Source of the DNA: Flaccisagitta enflata
Taxonomy: Eukaryota
Length of the DNA stretch: 64,000 bases
Assembly: GCA_965153355.1 (NCBI GenBank)
Contig: OZ231126.1
Span: forward strand, 35,588,001-35,652,000
Direction of reading: 5' to 3'
Shown here: positions 1-64,000 of the stretch, piece after piece
Layout of the letters: each line of letters begins with the position of its first letter
Position numbering within the stretch: position 1 is the stretch's first letter
Position numbers and translations under genes: made by a program
The notes under the pieces: model-generated
What the model was told of the DNA's origin: nothing
The model's input: only the letters and a program-made list of their open reading frames with translations
Database searches by the model: none

Positions 1-366
1 TCCTGATACGCTGTGTAGATGTTCCCTTTCACGTCAAGACCGATGCACGCTCTCTGGATAAATGAATAGATAAATGAACGAATGATTGAATAATGTTTGA
101 CCAACTGACCGTCTTACGGACATACTGATTGATGTATTGAGTGACTGAAAGACCGATAGACCGGTCGACTGATTTTTCAAATAAATGGATGAACAAAGGA
201 CCGGTCGAATGGAATGAACAAAGGAATGAATGAATCAATGAATGAATCAATGGATGAATGAATTGATGGATGAATGAATTATTAGATGAATGAATGGCTG
301 TCCCCGAAATGTACTCACCCTTGTGAACTGCGATTTTGGAGATACGAGGATATCTGATGATCAGGG

Positions 367-423
<57 letters not shown>

Positions 424-667
424 GACAGAGAGAGAGACAGACAGAGACAGACAGACAGACAGAGACAGACAGACAGACAGACAGACAGAGAGGTGAGAGA
501 GAGGTGAATGAGGAAGGTTTAAACAGTTACTTAGTCAATGCAGATTGAAGAACAACTCATAACCAAATGAGACGAAACACAAATAAACAAGCCGTACAGG
601 GATAAATGTTATCAAGCTCTGTGTCTGTCCGTGTCTTATCTGGGCGTTCTTATCTTTCTTCTTTAAC

Positions 668-714
<47 letters not shown>

Positions 715-715
715 C

Positions 716-758
<43 letters not shown>

Positions 759-759
759 C

Positions 760-835
<76 letters not shown>

Positions 836-1076
836 TTTTTCTTTCTGTCTTTCTTTCTTTCTTTCTTTCTCGTTCTTTCTTTTCACCTCCTTTCTTTATA
901 TCCTTTCTGTCTTTCCCGTCTTACCATCGCATTTTGGCACATCACAACGGCCCCATTTTCTGGTTGTCGATTTCCCCCACCAGTCTTTGTTCCAACCGCT
1001 GATGTAACACCATGGCTGAAAATTGGGAATAAGTAATTAGAAAGTTACATATTCTGATTATATGAAGGGTGCTAGC

Positions 1077-1415
1077 TAGGGTGACTGAAAATATGGTCAT
1101 ATTTGAATCTGGTCTCCCTCGCGGGAGAAATGATACCATTTCCATCACAGATGACACCCCTAAAATCTGGTGGCAATCAAATGAAGTTTACTCATGGCCG
1201 CAACCCCCCCTCATTTCCCATAGAAAATGTACAGGAAGGATTTTGGCCTCTGCAGCTTCCTATCTTTTATAATGGGAATGGGGTGGGGTTGCGGCCATAA
1301 GTAAACTTTGTCTGATCATATCCAGATTTTAGAGTTACCATCTATGATGGAAATGGTCACATTTCTCCCGCAAGGAAGACGAGATTCGGATTTGACCATA
1401 TTTTAAGTCACCCTA
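1077..1415. mobile_element. hAT-type MITE
   Basis: TAGGGTGACT...AGTCACCCTA termini, ~90 bp imperfect TIRs, 8-bp TSD GTGCTAGC on both sides. Confidence 0.9.
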
Positions 1416-2533
1416 GTGCTAGCGCCCGTTTAGCAACAATTGCTACTGCCCTGATTAGAAATCTATAGCTATGGTGGCTACCGAATGGTACAGTAAAACA
1501 CAATTTCCAAGGTTCCTAAGTACCTTTTGTATGGTATACAAAATCAAATGAATTCATCTTTTTAAATCTAATCTATCTACCTGTTGCAACATTATTGTTA
1601 TTATCATTTAATATTCTTTTTTTACTCACCTACACATGTATAATCAAAGAACGGTAAGAACCCATGGGAAATGTTTGATTGGAACATTATACGGGGTGTT
1701 CTGATTTTAAGAGTTACAACTGAAAGTGCTTATATACTGTAAGTAGTATGTTTACAATGCAATGCATAAAAAAGATACAAGCTTTAGTTCACGTTTTAGT
1801 GACTTAAAGTTATTTTTTCTAGGTTTCTCTTGAGAGCATTTAAAAGAGTTTTAAAAAATGAAAAAATTTCCACCAAGCCCAAAGAGTTTGATCCATTTGT
1901 CTAAATTTTATAATAAAACAAAGATAAGGTATCAAAAACAGCAATCAAAATTATGATCTTTTTTTGCTGTTCTCAAAAAGGGACTGTTTTTACTAGAATT
2001 TACATAACTCTTAAACTAATTGAGCTACAGATGCCAGATACGACTCAAATTGAAGATTTTTTGAAGGGCTTTCCAAACATCATGGATTTTTCTTTGTTCA
2101 AACCTAATTCAAAGAATCTCAATATGATTAAAGACAATTTTAAGAGTCAATTGTTAGATCTTACATAACTCTTTAACACCTTGTCATCAAGTTTTGATAA
2201 AATCTAGACATATTGATCTAAAAGTCTGAGATTGTTGGCGATTACTTCATTTTTTCCAACTCTTTAGATTCCTCATGGAAAAAAGTTTGATAATTCAATT
2301 TTGAGCATAGAAATCTGGAATAAAAGATTTGTAACTTTTTTTATGCATCGCACTGTACCATGACCGATGATTGGCGAGACTAGGGTTACAATCCATTGCA
2401 CTAGTTTACTGGTTACAAAAGTGTTTAGATTAATCTGGTTTAGTTTGGCGCGACTTTTCCAACGGCTCCAATCCATGAGGACTATGATATCCATTAGTTT
2501 TGAGATTATGTAAGTGTAAAGATTAGATAGTTA

Positions 2534-2917
2534 ACAGGATGTGCAAAAAATTTGGTAAAAACATAAAAGCACAAAAACCACACTTCTTAATGGCCCAGTA
2601 ATACAAAATTTGAGGTTCTCAAATGAAAGATATTTTAATTTTCTTTCATTTGAGTCCAATCTGGCATCTGTAGCTCAAACCGTTTAGACAGGAGAATGAT
2701 TTGAAGAAAAACTTCCAGGTTACTGGTAAAAATTCTGTGAAATGGGAAAGTATAATTCATTCCTTTGCCAACCAAGATTATTCTTATGAAAAACGGCACA
2801 TTCTAACATCTAGTAGAACAAATTAGGAGGCTATACCCCAAATTTCGTATTACTGGGCCATCAAGAAGTGTGGTTTTTGTGCTTTTATTTTTTTACCAAA
2901 TTTTTTGCACATCCTGT
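2534..2917. mobile_element. MITE with TA target (ACAGG termini)
   Basis: ~75 bp TIRs ACAGGATGTGCAAAAAATTTGG.../...CCAAATTTTTTGCACATCCTGT flanked by TA; same family as 27820-29038. Confidence 0.85.
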
Positions 2918-3473
2918 TAAGATTAATTTTAAGACTACATTTCCTACCGCTCCACATCCATTAGGATTATGAAATCCATTAATTTTGAGATTATATTTGT
3001 GTAAAGATTAGATAGTTACAATAAGTTTGAGGACTACATTTCCTACCGCCGCGGATCCGTCTGGGTTTCTGCAGTAGTTTTCAGCGAGACCGTCGAGGGG
3101 ATTCCTAAATGGACACGCATTCAAAATCATCATGACTTTAAATCTCATTTGCATATCGTCTTACCGCTGCAGATCCGTCCGGGTTTCGGCAGTAATTTTC
3201 ATCCAGGCCATCCGTCGGATTTCTGTGGGGTTTTTATGGTTTTAATTGCCAAATCATTTCTCAACTACTTTAGGTCATTGTTTGTTCTTAAATACTTACC
3301 TTTCCAAAATTTCGTTATCTTTCTAAATCCATAGAACATTCATTTTTCACAGAATTTTTATTATAAGGCTGTTCTTTAAAAAGGCGGGAGTGACTTAAAG
3401 AGAATGTTGGGTAGGTCGCCTTCCAATGCAGTACTTGGACATTCAGATGGATGGACAGATGAATGTGAGGTAC

Positions 3474-4188
3474 TGTGAATATATCAATAATTGCACACAT
3501 TCAGAACAAGATTATTTTCAAGATGCGTCATAGTATAGTAACAGAAACTAGAATATGCTGGTTCAGATACAGGAATTACCCCGTCGGGAATAGCGGGACA
3601 AAAGAAAACGACATAGTTTTCTGTCGACAATATCCAACTGATAATACGAAAAAAGAGGGATTCTCGAATTCTCAGAAGGGCTGGGTCGCCTGCCAAAAGA
3701 CACCCCCAGGCTAAACCCTTAAGAAAAAAAGACCATGGAAGGGCCCGCGGGTTAAAGTATCCTGCCAAACCTCAGCGTTTAGGGGTAAATGAATATAAAA
3801 ACCCCAAGAAATAAGCTGAGTGGCTGACGTAAGCCGGACTGAGGCATAATACTGTCATGACTGGTAAGAAGAAGAGAAAGACCCAACGGATGCCCTGAAT
3901 GAACTTTCCAGCTTCGCAGCCGCCACGCTGGTCTCTGTACTTGAGCAGGAGAAGAGAGTGATGTGTCATAACTCCTAAGGATGGATTGGGATTGGGAAAG
4001 CCTCTGATAAATAGCAACCAAGAAACTCTGACGTTAGCAGGGAAGATGAGAGCAAATGAGGAAGGTAAGGCTAGAGTGGGGAGGTGACATTACTACTACA
4101 GTGCTAAGACCGAGAGAGTAAGAGTGTAAGAGAAACAAACGAATAAAGTTTCCAGTATTGTCTTTACTCTGAAGCAGTATTGTCAACA
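3474..4188 (+). mobile_element. Possible solo LTR
   Basis: TG...CA ends with near-TSD GTAC/GCAC; TATA-like ATAAATAG near 4007; AATAAA at 4142 shortly before the CA end. Boundaries uncertain. Confidence 0.3.
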
Positions 4189-6146
4189 GCACTCTTCAGA
4201 ACACATAAGTCACGGTGTACCGGGTCATGAAATAAGGGTTTCAATAGGTTTTTAAGCTGAATTTGGATTCGTAAGTGTTCCGAATTGTCCAACTGAGCTC
4301 ATCCGCCTCATGGGGCATCACTGTAGTGTGTATAGGAGTCATGAATGACAATTTTGACCTATATAATGCGCGACAACAGGCCACAAATTCACCAGTTACG
4401 GTTGATTTCGGAGCTATTTTGCTTTACAATTTACTTCGACATTGGCGCTTTTTACTTACCCTATGCAATGTTCTGGAGAGTATGAACCTCCCAGTCAGTT
4501 CACATACAGCGGTTGACACCTAAATTACTGCTCACAATGTTCGTGGGCCTTGGTTTGCAACCAAAAACCCTAAAAGTCAAGTTACATGAACCTTTCTCCG
4601 TTTACAAAGCTGATTTGCATTTTCTGACATGACCGCTATTTTACATGTTTTTCTTTAATGGAGGACCATCATATTCAAAATTTTGTAGAGCAGTCTGGTC
4701 AACAACATCCTTACGCATCATAAGCCTGCGGTGGTTACCTACCGGAGGTGTTTTTGTGCTTATTTCTATCTTAAACAAGAAAAAAACTATGGCCATAACA
4801 ATTTTTGACAATAGTATTTATTGGACGTGAAATTATATCACAGCCTCATTTTTGCATATTTTGCATTTTGAAAAACATGGCCCTGACCCCTGATGTGTGT
4901 AGATCAGGGCCATGTTTTTATTTTTTCGATTTTTTTCATTTCTATGCAAATTTATAATTTCACGTAAGGTTACCTCAGCGAAAAAAATGGGAATTCGCGA
5001 TTCTCAGTCGCATTTCAGAGTAGCCTTACAGACAAGAGGAAAGAAACGAATTTTTGAGCAAACAAGGCCAAATACACGGCTATCCCAGTCGCGTGAGGGT
5101 GGGCAGGGGCAATATTTGAGGTCACTTGACCACTTGGGCAGGAGCAGTGAGGCCAAAGACTGCAAAAACCAAAAAAAAATTAAAGTGTGACCGACGGACC
5201 GATGGATGGACGGACAGACAAAGCGGGGTGTAAGGTTGTGTAGCACACGACTAAAAAGTGATAGAAGTGAAGAAGAAAAGAAGAAGAAGAAGAAGAAGAA
5301 GAAGAAGAAGAAGAAGAAGAAGAAGAAGAAACTATTTCAGAATAAAGATATCAGTACCACGAAAGTTTAAGCGAGCAAAAAGGAAGAAGAAGAAGAAAAA
5401 GAAGAAGAAGAAGAAGAAGAAGAAAGAAGATGAAAGTAGATGAAGATGAAGATGTAGATGAAGAAGTAGATAATGAAGATGAAGAAGATGAAGAAGAAAA
5501 AAAGAAGATCGAAAGGTTGAAAAGGAATAGAAGTGTTGTAAATGAGAAAAAAAAATATAAGAAGAGGAAGAAGAGGAAGAAGAGGGAGAGGAAGAAGAGG
5601 AAGGAGAAGAAGAAGGAGAAGAAGATGAAGAAACTAAGTATTTCAGAAGAACGATATCAATTACCACTAAAGTTCAAGCGAGCGACGGAAGGAGAAGAAG
5701 CATAAGAAGAAAAGGAAGAAGAAGAAGTAGTAGCAGAAGAAGAAGAAGAAAAGAAAAAGAAAAAGAAAAAGAAAAAGAAAAAGAAAAAGAAAAAGAAAAA
5801 GAAAAAGAACAAGGCCAAGTAGGCGTTACCGACCGACTAACCGACCGACCGACCGACCAACCAACCAACGGACACAGCCAGTTATAGAGGTGCTTTGTCG
5901 CACCTAAAAAGAAAGTCGGAAGATTGTGAAAAGGAACAGTAGTGGGGTAAATGAGAAAACAAGCTCAGGCGGGCAACTCGATGCGTCATCTGCGTGATAT
6001 CAGAAGAGGTGTAACAGACGGATGAATGGACGGACAAATGGACTGACTGACGGATGGATGGACGGACAGACCCTCTTATAGAGATGCGCTGGCGCGTGGA
6101 TATCGGCTGAGCAAGTTACTGTCAAGTGGATCGGCGAGGAGACTTA

Positions 6147-6491
6147 CCGTATTTGCTCTAATTAGCGCCCCGGGCGCTTTTGAAATTGAAATTTAACATT
6201 GTCAGCTTAAGCTCAAATTAGCGCCCCCTGTTACCAACAAAAGTATCTCAATATCTATTAAATCTATCACTCTTCCATCATTTCAAGGTAAAAACAGACC
6301 TCAATTCATATGCTCCCTATGATAATTTGTATTTTGTTTAATAATCTACCAGGAAAAATACTAAAATTAGTCTAAATGATATATTTCTATTCATTGATTC
6401 CTCTGCAATTTCCTGAAAAATAAGTTGAGCTCTTTCACCAAAAGGGAGGGGGCCCTAAATGGAGGGGGGGCGATAAACAGAGCAAATACAG
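6147..6491. mobile_element. Tc1/mariner-type MITE
   Basis: TA|CCGTATTTGCTCT...AGAGCAAATACAG|TA. Confidence 0.8.
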
Positions 6492-6896
6492 TACTCTAGA
6501 GCGCGAAAAAGTCGCACATTTCTTTGGGAAGAAGCAAAAATGATGAGCTTCAAGCCTCAAGATCGCCCGAAATTCGGCGAAGATACAGTACAATGGGAGC
6601 AAAGACGACCTAGACTGGAGGATAGATTTTAGGTATCTTAATTTAATTTGATTATAAAAAAATTGAGATCTATACTAATTAAAAATTACTCTAGTGCTTG
6701 AATATGTTAACTTTTCTCATTCTTTAATTTGTGACTTGATTTCATAAGAACTTCATTTTTCCTACATAGTTTTTCAGATTGGGCAGAAAGTTTTATAGAA
6801 TTTAGAAGAAAAAGCTTCAAAATTACAGTCCCCGACTGGGGACTGTAATTTTTGAAGCTTTCTCGTCGCGTAAACGCGACTCGAGAAGATACACTA

Positions 6897-6934
<38 letters not shown>

Positions 6935-7093
6935 TTTAAAAAAATTTCAAAAAATTTTTTTTGCATTCAAAAAAAAAAATTAAAAAAATTTCAAGAAAAA
7001 AAATTCAAAAAAAAATTTTTCAAAAATTAAAAAAAAATTTTTTGAAAATTTTTTTTAAAATAATTGATGTTCATGATGACTTGCATACCATGT

Positions 7094-7240
7094 GTCCATG
7101 ACAGCATACCTTAAAGTCCATGATGGCATACCTTAAAGTCCATGATTTGGCATACCTTAAAGTCCATGACAGCATACCTTAAAGTCCATGACGGCATACC
7201 TTTAAGTCCATGACAGCATACCTTAAAGTCCATGACGGCA
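7094..7240. repeat. ~22-bp minisatellite
   Basis: GTCCATGACAGCATACCTTAAA repeated ~6-7 times. Confidence 0.85.
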
Positions 7241-7439
7241 CACCTTGAACATTAAACACTGAAGTCCAAGAAGGCAAACCTTGGTCCTTGGAGTCCTTGA
7301 CGGCAAACCTTTTTGTGTGTGTATGTGTGTATGTGTGTGCGTGTGCGTGCGCGTGCGTGTGTGTGTGTGTACTCCCACAACAGTAATATATTACTAGACA
7401 AATTGAGAAATATTTCACTGTCTCCTGCGTTTCAAGCAT

Positions 7440-8516
7440 GCAAAAAAAGTGTCAACCAAAGAGTCAACCAGGTCAACCAAAGAGTCAACCAGGTCAACCA
7501 AAGAGTCAACCAGGTCAACCAAACAGTCAACCAGGTCAACCAAACTATCAACCAGGTCAACCAAACAGTCAACCAGATCAACCAAATAGTCAACCACAGA
7601 GTCAACCAGGGAGCCAAGCAAAGAGTCAGCCATGGAGTCAGCCATGGAGTCAGCCGAGGAGTCAGCCAAGGAGTCAGCTAAGGAGTCAGCCAAGGAGTCA
7701 GCCAAGTGAGTCAGCCAAATAGTCAGCCAAACAGTCAACCAAAGTCAACCAAAGTGTCAACCAAAGTGTCAACCTGAGAGTCAATGCAAAGTATTTCCTA
7801 GACAGCTGTGGTGGACACAAAAGCGAGTCAACCAGAATGTAACTAAGTGAGTCAGCAAAGTATGAATATTAACATCAAAGACCAGATTTCCTGGTTGCAC
7901 TTTCTGGTTGACTTTCTGGTTGACTTTACAATTTGACTTTTTGGTTATTTTAGTTGATATTTTGAATTGACATTTTGGTGACATTTTGGTTGACATTTTG
8001 GTTGACATTTTTGATGATATTTTGGTTGAATTTTGGTTGACATTTTGGCTGACATTTTGGCTGACATTTTGGCTGACATTTTGGCGAACATTTTGGTTGA
8101 CATTTTGGCTGACATTTTGGTTGACATTTTGGTTGACATTTTGGTTGACTTTCTGGTTGACTTTCTGGTTGACTTTCTGGTTGACTTTTTGGTTGACCTT
8201 CTGGTTGACATTCTGGTTGACTTTTTGGTTTAGTTATTGGTTTAGTTTTTGGTTGACTTTCTGGTTGACTTTCTGGTTGACTTTCTGGTTGACTTTCTGG
8301 TTGACTTTCTGGTTGACTTTCTGGTTGACTTTCTGGTTGACTTTTTGGTTGACTTTTTGGTTGACTTTTTGGTTGACTTTCTGGTTGACTTTCTGGTTGA
8401 CTTTCTGGTTGACTTTCTGGTTGACTTTCTGGTTGACTTTCTGGTTGACTTTCTGGTTGACTTTCTGGTTGACTTTCTGGTTGACTGTCTCAGACTCTAT
8501 GGTTACACTGTTTTGA
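7440..8516. repeat. Inverted pair of 12-bp minisatellite arrays (foldback-like)
   Basis: (AGTCAACCA...)n at ~7450-7780 and its reverse complement (TTCTGGTTGACT)n at ~7900-8490. Confidence 0.8.
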
Positions 8517-9304
8517 ATAATACCTCTGCAATTGTTAACCATCATTAAGCATGTAATACACACATGCAGATCACAATTCTTAATGATCTTTTTTCCGTTT
8601 TTATATTCTACTCTTGCTTTATTCTTTAGTTTTTTGCTTTATTTCTTTTCTTATGTTACTGTCTTAATTCTTTTTTCTCTTTGTTTCTTTCTCTTTTTTT
8701 TTTAATTTTTTTTTTGGGGGGGGGGCAGGCGCGGGGCCCCCCTGAGGCGCGGGGCCCTAGGCTTAAGCCTATTAAGCCTATTGGGTGATCCGCCTCAGCA
8801 TGGTAATTATCATGGTGAAGATAAACTTAGCTTTTGTTTAGCACTGTCATGGGGGGGGACATTTTGAAGACCTGGTCAAGCCGCATCCAGGCCTCCCAAT
8901 GGTCAATCCGAGTCTCGACCATCATCAGCCGAGCCAATCAACGATCACATAACTGCCTTCAATCCGGCATTTTTCAGGTGTGTCACTTTTGCCGATTCGA
9001 GTGTAAAACGCTTTTTACAAAACCTTTGAATAGTTCTAGTCGCGATAATAATTCAAAATCTTAGTATTGATATTTTTGACTTAGATTGAAATCGTCGATT
9101 GAAATCGGCTCTAATTCAAAGCTGCGTCAAAAATTAGTCGCAGGTGGTTCCTAGTAATTGCAATTGCTAACGCTACAATAAATCAAAACTGTAGCGTAAC
9201 TCTCATTCTCTCTCACTTACACGAATCTTAAATTTCTAATCGATTCGATTCAAGAGTTTAGAGTTTTGATTTAATGTGTTCTACTTTTGATTCTACTCAT
9301 TTAG

Positions 9305-9447
9305 CGCGGCACAAGCAGCGCAAGCCGCGGCCGCGTATCATTCTCATCACGCTCAAGCCATCGCAGCCATCACAGCCGGGCTCTTTCCTTCTTTCCATCA
9401 CCCGTTATCCAGAAGCCCGCCTGCCTCCAGTCCCGGAGCTGATAAAG
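9305..9447 (+). CDS. Gbx: Probable N-terminal coding exon of the Gbx gene (AAQAAQAAAAYHSHHAQAIAAITAGLFPSFHHPLSRSPPASSPGADK)
   Basis: Polypyrimidine acceptor ...ctactcatttag| and donor G|gtgagc. The open Ala/His-rich frame is typical of a transcription factor N-terminus, and its phase-1 end fits the next exon. Assignment to Gbx is inferred from strand and phase only. Confidence 0.6.
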
Positions 9448-10702
9448 GTGAGCAGCCCGTTTGAAGTGATCAGTTGAAGAATTGTCCTTGATGAACTTTT
9501 CTCATTCAAATAAGTGAAGAGCCGTTCTTTGAACGTTTTTAAAAGACAATAGTGACTGGTGAAAGGGGAAAATGCTCAAGAGCCGAAAAGCTGATCTCAG
9601 TCGCAAATGGCAATCTCAAAATCTATTCTAATTAATGCTTTCGATACAAATCGCGAAATTTTATTCATGGATTTTGCTGAAAATTTTCGTCTTGTAACGA
9701 GTTTACTTACACATAAAACAACGAAGAAAACGCAGCTGAAAGTAAAATAAGCAATTTGATATTTGCTGCGTTAGAGCTTTCTCTACGTTTCAAGAATACC
9801 AATAAAGGCGGCTCTCGCCGTAGGAAAAAAGTCGTAAGTGCGGGGTTTTGGAATTTTTTTGATTGTGTTTTGTCTGCTTTTTTTTCTCCGGGCATCTTTT
9901 TTGCTTGTTCAACTCTCTACATGTGTTTCTCTGTTTGTTCTTGTTGTTTGCCCGTCTCTCTCTTCTTTTTTTCTTTCTCTTCTCCTTCTCCTCTGATTCT
10001 CTCTTTCTCTCTCTCTCTTCCCTTCCATCATGTAACACGGGGTTACAATATTGTTGCGGACAGGTGGACAGAGGCATCCAACCCCCATCCACACCTCAAT
10101 CTCAACCCCCACACACAATCATCAAGACCGCTTGTTTTTCCATTTTTCCACTTGGATGGACAGACGGACCATCAGACCAATGGATGGACTGACGGACAAA
10201 GCCTCTCATAGCGTCCAGAGTTTGAATGAGAGAGAGACTGTGCTGCCAGGATGCACAAACATCACCTGGGACATTTGAAAGTTTAAATAGACTTCAACTA
10301 ACTCGATTCCTTGTTTTTGGAAAAAATGCGAAAAATGCAAAAAAATATAAAAAGATTTAAAAAACCAAAGCTCTAAAATTATCGATTGCACAGAATTCTG
10401 CTTGGCGTTATCTGAAAGAGGAGAATTAGCACTTTCTTAGCTATGAATTTCATGCGTAGTCCCATTCTGCCCCCAAAATTTATCAACTTTCCCAAACGAC
10501 TTATAAAACAAAGGGAAATCCGTTTTTCTCTGCAGGACTCAAAAAGACTGAAGGGACTTCGTCTCTTTGACTTTTTTCCAAATCAATAATTTTCCATCGC
10601 TTTTATACTGATGAAGTGAATCAGCCATTATATTTGTTACTTACTGTTTACATTCTTTACAAAACTATCTCAACTGCTTTGATTCTGCCCCTTCATTTTT
10701 AG

Positions 10703-11041
10703 GTTCACCAACTCTGCCCAAATCTGAGCCTCGTTCCTCCTCCTCCTCCTCCTCTTCGCATTTCTCCTACATTCCTTCTTCTTTGTCTCACGGGTTATCC
10801 CCCGAGGATGAGTCTCGCCTGCGTGGAGGGGGCGCTCTTACGGGAGGTGCATTGGCCGGAGGCGCTCTTACCGGGGGCGCACTCGCTAGCGGTGCACTGG
10901 CCGGCGGAGCTCTGGCCGGGGGCGCTCTTAGCGCCGCGGGGCTTCCGGCGAGCTTGGCCGGAAATCTTCATTTGAATCCCTTTCCCGGTCTTTTGGGTAC
11001 CATGCCTCATAACATTTCTCCGGAAGCGGCTCTGCCTCCTG
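10703..11041 (+). CDS. Gbx: Internal coding exon, Gly/Ala/Ser/Pro-rich with (GGAL[T/A])n repeat
   Basis: cttcatttttag|GT acceptor and G|gtgagt donor; 339 nt, phase 1-1; GC-rich open frame matching ORF 10783..11157. Confidence 0.7.
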
Positions 11042-11081
11042 GTGAGTACAGCCACGTAATTTGTGCCAGTCGGCGACGATG

Positions 11082-12066
11082 CACAGCGCAATCTACAGTA
11101 GAAAACCATAACATTATTCCCCCGGGGAAAAGCCTCGATATCCCCGGTAAAAGATAGTTTAAGTCTGGAAATCCCCGGGTATATCCCCCATTGAATTGGT
11201 GAAAAGAATGTTTTAGGGAATATAAGGGGGTGTCTCCCGGGGATGTCCCCCGGGGATAGCCCTTGTTGAGTTAGTTGAGTTATGCTGAATCATAAATTCT
11301 TCATGTAAAAGTTAGTTTGAACGGGGAATTCCCCGGGGATTTCCCTAAGGATTCCCTAAGAGGAATCCTTTTTGGGCAGTGGCCCCGAAGGGGTCGATGA
11401 CCTATGCTTTCACACATATGAGGAATTTTCTCCTTCTTCTTCTCCTCCTCCTCTTCCTTCTTCTTCTCCGTCCCCCCCACTCAGATCCCAGTCTTGAGGC
11501 CCAAATTCCAGTTTCAAGGCCCAAATTCCAGTCTTGAGGCCCAAATTCCAATCTTGAGGCCCAAATCCTAGCCTCGAAGCCTAAATCCTAGCCTAGAGGC
11601 CCAAATCATGGCCTCGAGGCACAGATCCCAGCCTTGAGGCCTAAATCTCCACCTCGAAGTTCAAATCCCAGCCAAGAGGCCGGATCCCAGGAGGAGGAGG
11701 AGGAGGAGAAGAAAGAGAAAATTCCCCATATGTGTGAAAGCATAGGTCATCGACCCCTTCGGGGCCGCTGCCCTGCTCCCTCCTCAACTTTAAGCACAAC
11801 CTACCCAGGCAGGGCACGGGTACCGCTGACCATCTGACGCTTTTGCGACTATTGAGACTGAGTTCTAATTGTCCACGAATAATCTGTGAATGAAAAAAAC
11901 TCAACCAGGGATATCCCCAGGGGAAAACCCCTGCTTATTACCCAAATCATTTCTTTCACAAACTTAAAAGAGGATATAACTGGGGATTTCCAGACTCTAA
12001 TTATTTTCTACCGGGGATATTGAGGCTTTTCCCCCGGGGAATAATATCACTAGAGATTGCACTGTG
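11082..12066. mobile_element. Transib-like non-autonomous DNA transposon
   Basis: Termini CACAGCGCAATCT...AGATTGCACTGTG, 5-bp TSD CGATG (11077-11081, 12067-12071), long imperfect inverted arms. Confidence 0.8.
11374..11853 (+). mobile_element. Helentron/HINE-like element, family A (nested in the Transib-like element)
   Basis: GGGCAGYGGCCCCGAAGGGG start after a T run; ~60 bp subterminal inverted repeat (11716-11773); internal 20-bp minisatellite; 3' tail GGGTACCGCTGACCAT. Confidence 0.7.
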
Positions 12067-12284
12067 CGATGATTTTTTTACTGCGTGCAGTTGTAATGTC
12101 CATACTAACTAAGAATATCTGAACCCTTTGAAGTACAAGTCGTTTAAGAAACTAGTGGGCCGTTTCATTGTGCATCAGAGGATTATTCTAAGCCTAAGGA
12201 GAAGGTAATTTTGAAGCCTAGTAGTAGTAATAAAGGACTCGACGGTTTACTCACAATCAACCATTCTGCTTCTCATATTTTCAG

Positions 12285-12599
12285 GTTACCCTCATCATCC
12301 TTCTATCTACCGGCATTCTCCTCTTTCCGGTCGCATTCCTTCGCCGACTCTCGGCGGCGTATCCTCCTCCTCCTCCTACCCGACGACTTCTTCGTCTTCG
12401 GCATCGGCCCTTGGCTTCCCATTTGCCGGTGGGATTCCGTCGGCGTTGTCCCAGGCAGTCGCCGGTGCACATCCTCCTCCTCCTCCTCTGCATCCTCCAC
12501 GAGCGTCGGTGTCGCCGTCGGAAATCTCCGTTTCCGCTTCGCCGACGCATTCAGGCGCCGGAAGATTGACCCCAACTGGCACAGACGCGGCAAATAACC
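12285..12599 (+). CDS. Gbx: Internal coding exon, Pro/Ser-rich (GYPHHPSIYRHSPLSGRIPSP...TDAANN)
   Basis: catattttcag|GT acceptor and C|gtaagt donor; 315 nt, phase 1-1; open frame; phase-compatible with the exon at 49814. Confidence 0.7.
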
Positions 12600-13557
12600 G
12601 TAAGTTTCTCTCTTGTTTTGCATCATATCGGGTCACGGACAAAAAAGGTGATTTTTTCACCTGTTCTCTCAATGACCCAGTATGGCATTATCTATTCAAT
12701 TTACGTTGATTTGACTGGATTGATCGATGTGTGTGGGGTGGATTTGTCATAGACATTATAGATGTAATTGATTGGTTGACCTTTTGTGATTGATTGTGGC
12801 TCAACCGCTCAAATCAAAATGTGAATGATGACACCATACATTGATAAAAGCAGGGGCGAAGACAAAAAACACATGGGGAACCGCCTGGAAATTTGTGTTG
12901 CCAGATAGGATCAAGATGTGGCTACATTTTGACAAGATAGCTTTTTACTTTTTTGGGTTTGCGCCATTTTGGTTTGCCTCTTCAAAGTACGAAGCTGTTC
13001 TCATGCCAAAACGATATTGTAAACGACACTTGACTGACGGCATGATGAAAATCCTCCTGGTGACAATGAAAGAACCTTAGTTGCGGACACGCAACTCTAT
13101 ATGAGGCTTTGTCCGTCCATCCAACTGTCCATCCGTCCGTCCATCCGTCCGTCCGTCCGTCCGTTTTAGATGCTTTTTGTGCATGTGAGCGGGGGACTTG
13201 GGGTGTGAATGGGAGTTCGATGCCCCTGCCCACCCGTCCGCAACGATATTGTGACCCCGCGCCACTTGTTCCATATTCGTGCCGTCGATTTTTGTCTCTC
13301 TTTGTCATTTCTCTTTTTTTTATCGTGGTCATGTGATCAACGACTGACGCCCTCCTTCCTCCCCTCTGGTGGCAGGCAACCCTCATCATCAAACATATTC
13401 CCTCATACTTTTCTCGTTATGGAAAAGTTCTTATTTCCATTCCATACGCTTTTTTTTCCATTCTTTTCCATCCATTTTTTTTTCTTATCTCTTTTTTATC
13501 CCTCTCTTCCTCATCTTCTTTTTTTCCATTTTCCATTATCCAGATCTTCATATCCGC

Positions 13558-13680
<123 letters not shown>

Positions 13681-15061
13681 CTTCTCGCCTAAGACGCTTA
13701 AGAGCTGAAGGCGTCGGAGGCAACTCCCAGGCGTTTAATTCGCCTCCGAATTCAAATTCTGCCTCCTACGAGAGGCAGAAGGGAGCCTCGATTGTCTGAC
13801 CCTGACAATGAGCAAAACTACCGACTAGGAAACGAGTTCATTTATTGCCAAAGTAAGAAGCGCTTACAGTTTGATTTCTGAAAAAGAAAAAAGGATCATG
13901 TAATATGTCCAGATCACTGATCAACGAGAACGGGCAGGGAAATTTTGTCAATTATTACTGAACAAGATAAAACCCATGGGCCCTAGACAATAGTTGTATT
14001 GATTGTATAGCAACAACAGCATATGCTTTCTGTCCGTAGACATTGACAGACTCCTGCTCTTAGATTTATGGTCATGAAATTGAAGAATCAAGTAAACGCT
14101 AAAGTTGGGAAGAGGTCGTACCGGGTGATCAGCCGGAATTGAGTAAATGCATGATGCCATTACTCTTAAACTACAAAATCAAATTAGTTGGGGATGGTCT
14201 AGAATTGAAGAGAATGGCTGAACGTTTGCTTATATAAGAAGAAATAGCCCCATAATGTTAAAATAACAGCCTTCTAAGTTACATTTCAGTTTCAGTCGTT
14301 TTGGAAAAGTGGTGCAATTTTGATCAGAATCCTCGTCTACTGTCAAGTCATTTCCTTTTGAGTAGAGACATTCAAAGTAAGAAATTGCGGTTCTTATGAT
14401 TTTCTTTTCAAAACTGGATTAAAAGCTCATCAATTCGGCACCATAAAACGGATTTTAGCTGTACTCAATAGACAGATATACTTAAAACACCAAGGACATT
14501 GAGTAAATGGGAAAAAAGTCAGTCTTCCAAGTTACTCTAATTTTGGCATCAATTCCCGATCTTGGAAAAAAGCATCTACAGCCATTACTTGCAAGCCTTT
14601 TGGGCTACAATATCCATCTTCGGCTTAAAGTAAATGTTCATTGATTTTATTTATGATAAACTATTGCAACTAACAATCGTTCAGTCTCAGTGTCAAAAAA
14701 GATTTACTCACTTCCGGCTGATCAGCCGGTATTATTGACTCAATTGAAGGATTGACGAGCGAGACCAGGATGGACCAAACATTATCGGCAAATCAAGCCG
14801 CATGAATTTGCCGCAGACTGATTCATTGACATTGGTTTATTACTGGTCCCGAAAGCGCTTTCTCTGTAAACACCAGACGGTGGGAATTTGCATCATTGCA
14901 TTACTCTAGAGCACAAGTGCATCTTCTTCTAAGCTCACTTTCTTTAGGGCAATTATCTATGCCGGGATGGAACACAGAAAACATTGGCTCTTTCCAATGG
15001 CAAATCCCGACCTCCGTCCCTCCACTTATGCTTGTCTGACAATCATACGCGTTCGCTTTTT

Positions 15062-15617
15062 GGGCAGCGGCCCCAAAGGGCTGATTTCCTGTAGGACACA
15101 GGGAGGAATTTTGAGACGTCCGTCTTTCCATCCTTCCATCCGTCCTTCTGTCCATCCCCCCCTTGGCCAGCCGGGCCTCAAGCCTGCACTCTCAGGCCTG
15201 ATTTTGGCCCTCCGAGCCCTAAAATAAGCCCTCTCAGACCTCAATTTAGCCCCCAAGAGCTCAAATCAGCTCTCCGGACCTCATATCTGCCCTCAAGACC
15301 TCAAATCTGCCCTCAAGACCCCAAATCCGCCCTCCAGGCCTTAAATCACCTCTATAAGCCTCAGAATTGTCCCTGAGGCCTCAAGCCTGCCCCAAAACCT
15401 CTTTTGGACTAAATCCTGATCCTGCCCTTCAGACTTCAATGATCTCTATCTGTCTTCAAAAGAAATGATATACCTCAGGACGTCTTGAAATTGACCCCTG
15501 TGTCGTAGAGGACATTGGCCTTTTGGGTCCACTTCCCTGCTCTCACTCCACTGCTTCACTTGATCACTCCAAGCAGAGCATCGGGTACCGCTGACCATGT
15601 GCGATCCTTGGATGACT

Positions 15618-15618
<1 letters not shown>
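15062..15618 (+). mobile_element. Family A-related element (divergent subfamily)
   Basis: GGGCAGCGGCCCCAAAGGG start, 21-bp internal repeats, same 3' GGGTACCGCTGACCAT tail. Confidence 0.7.
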
Positions 15619-15693
<75 letters not shown>

Positions 15694-15930
15694 CTCTCGC
15701 TCTCTCGCTCTCTCGCTCTCTCTTTCCCACTCATACACTCTCTCACGCTTCCGCTAGAGAGGCTTTCTATCTCTCAATGGCTACCACGGTTTGAAGGCTC
15801 CCTCTCACCCTCTATCCTCGCTGGCGTTGTCTTTCAGCAGAGGTTCAAACCCATTTTCTCTTCCATTGAAATTCGCAAATGAGACTCCCTCCCCCTCCAA
15901 GATCCCCCTAGGGTCTCATACTCATCAGAG

Positions 15931-16042
<112 letters not shown>

Positions 16043-16912
16043 TGTGCCACTCCTCCTCTCTGCTCTGTGACTCGGCCTTCCTAACCCATTACGGACATTT
16101 TCCTTGAAATTTTGCATTTGAATTCTTCGAGACCTTGAATATCTATGAAAGCAGAGCTACGGTTTTTCTTTCTCTCTTTCTTTCGCTTTCGTTTGTCTCC
16201 GTTGATCATCCTTTAGAAAACAAAATAGAAACGGTGCATCGCAAAACGAATAAAAGACCCAAACCAGAGACTTGTATCGATAATGCAATTTTCAATTCGC
16301 CCGATTTCGCGAAATTTTCGAGGTAAAGTGCTATTTACTGACAAAGCTTTTGTACAGATAGAAAGAAAAAGAAACCGCATGGACGACGTTTAATATTTAA
16401 CAAAATGCTCCCATCGTAGATTAACCAAGATCATCTTTCTGTCTTTAGCCAACGCGACTTTTGACCAGCACCAAAAAGCAGCATTTGGATCACAAAGGAT
16501 GATGAAAAAAGAGATGCAACATGAGGATAAGAAGGGCGATCTTGAACGGCTGGAATTTGCAAGACTAGAAGGTTAAATGAGGCTCATTAGCAAATAAAGG
16601 AACGGCATAATGGCAAAAGAACGAAGTAACAAAAAGAGATAATGCAGATAAAAAAAAGAAGAAAGTAAAGAAAGAAAGAACAATGGCGGTGCGGAGAAAA
16701 GAAGAAAGGGAAAGAGAAAGAGAAAGGAAGGCTGGAAAGAAGACAAAAAAGAAAGGAATAAGAGTTAAAAGAATTTCAGCAGAAATTTCAAGACTTGAAA
16801 AGGAGAATAAAAGATGGAGAGAGCGGGCGGGAAAAGTCAGAAGGAGAATGAGAAGGTCAGAGACAACATCGGCATCTGGGGAAGGGAAAAAACAGAGAAA
16901 ACAGAGAAGGAA

Positions 16913-16982
<70 letters not shown>

Positions 16983-17164
16983 GCTCGTTTGGGGTGGGTG
17001 GAAGGGGATTGGGGAGGGGAGAAGGCCCATGCTGAGTTCTTTGACTTAGGCATTGTGGAGATGCAACAATGGATATTGAAGGCGTGGTCCTTCTCATTGA
17101 CGTAGCTGCAGATCCAGAAGATAAGAAAAAGGGAAGAGGTTACGAGAAAAAGAGAGAAAAAGAG

Positions 17165-17209
<45 letters not shown>

Positions 17210-18003
17210 AACAGACTTTCGAGAGAGAGAGAGACAGGCGGATGGACAGAAATACCAACAGATAAGCCTCTTGCTACGCGCCAAAGTTTATAAGGACAAT
17301 ATTTGTGAGCGCTGCTTAACAACTAAAGGAGCGTTTAGATAATGACGCAGTTATAAATGCGAACGCACAGACGTCCAAAATAATTGAAATGAATGTTGAG
17401 GGCCTTTTGAAGATGTCCGTGGTTGTCATCAAGAACTGAATCTACCCCGAGTGATTTTTTGTTGTTTCTAGTTGCGGACACGCTACTCTATGAGAGGCTT
17501 GGTCCGTCCGTTGGTCTGTTGATCCATCCGTGGTGATCGAGTCAAAAAGTGGACAAACGAGCACTTTTTGTCTATGTTTTTGTGTTTGGAAGTGGGGGTT
17601 GGGGTGTGGATGAGGGTTGGATACCCCTGCCATCCCGTCCGCAACGATATTGTTACCCCGCGTCACTTGCTAATACCATTCACGATTTGGTTTTGTCTCG
17701 CTATGTCATTTGAGATGCGCATCATTGAACTTGTTAACGTCAACTGTAAGAGTAAAATCAGCGTCGATGGCACTGGAGATGGCGTATCAACAAGCGTGTA
17801 TCAATTATCAAGTATAAATCGGCGAGTGGAATGAAAGAATTAGACAAAAGGATATATGAAATTCAAAAGCCAAACGGCTTGATATTAATGCTAAACCTCT
17901 GATGGTGAAAAAATCTAGGACAAAGCCAATGGCCGATTATAATGATTATTTAGTGATAACGAAACTATCGCTTGTCCATTTATTCAATCATTTAAATGAC
18001 ATC

Positions 18004-18092
<89 letters not shown>

Positions 18093-18497
18093 TCGTCTTA
18101 CCTTTGGAAATTAGTCGTTTTGAATTTCCTAGTCTAGGAGGAGGAGCTTTGAGTCTGCCATTTCTGACTCGTTCTCTTCTTCTTCCATCATTCCTCCCAT
18201 TTCCTTTTTCGCTGCTCTTAGTCTGGAGGGAGGTCCTAATTTGGAATCGAAATCATTTCTTCCTTCCTTCTTTTCTTTCTTCCTTCTTTCTTCCTTCTTT
18301 TCTTTATCTTTCTTACTCCTTTTTTGACTCTGGACTTTCCTCCTTTTCATGGAAGATTTCCACATTGGCAAGCTCTTCTTTGTCAAGGTTCGACCACATG
18401 GCCCTGCGTCCAATGCAGGGTCTTTGTCTGAATGTGATTTGTGTGTTGGTTTCTTTGAATTGTGTACTGAGTTGTTATTAACACTTGTAACTTGAAC

Positions 18498-19260
<763 letters not shown>

Positions 19261-19764
19261 TTCTTTCTCGCTCCATGTTTTGGGGCTAAAGTAATTATCA
19301 TTTTCTACACCCGCATTTTTTTTACTACGGATTTTTTTCCCGCATTCACGGTATCAAAACGAAGAATTATTAAAAGGCAGAATGAATTTGATGAATATCA
19401 ATTATTCATGTTTCGGTTCTTATCAAAGTACCTTTTCCCTAAACACTTATCTGTCGAATTACAATCATAATGCTCTTTACTCGGTGGGGAATATGAAAGG
19501 GAACTTACAATACCGTTTTTGCATTTGTTTCTATTGTTCTACTGAAGACTTAGGCAAGTACCTGTTGAGTCATCAAGTGAATGAGTAACCATTTCTGTTT
19601 TTTAATTCCTTCCAAAAGTTATATAACAATTAACAATATGTAGATTAGCACCTCTTGCTTCATTTGCGATTCCCACGTGAATATCACACTATCGAGAGCG
19701 CAAGTTCGCACGTTCACATTCTAGTGGTTGGGCTCCGTTGTATACTTTCAGTTAATACAAACTA

Positions 19765-20327
19765 CAGTAGATCTCGTCTAGACTTGAGATAACGGGGGCA
19801 AGCATTGTGGAAAGACGAATGATGGCAGAGGAGTGATATTTGGATCATAGACTAATTAAAGGATGATTAATTCCCCATGATAGCTGGTTGCCATGGAAAC
19901 ACATTTCCATGTATTCTCGCTAAAGTATCAATATTTTGAGAGATTTTTTTAGGGAACATTGCTTAAAATAAAATTTGCTACAACTTTCCCACAGTATGTT
20001 CTGTAAGAATGTCGCTCGTTTGGCCGTTGCTAGGGAGCGTATCCATGTGTGACAACCCCTAGCAACCGCTAAACGAGCGACATTCTTACAGAACATACTG
20101 TGGGAAAGTTGTAGCAAATTTTATTTTAAGCAATGTTCCTTAAAAAAATCTCTCAAAATATTGATACTTTAGCGAGAATACATGGAAATGTGTTTCCATG
20201 GCAACCAGCTATCATGGGCAATAAAGCATCCTGTTATTAGTCTATGTTTGAAATATCACTCCCCTGGCTTTATTTGTTTTCCTACAATACTTGCCCCCGT
20301 TATCTCAAGTCTAGACGAGATCTACTG
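19765..20327. mobile_element. Foldback MITE, Tc1/mariner-pogo type
   Basis: TA|CAGTAGATCTCGTCTAGACTTGAGATAACGGGG...CCCCGTTATCTCAAGTCTAGACGAGATCTACTG|TA; almost entirely palindromic. Confidence 0.92.
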
Positions 20328-20556
20328 TACCTGAAAAAAGAAAAAAAAACTGGTGACAAATGAAAAAAAATTTAATTAAATATTTCCGTGATTCGATTCC
20401 CGAAAAGATTCGCGACACATCGAACCAATTCGATCTGTTTTCGTGTATGTAGGATATTCGCCTGCAAATGACTAAATGTAATACAGTAACCAAGAGAAAT
20501 TGATACATATCTTTGTCGCATATTTTGGCGTTAATTATGACTTACTTACATTGATA

Positions 20557-21156
20557 CCGGGTCATCCAGCTGAGTTGTCGGATTCCGTTAAGCTTTTACT
20601 CACAGATGCTAAAAGTCATGTATTTGATATTAATCTAGTCTTAAAGAGTATACATTGACGTTTTTTGTGTCAAAATTTCATCCATTTTGGTCAAGTAGTT
20701 TGTCTTCCACATGGATTTGAACATAAAGCTTTTATTTCAGGAATGGGCAGATTTTCCAATACATTTAGGGAATTGTGAAGGTTAACATCACAATTTTTTT
20801 GAATCATCAATCCAAAAAAGGCTTGAATCAGTGATGTTTTTGAAGTAGTTTAAAACGTTTCTCAGCTTATCTATCATTGAAGACCAATCTTATCTCTATG
20901 GCATAGAAATTTTAAAAAAATGAAAATGAAGGTAAACAGAATTCTTGATTTTTGATTGAAAATTTGTCAAATGTGAAAATACTCATGCCACTTCAAATTC
21001 ATATAAAAGACAAACTACTTGACCAGAATGGCTGAAATTTTGATACAAAAAATGTCAATCTATACTCTTCAAGACTTGATTAATTTCAAATCCATGTCTC
21101 TTGGCATGAAGGAGTAAAAGCTTAACAGAATCCGACAACTCAGGTGGATGACCCTG
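20557..21156. mobile_element. Tc1/mariner-type MITE
   Basis: TA|CCGGGTCATCCA...TGGATGACCCTG|TA with ~150 bp imperfect TIRs. Confidence 0.85.
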
Positions 21157-21779
21157 TATTCAAGGACCACATACATCATTCACATGAATAATACAAATGT
21201 TCCACTTTGAAAATTGAGGCGACAAGATTTGGAAACCACGCATTCGATGCTTTCAACGGGTCTCACTTTACGTGAGCGATCGTCGCTGAGGTGGACCTGA
21301 AGCCAACTGCTAATCTTTTTTTAATCACCTGCGATTTTCCCCGCTCGCTTCTTCTTTCCTTATCTTCCCTTCTTTTTTTCCCGTGGATGGAATCTGATGA
21401 AGGAGGTTGGAGAAGGTCAAAAGTCACCGACGATCGAAAAGAAGGCCCTAATTTAAGGGGAAAGAAAATGATTGGAAAAGAGTGGAGGCCGATATTCTCA
21501 CTCACAACGACGCCTGAATACAAACTATCGGAAAGACTTTTTTTTTTTCGTTTAAGTTCTATCGATGCTTTTGATAGATGATTTTTAAGTGAATCCAAAA
21601 GAATATGGATTTTCGAGGCAAACCCAAAGGGGGCCAAAAAGTTTTAAGAGTGAGCATCATGGATTTGTCGCTCACGTTGTTTGTTTTATTTCGTAACTGT
21701 AATCTTGCCATAGTTTTTTACCTCTTGTCACCCTTGTCATCGCTTCATCCACTTCCGCCAAACCGAACCACTTTGGCAT

Positions 21780-22242
21780 CTTCTCCGTTCAGCGCTCATG
21801 CGCTCTCACTCCCTTTCACTCCTTCTTTACCTTTTCCGCTCAACGCTCAAATGCTCTCACTCCCATTCACTCCTTCTTCGCTTTCTTTGCTCCGCGCTCA
21901 AGCGCTCTCACTCCCATTCTTCCTTCTTCACCTTCTCTGCTCAGCGCTCAAGTGCTCTCACTCCCATTCTTCCTTCTTCACCTTCTCTGCTCAGCGCTCA
22001 AGTGCTCTCACTCCCATTCACTCCTACTTCAGCTTCTCTGCTCAACACTCAAGCGCTCTCACTACCACTCACTCCTTCTTCACGTTCTCCGCTCAGCGCT
22101 CAAGCGCTCTCACTCCCATTCACTCCTACTCCAGCTTCTCTGCTCAACACTCAAGCGCTCTCACTACCACTCACTCCTTCTTCACCTTCTCCGCTCAACG
22201 CTCAAGCGCTCACACTACCATTCACTCCTTCTTCACCTTCTC
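21780..22242. repeat. ~40-50 bp pyrimidine-rich minisatellite
   Basis: GCTCAGCGCTCAAGCGCTCTCACTCCCATTCACTCCTTCTTCACCTTCTC units; explains overlapping ORFs 21605-22453. Confidence 0.85.
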
Positions 22243-22875
22243 CTTGTGTCCAATGTTTTGCATTATCCTCACTATGTCTTCAATCATAGTCAGACACCAT
22301 TCTACCCCATTGACATTCTTCCTCATCTCTGATGCCAATTCACCTCATCGATCATTTTACGAACCACATCCTACCTCCCACCGCAGTCTGCCCCCACTCA
22401 CACCCTCCTTTCCTTCCTTTGCCCAGTCTGGCAAGTCTCCAGTAATCATTTAACACGTCATCGGCGACAAAGACTTCCCATCGCGTCGGTCGTTTCCGCT
22501 ATTGGCGCACCGGACAAAACTCTTCTCGCTCCTGATTGGCTCCCCGGGTTTTACATCGCCATTTGCCTGGGGTGAAGCTCGTTTCTGATTGGTCGAAGTG
22601 TCGTTTCGTGGTTTCCTTTATCACGCCGGTGTTTTTAAGCTTAAAAGCGTCGTGGATTCGATCCCTGATTGGTCGTTCGTCTATCGTCTGACCCTTTTGT
22701 CATCAAGAACGGGAAATTGAACTTAAGGACCTTCCTTAATCGGCCTCCTGACGATTGGGTGATTTGGTCTTGATGTGCAATCACCTTTCTTTAGTCTTCT
22801 CACCAGGAGAGAAAATTGCACTTACCCTCTTTAAAGGTAAGTGTCAACGTTCTTCCTTTCACTCGGGTCTGATAT

Positions 22876-22978
<103 letters not shown>

Positions 22979-23218
22979 CCTACGTCTACGTGGGGTGAAT
23001 ATTTATCTTGCAGCAAGACAGACATAGTCTTGCCTCTTTACAGTAAAAGTTTTAGCCTAACGTTTTGCGGCGGTTTTAGAATGGATAGAGAGGGGGTAGG
23101 TAGTTTTATCGCTTAGAAAATTGTTCTATTTTAGTTTAGAGTGAGGCTTTCTCCAACTACTTAAAACCATCCCTTACTCAGAACACCCACCCCGTCCCTC
23201 TCTTAGTGTCTCTCTGTC

Positions 23219-23343
<125 letters not shown>

Positions 23344-23474
23344 CCCTGATCGAAAAATTTGCAATTTTTTAACTCGTTCAATTGTGAATCAATTTCGGAA
23401 ATTGCTTTTGCAGAGTCGAGACAATTTTGCTTTCTTTTCTCTCTTTTGTCTTTTGTTTTCTTTTTCTAGTTTTT

Positions 23475-25670
<2,196 letters not shown>

Positions 25671-26566
25671 TATTTTGTTCACGCATCACTCACTTGGCGG
25701 CGCAATCTCAGTTCAATTTCCCTCGCTCCAAGATTTTTTAATCTTATCCTCTGCGAAAGAGATATATTTCCCCTTTTCCATCTTTAACCTCCATCTCTTC
25801 CCTTGTTTCCCCTCCATCTTTTCCTTTCATCACCGCTTCCCAAGCCACACCCACTGCACCACCTCATATAAGCCCCACACCGAACTTCGCCATCATCGTC
25901 ATGGTTTCTAGTTAAGCGGCTGTTTTTGCTTTAGGTATCCTTTGCACCCAGACCCCCCGCCGCGCTTACACGAGAATCTATTGTAAGAAATTCTCTACCT
26001 TACATCGAGATTCGTTTTATCTACCACTATTAATTCGCCTCTTTTCCAATTCCCTGTTGTATGAATTGTTCTTTCGTCTACAACCCAAAATCTATTTCCG
26101 TTATTAGAACCCATCTCTTCGTCTTTGTATCTCTATTGCCTACTTACTTGTTTCTTTGTTTCCTTTACTCTCTCTCTCTCTCTCTCTCTCTCTTCTTCTG
26201 CGTTAACCTTCACTCCTTCCTTCCTTTTACACTCCTCCCTCTTCCTTTCCTCTTTCTCTCGCCCCAGTCGGTTTTTATCGGCGGCAACCTTCCGCCCCTT
26301 CCGGTGATTTAGTCTTTCGGCAGTTTCAAGTCAGCCGCCGATGCTGATGAGTTGAGGGAAAAATTCTTTTGGGACCAAAGAACCGTTTTGTGTCAAAGTG
26401 ATTGCTCTTCTTGCTTCTAAAAACAACAACAACGTCGCCGGTGACGATGAAGACGACGACAAAAAACGCCGATGATGGTGGCAAACAACAACAAAAAGAC
26501 TGCAGGGGAAAAGGCAGAAAAGTACTTACACAAGGGAGACAACGGCTGAGATAACGGGGTTGCGGA

Positions 26567-26699
<133 letters not shown>

Positions 26700-26965
26700 A
26701 TCAACGACAACAGTTGAATAGTGAAAAACGGTATAGTGTAGTAACACATATGGCATCGATGGTAGTCCACGCCGCCCGATCATAAGAATGATAAAAGACA
26801 AAAAACTAAACGTGGAAGAACATACATAAAACCGAGGGGGAAATTATCATTTACAGGAAGAGGAAGAAAGAGGGGGGGTGGTTATGGGGCTTAAGAAAAA
26901 GTGTAATATCTTCACGAGAGCATCACTCCTGAAAACCATTTAGTCGTTGTGCAGTTTTCGACCAA

Positions 26966-27062
<97 letters not shown>

Positions 27063-27171
27063 TGGACCGTTTAGGAAATGGCCTGACCATAAGTAGTAGT
27101 TTCACCACCATTTGGAGACGAGACTTTGATCAAACCTCGCCGGTGCCTCCATTATCATGCCGATGGAATTA

Positions 27172-27266
<95 letters not shown>

Positions 27267-27436
27267 TCGGCCTTATTTTTCACGATCAACGCAAAACCGT
27301 TGGCAATGTAATATCATTCGGATCCAACATCGAGAAAAAGGTGGATGGATTTGATCTGTTCATCTGTATGGAATACGGAAGCGATTGAAGTTATCTTCTG
27401 CTGTTGTCATCATGGTGTAGGAAATCCAATTCGTCA

Positions 27437-27520
<84 letters not shown>

Positions 27521-27819
27521 TATAATGGTAACAATCAAGAAGTCCTGAAGGAGTAGCAACATAAAACGAGTAAGCGAAAACGCCTGCTTTTTGGCCTGTG
27601 CTGTAGGGCAATTCAGGAAAAGCATTAATAAACATTTCTCCATTTTTCCGTTGTGACGGTGAAAACGAAGAAAAAAATGCAGAAACTGCAGCAAATGCAG
27701 CAAGGTTGGTTGTCAAGTGCACCTGTGCACCTGTCTAACAAGTAGCTGACAAATAAAAGAAGCATAAAAACTATACAAACCATACTGGGCTAAAGTGAAA
27801 CTTGAAAAGCATTCTTCTA

Positions 27820-29038
27820 ACAGGCTGTCCAATAAATTTGGCAAATTTTTGAAAAGAACATTCAAAAACTATTCTGAACTGATCTTTTGCATCAAAATAA
27901 TATTCAAATATAAAGGTTGATTAGTTATAGATACTTGTTACCCAACAGGCAGCAAAAATCCATTATAAAAGATCAGTAGAAAGAAGAAGAGGTTCATTTG
28001 AAGTGGTCTGGAAAAAAATTGACTTTGATAGATAATAGAAAATTGATGGTTGATTTTGAATTATTCTGACAGATTTTCTTCAATGCCTTAAGACGTCAAA
28101 TCTGCCAAGGAAAAATGAAGTGCTTCACCCCACTTTTGCATCAATAATGGACTAATTATCCATCCACAAATGTTTTCATTGCTCAAGTTGTCACTGGATA
28201 CACTTGTTATGTATGTCTGTTTCATATTTTATGCTTTAAGTTACCTTTTGATAAGCAATTCTCACAGAAAATGGCAAGAAAATGAAGAATTTCAGTGAAA
28301 TTTTGTTGACATTTTTTCTATTTTCTGAGGTCGAAATTATAAGAAAGCCACAACCAAAAAAAATTTTGCATTTTCAAAAACATAGTTCTCTCTAAAAACG
28401 ATTTGGGAAGAGAACTATGTTCTTTGTTTTTTCATTTTTTCATTTTCTATGCAAACTTATAATTTCGACCAACCCCTTGTCAGTGACAAAAACGATATTT
28501 GTGGAAATTTTCATTAAATCTTCTTCATTAACATAAGCTAAATCTGAGTCTTTTGCTGAGTGGATGCAAATTTTGCTTTCAAATATCATGTATGTCTTAT
28601 CTCAATCACTTTTATTCACTTGTTTTTCGATTTTCACTCATGTATATTTTCTATTTTGTCCCATTTTGATACCCTAAATGTTGGCTTCGTGGGCATGGTG
28701 TCTTAAGCTGATTTTGAATAAAATGAACTGTCCTACTTCAATGATTTATACCTACCTGTTTATTGTCCAATTTTGGATACCAAATTTGGTGTCAAGGATA
28801 GCAATTAGGTTACTATCCTATGCCATGTTTTATTGGTAAAAATCTCACAAAATTGGAAAGTTTGTCCCATGCAAAGTTCCTTTCCTTCCAAACCTGGGAA
28901 ATTCATTTGAAGAACTGCACATTCTAACATCTAATACAACTGATAGGGAGGATCCACACCAAATTTCAGCTCACTGGGTAGCCTAGAAGTATGGTTAATG
29001 TGCCATTATGTTTTTGCCAAATTTATTGGACACCCTGT
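27820..29038. mobile_element. Non-autonomous DNA transposon, TA target, ACAGG termini
   Basis: TA|ACAGGCTGTCCAATAAATTTGGCAAA...TTTGCCAAATTTATTGGACACCCTGT|TA; right subterminal region is similar to 2797-2917. Confidence 0.85.
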
Positions 29039-29405
29039 TAGTAACAAGTAAGCCCAGTGAGATGAGGTTTTAACAGAGGAGTCTCAATATAGTCCACTAC
29101 AGTTACAATTTTATCTCACAGTTTTCAGGTTTTCCCGCCTAAGCCTAAGACTGTTCGGCAGGTGTTAAATGTAGGATATGCATCGCTCATATGAGACGAG
29201 CAATGGATTACCACTGATGTCGCAGGAAAGTAGGGAACATGTCGCCAGCCTCTCCTTACGGAGAAACGTTCCTTCCCTTACGCAATTTCGCTTTTTCTCC
29301 CCTTCGTTTTTTTCCTCTCCATTTTGCTTGGCTTCGGCCGACGCCATCATCTCACTCCATAAAATTCCGCATCTCCTCCCATCTTAATCTCGCACCTGAC
29401 CATTC

Positions 29406-29454
<49 letters not shown>

Positions 29455-29623
29455 GTTCTTTTCCGCTCACTCACCTCCTGTGATGTTGATCTCCCCTCAT
29501 CGTATGTCTTGTCCATCCTAAGCTCTTTTCTATTCGCCGTCTTTTTCTCTTTGGCGTTTTACAGCAGTACCTGTCGTGGCACGTTTCTATCTCTATCTCT
29601 GGGTGTTAGTGTTTTTGCTCGCT

Positions 29624-29667
<44 letters not shown>

Positions 29668-30713
29668 TGTCATTCCTCCGGCTTCTGTCGATGAGAATTG
29701 GAGGAGATGCCAGCATCTGGACTTGTGTCGAGGGCGTCGTTCTCAGCGGAAAAAGTCGCCCTTTTCCCGTTTATCGTTGCTATCAAGAAAGATGCCACCC
29801 ACCGATATGACATGCACCATTGCATCGACACTGCCACTAGCACTGGCATCGGGTTCTATTGCAGTAACACTTATGATATCGGTTTTGGCAATTGCGCTGA
29901 GAATACTTAAGATTGGTTTACCATCTCGTTGATCCAAAAAGCAGTTGTTTGTTGGTCTACGTTTTTTACCTCTGCTCAACAATATGGTCCATCAAACCAA
30001 CGATGTAAGATAACACATGTAAGTCGGAGCGATCACTTTGAACGAGACCCCGGTGGTAAAGTGCTGTAAAGTGGGCCGATGGCTTTTTTTGCTATTTTGG
30101 TGTGTATGACCCGCTTTTTTCTCTCTGATCAAGTGATGATGATTGACTCTGAAAGCTGTTTAAGACCCGCGTTGACCTCTTTTTTTTTTTTTTTTTTTTG
30201 TCGCCTGACTCTTTTTTCTCTCTTTCAAATTCCGGCGTCAGAAACGCGACAAAAACGTAGACGAAGAGGAGACGCTTTTGACAAACTGACAGAAAAGTGC
30301 TCACGACGACAGTTTTCTTTGAGCTGCCATAACTATGAAGGTTACGAGTGTAAAGCGATGACGAAAGGGACCCCGCCCATGCTGCCATTTTTTACATGGG
30401 AACCACAACGGTGCCAATCACGCGCCTTCTACCAGCCATTCAGCATGGTTCAAAAGTTGTCATTTCAGATATGTATGTTTAGGCATCTGATAGCTTTTTT
30501 CTATTGTCAAAATTCTTGTTACATCCCATCCAAGCCATCTTCATCTATTTGTCCTCAATTCGCATTACAAGTTTGTACAAAATGGTTGAACCATAAAGAC
30601 GAGCCTGAAAAAGTACCCTTTGAACAAATTTTTACAAATGATCTAGATTCACTAAAAGAGATTTTACATAGAATCGCCTCCATCTGGGACACGAAAAATG
30701 GTCGTGGTTCCAT

Positions 30714-30790
<77 letters not shown>

Positions 30791-31399
30791 ACAATTGAAA
30801 AATGAAAAATGTATCATGCACAATGAAAAACTTTTCTTTAGCATTGAACAACAAACTCTTAGAATTTGTCACTGTAATTGTATTACTGAACTATTTATTA
30901 TTTATTGGTACTTCTGTACTGCTCAAACAATTCATTGTTGGTGTGTTAATCACATTATGAGCAATTAAATCCAATCCAATCCAATCCAATCCCGTAGCCT
31001 TCATCGAATTCATTGAATCAGGCGAATTTCACCACTCACCGAAACTCCCAAAAACTTTTCAACACGAATCTACATTGGTTTTTATTCCGTTTCGTACCCG
31101 GAACCACCACGTGACCCCTGCTCAAACGTTGCTCTCGATAGCTCTCCCCAGTCCCCACAATCGACGACACTCGACTCCTGACAACGGCCAAACCTGCAAC
31201 GTCGATGAAATTTGTTTCCCGTGGCACCGACGAGAACCCAGCCGATAAAAAAAGAAGAGAGATAGAGAAAGGTCTTAGCACCATAGCGTCGTTGGATGGC
31301 ATGGCACGACGGATAGCTCATAATCGCCTCCCTGATGGCTCACACATTATTGTTGTCATCAGTTGTGATGGTCATCATAAGAAGAAGAGCCTTCCAAAC

Positions 31400-31543
<144 letters not shown>

Positions 31544-33255
31544 CGATTGAAAATGTTATCTTGGTTAGTCAATAAAGCTTTTCATGCGTTTTTTTTTTTC
31601 AAGGTCATTTTAAAGACACTTTCGAAAGGAATTACTCTATTCAAAATGTCATTACCTGTCGAGCTACCTGTTGAGCTACCGGTTTGCAAGGATTGGTTGG
31701 AAATTTGAAGAGCTTCAATTGCATCCCTAATTATTTAAAAAATCGGTTAAGCCATCCAAGAGATATTTATCTAAATACAAGTGATATCTTTTTAGATGCG
31801 TGCATGCGACTCTATTACCCGCTTTGTTTGTTGGCTGATTGGTCCGTCCGTCCGTAACTCAATGTTTTTTCGGCGTTTAAGCCATACTAATCTTCATCTA
31901 ATATTAAGTTCAGCTCGTGATGGTAGTCCTCAACAGGGGGCTAACTGTCCCCAAGACTGCCTTTTCAAATAATTCACGGGAAATACATAAGACAACACAG
32001 AATGATAGAATTCCTGAACATTTTTGTTTTCGTTTCCTTTGTATATTTATGATAAATAATCGCTTTGAAAAAAATGTTGAGAGGCAAAATCATTGTTACA
32101 AGACCTATGCAGTTTTGTTAAGTATCAAATGAGAAATCTAATTTCACTATAAAATGATACACACTCATCAATTATTGACACGACCAAGAAGCAATATATC
32201 TCTGAGAAAAACCCTCTCTTAATAAAAACACAAAATGCAAATCTCCCAGATTGCCCCCGAGTGTTTTAAAGTCATAAATGCTTAAGCTGATGTTTCGAAC
32301 AGAGAATGATTATGTTGAAAGATGGTTTAGAACATAATATAATACGGAATTCTTAAAAGAATTGAAGCTTCGATCATCCAATCGAAAATTCTAACCCGCC
32401 AGTGAATGACTCGATGTTACGATTTTTCATCTCATTCTCTTCTTCTCCTTCTTCTTCTTCTTCTTCTTCTTCTTCTTCTTCTTCTTCTTCTTCTTCTTCT
32501 TCTTCTTCTTCTTCTTCTGCTTCTTCTTTTTCATCTTCTTCTTCTCCTTTTTCTTCTTCATCATCTTTTTCTTTTTCTTTTTCTTTTTCTTTTCTTCCTC
32601 TTCTTCTTCTTCTTCTTCTTCTTCTTCTTCTTCTTCTTCTTCTTCTTCTTCTTCTTCTTCTTCTTCTTCTTCTTCGACCTCTTCTTCTTCTTTTTCTTTT
32701 TCTTTTTCTTTTTCTTTTTCTTTTTCTTTTTCTTTTTCTTTTTCTTTTTCTATTTCTTTATCTTCATCTTCTTTCTTCTTCCTCTTCTTCTAGCGTCTTT
32801 ATTTTTCATACTGCATCTCCTATTCCTTCATTCCCATCATCGTTCTCCAATCTCTTCATGTTGTTATCGACCTACACACTGATTTCGCCATCCTCAATTC
32901 CTCATCATCTTCGTTGTTGTGGTCCATCTGTTTCGGCTGGGTGCAAAGGTGGTGGTGGCCACAGTTGCTGTTTATTTCGTAACGGACACCACAATAACCA
33001 CCACAGTCTCCAGATACCCCACCTGTACCACCACCACCACCACCCTCCTCCTGCTCCCCCTCGTCATCACCCAAGGATCACTTAGATGAAGTCGAGTCTT
33101 TATCACCTCGATTTGAGCCGCAGGACATCGTAAACAGAAATGGGTATCACTGCGTCTTTATCTCTCTCCCGCGTCTCGCGCGCTCTCCCTTTCTTCGCCT
33201 CAATCACAAAGACGATGATGACGACGATGATGAAAACAATGACAACGACAGAGAC

Positions 33256-33310
<55 letters not shown>

Positions 33311-33379
33311 TGAGGCGTCACCTGAATGGAAAGCGACCTTGATTGATGCGCTAAAGAGGACGCCGGGAATCAGGCCAGA

Positions 33380-33591
<212 letters not shown>

Positions 33592-33955
33592 ACCATGTCC
33601 ACCTGCATGTTCCGGATAATAGCAGAAACACTGACATAGTTGTACTTTCGTAAATCGGTGAAAAGTGTTCTCGTCCCGCTTGTGCTCCCTGAATACATTT
33701 TCACCATGAAATGAATATGTAAAGCCAATTCATCAGAATTCTGTTTATCACATAAGAACCGTCCAAACTCCCCTCTCACTCACACTGATCAGCTCTTTTA
33801 TTGTCAATAAGCTTTGACACAATGACGTTCTCGTCCCTCGCCATTTACTGCGAGGATCATCTTCACAATCATCCTAATAGGAAAAAACTTAAGGACTAAT
33901 CACATTCCACATTTATATCGATAGCACTCTCCCAGATGGATGGCATCATTTTATG

Positions 33956-34030
<75 letters not shown>

Positions 34031-35617
34031 AGCAACTCTTTTATGGAGACTACTTTGAGGTAAATTCAATATCTATTTGCTTCGATAATCATTCGAAATT
34101 ATCCAAAGCATAGCATCCAGTCCATAACATACCAAAGATTCGGACAGAACATTCCCAGCGACGTGGAGATAAACAGTCGGATCTTTTTTGAAATTCAGAG
34201 GAAGAGACATGAAAATCATATAAGATACTATTTAGATTAAAAAAACATGGTCCCTTCATGTCAATTTCTTTTAATTTCTATGATGGCAATAAAGGAAATC
34301 CACTCATAGACCCTTTACATCCGTTTTTGCGGGATTTAACCGTACAGATAAGCTCAAAATATGAGACAGTCAAATGGGAGAGTGAAAAGACAGAAATTGA
34401 GAAGGAGAAGAAACGCCGAGTCGATGGCGGGGCAATTAAGCGATGGGCAACTCCAAGTCGGCTTCAAAGAACCATTTTGAACTGCGAATGATGAGTCTTT
34501 ATTCGTTGGAAGAAAAAAGAGCGACAATGCAGAAATGAGAAGAAATACGAGATGGGAGGAGTGAGACCATACAGATAGCGAGTTGAACTTGGTGTGGGTA
34601 GAACGGAGGAAGTGGGAGCAATGAGACCATACAGATAGCGAGTAGAACTTTACGGGGGAGTGAGACCATACAGATGACATGCTAAAGATGGGATGGGGGA
34701 GAAGTTGGGACGAATGAGGCCGTGCATGAAGCATAACGAACGCATTGGTAGAAGAGGGAAGGTTTAATACGGATATCAATTATCAAAACATAGAGAAAAA
34801 CAAAGAACTGTACTTATGCATACGCTGTATTATGGCAGAGGGAAAAGGGGCACTGAATTGCGATAAGAGAACGGGGAAATGGTCTCAGAGAGATTACGAG
34901 AGAGAGAAGAAAGTGGTTACGACGCACTGAAAATTATCATAGAATTTGCTACTCGAGTTGGATAAGTTATGAAATTTATAAGATGAAATCTAATGAAATT
35001 TTTTGTTTTTATGTTTTCAATTAAACTGTCAACAGACATATTTTGCATGAATTGACTCGCATATGCCAGTTTTGAATTCCAATCCTTTATTTTACAACTG
35101 CAAAAATATGCGAAATTCAGTAAAAAACTTATCTTGTCAATGGACCATGGCTCATTGAAAATTTTAAATTTGCATAGAAAATCAAAATATCAACAAAACT
35201 AGAACATAGCGCGATTCCTAAAACATAAACTGAGGGCGCTATGTTCTTATTTCAATGATATTTGGATTTTTTATGCAAATTTAAAGTTTTCAGTGAACAG
35301 CTACCAAAATGATTGTCGCCATTTTTTTCTTTTTTTAGTCTCATCAGAATCAAATTTCTTTCAATCTTTTTGCATTTTTGTCATTTGACAGTGACAGATT
35401 GATTTCCACATGTAAGTTTACACATTTAGGTACAAAAAAATAAACACAAGCATTGACCTAAGCAAAAATAGTAAAGTGAATGGTAACTTTGTCCTCTGGG
35501 TAAATTCCTCTTACTTTAATTTCAGTGCGTCTTACAGCCTCATTTCATCAAGTAAATCAAGTTTAATGAGCGGAAAAATCATGGTGACAAGGGAGACTCC
35601 GTTTAGCAGCGCTAGTG

Positions 35618-35690
<73 letters not shown>

Positions 35691-36902
35691 CTCATTCTCT
35701 CTCAATTAACTCTTTTGAACGCCATCCAAGTCTCATCATTTTACCACCAGCTACGATAAAGAATCGCGTCTGAGACGGCCGTGTTTCCTCTAATTCGTAT
35801 GTCTCTATCTTTTTCTCATTTGCCTTTATTTCTCATGTTTCTATCTTTGCCTCTTTTCCGCCGTCTATGTCCGCCGGCGTAAATGATGAGAAAAAGGGAG
35901 AGATTCATCCTTCTCACGATCACGTATGTGATACGACGATGAGCTACATTCTGGAAACTAATGAGCGAGACTGGCGAGACATCAGTCTGGAGGTAGTACT
36001 TAACTACTTATCGACTCATCATCGCGTCTTTTATCACTCGTTAGAAAGAAATCGACTTCTGCGCTAGATTGCCTTCTTGGTATAAAACTCGGGTTGCAAT
36101 GGTAAGAGACCCAAAATGTTCATAAGTCCCTTTTGAATTTGTAGACAAGGATCAGCAGCTTTTTTTTATCTTTGATTGCGTCAGTCATCACAATTCAAAA
36201 AAATCAAACCCAAACACTTTTACTACTTTGAAATTCCAACGATTCAGCGGCCGTTCTCTGCCTTTTCCCTCCTAAACACTCGCCGCCATCAACAATCGAC
36301 ATTCTCACCAAACAGCGCATTTGTTCTTCTCTGACCACCCTACAGCATTAACCAAAATGGTTTGTCCCCAAGCACCAACATAACGGTATGGCACCATTTA
36401 TCACGCATCTACAAACTCCCCAATCGATCCCCAGCATTCTCTTTCTCACCCATTTTTCCGTTTTACTTAGTCTCATGTTTTTTCCCATGACTTTCTTTAC
36501 CACCGCTCTTCATCATTTTCTCCCTCACCTCTACTTCACTCTCTCTATCTTCACATCGCTTTCTCCTATCCTCACCACTTCATCACTCTCTTCTCTACCC
36601 AATGCCTTTTCCCCTGCGCCATTTCACACTCTCATCTCCTCATTAGATCGCCATTCTCTTCTCGCCTCTTTGCCCCTCTCTCTTCTCCACTCTATGCCCA
36701 CTCCCCTGCACCTATTCACACTCTCCTCTCCTTACCACTTCGCCACTTTCTTCTTCACCCAATGCCCTCTTCCCAGCACCCCGCCGTCGGCGTCTCGCTT
36801 CGTGATTTCCGTCGAAAACATGTCCTGAATCTTTTTGGTCTTCGCTTCCGCTCCATTTGTCACTTTCTCAAGCGTTGTGCCTCTGTCTCTATCTTTCTGC
36901 GC

Positions 36903-36952
<50 letters not shown>

Positions 36953-38270
36953 TTCATGTGCCAGCCGTTTTTCTTTTCTGATGGATTTTACTCAAAACCA
37001 GGAATCACCTGCTGCATGTGGCCATCGGCCTCGTATTGCCTTCGCCATCAGCGTAGTCTACTTAGCAACAATGCCATTCTTTACCTTTCGTTTATTTTTG
37101 TTACCTTTTAGGACATTTATACCGCACTAGCGGCAGCACGATATATTAGACCTTTTGTAAATAATGTATGTTAACGTAACTTTGACATGATGTAAAGGCT
37201 ATTCTACTCTCCATTGGTCACTAATAGAGAGAGAGAAAGAGAGAGAAAGGAAGAATTAAAGAAAAAGAAAGAAAGAAAAATGAAAGAAAAGGGAAATTGA
37301 GAATCTCTTTCTTTCTTTCTAACGGTGATAATATGTAAATGTTGCCTGGGTTGTGTTGTTGCGTGGGCAAGTGAAGACTACGAGAGTGAGAGAGAGGGTT
37401 TGAGACGAGAGTGAGAAGGTGGAGACGCAGAATCGAGGTCAACAGTGCCAGGATCATTCTGAGGGGTGAAGGTTTATGTTTGAGCAAAGTATATATCAGC
37501 ATCATTCGCCGCGCGCCACCAATCTTAATCGCAAGCGCGCTCTCTCTCTCTCTCTCTCTTTCTCTCTCTTTTTTTTTCTCTCTCTTTCTCCTTCTCCTTC
37601 TCCTGATGGTTTGCTATCTATATTAACTGATAATTCTAAATGTATATATATGCATTCAAAATGTAAGTCCTGTTACAGCTATATATATACAGACGCTAAT
37701 GATTTCTATTATCACCACTCTTGCACTTATCATTTGCATCTGTAAGTAGTTCAGTTTCTTGAGTGGTCGCTAATTACCACTTAGAAAAGGATGCAATCAA
37801 TTTCACATTTTCTAGACTATCAATCAATTGTACATGTACATTACGTTAAGTGCTCTCGGTTGTATCAACAGAGAAAATCGACAATCAATCGCTTTTCGTG
37901 ACTTGACACCCAATTATTGCAAGACAAAGTAGTCCTTTAGTCAGGCAAATGTCACCCATCAAAATGTCGCAGAAGCGTTGGAAGGTATTTGCAAAATACG
38001 AAAGAATTAGGAATTGAGAAAATGCTATAATGAGTGGTATCAGGCTGATAATTATTTTCATTATTATCGATATCGTCAGCATCATCTGCGTCATCGTTAT
38101 CATCTTCATCGTCATCATCATGACTCAGTAAACACGTGGGCTTGCTCATAGGCACCACGCGAAATTCCTTAGGACACTCTTCCCACTGGATCGTGTTTTT
38201 TTCTCGAATGTTGGCACCTTCACTGTGTATGTGTGTGTGTGTATTTCTGTGTGTGTGTATTTCTGTGTGT

Positions 38271-38308
<38 letters not shown>

Positions 38309-38318
38309 GCGTGTGCGT

Positions 38319-38352
<34 letters not shown>

Positions 38353-38707
38353 CGGTGTGTGTGTGTCTAGCTGTCTGTTCGTCTGGATGTCAACGAAAAA
38401 GTCTAAGTGTCTGTCACGCACTTACGTTTCGCCTTGTGCCTTGTCTGACTATTTGATGGTCAGCATATGCTAACCATCTGAAACCACGAAGTATCTAATG
38501 AGGTAACGGAGCCAAGAGACAATAGTGTCAGGGCAATTAATAAAGAATTCTTTCAAAGTGGAGAAGGCTAAAAGCGTCTGAACGAAGTTACGACGACGAC
38601 AACGATACCAACGACGGCAATACTATTTACGACGGCGTCTATTATTCTGGCAACGATGAACGACCTCGGTGATAACGATGATTATAAATCATAATTATGC
38701 GATGTTT

Positions 38708-39082
<375 letters not shown>

Positions 39083-39699
39083 CGGAGGTAAGGATGATAA
39101 TGATATTGATGGAAACTGGATAATTTTACTTAAAAGACATATATCCCTTGTTAGCACGGGTGTAAAATCTGTGAAAGTGGAAGTTTCGACTTTTTTTCTT
39201 CCCTCCCATTCGCGGTGTTCGAAACCAATTTTGTCATTCTCTCGTCTCGCCTCCCTTTTATAGCCGAGTCGTTTGAGCCTAAAACAGCTTTTTCTGTAAT
39301 CATGGTCGCCGACAACAACAAACTGTTTTCTGCCGTTTTTTTGCCGGTCGTCGGCAGTGAGCACTTTTGCCGCCGGTCGCCCGCAACAAACTCCTTTTTG
39401 GTCGGTGCTCGGCAGTCGGCAACAAACACTTTTACAGCCAGTCTCTTCTTACCCCACAGCCCCCCACCACCCCAACAAACTTCATTGCCGCCGATTACCG
39501 GTTGACTCGTTGCAAGTTGACTCTTTCGCCTTCAGTCACCGACTACTAAGTCTTTTACACGCCGCCGCCGGTAGCAAGCTTCACACGAGACACCCCAAAG
39601 ACAAAGACAATGTCTCGGGACGCGCGCTTAAAACTCAGTTAAGAGCGTCTTTAAACACCGAAAATCACTCCATAAAACCCGCAATTTTCTTTGCCAAGG

Positions 39700-39809
<110 letters not shown>

Positions 39810-40038
39810 GCCAAGAAGGCAATCGGGGAAAAACAGAGTGAAGTTGAAAAACTGCGTTAAGAAATGTAAAATGCGAAGAAAATGTTTAGGCCAGCCGAGG
39901 CGAAGCTGGGACTTGCCGCCAATTTAAGATCATTTGCGAAAAGATCTTTGGAGGTATTAGATCCAAATCTACTAACTACAGTTGAGCTTCACTACAACGC
40001 ATGACAAGGCCAAGGGAATGGGCAATATTATGCCTTTT

Positions 40039-40099
<61 letters not shown>

Positions 40100-40325
40100 T
40101 TGTGTGTGTATGTGTCGGTGTGTTGTTTGGCTCTGCCTCCGTCTTTTCCCTGTAAAGCTCGCCTACGCGTTTATCAATCAATTCGCGTAATTTTTTTTTC
40201 CTCCGAAATGCATTCGCGGTTGCAAGTAAACGCATTGGCGAACATGAAATCGTCATGGGAAAAGTTGTTGCACATGATTCGTCATCTTATAGACCGACTC
40301 ATATTTTCCATACAAACGTAAATAT

Positions 40326-40628
40326 TGTTAGGTGCCAGTCTCACCTGGTACATGATGATGATAAGCAGGTAATGCTGAATGGAAAGGGGGAGAATGCTCG
40401 TAAGTAAAGGGCCACGCGGTAAGGGTAGTAATGGTAATGGTAATCAGTATAGGTCAGGAAGGAAACGCGCACACCATATCAGAACGTCCTGTAAATATGA
40501 GAACGACAGTTTGAATAATGACACGAGCGAAGACAGATCCAATGACAGCATCAGGAGATGACAGGAATGACAGAAACACGGTACAAATGATAACGGGAAA
40601 GTAAAGTGGCATGAATGAACCTCTAACA
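40326..40628 (-). repeat. 3' LTR (303 bp, internally deleted)
   Basis: Preceded on the - strand by the PPT; lacks the segment equivalent to 45325-45432. Confidence 0.95.
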
Positions 40629-40631
40629 GCT

Positions 40632-40645
40632 ACTCCCCCCTTTCC
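40632..40645 (-). promoter_or_regulatory. Polypurine tract
   Basis: GGAAAGGGGGGAGT just before the 3' LTR on the - strand. Confidence 0.85.
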
Positions 40646-42276
40646 ATTCGATCGACCCGAGCAAATTAAAAATGACTCAAGTCAAATCAGTAAAAATGAA
40701 AAATTATGATCCGGTTGGTAAAAAGAAATTACAACATGTATGACAAAAAAAGTTACATGTTCCGTAAATAAAACTCGTCAAGAAAGAATACTATAAGACT
40801 AAGAAAACTGGCACAAACTTCAGATTTGGTTTTTTTTTTTGTTTTTTTTTTAGAGAATGTAAAACGCGTTTGTCATGGTAGTGCCCCAGAGGTCCCTTTT
40901 TGTTTTTTTTTTTCTTCAATGATCGTAATACCCCTTCTTCCACGATCGAACAGCGACAAACAGTTTCCCAAGGACGCTCCATCGAAACCCACGCCGGCGT
41001 CCTGATTTTGCTGCCACCGCGCCAGGGCGATTTCAGCTCACTTCTTGACAAGTTATGTCTTCAGAGCTGTGATCGCCATGAGAATCGCCCCAATCTTCTG
41101 TCTTCATTCTTGATCTCGATTCCTCTGATGATCCATGACAGTGAATGTCACTTGACAAAGTTCTTGACGGGGCTTTAGACATGCAGTAGCGGCGTTTTGG
41201 GTGTATACCCAACAGCTACTGGCACGTACTAACAAACAGAGGGTGATGACGTGCCTTAGTTATCAAATTGAATCATGTCACTAGCTCACCAATGAAGGGG
41301 GCAACCCTGAATCTGGCGTGCCATGCTGATCCAATGTGATACCAAAAAGGCACAGAGGACCGGAAGAGGTCAGAGAGTGTAATCTCGTACCACCCCCATG
41401 GGAACTCACGCTCCAAGGTAAAAACTATGAATTCTTGAGACACTTGAAAAGTCTTGATGGGGACTCCAACCGTCGTGAGTGATCGCCTCGATCACTCAGA
41501 TCACTCACTCAAGAGATGGCTGTGGTGGAACAGCCGCAAATGAGGTTAAGATAAGTTAAAGGATGGTTAGACAGGGTGGGTGACACCTAAAATCTCACCC
41601 AGTGTGACAATCAACCAAATCAACAATGTCACTTCAGGAAAAACCGGTATAAATTTCTTTAAATGACATGTAGCGGGAAACGCCTTAGTCTCAATCTCCC
41701 GATGATGGGGCACAGTTAAAGAGTAGAGCAACTGTGACACACACAGATCAACAAGTTGACAGGATGTGTAATCCATTATCTCATAAATCCGGTGACAATC
41801 ATGTTAATCAACACACATGCGCCACACCTTAGATCTAGTAAAACAGATAATTCCCCCAAACAAACTTCTCATACAGACAGAACCCAACCTGGATCGCCGA
41901 GTCAATGGATAATGACTGGTTCCTCTGTCAACGATAGGGAGCAACCCCCGGGGGTGATTAGATCTGAGCAATAGGAGAAGTGAAATTGATGCATATTCTC
42001 GCAAAATTAGAGGATGATGATTGTTGATTGACCGACCACAGGTGGTGAGGAGTGTGGGTGCATAGATGGTAGTGTTAGTAATAGTCAAACTGGGTCAACC
42101 AGTACAAACACGGATAAAAAAGCGGCGTATTACGTATCCCGTTGTTGGTCCACCTCAGTGTTCGGGCTGGGGAAAGCATGCTTGGTTTATGAAGACAACG
42201 TTATGATTTCGGATATCCGTGACTAAAATGAGCTCTTAACTACAAAGTTTAATTTGTACAGAGAGCAGAGTAAAAC

Positions 42277-42421
42277 AGTGCGTGTAAACACATAGTGCAG
42301 AAGTTAACAATGTGTGTGAACACAGTGCAGATGTTAACAATGTGTGTGAACACATAGTGCAGAAGTTAACAATGTGTGTGAACACATAGTGCAAAAGTTA
42401 ACAATGTGTGTGAACACATAG
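42277..42421. repeat. ~30-bp tandem repeat (4-5 copies) in the 3' non-coding region of the LTR element
   Basis: AGTGCAGAAGTTAACAATGTGTGTGAACAC(AT) repeated. Confidence 0.85.
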
Positions 42422-42673
42422 TTTGTGTATTAATACAACAGTGCAAGAGACTAGCTAAGTCAGACTATGTGTGAGCAATATACAGTGCTGGAGAAGCGCC
42501 GAGACCATAATTATTTTAGGCAGGATATGCCATGTCTCGGAAAAGGGGAATCGAGGTTAGTAGTGCAGCCAAGGACAGGACATGTCAAAACACACAGTTC
42601 CGGGGTCATAGAGATAAGAGAAAGGGAGCAGGTCTTTAGTGAGAAGGAGGGATGTGTGTGGGGAGGCATAGAG

Positions 42674-44470
42674 TTAGAACTCAAGCCAGTTGTCTCCACA
42701 ATCCACATTTGCCGCCGCCTCAGACTTAAATGATGATCTCCCCTTCCTGGTTGATTGGTAACGAAGAGTGATGTCGTAGGCTCGTTTGATGCATTGCTTG
42801 TCCGTAGGCATGCTCATCTTGATTTGGTCTTGGTAGTCTTTGGGAAGACCACTGATGAAGCGGATGAAGTAAGCATCCAATTTGGCTTTTGATCCATCCA
42901 GAAGGTTGGTCTCAAAAGAGTCCACATACTGCTTCACCTTAGAGCAGTATGTGTGAAGAGATTCCTTGGACTCATCCCAGGTGTAAGCGCGGAGGTTGCA
43001 CTTCCACTCTGCCCTGATTATAGGGTCTTCATACTCCAACTTGAGCTCTTTCTTCAGTGCAAGCCAATCAGTGTTCTTGTGGACACTGCGGTTCCAGATT
43101 GCAAAGGCTTCAGGTCCAAGGTAATTGGGAAGCCATTCTAGGCAATAACGGAAATGTCTTCTTCTAGAGTGGGGGTTCACCCCTTTCTTCACACCAGTCT
43201 CAAACTTATCCACCCAGATGGCAAAGACCTGTTTGGAGTTGTGATCAAATTCCTTGACTCCTGGGAGCTTGTGGCAGACTTGTTCCGGGAGCTCGCGGTT
43301 GTAAGCATAACCATCAGTTGGGTCATCTTCCTCAGAGTCAGAGTGACGGTGAGAGCGTTGGGACCTAGGCCTGCGTGTCCTAGTGCGACGTCTACCACTG
43401 CCACTGGCATGATCCTGTGAACCATCAGTTTCTGATACATCACTGTGAGGTCTTCTTGTATTGGCCAAGCCCTGATCAGAAACGATTGACTGAGTGGGGA
43501 CAAGGGCTCCATTTTGGGGTGCACCCAATCGCTGCATGGGAGCCTGGGGTCCTTGGGCAGCGGAAGGTTGTGGTACAGCTTGAGCAGGCAATGAGTTTTG
43601 GTGCCCAAAAGCTATGGGAGCATACCCAGAGTGCATAGGGGTGGGTGCACGGGCTCTTGGAGTACTATGGTTAGACCACGCATTCAATACCCTGACTGCG
43701 GCTGAGGGTGGATGTCCTGAGGGAAAGACAGCCGCTATGGGTGGACCTGAGGCTGCTGAGGATGGGCCTGGGTTAGCTGAGGTTGGGCCTGGAGCTGCTA
43801 GGAATGACCCTGCCACAACTGAAGGTGGGATCGAGCCTGTTTGACTTCCTGGAGAAGGTAGCACAATGTTTAGCAAGTTGGGCGGTGGAGCCCTAGGCGC
43901 ACCTGCAAGAACACTGGGGGCCATCAAGGATCCACTCAGAGGTGGCGCAACCGAATTGCTGACGGGGGTCACCGTCGTGGTGACCACTAGGGATGCAACT
44001 GTGGGCTGGGGAGCTCCCCCAGATGGCGGTGGACCTGCGGGCTGAGAAGCCCCCCCAGATGGTGGTAAACCTGCGGCCAAGGCTGAGGCTGAGACACCCC
44101 CTTGACCTGACGGAAAGGCGTTGAGGGTGGCACTGTTGGGAGGTAATCCCGCTATGTTGGGAGCTTGCAGTCCCTGAGCGCTGTTGGCTGCCATCATCTG
44201 ATTCATATGCCGTATGAGATTGTCCATTTGACGCTCCATGCGGTCCATGGATGTTTGCTGCTGTTGTATGGCGGTCTGTTGTTGTTGCATAGCAGTCTGT
44301 TGTTGTTGCAAGGCTGCTTGTTGCCGAATAATCAGCGGCTCGAGGTTATTCATATTTTGGGGGGGTTGACCCCCAACACCACTCACGCTCGCAGCGGTGC
44401 CTGCGGAGGAGCCTGCGACGACATTAATCGGAGGGTTTACCCCCGGAGGTGGAGGTGCTGCAGTGGACAT
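42674..44470 (-). CDS. gag: Gag-like protein, 598 aa from first ATG
   Basis: Uninterrupted ORF inside the LTRs. The C-terminal ~200 aa has a retrotransposon capsid pattern (WVDKFE...W.ALKKEL...ESLHTY...FISGLP). No CCHC knuckle. Confidence 0.85.
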   Translation of the reverse strand: MSTAAPPPPGVNPPINVVAGSSAGTAASVSGVGGQPPQNMNNLEPLIIRQQAALQQQQTAMQQQQTAIQQQQTSMDRMERQMDNLIRHMNQMMAANSAQGLQAPNIAGLPPNSATLNAFPSGQGGVSASALAAGLPPSGGASQPAGPPPSGGAPQPTVASLVVTTTVTPVSNSVAPPLSGSLMAPSVLAGAPRAPPPNLLNIVLPSPGSQTGSIPPSVVAGSFLAAPGPTSANPGPSSAASGPPIAAVFPSGHPPSAAVRVLNAWSNHSTPRARAPTPMHSGYAPIAFGHQNSLPAQAVPQPSAAQGPQAPMQRLGAPQNGALVPTQSIVSDQGLANTRRPHSDVSETDGSQDHASGSGRRRTRTRRPRSQRSHRHSDSEEDDPTDGYAYNRELPEQVCHKLPGVKEFDHNSKQVFAIWVDKFETGVKKGVNPHSRRRHFRYCLEWLPNYLGPEAFAIWNRSVHKNTDWLALKKELKLEYEDPIIRAEWKCNLRAYTWDESKESLHTYCSKVKQYVDSFETNLLDGSKAKLDAYFIRFISGLPKDYQDQIKMSMPTDKQCIKRAYDITLRYQSTRKGRSSFKSEAAANVDCGDNWLEF

Positions 44471-45282
44471 ACTGCCGTAGATTGAAGGTTGATTCGTAAA
44501 AAACACAATGAAAGTCACTAAAATCACCAATTGTGCAATTGCTGCACAAAGTACAAGTCACAGTAAATATCACAAGTGTGAAGCCAAATTTGCTAAAACA
44601 AGTTTTTCATTTATCGGATTTTTAAGTATGGTGTACGCGTTTCCAGAGTAAATGTCAATTGTCACAGTCAAGTCTTGAAGGATGAATAGAGACGTTCTGA
44701 AGATGTGAGAAGCGAAGACGACGTAAAATGTACACAATTTACAGCATGGGTTTGGACCCAGTGGTAGAATGCATGTGTAATGTAGAAGGAAGACATTGAA
44801 GTGTCCCGTCCGAAATTTTCCGCCACCATCCGAACACGGCAGATCTCGCGTCTGCAGTGGGTCCAGGGCCGCAAAGATTAATTGAGGAGTACAACGAGGT
44901 ATGGAAGTGGACGTCAAGAGGGAAGGAAATCCCCGGATGCGAGAGTACCAGAGACATCCAAAGTGTCAACCTTTGCCACGGAGGTAGAACTCCCCAGAAG
45001 ACACTTAAGTTGGCTTGCAACTCGTAAGTCGAATGGCCCTCCGGTCTGAACACCAGTCAGGGTTAAGTCAGGCGCTCTATCCACCAGGAGGATGCGCGTC
45101 GTCCAGCCAGGGACTTAACATGAAATTGCAAACATCCTCGGCGATGGTTGGTCAGCCAAGTCAAACACAAGCGGTGCCAGCCGACCATAAGCGAAATATC
45201 TGTCACAGGCCTATGGAATAAGCGGAATCAAAGAGGTGGGTGGGCGGCGGGCTCGTCCCCGACTGCCATGTACAGTCAGAGA

Positions 45283-45297
45283 CCGGTTGATGCACCA
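45283..45297 (-). promoter_or_regulatory. Primer binding site, tRNA-Gly-like
   Basis: TGGTGCATCAACCGG, 2 nt after the 5' LTR; complementary to a ...GATGCACCA tRNA 3' end, resembling tRNA-Gly(GCC). Confidence 0.75.
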
Positions 45298-45299
45298 GA

Positions 45300-45710
45300 T
45301 GTTAGGTGCCAGTCTCACCTGGTAGAGGGTCGCGTAGAGATGGTATCTCTATAATGTCTGTACAATGATGAGGAAATCATCTGGGAAAGGGAGAAGGCAC
45401 AAGTATGTATATGACGCACTGGTAACGATGTACATGATGATGATAAGCAGGTAATGCTGAATGGAAAGGGGGAGAATGCTCGTAAGTAAAGGGCCACGCG
45501 GTAAGGGTAGTAATGGTAATGGTAATCAGTATAGGTCAGGAAGGAAACGCGCACACCATATCAGAACGTCCTGTAAATATGAGAACGACAGTTTGAATAA
45601 TGACACGAGCGAAGACAGATCCAATGACAGCATCAGGAGATGACAGGAATGACAGAAACACGGTACAAATGATAACGGGAAAGTAAAGTGGCATGAATGA
45701 ACCTCTAACA
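45300..45710 (-). repeat. 5' LTR (411 bp)
   Basis: TG...CA inverted termini, adjacent to the PBS; identical by eye to the other LTR apart from 108 extra bp. Confidence 0.95.
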
Positions 45711-45851
<141 letters not shown>

Positions 45852-46137
45852 AATGGAACGCCGTTTTTCACAGCCAGAAAAAAGAAGAAAAAAAAGTATT
45901 CGAGTTGTTTTTCAGCAATGATGATGTTTTATGGGCGGTGCTAAGAAACACCTGCTCGACATTTCTTTGACTTTTCTCGGCATATCCCTACTTCTACCTT
46001 GGGCTTGGCTGCCCTGTACGCACATGCTTATACGCACGCACGAAAGCACGCGCTCATTCGCACAATTACACGTTCGCACATGAATTTTTGCCCAAAACAT
46101 TGCATTGCATCGCATATCGAGCTTTTCCTAATTTGCC

Positions 46138-46168
<31 letters not shown>

Positions 46169-46916
46169 ATAAGTCGAGACCTTTCCTTTATTTCATATGT
46201 ATGATGCGATCACATTGAATAATTCTGCATATTGCAAACTGTGTAAACTATGCTATGACATGCCTCTCCTTCTCACTCTCCGCTCCCTCTGCTTTCCCGT
46301 TTTCTCCTTAAATTTAAATTGTTTCTGTAATATATTGGTTGATCAACTTTTTCTTTGTTTTGTGCCACACATTTTGATGTATGATTACTTTCAAGTATAC
46401 ATTCATATGGAGCAAGAATAATCTCAGGGGTGGAAATAAAGTGAGCGAAGTAAGAAGTTAAAATGAATTAATGCCCTGATTGAATCCGACCCATGAAACA
46501 TTCAACCATGCGAAGCAACTTCATGGTTCTAGATAAAGTACAGCGATCGATACAGTCTGGCTCTTTGTGCGTGGGCTAAAAAATGCTGAAAGAAAATATT
46601 CATGATTCTATTCAACCACCTTTATATTATACATCGACTGCCTCTGCCTCTTCTCTTGAGTTCAACGCGCCGAAGATAATTATCAGACCTTCCATTAAAT
46701 GTGTTTCTCTCTCTCTCTTTAACCCCCCCCCTTCTTCCCCACCCCTCCTCTTTCATTTTGATTTTGATTTTTGCCTCTTCTCGATTTCCATTTTTCCATA
46801 TGAAAAGGGTGAAGGGGGAGAAGGCTTTGATTGAGCTAGAGGGCAAAGTGTTTGACCGCCCTCATAACGGGCCTTTCAAAGGAGCAAAAGTCAAAGAGAA
46901 ATGAAAGAAACTTTCT

Positions 46917-47012
<96 letters not shown>

Positions 47013-48265
47013 ATACACACAGAATCAATTACAGACAAACGGAAATACGGGCAAACGGATAGGTAAGATAATGAGAGATGGACGCAAAGAGTGTGGAGGA
47101 CGAAAAGCATGCACAGAGCTGCAGAGATGTTTAAAGTCGTGATGACCGACGAAAGGTCTCTGATAGAAAATAGAGAAGATAGAAGAAAGAGAGAAAGAGA
47201 GAAAGAGAGAAAGAGAGAAAGAGAGAAAAAGAGAAAAAGAGAAAAAGAGAAAAAGAGAAAAAGAGAAAGAGAGAAAGAGAGAAAGAGAGAAAGAGAGAAA
47301 GAGAGAAAATATAAGTGAAAGAGAGAAAGAGAAAAAGAAAAGATGAGGTAAAAAGGAAATGATATTAAGGCGCAAATCTGAGAAAGTGGGCACGCCCTCG
47401 TTGGACTCGTTTGACGCCTCCCATGTCCAACAAATCAGGACTGACTCGTCTTTATCATTAGACGACCCTCGGCCTCGGAGAATCGTCAGTCGTGATGACG
47501 AAGGCGACCAACTTATTTGCGAGCCTGAAAACGACAATTTCACGTTTCCTATCATTGGTTATCACGATGTTTTACGACTTGACTGTCTTCATCATCTCTG
47601 TCAAACGACTTGACTCTCGCTTGACCACATCTTGGTCGAGTGAGACACCTCTTTTATGAAACGTTTCATCTCCTCTACGATATCACATATCAGATCAGGG
47701 ACATCTATTAGCCAAACGCTTCTATTCCAGGTTTTGGCCCTATACACTTATTAGTCGCGGACACGCGACTCTACACCTTACTGCGTCGGTAGGTCAGTCC
47801 CTCTGTCCGTAAAATTCTTTAATTGTGTGTGTTTTTCGCATTACTGCTCCTGCCCAACCGTCCGCGACTGGATTGCCGTGTATCCGGCCTTGTTACACTA
47901 TCATCAAGTGATGGAGATGATTCTTTTCTTTTTTCCTCCTTTTTTGAGAAAGTTCGCAGGATCCTCCTCTCCCCTTTCACCCTCTTTTCGTTACTCAATC
48001 ATTTGCACTTCTTCCTCCTCCTCCTCCTCCTCCTCTTCCTGCTCCTCCTCTTTGCTTATCGCCTTTTTTCCTCTTCCGAATCAAAAGCGGAAGTACGTTT
48101 GCGGTTACGTCGTCGCTTTTTGGCCCATGTTTGTTAGATTTGTATGTTTGATAAAGATATTTTTTCTTTCTTTTTTTTTGTTTTTTTGTTTTCTGTTTGT
48201 TTGTTTGTTTGTTTGTTTGTTTGTTTGTTTGTTTGTTTGTTTGTTTGTTTGTTTGTTTGTTTGTT

Positions 48266-48305
<40 letters not shown>

Positions 48306-49042
48306 TTTCTTTCTTTTTTTCTTTCTTTCATTTCTTTTTCTCAATCATTCTATCTTTTTTTTCCTTCTCTTTTCTTTTCTTTTCTTTTAAGAAAGTATCA
48401 AAAAAGGTTGCAGTTCCTTTGACAATCTTCGTCTTGGTCTTAGTCATCGACGCCTTGCTTTCAGCTCAAAAAAGAAAAAAAAAAAGAAAAAGAAAAGAAA
48501 AGAGAAAGAAGAAAAAAATTTGGCGCAATTTGGCAAAAGGCTCTTTTGAACAGGAGGCGCATAAACTGCGAGTAATGATCGTTTGGAATTGAGTGAAGGA
48601 GGCCAAAGAGAGGGAGGGAAGGGGGAAGGAAGGAAGGGAAGGGGGGAAAAGAGGAGGAACAGGGCAAGGAAGCAGGAAAGGAAGGACCGAACTAGGAAGG
48701 AAGGGGAGAAGTAGCAGGTGGAAGAGGTTTGGTTTAAGCCGATGCCGTAAAGTCCCATGAGGCTAACTTTGGCATTTTTGGTAAGAGGTGGTTTAGTGTT
48801 AGGTGACTATGGATAGAAACAAGGCCGGATACACGGCTAACCCATTCGCGTGCGGATGGGTAGCAGTGCTGGAGAAGGTCACTAGAGCATTTGGGCAAGA
48901 GCAGTAGGCTCAAAAAAGTAAAAAGAGGACTGACCGTCCGACCAACCGACCGACCAACCGACCAACCGACCAATGGACTGACATAGCGGGGTGTAGAGTC
49001 GCGTGGCATGCTACTAAAAAAAGAACAAGAGCAACAACAACA

Positions 49043-49138
<96 letters not shown>

Positions 49139-49380
49139 CGAAGATACCGATGAAATAATGAAACAAGATCAGGATCGACAGCGATGAACGGACTACCCAT
49201 AGATTATCTACGCTGAGGGTAATTAGGCAACTAAGGCAAGCTCCGAGCCGAGTTATCGAGGTGTTGGGTTTGGCGTCAATTTTGGCTTTGATCCAGGCAA
49301 AATTACCTCAACGCCCTTTCCCTTGTTTTCGTTGAACACTCCCGAAAATTAAGACAAAATGTTCCGCTTTGTTTCTCCTA

Positions 49381-49481
<101 letters not shown>

Positions 49482-49813
49482 TCATTCGTTTTCGCCTTAG
49501 AGCTTCCCGCGCGAGTGATTCTTAATCCAGACAGCCTATACTTGTATTATATGTAATTGTTGACATCGGCGTCACTCGCGATGATAAGAGTGAATGAGAC
49601 CATGTTAATGTGACCGCTTGCGTCGGTTTTTTTTAAACACATTTACATCGACTCTCTTCTTGGATCTAGATGAAATGTATGATTAAAATGGAATGTTTAA
49701 GAAGTGAACGATAAAAGCATGATTGTTGCCTGCCGTATCTTTGACTTAAAATTTTTCTCATCAATACTACATTTTCTCTTATCTCTCTATCCCCCCCCCT
49801 TCCTACCCTTCAG

Positions 49814-50088
49814 GCGACGACGGTCAAGACGATGACGTGGACATCGACGATTATGACGACGAGGAAGTTGGTATCGACGACGCCGACTCCCTCGTCTCTT
49901 CCGGCGTGGATCGAGGCCCAGGAAGCGGCCTCGGCGGCGCCGGCGGCGGCAACAAAGGCCGCCGCCGAAGAACGGCTTTCACCAGCGAACAATTGCTCGA
50001 ACTCGAAAAGGAATTTCACGCCAAAAAATATCTGAGTCTCACGGAAAGATCGCAAATCGCGCACACGCTGAAACTCAGCGAAGTACAA
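49814..50088 (+). CDS. Gbx: Gbx/unplugged exon: acidic linker plus homeodomain up to the start of helix 3
   Basis: Encodes [43 protein letters not shown], the diagnostic Gbx homeodomain; cccttcag| acceptor and CAA|gtgagt donor. Confidence 0.95.
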
Positions 50089-50428
50089 GTGAGTACGACA
50101 AAATGCCGGAAATTTCTGTTTTGGAATGACAATATCATTCAAGTCACAATTGCCTGATGTATGCTGGAGCTGTATGAACGTCAAGATACCCTGTATGCCA
50201 TATCTAACTTGCAGTTATCGCTAAGATGTTTGAAGGATTGGTCGAACAAATTGATAGGGAATCTCTTCTATAGCGAAAAGTCAGGGAAACCCTAATCATT
50301 GTCTAGTCGACGTTCTTAAACTATTTCTCCCTCAATTTATCTCTTCCACTTCCGTGGACAAAAACTCATTCCCGCTTTCATCTCTTCTTTTTCTTTTCTT
50401 TTTCTCCCCGTCCCAACAAAAAAAAAAG

Positions 50429-50707
50429 GTTAAGATCTGGTTTCAAAATCGTCGGGCCAAATGGAAGCGCGTCAAGGCCGGCATCGCCCACGGCCGCGCC
50501 ACGGCCGGCGCTTCCGGCCTCGGTCCCGCCGGCGCCGGGGGAGCAGGAGGCGCCGGTGGAGGGGTTGGAGGAGCGGGAGGAGGAGGAGCAGGAGGCGGAG
50601 GAGGAGGAACGACGAAACTGGTCGTCCCAATTCCGGTCCACGTCAACCGATTCGCCATCAGATCTCAACATCAGCAGTTGGAAAAGGCCGCTAGATCAGC
50701 GCAGCAG
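50429..50707 (+). CDS. Gbx: Gbx exon: homeodomain helix 3, Gly-rich linker and conserved Gbx C-terminal motif
   Basis: VKIWFQNRRAKWKRVKAG...KLVVPIPVHVNRFAIRSQHQQLEK (Gbx-family PIPVHV/RSQHQ motif); aag|GTT acceptor and CAG|gtcagt donor. Confidence 0.95.
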
Positions 50708-50797
50708 GTCAGTAGCTTCATTTCAAGAATTTAGGATGTGTGATGATAATGATGACGATGATGATAATGATGATGATGATGATGAAGCATTGATGAC

Positions 50798-50884
<87 letters not shown>

Positions 50885-50902
50885 ATCTTTATGTTGATAC
50901 AG

Positions 50903-51532
50903 GCTGCTGCTATGGCGCAGGCGCATTCGTCCGGCCGATCTTTAACTCCCAACGGTGGTCAGATATCTCCCGGCAGCGTTGGCGGCGGTTCCGGCGCCTC
51001 AGTCGGTTACGGCGCCGGATTTCCTTTCGGCGAAGGCGCTCTCGTCGTTTCCGGCGCCAAGGCGACGTTGGATGGCGCCAGTGGCGTCTTCCGGCCGCCG
51101 AACAGCGACAAAAATAAAGGCCCGTTTGGTGGGAGATCGAGGGGCGCCGGAATTGGCGCTGCCGGCGCCACGTCCGACGCCATATCTCTCGCTGGCGTTG
51201 GTTTTTCCGCCTCCAGTTTCGGTTCGACGTCGCCGCTGACGTCGCCGATTCATCCCTCGGCTCTGTCCTTAGATGCCGCCGAGTCAGCGCTCTCAAGAAT
51301 CGCCAAAGGAAATGACTATCCCTCAGCTCACCCTCCTCATCCTCAACCTCATCCTCCACCACCTCCGCCTCCTCCTAGCGTGGGCGCTACAGACCACGTG
51401 GGCAGCGCCAGGGACGCCTTAAGCAAAGAGGCGGTGGGCATCGCGAGTAGAAGAGATCCGATGGGCATCACGAGCAGCAGAGATTCATTAAGTGGCATCG
51501 CGAGTCTAAGCGCGCCGAGAATCAGCTGTTAG
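50903..51532 (+). CDS. Gbx: Probable terminal Gbx exon, ~209-aa low-complexity extension ending in TAG
   Basis: atacag|GCT acceptor in phase 0, in frame with ORF 50891..51532; GC-rich coding-like composition. Confidence 0.75.
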   Translation, partial: AAAMAQAHSSGRSLTPNGGQISPGSVGGGSGASVGYGAGFPFGEGALVVSGAKATLDGASGVFRPPNSDKNKGPFGGRSRGAGIGAAGATSDAISLAGVGFSASSFGSTSPLTSPIHPSALSLDAAESALSRIAKGNDYPSAHPPHPQPHPPPPPPPPSVGATDHVGSARDALSKEAVGIASRRDPMGITSSRDSLSGIASLSAPRISC

Positions 51533-52270
51533 ATGATTGATTGTAAACGTTTCATTACTTCGAAGGCAAAATGCGAGGCATGCCTCAAATAGCAGGTCAT
51601 AAGTAATAATGTCTCTTTGATTGATTGGGTCAAAATTTGAGGAGAAGTAAATGCCCTTATTGTTGACCTTCTGATGAAGTATTGCACATGTGTTAGTAAG
51701 ATTCAGGGTAAAATGCCAACTACAGTCAGAAAATTGTCAGGCTCTTTGTCGTTGGCCTCAAAAATGGATGTTAATACATCAAAAAGTATTCTTTCCCTCC
51801 CCAGTATTTTAGCTGTTGTGGGCTATCAGTCATTTCTTAATGTCCTCTTAATGTGTTAAAATAGAAATAGAAAAACTTGACTGTTTCGTTTTGTGTTAGA
51901 TGGCTGTCCTTAAAAGAATCTCTCATCATCGTATTTTCTTGTAATTTCATAATTTCATCGACAGACTTTGTCATATTGGAGGCAATTGCACATGCCATCT
52001 CAGTTGGACAATTCCATGTATCTGCTAAATATACCCTATAATTGTTTTTTGCTCCCATAAACGTTGGATCAAATGATCGTTACTCTAGCTCCCTTGATGT
52101 TTCTATCAAATTCAACATCGCTTGATGATGCTCTCATGATTCTCATGATCCTCAACGAAATTTGTAGGCTATCCAGAAAGAAAACCACGTAATCGTCAAT
52201 ATTTCTATCCCGTAAGTCAGTCCCAATCCCGTTTTGTACTCATTTTCATGTCCGCCTTTGTTTCTCGGCG

Positions 52271-52276
52271 AATAAA
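52271..52276 (+). promoter_or_regulatory. Candidate polyadenylation signal of Gbx
   Basis: AATAAA ~740 nt after the stop codon, followed by T-rich sequence. Confidence 0.45.
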
Positions 52277-52778
52277 TGTCTTGAAACGAACATTTCTTTG
52301 AGCTTCTGTACAAATTCATTATCATGCTCTATTTGATCAGAGCGCTTTAAGAGTAGCCCGTGGAAACTTAGTTAACTAGCTAGAAAATGTAGAATCACCT
52401 CCAACCTGAGGCCGAGGGGGAAGTGTTGTATAATTTTTAGGTGCGACCTCTATAACTGGCTGTGTCCGTCGGTCTGTCGGTAACGAGTTCGTTCGACGAT
52501 CCACACGTCGCACCTTATTGGCCTACATGGCCTTGTTTCTTATGAGAACCTAGTTTATAAAAACATCAATGAAAGAAATAATCCATAATCAAGAACATTG
52601 TAGTTGTTTAATTAGTAGCTATTATATTTCTATCTCGTTTGAAGGCTTTGGCCAAAAAATGACGTTCTTATGAAGAAAAAAAATAATAAACAAAGATTAA
52701 TCTTTTTTTGAGAACACTATTTTTCCCCAAACCCTTGCCAAAGAGATTTAATGTCAGTCAAGATGACATGGTAGGGTA

Positions 52779-53449
52779 CACTCTTTTTTTTTTATAAGCA
52801 CCTCGTTTATAAGCACGCCCAGCCTCAGATATTGGGAAAATTTAAGCACATTGCTAAGCACGCTCCAGGCTGAGATTTTCCATTCGAAAAAAATTATTGA
52901 TGATTTTCCAAAAATATGCCAATTCTTATACATTTTTGGTTGGAATTTCACAAAAACAAATAGAAACTTTGATAGAATTTGAAATCATCTATAATATAAG
53001 TCTGTCAGTACATTCAAGATTTTGATAGATACTGATAGATAGATACTGATAGAAATGATTAAATTTCTAATGATATTTAAGAATATTATTGCTAGATACT
53101 ATTGTCAATAAGAATTTATTGCTGTAAAAAGCACCACCCTAAAAAGAAAAAATAAAGCATGATACTAAATAACATAAAAAATCTAAAAAAATCTATATCA
53201 GGTTATGAAACTAATCTCATCCCATGGTTTATATGAAAGTAGGACAACGCCAGTGAAAGATACTGTATATTTTTTTTATAAAAAATACATTCATTACTGT
53301 GTTTTATATTATACTTTATTCTATACTACACAATACTATAATAAATGATAAGCACGCACTTAAGCACATTTCAGCCTCGAAAATGAGATTTTGCTAAGCA
53401 CGCTCAGCCTCAGCCAAAAAAAGAGCGTGCTTATAAAAAAAAAAAAGTG
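52779..53449. mobile_element. MITE, TA target
   Basis: TA|CACTCTTTTTTTTTTATAAGCAC...GTGCTTATAAAAAAAAAAAAGTG|TA; subterminal TAAGCACG repeats. Confidence 0.85.
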
Positions 53450-54210
53450 TAGTCGCTTTTTCGGTTGTCACCCTTCACCTTCGCTGTCACTCATCACGGT
53501 CCTCACCTGTCGGGAAGTCGGCGCCTGAGGCTCGTAGTCATTAATCTCAATCAATGTCGTTCTGCGACGTCTTCTGTTTTTCGGGTAATTTCCTCCAAAA
53601 CCGACCAGCGAAGGGTGCGCTTTCTCTTTCATCTTAAAGCTCCGTCGACGAACAAAAAACTGCAATTTCATTGATTGATAGATTGATTAATCGATTGATT
53701 GAATGGTTGATGCACTTGGCTGGGTTATCATCTATAATCAAATCGTCTAATCAGTTATTTTTCCAATTAATTAAGCTTTTCGAGTGTTGTTTGCACAGAT
53801 AGGACATGATTGTTTTTTTTTATTATTTTTCTGCCATTAGTGACTGTTTTTATAACTGTTACAATGTGGTTGTAGGTTGTGGCCGATGTTTACATTCCAA
53901 TGAAATTCATTGCCATACAAAAAACTACTAACTCACCTGTAGTTCACTGCCTTTTACATATTTTCAGCATGCTTCAAAGTTCTTGCACACCAATTAATTA
54001 CTATAAGGCTTTGTGCATCTCCGTGCTTTTGACACAACAGCCTGGAAAAATGTGAACGATCAGTCTAGGTATCCTAGACATTCATGAATATACGTCTTTT
54101 GTAACACCAAACGCAATTCTTCGACGCAACCCATATTTTCCTTCATGCTAAAAACACTCGATTGAAACAACCGAAATCTTCACTTTATTGTGTTTTTCAT
54201 CTCCTGCCGC

Positions 54211-54270
<60 letters not shown>

Positions 54271-54848
54271 TCCTCCTTCTTCTTCCTCCCATTTTGGATT
54301 TTCTACCCAAATCTCCGTGGTTCACCTGAATTTCATCCTCCTCTTCCTCCTCCTCCTATTCCTTCTCCTCCCTCCTGTGCCGTTCTCCTCATTGCCAAAA
54401 AAGTGTCACTCGCACATTGGTTTTTGTCTAAGATTTATTTCCGCGGCGTGACGACGTTTGCTCTGTCGGGGGGAATCCCAATCGGCCGGATGGAGACACC
54501 GCAGTGAGGGATGAGGGCGGGAGGAGGGGGGAGGGACGCCGCAGTGAGGGATGTAAGGGCAGGGAGGGGGGAGGAGAGGAAGCAAGATGAGTGAGGGTAT
54601 AGGTAAGGAGAAAAGAATAACAAGGCCGGATACACGGCCGCCAGTTGCGGACGAGTGGGCAGGGGCGGAAATGCGCGTTTTCCCAGTTTTCGGCTCGATG
54701 GTTACGGACGGACGGACGGACGGACGGGCGGACAAAGCCTCTTATAGAGTTGCGTGTCCGCATTTAAAAAGATAAATGCTTTGGGGGTAGGTGGAGAGAG
54801 ATATGAGTACTATGAGGGGTAGAAAGGAGGGATCTGGTAGGGCCAAGG

Positions 54849-54916
<68 letters not shown>

Positions 54917-55047
54917 CAAATTACATTAATCCATAATTTTATATATATAAGCATTATCAGCACATAGACCGACTCTAATACTTATCCTCAGACCTATCTC
55001 TATGCTACCTATCTTAAGCTCCACGATACCTAACTCTAAAACTATTA

Positions 55048-55190
55048 CAGTTAAATCCCGCTCCAACGGATTTCATTACAAATTCCATCTGTTATAGGCG
55101 GAATTTTATTCTAGCTAATATAGAAAATAAAACAAAACAGATTGAAGGGAGTTCCGCTAGAAACGGGTCCGTTAGAGCGGGGTTCAACTG
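55048..55190. mobile_element. Short pogo/Tigger-like MITE
   Basis: TA|CAGTTAAATCCCGCTCCAACGGA...CCGTTAGAGCGGGGTTCAACTG|TA. Confidence 0.8.
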
Positions 55191-55224
55191 TACCATAAGC
55201 TCCCAATTTGATTGCACTATCTTC

Positions 55225-55915
55225 CAGGTCGCCCAAGGGCAATATTTGGTCAGCGATTTCCGTTGCCCTGCTTTGCAGAAGCGTAAATTGAAGTGAGAGG
55301 AAGTAGGGCAGTGGCCCTACCTCGAAGGGAACGAAGTCTTGTAGAACACAGGGGGAATTTCGTTCGTCTAGCCTGAATCAATCGATAAGGCACTGACAAG
55401 ACCAGACAACGATTGAGGGTGTTTGATGGCCTGACCTGATATGAGGGCTCCCTGAAGATTGATCAAGCCCGGAAGAAGCAAGTTGGACTAATTTGAAGCC
55501 TGAGAGGGCTGAAATAAGCCCTTTGCAGGCCTCAGAGGGCTGGTTTGAGGCCTGACATGGCAGAGTGGAGGCCTGAAATGGCTGATTTGAGGCCTGAGAG
55601 GGCTGAACGAAAGGGCGGATTTTAAGCTTGGGATGACCGATTTGATGTATGAAGGGGAAGATTGTAGGTCTAAGAGGGCAGATTTTAGGCCTGGAGGGCA
55701 GAATTTAGACCTGAGAGGGTATATATCAGGTCTGATGGGGCAGATTTCAGGCTTTAAATGGTATATTTCAGGTCTGAGAGGCACGGGGGGGACGAATAGA
55801 TGGATGGACGGATGGACAAATGGATGAACGGATGGATTAATAGATGGACAGAAGGAAGTACAAAATGAAAAGTCCCCCTTATGTTCTACAGGACTCGGTC
55901 CATTTTTGGACCTGA
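55225..55915 (-). mobile_element. Family A-related element, reverse orientation, degenerate
   Basis: GGGCAGTGGCCC motif, TGTAGAACACAGGGGGAA / CCCCTTATGTTCTACAGG inverted pair, 21-bp GGCCTGAGAGGG repeats. Ends approximate. Confidence 0.55.
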
Positions 55916-56542
55916 AATAGCAACTTGTTTAGGACCGACCGACCGACCGACCGACCATCCATCTGACGGACATTGCGGGTTATAATTTAAACATTTTAAG
56001 AGATTTTAAACTCGATAGTAACGGTGGACGGTCGACGGTGGAGCTAAGCCTCTTATTGGCGCTCTTGTAAGCTAAAAGCGAGTCAATTGATTTTACGAAA
56101 TTTTAGGGCGATATGTTATTATCATGATATGTGCCAGATATAATTGTTATTAGTAAAAAGTGGGTTAGAATTTCTTTATTCAAGAAACAAAACAAAAAAA
56201 AGAATTGATACAATTGCATGAAATGACATCTTCCATACCTCCATACCTCCATACCTCCATTTAATCGCGAGCACACGACTCTACAACCCGCTATGTCGGT
56301 CGGTCTTTTTTTTTTTTTTTCTTCAGAGTTCATGTTCCAATTGATGTTTTTAATTTGATCAGATATGAAAGAGAAAGAGAAATGGAACATGGTTAATATC
56401 AGCGTTTGTATCAATGTTATCTTTTTTTTTTAAATCAATGAATTCCTCTATAAACTACTGACAATTCCCGATAGTTAGTAACGGCCCAGTAGAATCAATT
56501 ATGTCTCTCCAGTCTCCTATTGGATAGCGGATTGAATAGCGT

Positions 56543-56713
56543 TTTTAGTTGCGGACACGCAACTCTATAAGAGGCTTTGTCCGTCCATCCGTTTGTCGGT
56601 TGGTCAGTCGGTCGGTTGGTCGGTCCGTCACACTCGAGTTGAAAAGTGGGAAATCGCGTATTTCCGCCCCTGCCCACCCGTCCGCAACTGATGGCCGTGT
56701 ATCCGGCCTTGTT
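56543..56713 (+). mobile_element. DINE-1/HINE-like short element, family B (representative copy)
   Basis: TTTTAGTTGCGGACACGCAACTCTATAAGAGG-(GTCS)n-...GTGTATCCGGCCTTGTT. Related copies at ~5061-5256, 5806-5910, 10030-10210, 13077-13270, 17468-17670, 23952-24133, 47750-47893, 48818-49020, 52436-52538, 54618-54768, 57646-57790 and 58915-59030. Confidence 0.75.
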
Positions 56714-58031
56714 TAAGAGATCGAGAGGCCGGATTGAAAGTAGTAGGGAGTAGGTAATTCAGACATATGTGAACGTGAACGAAACCGGATCTTAGGGTAG
56801 GTTAAATTGAGTGTTAAAAATAGATTTGCGACCGTCTGGCAAGATAAATAAACGTGTCGGTCGGTCCGTTTGTCAGTTAGTCCCCGATAGCTTTTTTTGT
56901 ATTTACGGGCGGTTTTTGCATTATTGTCCCGCCCAAATGCTTCGATTAGCCAATTTTAGCCTTTCATTGCCCCTACCGACCCGCGTGTGACTTCGGTAGC
57001 CGTGTAACCGGCCGTGTTCGTATCAAATTCAATCTAACTCTTAGAAAAAGAAACAATGGGGAAGAATGATGGGGCAAGATCCATGATGTTGGAAGGGGTA
57101 GTTTTTGAAGATTACAAACTTGATAACGGGTGCTCGAATAAAAACTAGGTGGCTTGTGCTTGGGGATGGCCATAGGAATGGCGTATTGAATAGATGATGG
57201 GTATTGCTGGATAATATATTTGGTACCAGGTAAATAGATTTTGATAGATTTTTAAATAAAATATGTGTAAATCAAAATAAACAATATTTTTATAGTTATT
57301 CTAAACAGCGCCTAGTACAAAATGCTTGCTCCCCTAGTCAGAAATGCCCCTGTATCCCCTGTATCCTTACTGGAAACTATTTTAAAAAGACTTAATTTAT
57401 GGACATGGGACATAAAAAAAGAGAGGCTTTGCATTTTCAATTGTGTGGATTACCGCTACAGTTTTTTTTTTTTGAACACCCAATAACAAATTGTGATCAC
57501 GACAACGATTCAACGTGTCTGAAAAAGTGTGTAAGATGCTAAATACAGGTTCCTTTGAGCAACGTAAGAGAGAAAATTTCAGCTAATTTTCTTGTTGATA
57601 TATTACGAAAAAAATTCATTGGAAGCAAAGTAAAATAGAATCGAGAACAAGGCCGGATACATGGCAATACAGTCGCGGACGGTTGGGCAGGAGCCGTAAT
57701 GCGAAAACCGCTTGCAATTTAACAATATTTCGTACCGACCTACCGACCTACCGACACGGCAAGTTCTAGAGTCGCGTGTCCGCGACTAATAAAAGCCGCA
57801 AAAGTGAAGTGTGAGTAGCATATTCAATATTGATAGCTTATTCTTTACCATAATAAAAAAAAAATACCATAACGATTACCGTCAAAATGCCAGTGATATC
57901 GACCACATACCTTTGATGATGAGGCTCTTTAAAGGTGGACGGGGAGTTTCGTAACCTTTACAGGATTCTCATGACAAGCCCAATAAGTAAAAAGTGTGAC
58001 GCTTACACGCTCTATTGTCATCATACACAAA

Positions 58032-60231
58032 TTAAACCTTATTGAATAATTCACTCTTCAGTTTGGTTAAAAGTAATTTCCGTTGATTGTTGATAAAGCC
58101 TTTTAAAACTCTGACCAAAAGCACTCCAATTTCAACGAATGTCAAGATGGACGCTCCAACAAACAAACCGAAATTACCTTCAATTTCTGCCAAAAACTCT
58201 TCAACTTCTTCTCTATGTTGATATTTTTTACTGTATAAAAGGTGCAATCGGATTTGATCCAAAGGGTAGCACCTTTAAAGTCAACATTTTGCTGCTGCGT
58301 TTCACTTAGATTAGTGTCATCCCACCTAAGATGTTCAACAAAATAATCGATGGACGCAAATACGGTTTCGTTAGGACAATCTTCATATGCGCATAACTCG
58401 TGTTGGCCTTTACTTGGACCGCCATATTTGTCCATATCGCAAGTGCCAAGTTTGTAATTACTGTGTAAATCCCAGGAAATCTGTTTTTGGCTTTGACAAA
58501 GGAAGATGCAGACATCCTGCATGTAATTTTCGATAGGCGCTGACCGAAACAAAAACGGAATTTTCTCCGGATATTTTGCCTGCATTTCTTTTCGATCAAT
58601 TATTAATTCTTTTCCGCTAAGAAAGAGCGTCATCCAATAGTGTTCTGGCGTAAGGCTGCCGACATACTTTCCGAGAAATGGGCTGCTACAGGAACTCTGA
58701 AGATGAATTGTTAGAATTATTCCATTCATGCTACCAAATTCGACATTCAACGTTCGATAATCGGAGAAACTGGAGTCAATACCAACGAAATGTTGTAAGG
58801 CGCACATAGATACAAATTCTTGAGGATAAATATGGGCCCGAAACCGATGTAAGCACTTGGGTAGCAGACGCGTTCCTAGAAAAAAACCGATTGAGCCACT
58901 GTATTATCTCTTTTTTGCGTCTAGTTGCAACCAAAACAAAATACATGGCTACCCCAGTCCCGTGCGGGTGGGCAGGGGTGACGGACGTACCTACGGACGG
59001 ACCAACGGACCGACGAAGCGTGGTATAGATTACAAAACATCTAAAAAAGTCTGCAAATGGTGAAGGTGGGTTCCCCTAGCCATGAGGCGAAAGGTTTATT
59101 TTTACTTTGTTCTCCATTTTAAAATTATACGCCGGGGTATTTTTCTGCCAAGGGACGTTCAAAGAAACTGCAAACAAAGTTTCAACTATCTAGCACAACC
59201 CTGTCTGTTGACCAAGCAACTGAAAGAAATTTCTGAGAATGGAAGAATGAAAGAAATTGTCAGGTTTGAACCGTTATTCAAAGAAACAGATCGGGCATGA
59301 CATTAAGTACAATTTTTACACCCAACAACATGCACGTTATAACCATAAAGACACTATCTGCAATATGCAGCTAGTGTTCGAATTTTCCTTTTAAAGAAAA
59401 TCTCAGTGCAGACTTTGAGTGGCAAAAAGTACACTAGCCTAAACAAGATTATGTACTAAATTAAAACTTCCAGAGACTCAATATGGCGATCATGTGAGAA
59501 AATTTGCACTTAATTCTATTTTAAATTAGAAAAAAGATGGTAGCAGTTTTTCTGTTTGTTTTAAAGGGTTTTTTTTTTTAAACAGTTCATAGGAAAAGAG
59601 GTATTTCTCAAACAAAACAGTTTGATTTTAAGAAACATTTTTAATCGTTTACCTACCATTTTCAGATATTTTCCAATCCCTTGGGCACTTTTTGAGATAT
59701 TCGTTGTTTGCAAGATTGAAAAATGTAAATGCTATGCAAGGACTGTTAGTTTCGTTGAACTTGACAATCTTAACATCGGTGATGGTAGAATGCCAATTGA
59801 GGCATATCCGAAATGATAAATATATGGTATAGGTCCATGTTGCTGCCAGATGCAAAGGTATTACGTAGAGAGAGATTACAAGAACAAGTTTTGAATAACT
59901 AAGGGATTTTTAGACAAGAAGATATCCAAGTCATTTTTTGGAAAAAAGTCAAAGAGTACCTTCGGCTTTTTTTATTTACTGATTACTATGTACGCACACT
60001 ATGTATCTAATACGGATTTCGCATTATTGGCTAATATAGCGAAAGTTACTCATGATAATTCATCATATTACCTAAACAAATGATGCCCCAAAAAAGCCGC
60101 TTTGGTTTATCATTCCCAGTGAAATATACAAATCCATGGGCCGTTGTGGTGGAGCAGAAATCATTTAGTTCCATTTGAATGTCCATCCCACTTTTTTCGT
60201 CATTCTTTTTGCCTTTCTTTTCCCCCTCCAT
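58032..60231 (-). pseudogene. DEG/ENaC (amiloride-sensitive sodium channel family) gene, apparently disrupted
   Basis: Exon 60231-60072 has the N-terminal FC.TTTAHG motif and TM1 start (KRLFWGIICL). Exon 59842-59657 completes TM1. A large exon starts at 58875, and TM2 has GLFVGASILTFVE. There is a frame change near 58255-58275, and stops in the Cys-motif frame at 59303-59305 and 59186-59188. Confidence 0.75.
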
Positions 60232-60735
60232 TTCGAATCAAAAGTGATGACGCTGATGTTGAACTGAACTGAAGCTGATGTTGTGACATTCAGTGTGGTC
60301 GCTTCTGACGACTCGCTAGAACAGATTATCGATTGGTGTGTAAGCCAAAATATCCCATTACAAAATCGCGTCGCGTCGTATCATCTTTCAAAATGTTTGC
60401 TTTATATTCTTCCGACATTCACGTCTCTTTACAACTATGGAAAGGTAAGTGTAAAAACCATTCGACTTTGCTTTGGCCTAACTAACGTAATAAGCTTTGG
60501 TTCCACGATGGTGGATGCCAGCTTTTGATTGGGGATTTGATTGGAGTCATTGCACCCATCATGGGGGTGGGAGTATAGAATATGGGGAGAAGACATGAGC
60601 TCTGTCTAACCCAAAATTGGCGAGGATATGTTGAATATTAAGATCAAATAAATCAAACATCTGTCTAACCCGCCTATGATATAGTATTCGCATCTTTTAA
60701 GTCCCTTTACAAAATCTGCACTTAAAACATGAATA

Positions 60736-61140
60736 CACTCATTTCTTTGATTAAGAACCTTGTTTATAGGAACATTGAGGCTTTGATGTGTAAAAAAATA
60801 AGAACAATCATAAGAACATCGCCAGCCTCAACAAGGGGGAACATGTAAATATCAATACTTTATTTGCTTAAAAACTGCAGTAATCAAAAAGAATTGTGGA
60901 AGTGATACTGATTAATGATAACAATTGACATAAGTCACGCTAACATTGAAATTTTTTCTTTTAAAATTGTGATTTTGGCTCTCATATCAATCTAATTGGC
61001 GACCAGAGTTAAGTAACCAGATAATAAACAATTGCAAAAATATGAACATTCTAAGAACAATTTGAGCCTCAAATTGCTACATGAATAAGAACACTGAGCC
61101 TCAGAAAAAAATTACATGTTCTTAAAAAAACAAATGAGTG
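60736..61140. mobile_element. MITE, TA target, related to 52779-53449
   Basis: TA|CACTCATTT...TAAGAAC / GTTCTTA...AAATGAGTG|TA. Confidence 0.75.
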
Positions 61141-61699
61141 TATATTGAATTTTGGACTTTTGTAACCTCATAAGCCCGTGACCTGATGAGTTGCGCGTCG
61201 CCTCATTATATCAAATGAGTGTTATCGATACTTCCAGGTGTTCATATTTTGTTAACCTTCCGGGAGGGAAAAATTTTCCTTCGAAAGACGCAGATTATCA
61301 TTACTCACATTAGTCTCATGGCCACCTCTTGTATTTGACAGTATCACTGTTACACTGTATTAAAAAGACACACATCATGCATTAACTCTGTTAGCCCAAA
61401 TTGACCATGGCATGATACAGAACCTAATCGTTTAGAATTCATCAAAAATTGCATTGGTTTTTATTTTTTCGAAACATCTCCGTCTGCGGTCTTTCGGTTT
61501 GTAGCTCTAAGTTTAGGGGGGTCAAAAGGGCGAGTCCCCTGATACCTATGAAGTTGGGTCTTAAAATGTGCGTATCACCTTGGGGAACACTGATCCAGGT
61601 TCATTATACCCAGTTTCAGGTGCTAGTTCGAACGTCCCCAAAAAAAGTGCCCAAAATGGCCAAAATTAGCCATTTTTGACCGTTTTTGGCCCTTAAACC

Positions 61700-64000
61700 A
61701 ATCTTAAACATGGAGTAGAGCCATGAAATTTTGCACACACATGTATCAGACCCTAATTTAGTTGTATGTAAAAAATTTTGAACCTCGGAAATTTTTTAGG
61801 TACCTAAATATGGAAAAAACGTGTTTTTCGCGAATTTTGAAAAGAAAAAAAAATTGTGTTACCCCCCTTAAAGTTCACCGATTTGGACAAAATTTTTACT
61901 GAAGATACTTCACATTATGAAGTACCTCCATGCAAAATTTCATCAAAATCGGAGCACTTTAAGTACCCGAAATTGTCTTCGAAAATCCAAAAATGGAAAA
62001 AAATGACTTCGAAAATCGTCTTTTGGCTGGGGACATTGCCATGTTATGGCAGGGACGTATGAACCAAGGGCTAAAATTCCTTTTAGTGACTGTTGTTGAT
62101 ACCCAAAAAAAATTTCATGACCCTGAGAGCACTTTTTGGGTGTCAAATAACACTTTTTTGGAGACCATAGGACCCGAAAACGCGAAATTTGACAATTTTT
62201 GGCCTTTTTTTCAAGTTATAACCTGAAAAAAAGTTGAAATATCGGCCAATTATTTTGCATGCACATGTTATAGACCTTAATAAAGATTAATGAAAAAAAA
62301 TTTTTTTGCTAAAAAGATTTCCAGGTACCTAAATTAAGAAAAATTGGGTTTTTCGCGATTTTTTAAATGAAAAAGAATGTTGTTACCCCCCTTAAAGTTC
62401 ACCGATTTGGACAAAATTTTTACTGGAGATACTTCACATTATGAAGTACCTCCATGCAAAATTTCATCAAAATCGGAGCACTCTAAGTACCAAAAATTGC
62501 TTTCGGAAATCAAAAAATGGAAAAAAATGACTTCGAAAATCGTCTTTTGGCCGGGGCCATCGCCATGTTATGGCAGGAACGTAGGAACCAAGGGCTAAAA
62601 TTCCTTTAAGTGACTGTTGTTGATGCCCCCAAAATCGTCTGTTTGTCTACTTGTCCGTTTGTCCGATGGGGCCTTTTCCTGCTCCACCTCCTCGTGGTGG
62701 GCCCTGGCTCTGGTCTTTGATATTTGACATATAAAAAAATATGTTTTACTATATCACTGACTACCAAGCGAGCAGATGAAATTATTTTTTTTGGGGGGGC
62801 GGAGGATCTCAGTCTATATTTCAAATTTTTTTATTAAAACAAGGCCAGATACACAGCAAGATAGTCGCGGACAATGCAAAAACTCAAAACGGTTAACTTT
62901 AAGAGGGGTAAACATTTTTTTCCATAAAAAAAAATGTGAAAATCCCATTCTTTCTTAATTTTGGTGCCAAGAACTTGGTAACAAAAAACATTTAATATAA
63001 GGATTCTTCATTAGGGTCTGTTATGTGTTTATGAGAAACACTTGCCTTATTTCAACTTTGTCTAGGTGATAGCTTGAAAAAAGGGCAAAAAACGTCAAAT
63101 TTCGCGACTTTGGGACCAATGGTCTCCAAAATTTTTTTATTTGACACCCAAAAATTGCTCTCGGGGACATGAAATTTTTTTTGGGCATCAACAACAGTAT
63201 CTAAAAGGAATTTTGGCCCTTGGTTCATACATCCCTGCCATAACATGGCGATGTCTAGGGCAAAAAGACGATTTTCCAAGTCATTTTTTTTCATTTTTTG
63301 ATTTGCGAAAGCAATTTTTGGTACTTAGAGTGCTCCGATTTTTATGAAATTTTGCATGGTAGTACTCCATAATGTAAAGTATCTCCAGTAAAAATTTTGT
63401 CCAAATTGGTGAACTTTAAGGGGGGTAACAACATTCTTTTTCATTAAAAAAATCGCGAAAAACCCGATTTTTCCTAATTTAGGTACCTAGAAATGTTTGT
63501 AACAAAAAAATTTTTTATCATGAATCTTTATTAAGGTCTATTACATGTGCATGCAAAATAATTGGCTGATATTTCACCTTTTTTTAGGTAATAACTTGAA
63601 AAAAGACCAAAAATTTCAAAATTTCGCGGTTTTGGGTCCTACAGTCTCCCAAAAATTGTTATTTGACACTCAAAAAATGCTCTCAGAGTCATGAAATTTT
63701 TTTTTGGGCATCAACAACAGTCCCTAAAAGGAATTTTGGCCCTTGGCTCATACGTCCCTGCCATAACATGGCAATGTCTCCGGCCAAAAGACGATTTTCA
63801 GGTCCTTTTTTTTCCATTTTTTAATTTTTGAAGACAATTTTGGGTACTTAGAGTACTCTGATTTTGATGAAATTTTGCATGGAGGTACTTCGTAATGTGA
63901 AGTATCTTCAGTAAAAATTTTGTCAAAATCGGTGATTTTTAAGGGGGGTAACAACATTTGTTTTCATTTATAAAATCGAAAAAAAACCGATTTTTCCTAA
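61700..64000. repeat. ~520-bp tandem units arranged as two inverted arrays (runs off the window end)
   Basis: GTTACCCCCCTTAAAGTTCACC at ~61858 and ~62382; reverse-complement copies at ~62890, ~63410 and ~63930. Confidence 0.9.

What the first reader, a model, noticed from the sequence alone, without database searches (positions are those of the whole stretch)
40326..45710. Young gag-only LTR retroelement with all cis signals intact but no pol
Seen: LTRs identical by eye apart from one indel, a perfect ATAT TSD, PBS, PPT and a stop-free 598-aa Gag. The ~2 kb after gag shows no ORF over ~100 aa and no recognisable PR/RT/RNaseH/IN motif. Established: gag-only LTR elements (TR-GAG) are described from plants. 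Inference: this is a recently mobile animal satellite retroelement that makes its own capsid and borrows Pol from a helper, rather than a decayed full-length copy.
Basis: partly seen in the sequence, partly recalled or inferred. Interest (0 to 1): 0.8.

Follow-up and report, generated by a model that had tools for sequence, protein, structure and literature searches.

The report
Helper-dependent retrotransposon with shortened capsid protein
This is a young copy of a small jumping-gene family in a marine animal that has lost its copying enzymes and the tail of its shell protein, keeps the shell part under selection, and swaps sequence with a few full-length relatives on which it depends; the same shortening arose several times in the same genome.

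Summary
Observation confirmed: 5,385-bp minus-strand LTR element, LTRs identical over 303 bases apart from a 108-bp deletion, ATAT duplication, PBS, PPT, open 598-aa Gag, no pol remnant. It is one of 12 gag-only copies; 8 have LTR pairs with 0-9 mismatches and different 4-bp duplications. Three pol-bearing Ty3/Gypsy relatives (15-20 kb) share its LTR ends and PBS. The capsid is under purifying selection (dN/dS 0.16), and leader and gag segments are swapped with helpers. Two more families in this genome end Gag at nearly the same point; one origin is rejected. Best reading: a satellite whose short Gag co-assembles with helper Gag/Gag-Pol (inferred), rather than building its own particle. Gag-only LTR families are published for plants and zebrafish, so this is a new variant. 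The repeated tail loss is the novel part. No earlier scan note matched this sequence.

The parts
40322..40325 (.). target-site duplication ATAT (left)
   Evidence: 4-bp duplications in 7 other copies with LTR pairs
40326..40628 (-). 3' LTR, 303 bp, lacking a 108-bp block near its 3' (U5-side) end; terminal 22 bp kept
   Evidence: 303 of 303 aligned bases identical to the 5' LTR
40633..40645 (-). polypurine tract, 4 bases before the 3' LTR; one base differs from the helper's in that spacer
41599..41698 (-). short block retained from the helper's non-coding spacer between pol and ORF3 (73-75%)
   Evidence: L041, L047, L048
41746..42292 (-). 550-bp block retained from the helper's non-coding spacer after pol (80-81%); candidate cis element, function untested
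   Evidence: families B and D keep pieces of their helpers' spacer too, none found for family C
42290..42430 (.). short tandem array of about 27-28-bp units in the non-coding region after gag
   Evidence: read from the sequence; length varies in public runs (joints)
42674..44470 (-). gag, 598 aa: Q-rich coil near the N terminus, long P/A/G/S linker, Arg-rich patch, capsid, short family-specific tail
42674..42718 (-). family-specific end of gag, where DNA homology to the helper stops; the stop falls just before the helper's conserved coil
   Evidence: junction bridged by contigs of runs X1 and X4 (table 8)
42710..43306 (-). capsid domain (about aa 389-587), two-lobed helical retro-capsid fold
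   Evidence: AlphaFold model mean pLDDT 80.8; all listed Foldseek rows are retroviral, Arc, Ty3 or Copia capsids or their domesticated forms, best E 2.3e-3, none at E<=0.001; Retrotrans_gag E 0.015, under cut-off
43346..43405 (-). Arg-rich patch in front of the capsid, kept in short and long Gags; possible RNA-binding or localisation site (inferred)
44471..45299 (-). 5' leader; 98% identical to full-length copy L040 but 85% to L038/L039
45283..45297 (-). primer-binding site, identical to the helpers'; 13 of 15 bases pair with the 3' end (plus CCA) of a tRNA-Gly-like arm found in the genome
   Evidence: the name tRNA-Gly is recalled, ARAGORN gave an undetermined tRNA with anticodon gcc(a) at 1 of 4 such loci
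45300..45710 (-). 5' LTR, 411 bp, TG...CA
45711..45714 (.). target-site duplication ATAT (right), followed by an (AG)n microsatellite

Best explanation
A young insertion of a non-autonomous Ty3/Gypsy satellite family. An ancestor of the helper lineage lost the Gag tail, pol and ORF3 but kept LTRs, PBS, leader, capsid-coding gag, part of the 3' spacer and the PPT (shown). The family has since amplified by retrotransposition (shown by distinct duplications and near-identical LTR pairs). It uses protease, RT/RNase H and integrase from 15-20 kb full-length elements with the same ends (inferred from shared cis signals). Its short Gag is a working protein (shown by selection). Most likely it co-assembles through capsid contacts with helper Gag/Gag-Pol and favours packaging of the RNA it is translated from (inferred). 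Satellite and helper RNAs then meet in one particle, which explains the segment swaps (swaps shown; the route is inferred).
For: Copies: 12 loci share the gag-only layout and Gag end; 8 of 12 have both LTRs with 0-9 mismatches and 8 different 4-bp duplications. Helper: only 3 of 40 scored RT matches are >=91% identical to the family's RT, the next is 76%. They carry RT-RH-IN, an identical PBS, shared LTR termini, a near-identical PPT, a GGGAAAC slippery site at the gag end and 4-bp duplications. Selection: capsid codons 398-575 in 11 copies show 46 synonymous and 27 replacement changes on 114.5 and 419.5 sites, ratio 0.16, p=2e-14. Among variants absent from two helpers, shared ones are 14 S/5 N (0.10, p=1.7e-6) and singletons 9 S/13 N (0.39). 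The gag frame is open in 9 of 12 copies, while only 40 of 179 gap events in the 3' non-coding region are multiples of three. Exchange: this copy's leader and gag codons 1-200 are 97-99% identical to full-length L040, codons 201-460 only 66-83%; gag-only L037 is 87-96% identical to helper L038 at codons 251-550. Leaders sort with helpers, not with the satellite capsid: 3 copies are 98% to L040 and 5 copies 94-98% to L038/L039. Precedent for a cis-acting truncated Gag product: mouse IAP 1-delta-1 (PMC6466679, passage read).
Against: Co-assembly and cis-preference were not tested. Gene conversion between chromosomal copies could also produce the mosaics. 'Private' variants were judged against only two helper copies, so an unsampled autonomous lineage could supply the constrained capsid; the strictest subset (codons 398-520) has only 4 S/2 N shared changes, p=0.02. 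Each of the three full-length copies has an interrupted gag or pol in this assembly, so no intact helper was seen. The Arg-rich patch before the capsid is kept, so the short Gag may still bind RNA and assemble alone. The role of the lost tail is inferred from composition; no Gag of this clade has a CCHC knuckle.
Confidence: 0.7

Rival explanations
1. One reading: the short Gag builds complete particles alone and packages its own RNA, needing only helper enzymes.
For: The capsid fold is intact and under selection; the N-terminal coil and the Arg-rich patch are kept.
Against: The helper pol follows a slippery site at the gag end, so enzymes should enter as Gag-Pol, and any productive particle is already mixed (established for frameshifting LTR elements; recalled). 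The conserved tail is absent. Swaps with helpers suggest helper RNA in the same particle.
Confidence: 0.12
2. The short Gag is a defective-interfering or restriction protein: it poisons helper capsids, and is kept by selection on the element or the host to hold the autonomous lineage down, like yeast p22/Drt2.
For: Satellites outnumber full-length relatives 12 to 3. Truncated Gag proteins restrict Ty1 through capsid contacts (PMC10951436, passages read). Young gag-only ERVs can serve the host (PMC12067270).
Against: The family itself keeps retrotransposing and recombining, which needs productive particles. In family C, singleton variants are near neutral (0.77, p=0.31) and shared ones constrained (0.23), which points to selection during replication rather than on resident copies. 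In this family singletons are intermediate (0.39).
Confidence: 0.1
3. The gag is a passenger: the family moves as a non-coding parasite, and the low dN/dS is inherited from autonomous donors through recombination.
For: Recombination with helpers is frequent. The linker ratio is higher (0.45-0.5). 3 of 12 copies have a frameshifted or gapped gag.
Against: The satellite capsid is far from the helpers seen (dS about 0.93-0.96 to L038/L039) yet differs little in protein (dN 0.055). Variants absent from helpers are mostly silent. The stop position and tail are conserved in 11 of 12 copies while the adjacent non-coding DNA has up to about 50 gaps per comparison.
Confidence: 0.07
4. One-off deletion or assembly artefact.
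For: The 108-bp LTR deletion was seen in no other LTR listed and not in the listed joints of four public runs, so that feature alone may be private or artefactual.
Against: 11 further loci share the structure. Contigs of two independent runs bridge the capsid-to-tail junction.
Confidence: 0.01

Closest known systems
TR-GAG elements of plants (PMC4350172; abstract, passages and Discussion read)
   Same: LTRs, PBS, PPT, one gag ORF, no pol, several copies with different duplications, recent activity.
   Different: Animal host; 5.4 kb against generally <4 kb; 4-bp against 5-bp duplication; Gag cut after the capsid (TR-GAG1 has a zinc finger). A matching helper is found here, whereas none was found for TR-GAG1. 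The word 'selection' does not occur in that paper's main text.
Pol-less Athila families of Arabidopsis (PMC2410132; passages and section 8 read)
   Same: Ty3/Gypsy families without pol, with gag under purifying selection, mobilised in trans and linked to autonomous families by recombination. This is the closest match in logic.
   Different: Plant; often keep env. No repeated loss of the Gag tail in the passages read.
Zebrafish BHIKHARI Bik-1/Bik-2 (PMC12067270; passages read)
   Same: Animal, young, multi-copy, polymorphic LTR families with gag and neither pol nor env.
   Different: Described as endogenous retroviruses; Gag called full-length; no pol-bearing copy in the reference; developmental role shown there, none tested here.
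Bdelloid Vesta/Juno/TelKA elements and TelKA2n (PMC5408684; passages read)
   Same: Full-length elements with a DEDDy-exonuclease-like ORF3, as the helpers here (Atlas score 0.94, PF01612 in 19-34% of members). [quoted passage not shown]
   Different: Those have CCHC knuckles and dUTPase; none found here. TelKA2n keeps an env-like ORF and is mentioned in one sentence of the passages read.
Mouse IAP 1-delta-1 (via review PMC6466679, passage read; the primary paper was not held)
   Same: Deleted non-autonomous form that out-transposes its helper; its truncated Gag product acts in cis.
   Different: Retroviral; makes a gag-pol fusion rather than a tail-less Gag; one subtype.
Ty1 p22 and Drt2 restriction factors (PMC10951436; passages read)
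   Same: Truncated Gag acting on full Gag through capsid contacts; Ty1's nucleic-acid chaperone region lies C-terminal to the capsid, where the lost tail lies here.
   Different: p22 lacks the capsid N-terminal lobe; Drt2 is a fixed relic. Here both lobes are kept in a mobile element.

Membership tests
TR-GAG | LTRs, PBS and PPT | tested here: met
TR-GAG | single gag ORF and no RT/pol | tested here: met
TR-GAG | several copies with different target duplications | tested here: met
   8 of 12 copies with LTR pairs, 8 different duplications
TR-GAG | short length (generally <4 kb; search filter 1-6 kb) | tested here: inconclusive
   5.35-5.75 kb for copies without inserts; above the usual size, inside the filter
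TR-GAG | 5-bp target duplication | tested here: not met
   4 bp in 8 of 8
TR-GAG | plant host | tested here: not met
   Wnt genes in the host genome
Ty3/Gypsy (Metaviridae), through the helper | pol order PR-RT-RH-IN after gag | tested here: met
   RT, RH, IN over cut-off in order; protease weak, E 0.012
Ty3/Gypsy (Metaviridae), through the helper | retro-capsid fold of Gag | tested here: met
   best E 2.3e-3, all listed rows capsids or capsid-derived
Ty3/Gypsy (Metaviridae), through the helper | placement in a named clade by RT phylogeny | not tested
   no reference RT set was on hand
Vesta/Juno (rotifer) type | DEDDy-like ORF3 | tested here: inconclusive
   Atlas lead 0.94; no Pfam or PDB sequence hit
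Vesta/Juno (rotifer) type | CCHC knuckle in Gag and dUTPase in pol | tested here: not met
   no CCHC in 28 Gags printed; no dUTPase Pfam hit
BHIKHARI (Bik) | gag only, no pol or env, recently mobile in an animal | tested here: met
BHIKHARI (Bik) | endogenous-retrovirus lineage, sequence kinship to Bik Gag | not tested
   Bik sequences not fetched; the helper has Ty3/Gypsy-type Pfam domains
Gag-derived restriction factor (p22/Drt2 type) | lowers transposition of the full-length element | not testable with these tools
   needs experiment

The most novel reading that the evidence does not exclude
Loss of the Gag tail right after the capsid is a repeatable satellite strategy of this Ty3/Gypsy clade: each autonomous sub-lineage spawns a pol-less family whose tail-less, frameshift-less Gag is selected as a cis-acting entry ticket into helper particles, while the family keeps its leader matched to current helpers by recombination. 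It arose at least three times in this genome (stops 37-63 aa after the same capsid motif against 214-284 aa in 17 of 17 pol-bearing loci), and the same short ends recur in 6 of 10 short-tailed public protein clusters looked up.
Probability: 0.4. Interest if true: 0.72.

Novelty: new variant of a known kind. Interest (0 to 1): 0.5.

Why it matters
Why gag-only LTR elements keep their gag is left open in the TR-GAG and Athila papers. Here satellite, helper, selection and sequence exchange are visible in one genome. Independent families cut Gag at nearly the same place, which marks the capsid as what a satellite must keep and the coil/Arg-rich/frameshift tail as what it can drop. That gives a natural deletion series for Gag functions in a knuckle-less Ty3/Gypsy clade, and a direct test between cis-packaging and interference. 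It also warns that RT-based surveys miss such families: 12 gag-only copies against 3 with pol.

Tried and rejected
Pol remnants after gag: none. Pfam on the whole Gag gave only coil and low-complexity noise under cut-off. A perfect-match primer tRNA: a 13-base pattern gave 10 sites; ARAGORN found no tRNA at the 6 examined. Expression: 4 short contigs of one metatranscriptome (X12) lie on the element, one with no differences at 43022-43270, but contigs cannot show transcription, so this is not used. Insertion polymorphism: one X1 contig covers the left flank, stops at 40324 and runs on 23 unaligned letters that were not shown; a hint of an empty site only. Helper ORF3/ORF4: no Pfam or PDB sequence hit. 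Word-index homologue search gave 7 unnamed proteins, none with this short tail among the 4 read (tails of all 7). Metagenome locus scan gave 3 loci: one short-tailed with no pol hit in the 748 bases that follow, one long-tailed with pol, one running into repeats. One short-tailed public protein (P0016) sits in a cluster whose other 2 members are long-tailed, so it looks like a one-off; 3 of 10 clusters were singletons. Complex prediction was not run: capsid pairs would pass by likeness to solved structures. The repeat finder on the whole window was swamped by microsatellites. Earlier scan notes: none by place or sequence; three by words, on other kinds of pol-less LTR elements, not used.
Full report
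Observation. The element lies on the minus strand at 40326-45710 (5,385 bp). The 5' LTR is 45300-45710 (411 bp) and the 3' LTR 40326-40628 (303 bp). They match at 303 of 303 aligned bases; the 3' LTR lacks a 108-bp block near its U5-side end, joined at a 3-base microhomology. A deletion in one LTR only most likely arose after insertion (inference from how LTRs are copied); whether it disables this copy is unknown. ATAT flanks both ends, and PBS and PPT are in place. Gag is open for 598 aa. The region after it has no stop-free frame over 98 aa and no tblastn hit at E<=1 to three Pol proteins, the helper Gag C-terminal part or two helper 3' ORFs. The host is an animal, and the best-sharing public runs are organism A and marine metagenomes.

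Copies. A search with 667 bases of gag gave 26 matches. Twelve loci, the window included, share the gag-only layout and Gag end; one of them (L032) stops 12 codons early after a frameshift. Eight of the 12 have both LTRs in the stretch read, with 0-9 mismatches and eight different 4-bp duplications. L028 and L029 share flanks and probably count once. Contigs of runs X1 and X4 bridge the point where homology to the helper ends, so the junction exists outside this assembly.

Helper. Three longer elements (about 15, 17 and 20 kb) have a Gag 85-88% identical in the capsid, then RT, RNase H, integrase and a FLYWCH finger. An RT search found only these three at >=91% among 40 scored matches; the next was 76%. 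They share the LTR termini, the PBS exactly, the PPT but for one base, and 4-bp duplications; their LTR pairs differ by 6, 3 and 0 bases. Their gag ends in a GGGAAAC slippery site (the -1 frameshift reading is recalled knowledge). Each is interrupted in this assembly: pol lies in two frames in L038 and L039, and L040 has a 4.8-kb insert in gag. The satellite keeps two blocks of the helper's non-coding spacer behind pol (73-81%), so it is an internal-deletion derivative of this lineage.

The satellite Gag ends 58 aa after the capsid's GLP motif; helper Gags run 264-284 aa. Lost are a heptad-repeat stretch (coil read by eye), an Arg-rich and G/N/S-rich region, an acidic end and the frameshift site. 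No Gag here has a CCHC knuckle, so the lost region is the likely counterpart of the nucleic-acid chaperone region that lies behind the capsid in Ty1 (PMC10951436; inference). What is kept folds as a retro-capsid: mean pLDDT 80.8, best Foldseek row the Copia capsid at E 2.3e-3, all listed rows capsids or capsid-derived, none at E<=0.001. An Arg-rich patch before the capsid is also kept, which weakens any claim that RNA binding is lost.

Selection. Across capsid codons 398-575 in 11 copies (L037 left out as helper-like) there are 46 silent and 27 replacing changes, ratio 0.16, p=2e-14. To limit the imprint of helpers I took 10 copies (L029 and L037 left out) and only variants absent from L038 and L039: shared ones are 14 S/5 N (0.10, p=1.7e-6), singletons 9 S/13 N (0.39, p=0.03). 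The strictest stretch, codons 398-520, gives 4 S/2 N (p=0.02). The frame is open in 9 of 12 copies; L031 and L032 have frameshifts near the ends and L033 an assembly gap. The neighbouring non-coding DNA is full of indels, 40 of 179 a multiple of three. Against L038 and L039, capsid dS is 0.93-0.96 and dN 0.055. An unsampled autonomous donor remains possible.

Exchange with helpers. This copy's leader and gag codons 1-200 are 95-100% identical to full-length L040, while its LTR is 72-90% and codons 201-460 are 66-83%. Over 800 bases from the PBS, 3 satellites are 98% identical to L040, 5 are 94-98% to L038/L039, and one is mixed (9 measured). L037 has a helper-type capsid in front of the satellite tail. 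Template switching between co-packaged RNAs is the simplest route; gene conversion is not excluded.

Recurrence. Of 58 loci with a related capsid (chosen, partly for short open frames, so not a random sample), 17 have pol within 3.5 kb and all 17 have tails of 214-284 aa. Of the 41 without pol, 29 stop 37-63 aa after the motif (families A 12, B 7, C 10), 2 stop at 3, 2 at 113-115, 1 at 173, and 7 could not be measured. In a capsid tree of 47 rows (two broken, two near-duplicate and the seven unmeasured loci left out) the gag-only label needs 6 changes, at least 4 forced by well-supported branches; one origin is rejected, p-AU 2.5e-5. L037 and L065 add to that count; families A, B and C still each sit beside different pol-bearing relatives. 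Family C shows the same signature (shared 0.23, p=0.002; singletons 0.77); family B's low ratio (0.09) probably includes divergence from before the deletion. In public proteins, 56 of the top 69 could be measured: 16 end at 37-63 aa, 12 at 79-152 and 28 at 172-270. Six of 10 short-tailed clusters looked up repeat the same end in several contigs. These lack genomic context and could be single broken loci sequenced many times.

Mechanism. Shown: structure, amplification, a matching pol-bearing lineage, selection on the capsid, sequence exchange, repeated tail loss. Inferred: the short Gag is made without frameshifting, joins helper Gag and Gag-Pol through capsid contacts and brings its own RNA along, as reported for the truncated product of mouse IAP 1-delta-1 (PMC6466679); helper enzymes then copy and integrate the satellite. 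I put helper-dependent satellite with a working Gag at about 0.9, and the full mixed-particle reading at 0.7.

Known kinds and novelty. Gag-only LTR elements are described in plants (TR-GAG, PMC4350172; pol-less Athila with selection and recombination, PMC2410132) and animals (zebrafish Bik-1/2, PMC12067270; rotifer TelKA2n, PMC5408684). I read passages or named sections of these, not whole texts or supplements; PMC13524379, PMC3983883, PMC3286476 and PMC12440569 were searched by term and added nothing that bears on the claim. It works like a TR-GAG but fails that family's 5-bp duplication and plant host. Ten literature searches listed no paper whose title or abstract start describes repeated, selected loss of the Gag tail in mobile pol-less families; most subscription journals, Repbase and Dfam were not searchable. 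Verdict: real, new variant of a known kind, interest 0.5; the clade-wide strategy, if true (0.4), would merit 0.72.

Noticed in passing
L038+L048 (G000:C8:51747006-51762398), L039+L047 (C6:39028790-39046103), L040/L041/L111 (C3:81914308-81934574): Full-length helpers carry a FLYWCH zinc finger at the Pol C terminus and a long ORF3 with a DEDDy-exonuclease-like N-terminal part. One search for FLYWCH with integrase/gypsy listed no paper whose title or abstract start describes such an element. L038 and L039 have pol in two frames; L040 has an insert in gag; LTR pairs differ by 6, 3 and 0 bases.
   Followed up: partly
L111, L112, L114, L115, L116: 5 of 6 stretches read behind pol in this clade hold a 1,230-1,340-aa ORF3 (none in L113); the C-terminal two thirds have no Pfam hit in the helper copies scanned.
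   Followed up: partly
L040:3240-8055 and L036:5556-7561: Inserts of about 4.8 kb and 2 kb with TAG...CTA inverted ends and 8-bp duplications, hAT-like by recalled criteria.
   Followed up: no
L063, L064, L077, L079-L083, L085, L087 (family C); L045, L046, L049, L050, L057, L088, L089 (family B): Two further pol-less families with Gag ending 49-63 and 37-40 aa after the capsid motif; 8 of 10 family C loci have LTR pairs, but only 1 of 7 family B loci showed one within the stretch fetched.
   Followed up: yes
L090, L091, L065, L094, L095, L096: More distant pol-less elements; L091, L094, L095 and L096 have LTR pairs 97.5-99.7% identical. L090/L091 keep the coil after the capsid and stop 113-115 aa after the motif.
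   Followed up: partly
L028 and L029 (G000:C2:39.01 and 39.09 Mb): Two copies share 3' flanks and probably come from one segmental duplication, so independent insertions number 11 at most among the 12.
   Followed up: partly
L099, L103, L104, L107: Solo LTRs of the family with 4-bp duplications, two of them split by inserts.
   Followed up: partly
G000:C4:75.77-76.13 Mb (L073-L076): Repeated clusters of 8-14 different tRNA genes, several units about 5.3 kb apart.
   Followed up: no
L035:997-2763: Uninterrupted 589-aa frame with a diacylglycerol-kinase catalytic domain about 760 bases from a satellite copy.
   Followed up: no
window:19763-20329 and window:61815-64000: Long inverted repeats (273-bp arms, 93%; 300-409-bp arms, 85-91%), possibly MITE or foldback elements.
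   Followed up: no
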